16,787 bases of DNA, taken from Octopus sinensis (Eukaryota). The position numbers and the translations under genes are program-made. Under the pieces are notes generated by a model that saw nothing but the letters and a program-made list of their open reading frames with translations, was not told where the DNA came from and made no database searches. This document shows, in pieces, positions 1 to 16,787 of the stretch; position 1 is the stretch's first letter; each line of letters starts with the position of its first letter. The DNA is taken from positions 1-16,787 of the forward strand of contig NW_021825070.1 of the NCBI RefSeq assembly GCF_006345805.1. Direction: 5' to 3'.

Positions 1-971
1 GCAGTATATGGAGATCGGACAATAAAGGTAAGCCAGTGTCAACGGTAGTTCCAGATATTCCGAGCTGGAAACTACAGCCTTGAAAACGAGCCTCATCCTG
101 GAAGATCTGTAGAGCTCGACGAGGACCTCCTGCAAACTCTGGTGGACAAAATCCCATTGCAACTGTTCAGGAACCAGCAGAGAAGAATAGATTTGGTCAA
201 TCAACCATTCATCGACACCTGCGTTCCATTGTAAAAGTCAGGGAATTGGATCAGTAGATTTCTCCCAAATATTTCGACTCTAATCGCGCGCAGTGCGCGA
301 ATGTGTCCTCTTCTTTGCTGCCACGTCTCATGCATGAACCTTTTTTGGACTGAATAGTGACTGGTGACGGGAAATAGGTTCTCTATAAAAATGTCAAGCG
401 CCGAAGACAGTGGGTAAGGAAAAATACCGGCACCCAAGGACTTCAGCCGCGCAAAATATTGTTACCTGTTTCGTGGGATATGAGAGGTTTAGTTCACTCG
501 GACCTTTTTAACCCAAGCCAAACATTAACAAAGATTTACTGCGTGCAGCTTGAGGGGCTTAATCACCCGCCTTCGATTTCAAGATGAAAGGCGTTCTTCC
601 ATCAGTATAATGTTCGGCCACATACATCAATGATGACATTCTAAAGGCTGGAGCAGTTTGAATGGGAAACGATGCCCCAGCCAACATATTCGTCGGGCAC
701 TGCTCCATGTGATTATCATTTATTCCGCGGTCTTCAAAATCTTTTGGACGGAAATAATAGGAATCCTGTAGACGGGATTATAAGATTTTTTGAGGAGTAT
801 ATTTCGCCACGGAGAAATGTATTTTGGAAGAGGAGCCTTGATTTTTCTACCAGATAGGTGGAGGAGCATTGCAGAAAATGAAAGAGTGCATATTTTAAAT
901 GAACTTTGTTTATCTTAATATTGAAAAATATAAGAATTATAAAAAAACACATCACTCCAGGAATAACCCAA
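1..971 (+). mobile_element. Degenerate mariner (Tc1/mariner, DD34D-type) transposon, 5' end outside window
   Basis: Broken transposase motifs on +: AVYGDRTIKVSQCQR*FQIFRAGNYSLENEPHPGRS, IVTGDGK*VLYKNVKRRRQW, FFHQYNVRPHT, WETMPQPTYSSGTAPCDYHLFRGLQNLLDG (cf. TGDEKW, HDNARPH, YSPDLAPSDYHLF). There are multiple stops and frameshifts. It ends ...AATAACCCAA followed by TA (972-973). Confidence 0.92.
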
Positions 972-1407
972 TATGATCCGCTTCAAATTCTGCAGGTTGT
1001 ATTAGATAAATAAACGAAAGTGACTGAAGAAACTGGAAAGGAAGAGAAAGATTTGAAGAAATAGCAGAGAGTTAAGAAGAAGGAGAAAAACAAAATTCAA
1101 GATGGGAATGAAAAGCAGAGGCGGTAAAACATATGGACACGAATTATTTATTCAAATATATATACGTCGACATTCAAATACATAGGAACATACATAATAC
1201 ATAGCTATTAATATGTTTTGATGCCAACATAAATCAAATCTCAGTTGCATTTATCTTCATGCACAATCAGAACAATATCACGTAAATATAGGGACAGGAT
1301 ATGAGTAAGAGGGCAAATAACGAGGAGTGAAAAAGAAACCAGATTATATAAAATTTATAGAAATATTACATTCATGAAGTTGTATGGAGAAAAGTAAGCA
1401 AACTTAC

Positions 1408-1479
1408 AGTTTCTTTAGAATTGGAAGATCTTGGAAGATACCTTTCTCAATATGCGAAATATTATTTATGTGAAGAGAT
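1408..1479 (-). CDS. LRR exon E1 (class B), SLHINNISHIEKGIFQDLPILKKL
   Basis: 72 nt; acceptor ttttctgctgtAG, donor GTaagt; phase 2-2; no stop. Confidence 0.9.
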
Positions 1480-1590
1480 CTACAGCAGAAAACAAATATG
1501 ATAAATATTAATATAGAAATCATTTGTAAAAGTATATGAAAAACTTTTCTTTAACATGGGAGAATGGATGAGAAGACAGACAGCGAGAAA

Positions 1591-1745
1591 CAAGAAGAAG
1601 AAGAAGAAGAAGAAGAAGAAGAAGAAGAAGGAGACGAAGGAGGAGGAGAAGAAGAAGAAGGAGAAGAAGAAGAGAAAGGAGATGGAGGAGGAGAAGAAGA
1701 AGAAGAAAGAGAAGAAGGATGAAGAAGAAGAAGAAAACGGGAAGA
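1591..1745. repeat. (GAA/GAG)n purine microsatellite tract
   Basis: Visible AAG/GAG trinucleotide run; source of spurious poly-K and poly-S ORFs. Confidence 0.95.
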
Positions 1746-2074
1746 AGATATGTTTAAAGCTAAGATGTTAAAGAAAATAAATTCAGAGAAAGTACTTAAA
1801 AGATGACAACGAATAATTTGGAAGTTGAAAACGATCACATCAGATATTTTAAAAATCTAATATCAATGAAAGGATATCTGGGAAATCGATGCAAATAATA
1901 AGTGTTGGAGGAAGGAGAAGGAAATACGTGACTATAGTGTAAGTATTAGAATAATAAAATGAAGTGAATGAAGAAGTCGGAGAAGGAACTGGCAAAGAAA
2001 ACGGAAAAGGGCAACCGGTAGAAAAGAAATAAAATAAAATATGTTAATACAAATTACATAGTTTCATGTGTGAA

Positions 2075-2391
2075 GGCGCATGGCTCGGTAGTTAGAGCGT
2101 GTAGCTTACGATCATGAGGTTGTGAGTTCGAATCCCGGCCCGTGCTGTGTTCTTGAGCAAGACACTTTATTTCACGTTGCTCCAGTTCACTCAGCTGTAG
2201 AAATGAGTTGCGACGTCTCAGGTGTCAAGCTGTATCGGTCCCTTTGCCTTTCTCTTGGATAACACTGGTGGCATGGGGAGAGGAGGCGGTATGCATGGGC
2301 GACTGCTGACCTTCCAGAAACAACCTTGCCTGGACTTGTGTCTGGGAGGGTAATTTTCTAGATGGTCAGTATCATGACAGAGAGGGGTCTC
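2075..2391 (+). mobile_element. tRNA-derived SINE, family 1 (GGCGCATGGCTC... head)
   Basis: A-box-like TGGCTCGGTAGTTAGAGC and B-box GAGTTCGAATCCC; the body is shared with copies at 9982 and 14741. Confidence 0.88.
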
Positions 2392-2417
2392 AGATGTACA
2401 TGCAAACACTAACATTT

Positions 2418-2510
2418 ACACGAATATACCGCTATACACGAATATACCGCTATACACGAATATACCGCTATACACGAATATACCGCTATACACGAATATA
2501 CCGCTATACA
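2418..2510 (+). repeat. 18-bp tandem repeat (ACACGAATATACCGCTAT) x5
   Basis: Five perfect units plus ACA; one unit in the duplicate (15059-15076). Confidence 0.97.
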
Positions 2511-2724
2511 TTTTCGTTAATAAGTCTTTATGCAGACATATATATATATATATATCCTTGTCTAACACGGCTTTAGAAAAGTTCAAACAGATATTGTATC
2601 AATATGGGAACAGAATATGCGTTAGAGTGAAAAAATAGAGCGAGGGAAAGAGAAACGAGGGTACAGCAAAGTTACATAAAAATAACGTTCATAATGTAAT
2701 CTTAACGAAAGTGAACGAACTTAC

Positions 2725-2796
2725 AATTGCTGCAATCGGTAAAGGCCTTGGAAGCTTCCTTGTTCAATACTCGAAATATTATTTCCATTTAAATAC
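2725..2796 (-). CDS. LRR exon E2 (class A), YLNGNNISSIEQGSFQGLYRLQQL
   Basis: 72 nt; acceptor tttctttattgctgcAG, donor GTaagt; phase 2-2. Confidence 0.92.
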
Positions 2797-2930
2797 CTGC
2801 AGCAATAAAGAAACAGGATAACAGTGTTTATGGAAAATGCGTGTGATTACATATTGAAATGAAACAAACGATGACAAGACAGATTATGGCAACAGAAAAC
2901 AGAAAGAAAAACAAAGAGAAGACGACGAGG

Positions 2931-3092
2931 CTGAAAGAGAAGAAGTAGGAAGAAGAAGAAGAAGAAAAAGAAGAAGAGGGAGGAGGAGAAGAAGAAGGAA
3001 AAGAAGAAAAATAGAAGTAAAGGAGAAGAATAAGAAAGAGTTAAAATATGAAGGAAAAAATAAGCAGAAGTTGTAGTAGTAGTAGTAGTAGT

Positions 3093-3137
<45 letters not shown>

Positions 3138-3324
3138 ATAAATTCAGAAGAAGAAGAAGAAGAAGAAGGAAGAAGAAGAAGACGAAGAAGAAGAAAAAGA
3201 AGAAGACAAAAAAGAAGAAGAAGAGCAGAGGAGAAAACGACGCTCATGAAGAAGACCAAAATAATAAGTATAAGAATAATAATGAGTAAAATGTTAAGAT
3301 GATGATGATGATGATGATGATGAC
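2931..3324. repeat. Compound microsatellite region: GAA-rich, (TAG)n, (GAA)n, (GAT)n
   Basis: Directly visible; repeated at about 15530-15905. Confidence 0.9.
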
Positions 3325-3747
3325 ATTGATTATGATGTTGAAGGGGAATATCTGCGCGCGCGTGCGTGTGTGTATGCATGTGAGACATGTATTCCATCTG
3401 GGTAAAAGAATGATATGAAAACCGTGTAAAAATGTTTTTAGTAGCACGATTTTTTGTTAATAACTATGATTTCTGTTACAGATCCACTCAGACACCGACA
3501 GAGATACGAAATGAACCCACCACACACAGATACAAATATATATGTTCGCATAAAATAATACTCTCATGCACAACACATTTATTCATTCATACAGAGACAT
3601 GTACACTCCTACACGTCTTCATAATCATACAAACGGAGATATAATGGCAGAATATAAATCAGAAATGCAGAAAGAAAAATTAAGAAAGAGAAGACAAACT
3701 TTCTAGTGATATTACGTTAATAAAATATCAACGGAAATTGAACTTAC

Positions 3748-3819
3748 AATTTCTGTAAATTGGTAAGACTTTGGAAGGTTCTACGTTCGACTTTCTCGAT
3801 CTTATTATGCTCAAATGTT
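3748..3819 (-). CDS. LRR exon E3 (class C), TFEHNKIEKVERRTFQSLTNLQKL
   Basis: 72 nt; acceptor tgtttcatgttacAG, donor GTaagt; phase 2-2. Confidence 0.9.
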
Positions 3820-4527
3820 CTGTAACATGAAACAGATTATAAAGGAAATAATACAGAAACGGGGTCTGATAAAACATTAAATTTGAAGTTTTAAAATCAG
3901 AGGAGGAAAAGAGGGCTATGAAAGAAAAGCATGACAAAATTACCGAAGGGGACGATTTAGAGTGGGAGATAGAAGAGGAAGGTATGTAGGACCTGAGAGG
4001 AGAGGAAGAGCGGAAGTATGAAGTGGATAGGAGGGGGCGAGTACAAGAGGGAGCAGAATGTGGAATAGAGAGGCGATGCACAATGAGTAATTGAGCGGAA
4101 TTACTGAGGATGGTGAAGGAAAATAAGTGATGGAATGTATGGATTTATAAAAGTGCGAGTAAAATACGATGAAGCAAAAACGACGCATTAGAAATGGAAA
4201 AAGCAGCTGAAACTCTTTAAAAACGGAGAAGAAACACAAGATGGTGAAGATGAAGGATGTAGAGGGAAATTGTGAGGAAGACGAAAGATGCAGGAATGAA
4301 ACACATAGAAGAAGGAGGATGAGGAGAATAACAAGGAAAATCAGAATAGGGGAGAAGAAAATAAATATGAATATAAATAGTACAGTCACACATACATTTA
4401 TATGCGAATACACACATAGAATTTTGCCGAGGATATCTATCGCTGATGTTGATGCATCTACACATACCTTCACACGCATATCTTCACACATATACTCAAA
4501 CACTCTAACATAGATTTAAACAGAAAC

Positions 4528-4561
<34 letters not shown>

Positions 4562-4801
4562 TATGAATTAGAGAAGAATGAAGTTGGAAGTAAAGCAAAA
4601 TGGGGAAGACAATAAGTAATTAGAATTATCGTTGGATGATATTGCTAATCGTATAATGATGCAGCAGATAAATATAATAGGTTGTTAATATTGAGTGAGG
4701 AGAATTAAACTAGGGGAAGGAAGAATGGTGACGACGGAGAAAAGGAGAAAGAAGAGAATTACGATGAGAATTAGGAAGGGTGATATACAGAAATAGAATA
4801 T

Positions 4802-4841
<40 letters not shown>

Positions 4842-4919
4842 GTAGAAGAAGAAGAAGAAGAAGAAGAAGAAGAAGAAGAAGAAGAAGAAGAAGAAGAAGA
4901 AGAAGAAGAAGAAGAAGAA
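4802..4919. repeat. (TAG)n(GAA)n compound microsatellite
   Basis: Near-perfect runs, directly visible. Confidence 0.97.
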
Positions 4920-5339
4920 CAAAAAGAAAGCAGAAGACGGAGATGAAGAAGGTCTTTAAAACGAACATGATAAAGAAGATTAAAACAGAGATTAGTTAAA
5001 GAAATTTTAACTAATGACTCGGAGTATGAGAAGGTAATTTGGAGAAAGAGAACAAGTCGGAAACGAAAATCACAGATACACGCTGTCAGATACACACACA
5101 TGCACGTACAGCCTTGCACTGTGCAGTTACGCCTACACACTCACATTGATACATTGAATTACACTCAACCGCAAATTTGATGAGAGCGAATATAAGTTTA
5201 AAAGGGAGAAGGAGCATGAGTATATATTAAATATCTATATTATCAGTGAAAGGGTATTTTGAAAATTAATCTAAACTACGAGTGCTGGAAGCTGAAACCT
5301 TTTACGAAGAGAAGTATATTTGTGACTATATTCTAAGTA

Positions 5340-5891
5340 GTGGGTTGTCCGGAAAGTTCGTGCCAATTTTTAAAGGAAAGTAAAAGGTCAAACAATACTT
5401 GCCATTACATTTTTAATCAACCAAATATGAACCATTTTCTTGCACAATGCGTCTCCATCTTTCCTTTAAATGAAAAACACCCTCTTGCCAGAATTGAGGT
5501 GTTTTCATGGCAAAGAATTCATCAAAAATTCAAGAAATTGAAACTTTTATGATTAAGACTATTCTGCAGATACCTGAATAAGTGGAAATTCGAAGTAGCA
5601 GTATCTGGTGAATATGGAGGGTGGGGTAACACATCCAAGCCGAGCTGCAGTCATTTTTGTCTGGTTCCCAAAGCATAAAGTGTCGAAAATGAACTTTCTT
5701 ATCTTCCATTTTAAAGGGATACAAAATTAACACTGGTTATAGGAGCATAAACCTTTTTCCATGCAAAGATGGCTTAAACTGTGCTCTAAATGGAAGTGTA
5801 GTCTAATCCTATTTTATGGACTCAACCATGTTCTAAAATAAGTCGAAAGGTAAGCTACTATAAATCGGCACGAACTTTCCGGGCAACCCAA
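5340..5891 (-). mobile_element. Internally deleted mariner (552 bp) with both TIRs
   Basis: TIRs (G/T)TGGGTTG(T/C)CCGGAAAGTTCGTGCC(A/G)ATTT at both ends, flanked by TA (5338-5339, 5892-5893). Minus-strand remnants: N-terminus MEDKKVHFRHFMLW joined to LDVLPHPPYSPDTATSNFHLFRYLQNSLN, and C-terminus EFFAMKTPQFWQEGVFHLKERWRRIVQENGSYLVD*. Confidence 0.93.
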
Positions 5892-6321
5892 TATTTGTAT
5901 TTTACACTTCTGCATCAACCAAATATATATATATATATATATTTGCTGTATTAGCAAAAGCCGCTGAAGTGAATGAAGAAGTTGAAGATGAACAGAACTC
6001 GGAGGAAGAGAAGACGAAAAAGTCCAACTCAGAGAAAAGAAAAAGACATCATTTATGAATACAAATTTTATAGTCACATATACACACAGACTCTAAAATA
6101 TACATGGGCATACATTTCCATTTATAAGATTTGCTGCAGACATATATAATATCCCAGTTGTACTCGTCTTTAGAAACAATCAAACAGATATTGAACTAAT
6201 ATGGGAACAGAGTGTGAGATGAACTGATAAAAAGAGCGGGGGTCGAAAAACGAGTGAACATTAAATTTGGTGAACAATTACATTTATAATATTGAAACTA
6301 CAAAGATGTAAAAAGACATGC

Positions 6322-6394
6322 AATATGTATGACCAAGAAAGACCATTTGCAGCTTCCTTGTCCAGTACACAAGATGTTATATCTGTAAACATAT
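6322..6394 (-). pseudogene. Decayed class A LRR pseudo-exon (E4)
   Basis: Aligns to E2/E6/E8 (shared GGACAAGGAAGCT core; reads YVYRYNILCTGQGSC..) and has class A intron flanks. It is 73 nt long, the acceptor reads CAC instead of CAG, and the donor reads GCATGT instead of GTAAGT. Confidence 0.8.
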
Positions 6395-6884
6395 GTGTAA
6401 CAGCATAGAATGGTAACATTTGTCACGGAAAATATTTGTGATAAAAAATTGAAGAATTTGTGTTTGAAATGAGACAAACGATGAGAAGATATATCATGAT
6501 AAACAAAAACATAACCAAGAAAATGAAGAAAAAGAAGTAAAAATGAAGAATAAGAAAAAGAAGAAAAAGGAGAAAAAAAAGAGACGAAGGAGAAGAAGAA
6601 GAAAACGAAGGAAAGTGCTCGGGGAAGAAGAAAATCAGTTTAAGGAGAAGTAGAAGTAATAAAGAAGAGAAATTAATATAAAAAGAGGATGTAGAAAAAG
6701 AAGACAGAGAAGAAGAATAGAGGGAAAAGAAGCCGGAATAGGGGATGAAAGAGTAAAGGGAAAAGTAGAGGGAAAAGGAAGAAGTAGAACAACTACAACA
6801 ATACATGAACAACAGCAAGAAAACAACAGAGATTTATTTTTGTTTACACTTTTTCGAATCAGTGACTTTTCATCACTGGAAAAA

Positions 6885-6886
<2 letters not shown>

Positions 6887-6944
<58 letters not shown>
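6887..6944. repeat. (TA)n(TG)n microsatellite
   Basis: Directly visible. Confidence 0.95.
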
Positions 6945-7310
6945 ATTGGGAAGCCCTTCACATCGACAACCGGTGATTGTCACACGCTGATGACGGATCA
7001 ATACCCAGAAACCCGGGTCCGTGTGTATCACGTCAGATCGAAGATGCGAAGGATGGCTTCCCTTTGCAAATACTGATAGGGCACAGAAAGTGTGTCTATA
7101 GCCAGCTGGAGGAGGTGTCTCTCCGGGGCTACAAGGTACAGTAGCATCCATCCTTAAGGGTTATCCACATTTAAGTGGCAAATATACTTCACGATGTCGT
7201 GCAGCTACTGTTTATACCTCGTTCAGAGATTTATTTTACACATACACACATATATATATTATACATATATAGGTTTATAGGTGCAAAAATTGCGTATAAA
7301 TTTGTGAGTG

Positions 7311-7383
7311 GGCTGTTTTGCTTAAATGGTAAAGCACGTGAGCGGTAATCAATTGGATGTGAGTTCGAGCCTCATGGCTGCTT
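7311..7383 (+). pseudogene. Degenerate tRNA-like cloverleaf (tRNA pseudogene or SINE head; nominal anticodon GGT)
   Basis: Canonical spacing: D stem GCTT/AAGC, T stem GTGAG/CTCAT with loop TTCGAGC. The anticodon and acceptor stems are weak and U33 is absent. Confidence 0.45.
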
Positions 7384-7534
7384 GCTGACAATTGTTTTCC
7401 GCTTTATATGGATATTTTATCCTGTCGCTGCTGTTCTATCAGCTCTTCTGCGTTTGAAAATCAGTTATTACCTTATCTGTATCCTACAATACACTTCTAT
7501 GCTTGTAAAAACAAACATTAGTTTGTTTACACGC

Positions 7535-7547
7535 GCACACACACACA

Positions 7548-7578
<31 letters not shown>

Positions 7579-7593
7579 CCACACACACACACA

Positions 7594-7650
<57 letters not shown>
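7535..7650. repeat. (CA)n(TA)n microsatellite
   Basis: Directly visible. Confidence 0.95.
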
Positions 7651-7655
<5 letters not shown>

Positions 7656-8017
7656 TTAATTGTATATATTCACTTCATTTCCATAATACAAAATCTCTGT
7701 AGTTGCATAAATGTTTCATTTTCTCATGGTAAAATTTCTAACATTCCATGAAAAAGTGTGTTGCTCCCATTGTGTGTTGGTACGTTTGCCAGGCTGTGTG
7801 TACGCATGTCGGTAGATATTTCATTGGAGGAGGGAATGATTTATAAACCGTGAGAAATAATTAAGATCATTATTTACTGCTAATGACTATGATTGTTCTT
7901 ACACACGCATAGGAACTCAAGAATGCAGGAACATTCACACACACAGAAATACAAAGATGCGTATTCACATAGAATCATAATCAGTTAGACAAAATCTTGA
8001 GAATAAGTTAGATAGAA

Positions 8018-8048
<31 letters not shown>

Positions 8049-8129
8049 TGAGACTGAGTAAAAAAGAGAAGACATATAAATTATAGAGGTAGTACATTAA
8101 AAAATATTACCAACAAAAGTTGAACTTAC

Positions 8130-8201
8130 AATATCTCTAAACTGGTAAGGTTATGGAAGATTCGGTGATCGATTTTTTCGATCGTATTATTCTTCAAATA
8201 T
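8130..8201 (-). CDS. LRR exon E5 (class C), YLKNNTIEKIDHRIFHNLTSLEIL
   Basis: 72 nt; acceptor tgttttatgttacAG, donor GTaagt; flanks homologous to E3/E9; matches the end of track ORF 8126..8623. Confidence 0.92.
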
Positions 8202-8444
8202 CTGTAACATAAAACAATGTATAAAGGAAAGTGTAAATGAAAGTTTTCTGGTAAAAGAAGGCCAAGAAGATGATGATGATGAAGCATAAGAAGAAAGGCA
8301 AAAGAAAATGAAGATTTAAAAGGTAAGAGATGAAACAGAAAAAGGAAAGGAAAAAGACGAAGGAGATGAAACAGAAGAAACGAAAGGAGATGAAAAACAC
8401 GAGCAAGGAAAAAGAAAAAGAGGAAGAAAAAAGACAAACATGAT

Positions 8445-8461
8445 AAATAATAATAATAATA

Positions 8462-8505
<44 letters not shown>

Positions 8506-8551
8506 TAATAATATAATAATAATAATAATAACAATAATAATAATAATAATA

Positions 8552-8582
<31 letters not shown>

Positions 8583-8588
8583 AATAAC

Positions 8589-8622
<34 letters not shown>

Positions 8623-8716
8623 TAATAATATAATAATAATAATAATAACAATATAATAATAATAATGATAATAATAATAATAATAAATAATAATAATAAT
8701 AATATAATAATAATAA

Positions 8717-8747
<31 letters not shown>

Positions 8748-8795
8748 AGAAGAAGAAGAAGAAGAAGAAGAAGAAGAGAAGAAGAAGAAGAAGAG
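8445..8795. repeat. (AAT)n (~270 bp, interrupted) followed by (GAA)n
   Basis: Directly visible. Confidence 0.96.
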
Positions 8796-9054
8796 CAATA
8801 GCAACATCAGTAACAATGATAACTACAACAAGAAGAAAAGTAGGGAAAAAAGAAGAGGGAGAACGCGGAAACAAAGAAGAGAAAGACTACGAAGAAGACG
8901 AAAAAGACGAATAAGAAGAAGTAATCATACAGATATATTACCAATATGGGAGCAGATTATGAGTTAGTGTGATGAAAAGAGCGAGGGAAAAGTGGAATTA
9001 AATTATAGAAAAATATGAAAAATCATATTTTCTTAATAAAACTGAAGAACTTAC

Positions 9055-9126
9055 AATATCTTTAGTCTAGAAAGATCCTCGAAGCTTCCTTGTTCAATAC
9101 TCGAAATATTATTTCTGTATAAGTAT
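9055..9126 (-). CDS. LRR exon E6 (class A), YLYRNNISSIEQGSFEDLSRLKIL
   Basis: 72 nt; acceptor ttctttactgctgcAG, donor GTaagt; phase 2-2. Confidence 0.92.
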
Positions 9127-9177
9127 CTGCAGCAGTAAAGAATAATGATAATATTTGTTATGGAACAAGGATAAAAC

Positions 9178-9318
9178 GAAGAAAAAGAAAAGAAGCACTA
9201 GAAGAAAAAGTACAGGAAGAAGAAGAAAAGCAAGAAGAAGAAAAAGAGAAGAAGAAGAGCAAGAAGAAGAAGAAGAGCAAGAAGAAGAAGAAGAAGAAGA
9301 AGAAGAAGAAGAAGAAGA
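9178..9318. repeat. (GAA)n-rich tract
   Basis: Directly visible. Confidence 0.93.
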
Positions 9319-9981
9319 TAAGGATTGTTGAAAAGTGGTAAAAGGTAACCGAAAATATAGTTAAAGGTAAGGAGACGCTTTCGAAGATTGAGAATGGACT
9401 TTGAAATAGAGAGAACATGATGGGAAAATAACACAGATGCACCTAATCACATACACATATATGCATATAAATCATACACGCATACATTTATGTACAGATT
9501 GTAAAAACGTAGTTCAGATATACCCATATTTCACACACATATTCACACACATATTCACACACACACGAAAATATGGTGAGAGAGAATATCCGTTTAAAAG
9601 GAAAACGCGACAGAGTCAGAAGCATATGAAAATGTGGAATATTATGGGGCCTATGATGCAAATTGCAAGTGCTGTAAACTGATGACGTTTACAGAGAGAA
9701 ACGAATTAGTGAGAATTGTTATAAGCATTTATTTTGCGTTATCTCATAAATAATGCAGTTATTTCAATTGGACGAACCAAAAGCCGAAGGGGGCGGGATA
9801 AACTACTTACACGAACTTGTTATAAAATCAGGTTGTAATTTTACTTTGTACTTATTCTTAGTTCAAGATATGAATAGTGCAGTTCAATTTAACGCTTACT
9901 TTTTCAACGTTCTAATGCAAGTGACAAAAGAGCATACTGAGAATATTTTATTGTATATTCTGCTTCTATATCTAAGGTGAA

Positions 9982-10316
9982 GGTGCATGACTCAGTGGAT
10001 AGAGCGTCGAGCTTACGATCGTGAGGTTGTGAGTTCGAATCCCGGACCGGGCTGCGTGTTGTGTTCTTGAGCTAGACACTTTATTTCACGCTGCTCCAGT
10101 TCACTCAGCTGTAGAAATGAGTTGCGACGTCACTGGTGCCAAGCTGTATCAACCTTTGTCTTTCCCTTGGATAACACTGGTGGCGTGGAGAGGGGAGGCT
10201 GGTATGCATGGGCGACTGCTGGCCTTCCATAAACAACCTCGCCCGGACTTGTGTCTAGGAGGGTAACTTTCTAGGTGCAATCCCATGGTCTGTGTCGTGA
10301 CCGAAGGGGGTCTCCG
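9982..10316 (+). mobile_element. tRNA-derived SINE, family 1, full length with target-site duplication
   Basis: TGACTCAGTGGATAGAGC A-box and GAGTTCGAATCCC B-box; 8-bp TSD AAGGTGAA at 9974-9981 and 10317-10324. Confidence 0.92.
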
Positions 10317-10661
10317 AAGGTGAATGAATAAAATTGAAATGAATAGAAAAAAATTGGAGGAAGAGAAGCCAGTAAAGAAGAATAATGGAATGAAAATGGA
10401 TGAGTAAAAATGGGTCCGAACTATTTAGTCAAAGCCACATAAGGCAGAATTCACATGCATAGGAACATACATGTAACATTTCTATGTTTTGATGTTTACA
10501 TAAAATTCCAGTTGTGCTCATCTTTATAGATTCAAGAGAATATAGCTCAAATTTAAGGACAGAAAATGTGTAAGAATCAAAAGAGATGAGAATGAACGTG
10601 TAACACATTTATAGAAATTTTGCATTCATAAAGTTGTATGAACTAAAATAAACAAACTTAC

Positions 10662-10733
10662 AATTCCTTTAAACTTTGAAGACCTTGGAAGATTTCTTTC
10701 GAAAAATGCGAAATGCTGTTTCTGTGAAGAGAC
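10662..10733 (-). CDS. LRR exon E7 (class B), SLHRNSISHFSKEIFQGLQSLKEL
   Basis: 72 nt; acceptor tcttttctgctatAG, donor GTaagt; flanks homologous to E1. Confidence 0.9.
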
Positions 10734-10841
10734 CTATAGCAGAAAAGATATACGATAAATGTTTGTATACAAAATATTGGTAGGATAATAATAAAATAGG
10801 AGAGTGGGTGAGAAGAGAGATTGCGACAAATAATAATAATG

Positions 10842-10842
10842 A

Positions 10843-10928
<86 letters not shown>
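10842..10928. repeat. (TAC)n(AAT)n microsatellite
   Basis: Directly visible. Confidence 0.95.
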
Positions 10929-11565
10929 GAAGGAGAGTAAGAAGAGGGGAAAGAAGAGGTGGATGAAGAAGGAGTAGAAGAAAAAAGAACAGGAAGAAGA
11001 AAAATAAGAATTATTTTAATAAGGAGTTGTCGAAGAAGACAAAGAAAACGCGCAAATATGATGAGAGAGAATGTATTTCATTAGAGAAAGGGTAGCTAGT
11101 AAAATGATGCAAGTTACGATTGCTAAAATCTAGTATTGCTTGGAAAGAGAAAGAAATATGACTATATTCTAAGTACTTATATATTTCACGTCTCCATCTA
11201 TAAGTTGCAGTATTAGAGAAATAACCTGAAGCGAAAGAGGAAGTTGGAGATGAATAGAAGAATTCGGTGGAAGAGAGGACGGACATGGTCAAGCTATACA
11301 TATAGTCATATTTACACGCAGACACTAACATGTACATAAACTTACACATATACATTTTCATTGATACGTTTTGCAGTAGACATATATAATATCCCAGTTG
11401 GACTCGCCTTCAGAAGCCACCAAGCAGATATTGTGCCAATATTGGGAGAGAATATGAGTTAGAAGGCTACAAAGTTAGGGAAAGTGAAACGAGAGGACAG
11501 AAAAGTTATGTAAGAATAACATTCATCATACATAATATAGTATCATCGAGACTAAATGAACTTAC

Positions 11566-11637
11566 AATAATTGTAATCGATAAAGACTTTCGAAGCTTCC
11601 CTGTTCAATACTCGAAATATTATTTCCGTTTAAATAT
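11566..11637 (-). CDS. LRR exon E8 (class A), YLNGNNISSIEQGSFESLYRLQLL
   Basis: 72 nt; acceptor ttctttattgctacAG, donor GTaagt; phase 2-2. Confidence 0.92.
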
Positions 11638-11756
11638 CTGTAGCAATAAAGAACAAGGGTAAGAATCATGGAAAATATTTGTGACAACATATGCAATAAT
11701 TATAGGTCTGAATTGAAATAAACAATGACAAGGTATATTGGTAAACACGAAGAAAA

Positions 11757-12212
11757 GTAAGAGGAAGGAGGAGAAGTTGGAGGAGGAGGAGGGGGAGAAG
11801 AAGAAGAAGAAGAGGGAGGAGGAGAAAAAGAAGAAGGAGAAGAAAACGAAGAAGAAGAAGAGGACGGAGAATGAGAAAAAGAAAGAAGAAAAGAAAAAAA
11901 GAAGGAGAAGGTGAAGAAGAAGAAAAAGAAGGAGGAGGAGGTGAAGGAGGAAGTAGAAACGAAAAAGTAGAAAAAGAAGAAAAAGAAAGACGAAGAAAAA
12001 GAGAAGAAGAGAAGAAGAAGAAGAAGAAGAGGAGGGAGAAGAAAGAAGAAGAAGAAGAAGAGGGAGGAGGAGAAAAAGAAGAAGAAGGAAAAGTAGAAGA
12101 AGAAGAAGAAGAAGAAGACGGAGAATGAGAAGAAGAAGAAGAAGAAGAGGACGGAGAATGAGAGAAGAAGAAGAAGAAGAAGAAGAAGAAGAAGAAGAAG
12201 AAGAAGAAGAAA
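11757..12212. repeat. ~450 bp almost pure polypurine (GAA/GAG) tract with internal sub-repeats
   Basis: Directly visible; GACGGAGAATGA recurs three times and GAAGAGGGAGGAGGAGAAAAAGAAGAAG twice. Confidence 0.95.
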
Positions 12213-12799
12213 AAAATACAAAGAATAAGAGGAAAATGAATAGGGAAAGAAGTTGTTTGTTAAGAGGTAGTTGGGGACAAAAGTAGGCACAAAGACCCTC
12301 ATATATGCATATACATGCATCATACGACGGACTGGAATTGATGGACGTGAGGCAGAAGGAAAAGTCAGGCGCACGGCGTGCCACAGGTTTATACTGAGTT
12401 TTAAACCATGTGCTTTGTAACAACATTCCTTCTACACAAACTGCTGTCCCTGGATTATATATGTGTATGTGTCTGAGTGTGCGTGCGTGTGTGTGAGTGG
12501 AAATGCGAATGTGTGTGATCATATATATGTGTGCGTCAGCTCAGAGATGTTCTGAAATGTTTTCTTCGGGAAAGCGAATTCCTTTGTGACATCTGAGTCC
12601 TAAACAATAGGCCATCCATGAATATTTATAAAATCTTATAATTCCCTGCGTGAAGTAACTCTCGATGAAAGTATATTGCTCACACTTTTTCGTTCGTGTA
12701 AAACAGTGTAAAACAATTATTCTGATAGTTTGGTTTTCTGTAAGTATGTGCCTTCTTACAAACACAGGCATAATTGTACACGCCACACACAGATACCTG

Positions 12800-13012
12800 T
12801 TCCTTCCTACTCTAGACACAAATCCCGAAATTGTCGGGGAGGGGCCGGTCGATTAGATCGACCGCAGTATGCAACTGGCACTTAATTTATCGACCCTGAA
12901 AGGATGAAAGGCAAAGTCGACTTCCGCGGAATTTGAACGCAGAACGTAAAGACAGACGAAATACCGCTAAGCATTTCGCCCAGTGTGCTGAGAATTCTGC
13001 CAGCTCACCGCC
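12800..13012 (-). mobile_element. tRNA-derived SINE, family 2 (GGCGGTGAGCTGGCAGAA... head)
   Basis: Minus strand begins GGCGGTGAGCTGGCAGAATT..., has B-box-like GCGTTCAAATTCC and body GTCGACTTTGCCTTTCATCCTTTC...GTCGATCTAATCGAC. It resembles an abundant octopus SINE (recalled, not searched). Confidence 0.85.
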
Positions 13013-13020
13013 TTAAAAAC

Positions 13021-13152
13021 TTTCGTTTCTACTTTAGGGACAAGGCCCCAAAATGTTGGCAATGGGGCCCGTTGATTAGATCGACCACAGTACAAAATTA
13101 ATACTTAATTTATCGACTCCCGAAAGGTGGAAAGACAAAGTCGACCTTGGCG
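13021..13152 (-). mobile_element. 5'-truncated second copy of SINE family 2
   Basis: Shares GATTAGATCGAC, TTAATTTATCGAC and AAAGTCGAC blocks with 12800-13012, same orientation. Confidence 0.8.
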
Positions 13153-13386
13153 CCTTTGTTGACATGTTCACACTCATGCATACGTTCATTATCATACGCA
13201 AAATTTTTGTTTATTCACACACGGACACACACACACACTCGTTCACATCTTCATACAATCACAAACGAAAATATAATAACAAAATATATATTAGAATGGC
13301 AGAGAGAGAGATAACAAGACAGAGAAGACATGAAATTTCTAGTGATATTCCGTTAGCAAAATATTATCAACAAAAATTATACTTAC

Positions 13387-13458
13387 AATTTTTGTAAATT
13401 GGTAAGTCCTCGAAACATTCCACTTTCGACCTTTTCGATTTTATTATATTCCAAAGTT
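13387..13458 (-). CDS. LRR exon E9 (class C), TLEYNKIEKVESGMFRGLTNLQKL
   Basis: 72 nt; acceptor tgttttatgtgacAG, donor GTaagt; flanks homologous to E3. Confidence 0.92.
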
Positions 13459-13819
13459 CTGTCACATAAAACAGAATATAAAACAAATAATATATAAACA
13501 TTTGTAGTCTTAAAATAAAACGGAAAAAGACGGCTATGAAAGAGAAAAGCGTAATGATGATAATAAGGACGAGGAGGGAAGGGGGAGAATGTGGAATAAA
13601 GAGGTGAAAGACCAGGAGAAATTGAGCGGAATTTGGGAGGTGGGGAAGGAAAATGTCATAAAACATAAAGAACTATAGAAGTGGCAAGAGAATATGAAGA
13701 AAGGAAACGACGCATGGAAAATGGAAAAAGCAATAATTTTTAAAAGGAAAGGAACAGAAGGCGATGAACAATGAAGAAGAGGAAAGGTGCAGGAATAAAA
13801 CCCATAGTAGAAGGACGTG

Positions 13820-13837
13820 CTTCTTCTTCTTCTTCTT

Positions 13838-13902
<65 letters not shown>

Positions 13903-13904
13903 GT

Positions 13905-13939
<35 letters not shown>

Positions 13940-14078
13940 TTGTTACTACTACTACGACTACCAGTAGTGGTAGTACTAGTAGCAGCAGCAGCAGTAGTAG
14001 TAGTGGTAGTAGTTGTAGTAGTAGTAGTAGTAGCAGTATTAGTAGTGGTAGTAGTAACAGTAGTAGTTGTAGTAGTAG
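13820..14078. repeat. Inverted microsatellite: (TTC)n(CTA)n facing (TAG)n
   Basis: The arms are reverse complements around ACTACC-AGTAGT-GGTAGT (about 13957-13974). Confidence 0.9.
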
Positions 14079-14140
14079 AAGCATAGGTAGTGGAAGAGGT
14101 GAATAACAAAATGTAGATAAAGAAGAGGAAGCAGAAGATA

Positions 14141-14400
14141 ATGATGATGTTGATGATGATGATGAAGAAGACGAAGAAGAAGAAAAAGAAGAAGAAGGAA
14201 GAAGAAGGAAGAAGAAGGAAGGAGAAGGAAGAAGAAGAAGAAGGAAAAGAAGAAGAAGAAGAAGGAAGAAGAAGGAGAAAAAGAAGAAGAAGAAATGAAG
14301 AAGAAGAAGAAGGGAGAAGAAGAAGAAGAAGAAGGAGAAGAAGAGAAAGAAGAAGGAAGAAGAAGAAGAAGAAGAAGAAGAAGAAGAAGAAGAAGAGAAG
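14141..14400. repeat. (GAT)n then (GAA/GGA)n tract, abutting the duplication junction
   Basis: Directly visible. Confidence 0.93.
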
Positions 14401-14740
14401 AAACAGAAAAGATATGTTTTTAAAGCTAAATGTTAAAGAAGATAAATTCAGAGAAATACTTAAAAGATGACAACGAATAATTTGGAAGTTGAAAACGATC
14501 ACACTCAGATATTTTAAAAATCTAATATCAGTGAAAGGATATCTGGGAAATCGATGCAAATTATAAGTGTTGGAGGAAGGAGAAGGAAATACGTGACTAT
14601 ATTCTAAGTATTAGAATAATAAAATGAAGTGAATGAAGAAGTCGGATATAGAATTGGCAAAAAAAAACGGTAAAGTGCAACTGGTAGAAAAGAAATAAAA
14701 TAAAATATGTTAATACAAATTACATAGTTTCATGTGTGAA

Positions 14741-15032
14741 GGCGCATGGCTCGGTAGTTAGAGCGTCTAGCTTACGATCATGAGGTTGTGAGTTCGAATC
14801 CCGGCCCGTGCTGTGTTCTTGAGCAAGACACTTTATTTCACGTTGCTCCAGTTCACTCAGCTGTAGAAATGAGTTGCGACGTCTCAGGTGTCAAGCTGTA
14901 TCGGTCCCTTTGCCTTTCCCTTGGATAACACTGGTGGCATGGGGAGAGGAGGCGGTATGCATGGGCGACTGCTGACCTTCCAGAAACAACCTTGCCTTCT
15001 AGATGGTCAGTATCATGACCGAGAGGGGTCTC
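14741..15032 (+). mobile_element. tRNA-derived SINE, family 1 (duplicate of 2075-2391, with a 25-nt deletion)
   Basis: Same insertion site (CATGTGTGAA|GGCGCATGG) as the 2075 copy; lacks GGACTTGTGTCTGGGAGGGTAATTT. Confidence 0.88.
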
Positions 15033-15117
15033 AGATGTACATACAAACACTAACATTTACACGAACATACCGGTATACATTTTCGTTAATAAGTCTTGAT
15101 GCAGACATATATATATA

Positions 15118-15151
<34 letters not shown>

Positions 15152-15326
15152 CCTTGTTAACAAACATAAAGGCCTTTTAGAAAGTTCAAACAGATATTGT
15201 ACCAATATGGGAACAGAATATGCGTTAGAGTGAAAAAATAGAGCGAGGGAAAGAGAAACGAGGGCACAGCAAAGTTACATAAAAATAACGTCCATAATGT
15301 ATCTTAACGAAAGTGAACGAACTTAC

Positions 15327-15396
15327 AATTGCTGCAATCGGTAAAGCCTTGGAAGCTTCCTTGTTCAATACTCGAATATTATTTCCATTTAAATAC
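15327..15396 (-). CDS. LRR exon E10 (class A), duplicate of E2; 70 nt as assembled (two 1-nt deletions)
   Basis: Splice sites intact; identical to E2 apart from AAAGGCC>AAAGCC and CGAAAT>CGAAT (+ strand). Either sequencing error or a fresh frameshift. Confidence 0.6.
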
Positions 15397-15677
15397 CTGC
15401 AGCAATAAAGAAACAGGATAACAGTGTTTATTATGGAAAATGCGTGTGATTACATATTGAAATGAAACAAACGATGACAAGACAGATTATGGCAAACAGG
15501 AATAACAGAAAGAAAAACAAGAGAAGACGACGAGGCTGAAAGAGAAGAAGTAGGAAAGAAGAAGAAGAAAAAGAAGAAGGAGAGGAGGAGGAAGAAGGAA
15601 AAGAAGAAAAATAGAAGTAAGGAGAAGAATAAGAAGATTTAAAATATGAGGAAAAATAAGCAGAAGTTGTAGTAGTA

Positions 15678-15716
<39 letters not shown>

Positions 15717-16328
15717 AAGATTCAGAAGAAGAAGAAGAAGAAGAAGGAGAAGAAGAAGAAGACGAAGAAGAAGAAAAAGAAGAAGACAAAAAAGAAGAAG
15801 AAGGAGCAGAGGAGGAAAACGACGCTCATGAAGAAGACACAAAATAATAAGTATAAGAATAATAATGAGTAAAATGTTAAGATGATGATGATGATGATGA
15901 TGATGACATTGATTATGATGTTGAAGGGGAATATCTGCGCGCGCGTGCGTGTGTGTATGCATGTGAGACATGTATTCCATCTGGGTAAAAGAATGATATG
16001 AAAACCGTGTAAAAATGTTTTTAGTAGCACGATTTTTTGTTAATAACTATGATTTCTGTTACAGATCCACTCAGACACCGACAGAGATACGAAATGAACC
16101 CACCACACACAGATACAAATATATATGTTCGCATAAAATAATACTCTCATGCACAACACATTTATTCATTCATACAGAGACATGTACACTCCTACACGTC
16201 TTCATAATCATACAAACGGAGATATAATGGCAGAATATAAATCAGAAATGCAGAAAGAAAAATTAGAAAGAGAAGACAAACTTTCTAGTGATATTACGTT
16301 AATAAAATATCAACGAAATTGAACTTAC

Positions 16329-16399
16329 ATTTCGTAAACTTGGTAAGACTTTGGAAGGTTCTACGTTCGACTTTCTCGATCTTATTATGCTCAAATGTT
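16329..16399 (-). CDS. LRR exon E11 (class C), duplicate of E3; 71 nt as assembled
   Basis: Splice sites intact; reads TFEHNKIEKVERRTFQSLT, then three 1-nt indels (net -1) near the donor. Confidence 0.6.
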
Positions 16400-16787
16400 C
16401 TGTAACATGAAACAGATTATAAAGGAAATAATACAGAAACGGGGTCTGATAAAACATTAAATTTGAAGTTTTAAAATCAGAGGAGGAAAAGAGGGCTATG
16501 AAAGAAAAGCATGACAAAATTACCGAAGGGGACGATTTAGAGTGGGAGATAGAAGAGGAAGGTATGTAGGACCTGAGAGGAGAGGAAGAGCGGAAGTATG
16601 AAGTGGATAGGAGGGGGCGAGTACAAGAGGGAGCAGAATGTGAATGAGAGGCGATGCACAATGAGTAATTGAGCGGAATTACTGAGGATGGTGAAGGAAA
16701 ATAAGTGATGGAATTATGGATTTATAAAATTGCGAGTAAAATACGATGAGCAAAAACGCGCATATAGAAATGGAAAAAGCAGCTGAA

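Follow-up and report, generated by a model that had tools for sequence, protein, structure and literature searches.

The 16,787-nucleotide stretch of DNA analysed here (hereafter, the window) most probably carries an internal segment of a conventional leucine-rich repeat (LRR) gene with one exon per repeat, lying within one long minus-strand unit and duplicated internally; we give this reading a probability of about 0.7. An nhmmer search of the window, with a profile built from eight intact exons plus 25 nt of flank, returned 11 homologous cassettes, every one of them encoded by the minus strand. Ten matched at E-values of 1e-21 to 4e-31 and the eleventh, the relic E4 (aligned at 6411-6314), at 1.5e-7, with no further match at E < 1 across the window. 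An exon scan for 72-nt stretches between AG and GT that carry an LRR motif and stay open in phase 2 recovered eight exons on the minus strand, together with one spurious match per strand. None of the 11 cassettes shows up in the ORF listing of the window, and their start-to-start spacing is 0.90-2.58 kb. An earlier reading of this DNA from its letters (the sequence-only reading) had proposed just such a set of 11 minus-strand cassettes, about 0.9-2.5 kb apart and hidden from ORF finding, and our searches agree with it on both counts. Genes of this design are missed by ORF-based or weak gene models, which would give the locus some value for annotation.

The cassettes sort into three types, A, B and C. 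The eight intact exons, each detected on the minus strand by both the exon scan and nhmmer, are E9 (type A, 13387-13458, TLEYNKIEKVESGMFRGLTNLQK), E8 (type B, 11566-11637, YLNGNNISSIEQGSFESLYRLQL), E7 (type C, 10662-10733, SLHRNSISHFSKEIFQGLQSLKE), E6 (type B, 9055-9126, YLYRNNISSIEQGSFEDLSRLKI), E5 (type A, 8130-8201, YLKNNTIEKIDHRIFHNLTSLEI), E3 (type A, 3748-3819, TFEHNKIEKVERRTFQSLTNLQK), E2 (type B, 2725-2796, YLNGNNISSIEQGSFQGLYRLQQ) and E1 (type C, 1408-1479, SLHINNISHIEKGIFQDLPILKK). All are exactly 72 nt long and in phase 2, each comprising one nucleotide, 23 codons and two nucleotides, and all share one orientation, an acceptor consisting of a pyrimidine tract and AG, and a GTAAGT donor (8/8). 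The previously proposed one-repeat, phase-2 exon of about 72 nt thus describes these eight precisely, and the length is off in the remaining three cassettes, E10 (70 nt), E11 (71 nt) and E4 (73 nt). Each exon encodes one 24-residue repeat, and the introns interrupt the codon for Leu 4 of the LRR. Because the flanking introns are in phase 2, all exons are symmetric (2-2), and serial splicing would build a continuous solenoid. The locus follows the exon-per-repeat design of LRR genes of the LGR, Slit or ROCO style.

Splicing E1-E3 and E5-E9 in genomic order yields a peptide of 191 amino acids that forms a regular 24-residue LRR solenoid and matches Pfam LRR_8 at 4.3e-54; L6, N9, I11, F19, L22 and L1 are kept in all eight repeats. 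A single-sequence AlphaFold prediction of this peptide (pLDDT 88.3, pTM 0.85) places a beta-strand every ~24 residues. Judged by its repeat consensus and modelled fold, the predicted protein belongs to the 'typical' 24-residue LRR class. Foldseek and PDB sequence matches are extracellular LRR domains of the same class, including those of the Nogo receptor, LGR4/5, IGFALS, LRRC15, LRIG1 and TLR3/13. The peptide also contains six N-x-S/T sequons, which hint weakly at an extracellular location.

Searches of the reachable collections returned no close relative. A word-index protein search gave three matches at 29-37% identity, and an exhaustive HMMER protein search gave 91,245 LRR matches, none with an identity above 40%; the named ones were Branchiostoma 'LRRC15/slit-like' proteins and uncharacterised proteins of Amphiura. 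With no match above 40% identity, these searches therefore point to neither an orthologue nor a class. Metagenome scans with a 35-nt core of the type-B exon and with back-translated peptide patterns gave no match, and an exact look-up of two long ORFs of the window in public assemblies gave no record. A Pfam scan of stop-free, non-low-complexity segments of at least 28 amino acids on the gene strand found no domain other than LRR. No cap, TM, 7TM, TIR or Ig exon was detected in the window, with limited sensitivity for short cap exons.

The cassettes have been copied together with their introns. Self-BLAST recovered alignments of 170-850 nt at 65-77% identity surrounding paralogous cassettes, with intron identities of 74% for E3/E9, 69% for E2/E8, 68% for E1/E7, 71% for E2/E6, 77% for E3/E5 and 66% for E2/E4; the 250-nt downstream flanks gave local alignment scores of 50-85, against 12 +/- 2 in a shuffle null. 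This bears out the earlier proposal that hundreds of base pairs of flanking intron were duplicated with each cassette, but not the graded series of ages that accompanied it: there is one near-identical pair of segments, and all other introns are 65-77% identical. The three exons E3-E2-E1 derive from an old duplication of the block E9-E8-E7. Across 69 codons, a very small data set, the two blocks show a dS of 0.72, a dN of 0.14 and a dN/dS of 0.19, with purifying selection significant by Fisher's test (p = 2e-5). The block has therefore been maintained rather than churned, and the 'active' birth-and-death suggested by the sequence-only reading does not fit this main duplication. A cassette that did die is E4 (6322-6394, minus strand, 73 nt, type B, found by nhmmer), in which the acceptor AG has become AC and the donor GTAAGT has become GCATGT, one base has been inserted and the LRR consensus is eroded; the sequence-only reading had rightly called it dead. 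The middle block (B-A-B) is at odds with a simple A-B-C unit history.

We propose that the window is the interior of a single long minus-strand transcription unit, whose ends would lie beyond the window and whose exons would be spliced constitutively to encode the LRR domain, most likely extracellular, of a conventional LRR protein. The array would have grown by unequal recombination inside the gene, exons being copied along with introns: a three-exon A-B-C unit was duplicated long ago to give E9-E8-E7 and E3-E2-E1, and E6, E5 and E4 are additional A and B copies of similar age. Eight exons have been retained under purifying selection, and E4 has lost its splice sites and decayed. The copy at the window end has two candidate origins, an assembly artefact or a tandem duplication of very recent date, joined through microsatellite sequence at a period of ~12.6 kb. 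Should this reading hold, the locus offers a textbook case of LRR domain growth, in which symmetric phase-2 exon blocks were copied with their introns and then held under purifying selection, leaving one relic behind.

The near-identical segments span 2.6 kb on the minus strand. Copy A (1586-4211) contains E3, E2, one SINE and introns, and its low-coordinate end falls within a (CTT)n tract. Copy B (14260-16787) contains E11 (type A, 16329-16399), E10 (type B, 15327-15396) and the same SINE, and continues past the window end. Copy B is separated from the E9 upstream intron by a palindromic microsatellite (13820-14097), in which (CTA)n is followed by its reverse complement in arms of ~134 nt; this position makes it a candidate breakpoint or mis-join. 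As written, both exons of copy B are frame-broken: E10 equals E2 less two homopolymer bases, with zero substitutions, and E11 is a copy of E3 with indels clustered at its 3' end that retains its acceptor AG and GTAAGT donor. Outside microsatellites, the copies differ by 34 indel events (29 of them of 1 bp) versus 19 substitutions, the missing bases being absent from B 23 times and from A 11 times; within one stretch of 882 nt, there are 11 indels and a single substitution. Judged from these differences, the indel-dominated pattern is a consensus-error signature, and the frame breaks in E10 and E11 are for that reason probably errors. At the copy A/B rate, about ten indels would be expected in the eight intact exons and none is observed (P = 3e-5), which confines the errors to copy B; that copy may be misassembled. 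The sequence-only reading had taken the pairs E2/E10 and E3/E11 as young products of evolution, but the 11:1 ratio over 882 nt points to assembly or consensus error; the same ratio disfavours real pseudo-exons as the leading reading. A joint rescue of the frame by E11 and E10 (71 + 70 = 141 nt) fails, since the shifted junction reads T|GT ATT TAA, a stop.

Other differences between the copies look real. Substitutions are distributed as a mosaic, two segments differing at 0.3% and a third at 2.3% (p = 1e-4), and copy B has a 25-bp deletion in the SINE and one minisatellite unit versus five in copy A. Copy B is thus a distinct molecule, a paralogue or another haplotype, and no simple re-read, and a genuine recent duplication is possible behind it. 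A serious alternative, although we would not bet on it, is that E10 and E11 are no separate genomic copy at all: 14260-16787 would then represent the E3-E2 region a second time, from another haplotype or from a chimeric or low-coverage read, mis-joined through microsatellite sequence, and the real array would there have nine cassettes. The excess of indels, overall and within the 882 nt, with copy B mostly the shorter, and their absence from the eight other exons would both follow this expectation, as would the haplotype-like mosaic of substitutions, the low-complexity junction beside the palindromic microsatellite, and the fact that copy B reaches the window end exactly. However, false haplotypic duplications are usually adjacent, and these copies are separated by 10 kb of distinct sequence; moreover, an identical arrangement is expected from unequal crossing-over at the (CTT)n tracts that lie upstream of the cassettes. 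Sequence at the window edge with a consensus-error signature is the sole evidence for 'ongoing' turnover and, as it stands, should not carry a claim of recent evolution.

Several known systems resemble the array in part. A passage of PMC11378527, citing Koo 1991, gives one LRR per exon of ~72 nt, with introns all in phase 2, for the gonadotropin receptors. LGR-type receptors (glycoprotein-hormone receptors, LGR4-6, relaxin receptors and molluscan GRL101) share one-LRR, ~72-nt, phase-2 exons with the array, and LGR4/5 ectodomains are among the top sequence and fold matches of its peptide, although IGFALS and LRRC15 outscore LGR4. These receptors have 10-17 LRRs, with which the 8-10 uncapped LRRs of the array are compatible. 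Of the LGR/GRL101 hallmarks, the window shows no LRRNT cap with hinge, LRRCT, LDLa or 7TM exon; these would lie past its ends, which leaves membership of the LGR family a possibility. Introns of the array can be aligned between repeats, which points to internal duplications younger than are known from vertebrate LGR genes. Slit genes also have 72-bp single-LRR exons (a literature text search returned nothing on this point), and the array motif NNISSIEQGSF resembles the Slit type NKISxIExGAF. Slit LRR domains contain ~4-6 repeats between Cys-rich LRRNT and LRRCT caps, whereas the array runs through eight consecutive intact LRR exons from E9 to E1 (ten with E10 and E11) with no intervening cap-like exon detected, at limited sensitivity for short caps, which speaks against a Slit architecture.

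In the ROCO genes of brown algae, each LRR is likewise a 72-bp phase-2 exon, and exons are tandemly duplicated and shuffled within the gene (PMC11378527). The array shares the exon design and the tandem duplication. ROCO proteins are cytoplasmic LRR-ROC-COR proteins with documented alternative splicing and positively selected concave-face sites, whereas the host of the array looks animal-like (mariner, SINE), its LRRs are of the extracellular 'typical' class and selection on them is purifying. Agnathan VLR loci similarly cluster many LRR modules, and the fold matches of the peptide include VLR structures. VLR cassettes, however, are donor fragments without splice sites that are copied somatically into an incomplete gene; the intact cassettes here are complete repeats with pyrimidine tract, AG and GTAAGT in a common orientation and phase, which rejects somatic assembly of this kind. 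Exon duplication has likewise given Dscam1 tandem arrays of homologous, equally long exons. There, the alternatives all specify one and the same portion of a domain and a single one is used, whereas neighbours in the array are of three subtypes and are jointly predicted to form one solenoid. An inverted-repeat search for docking or selector elements found only microsatellite pairs among its longest matches and yielded no candidate, microsatellites having swamped the search.

These comparisons bear on the proposal, advanced by the sequence-only reading, that the locus encodes a recognition receptor for immunity or chemosensation, in which active gain and loss of cassettes lengthens and remixes the LRR ectodomain, possibly with variable or combinatorial exon use in the style of ROCO or Dscam1. 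We consider this unlikely. Phase-2 symmetry would indeed let any subset of exons be skipped or duplicated in frame, introns are copied with exons, E4 is dead and a near-identical pair of copies exists. There are precedents in the brown-algal ROCO genes, with the same 72-bp phase-2 design, shuffling and alternative splicing (PMC11378527), and in a snail, whose resistance to parasites has been linked to GRL101-like LRR-GPCR genes that are clustered and polymorphic (PMC12297450). The old paralogues, however, are under purifying selection: at a dN/dS of 0.19 and a dS of 0.72, again from the very small set of 69 codons, they lack the excess of non-synonymous change expected of a diversifying receptor, and their 18 differences among 69 compared residues are not enough to ask whether change is concentrated on the concave face. 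The older duplications form no age continuum, the sole young event is indel-dominated and error-like, and the three subtypes among neighbouring cassettes are what serial repeats of one solenoid, not interchangeable alternatives, would show. A bolder form, in which the near-identical copy is real and marks the edge of a tandem array of ~12.6-kb units with eight LRR exons each, variable in copy number between individuals and combinatorially spliced, strikes us as very improbable. Were it true, a mollusc, perhaps a cephalopod, would diversify an LRR receptor repertoire through the choice of exons, much as an animal counterpart to brown-algal ROCO exon shuffling or Dscam1 would; variable exon use or copy number, if shown by transcripts or populations, would greatly raise its importance. 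We give least credence of all to the idea that the entire array, as a pseudogene or an exonised repeat, has lost its function and is decaying. One dead and two frame-broken cassettes, the repeat load of the window and the lack of a matching database protein would suit such a remnant, but in 8/8 older cassettes the exact length, the open frame, AG and GTAAGT have survived ~30% intron divergence, and both the low dN/dS and the predicted regular solenoid speak against it.

The window carries a heavy load of transposons and microsatellites. Its SINEs gave no ARAGORN or Rfam match, and its mariner remnant matches SETMAR-like fragments only, at 38-40% identity. The gene strand is pyrimidine-rich over nearly the whole window, with exceptions around 5-6 kb, 7-8 kb and 12.5-14 kb.

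The window most likely (probability about 0.7) lies inside a single conventional LRR-protein gene of many exons and probably covers an extracellular domain, in which each symmetric phase-2 exon encodes one repeat and an array enlarged by old exon-block duplications is held by purifying selection. The surrounding sequence is eukaryotic DNA rich in AT, microsatellites and transposons, and the window contains no credible long ORF. A scan for 72-nt stretches between AG and GT that are open in phase 2 and carry an LRR motif identified eight exons, every one of them on the minus strand: E9 (13458-13387), E8 (11637-11566), E7 (10733-10662), E6 (9126-9055), E5 (8201-8130), E3 (3819-3748), E2 (2796-2725) and E1 (1479-1408). 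All have a pyrimidine tract and AG before them and GTAAGT after them, and each reads as one base, 23 codons and two bases, so that the intron divides the leucine codon at LRR position 4. With a profile of the eight exons, each extended by 25 nt of flank, the window gave exactly 11 matches, again only on the minus strand; this search added E10 (15396-15327), E11 (16399-16329) and, as a weak match, the relic E4 (6411-6314; E = 1.5e-7), and found no further cassettes in the window at E < 1. The sequence-only reading had described 11 minus-strand cassettes of about 72 nt that escape ORF finding. Their number, strand, spacing (0.9-2.6 kb between cassettes) and invisibility to ORF finding are confirmed, and eight are exactly 72 nt long, but E10 and E11 measure 70 and 71 nt as written. 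The gene strand is pyrimidine-rich nearly throughout the window, with exceptions at about 5-6 kb, 7-8 kb and 12.5-14 kb, which is consistent with one long transcription unit.

The cassettes fall into three subtypes with the consensus sequences xxExNKIEKVE... (type A; E3, E5, E9, E11), YLxxNNISSIEQGSF... (type B; E2, E4, E6, E8, E10) and SLHxNxISHI... (type C; E1, E7), and are ordered along the gene as A-B, A-B-C, B-A-B (the last one dead) and A-B-C. Exon nucleotide identity between the two A-B-C units is 78% for E3/E9, 85% for E2/E8 and 78% for E1/E7. In self-BLAST, the introns around paralogous cassettes are alignable over 170-850 nt, with identities of 74% (E3/E9), 69% (E2/E8), 68% (E1/E7), 71% (E2/E6), 77% (E3/E5), 66% (E2/E4) and 68% (E1/E2), and alignment scores of the downstream flanks are 50-85, compared with 12 +/- 2 in shuffles. 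Thus, a three-exon block was duplicated with its introns included, as the earlier proposal of cassettes copied together with flanking intron had held. The two block copies differ by a dS of 0.72 and a dN of 0.14 (dN/dS 0.19; Nei-Gojobori, 69 codons; Fisher p = 2e-5), values that point to an old duplication of which both copies have been maintained; their amino-acid differences (18 of the 69 residues compared) are too few to test site by site for diversifying selection. The array is therefore old and constrained rather than subject to the "active" birth-and-death previously suggested. Similarly, the older homologies all lie within a single band of 65-77% identity and hence form no continuous young-to-old series, contrary to the graded range of cassette ages that had been described. 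The death of E4, in turn, was recognized correctly: its acceptor has changed from AG to AC and its donor from GT to GC, and one base has been gained.

The type-B exons E2, E8 and E6 share a common 35-nt core at exon nucleotides 14-48 (2749-2783 in E2, 11590-11624 in E8 and 9079-9113 in E6). Only 2 of its 35 sites vary, compared with 18 of 37 elsewhere in these exons (Fisher 4.6e-5, for a stretch picked post hoc), and the same holds for third codon positions (1/11 in the core, 7/12 in the rest; p = 0.03). This pattern suggests short-tract gene conversion or a constraint at the nucleotide level, for example a splicing enhancer. A TCG serine codon, which contains a CpG, is retained in all type-B and type-C exons.

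The segment 14260-16787 (copy B), with E11, E10 and a SINE, matches 1586-4211 (copy A), which contains E3, E2 and the same SINE; the similarity runs off the window end. The near-identity of E2/E10 and E3/E11 noted earlier falls within these copies, and the "newborn" pair rests on suspect sequence. Joined as written, E11 and E10 produce a stop codon (T/GT ATT TAA). Real paralogues or alleles usually show several substitutions for each indel. In a unit-cost alignment of three non-microsatellite segments, copies A and B differ by 34 indel events and 19 substitutions: 11 indels, all of 1 bp, and 1 substitution in 882 nt; 11 and 3 in 331 nt; and 12 and 15 in 661 nt. The missing base lies in copy B at 23 indels and in copy A at 11. 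This excess of indels and the deletion bias in copy B are the signature of an unpolished long-read consensus. At the copy A/B rate, about 10 indels would be expected in the other eight exons (576 nt), and none is observed (P = 3e-5); the sequence problem is therefore confined to copy B. A perfect 18-bp minisatellite (TACACGAATATACCGCTA x 5.2) occupies 2417-2510 in copy A, whereas copy B has just one unit of it; five units versus one is a real structural difference. In addition, the copy B SINE has a 25-bp deletion relative to copy A, and substitutions reach 2.3% in one segment but 0.3% in the remaining ones. Copy B is thus more than a second reading of copy A; it would be either a very recent real paralogue with a poor consensus or another haplotype, misplaced.

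The inner end of copy B lies within (CTT)n sequence. Long gene-strand (CTT)n tracts (1592-1735, 2938-3224, 8718-8794, 9178-9318, 11796-12211, 14164-14402 and 15543-15803) occur no more than about 0.7 kb upstream from the acceptors of most cassettes (E1, E2, E5, E6, E8, E9 and E10). They often continue into (CTA)n or (ATT)n, are inherited with the cassette duplications, strongly skew strand composition, and are a possible substrate for unequal crossing-over. If copy B is real, such an exchange between the tracts preceding most cassettes could account for the offset of about 12.6 kb, and would have duplicated an eight-cassette unit in tandem. Copy B is separated from the intron upstream of E9 by a palindromic microsatellite (13820-14097), in which (CTA)n is directly followed by its own reverse complement (arms of about 134 nt, 82% complementary); it may mark a rearrangement breakpoint or a site prone to hairpins, or may be an artefact of a chimeric read.

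The eight intact exons, joined in their genomic order, encode 191 amino acids that match Pfam LRR_8 (4.3e-54). AlphaFold, run on the single sequence, predicts a solenoid with a beta-strand every ~24 residues (pLDDT 88.3, pTM 0.85). The top sequence matches among solved structures (IGFALS, LRRC15, LGR4/5, TLR13/3 and LRIG1) and the top fold matches of the predicted structure (Nogo receptor, LGR4/5, LINGO-1, LRIG1 and VLR) place the putative product among generic extracellular LRR proteins of the "typical" class and single out no one family. A Pfam scan of stop-free, non-low-complexity gene-strand segments returned LRR_8 alone, with no cap, LDLa, Ig, 7TM or TIR exons in the window. The protein collections searched yielded no close relative (best identities 29-40%), public assemblies no exact matches to two long window ORFs, and metagenome scans with the type-B core and back-translated peptide patterns no matches; a literature search found no published description of this locus.

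The array shares its one-repeat, symmetric phase-2 exon design with gonadotropin and other LGR receptor genes (PMC11378527), and the 72-bp phase-2 LRR exons of brown-algal ROCO genes (PMC11378527) are strikingly alike in both length and phase. GRL101-like genes form polymorphic clusters in a snail (PMC12297450), and a paper on octopus GPCR expansions mentions LRRs for some adhesion GPCRs only (PMC6408891). Given 8-10 uncapped repeats in a row, it is reasonable to suspect an LGR/GRL101-type receptor; the 7TM, cap and LDLa parts defining that type fall beyond the window, and the gene is thus not assigned to it. A Slit-type architecture is disfavoured because at least eight repeats run uninterrupted by a cap exon. 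VLR-like and Dscam-like mechanisms are unsupported: every intact cassette has canonical splice sites, which speaks against the former, and adjacent cassettes belong to different subtypes, which speaks against the latter.

The SINE-like element is present in three copies (2070-2394, 9977-10317 and 14736-14996) and carries a tRNA-like GGATTCGAACTCACAACC box, with no call by ARAGORN or Rfam. Copies from independent insertions are 84-88% identical; 2070-2394 and 14736-14996, the latter with the 25-bp internal deletion, are one insertion duplicated within the 2.6-kb segment. A second short interspersed repeat lies in the E9-E8 intron as adjacent copies (12800-12921 and 13022-13145; 77% identical), and a further tRNA-like fragment in the E5-E4 intron at about 7290-7400. 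A mariner-type transposase (Pfam Transposase_1, PF01359; 2.2e-8), decayed and interrupted by frameshifts and stop codons, lies at 1-1000 on the plus strand; its closest database matches are anonymous SETMAR-like fragments (38-40% identity). The E4-E3 intron contains a mariner-like element with an internal deletion (5335-5896), which has 38-nt terminal inverted repeats (5335-5372 and 5859-5896; 87% complementary) and retains the transposase motif remnant PYSPD...FHLF.
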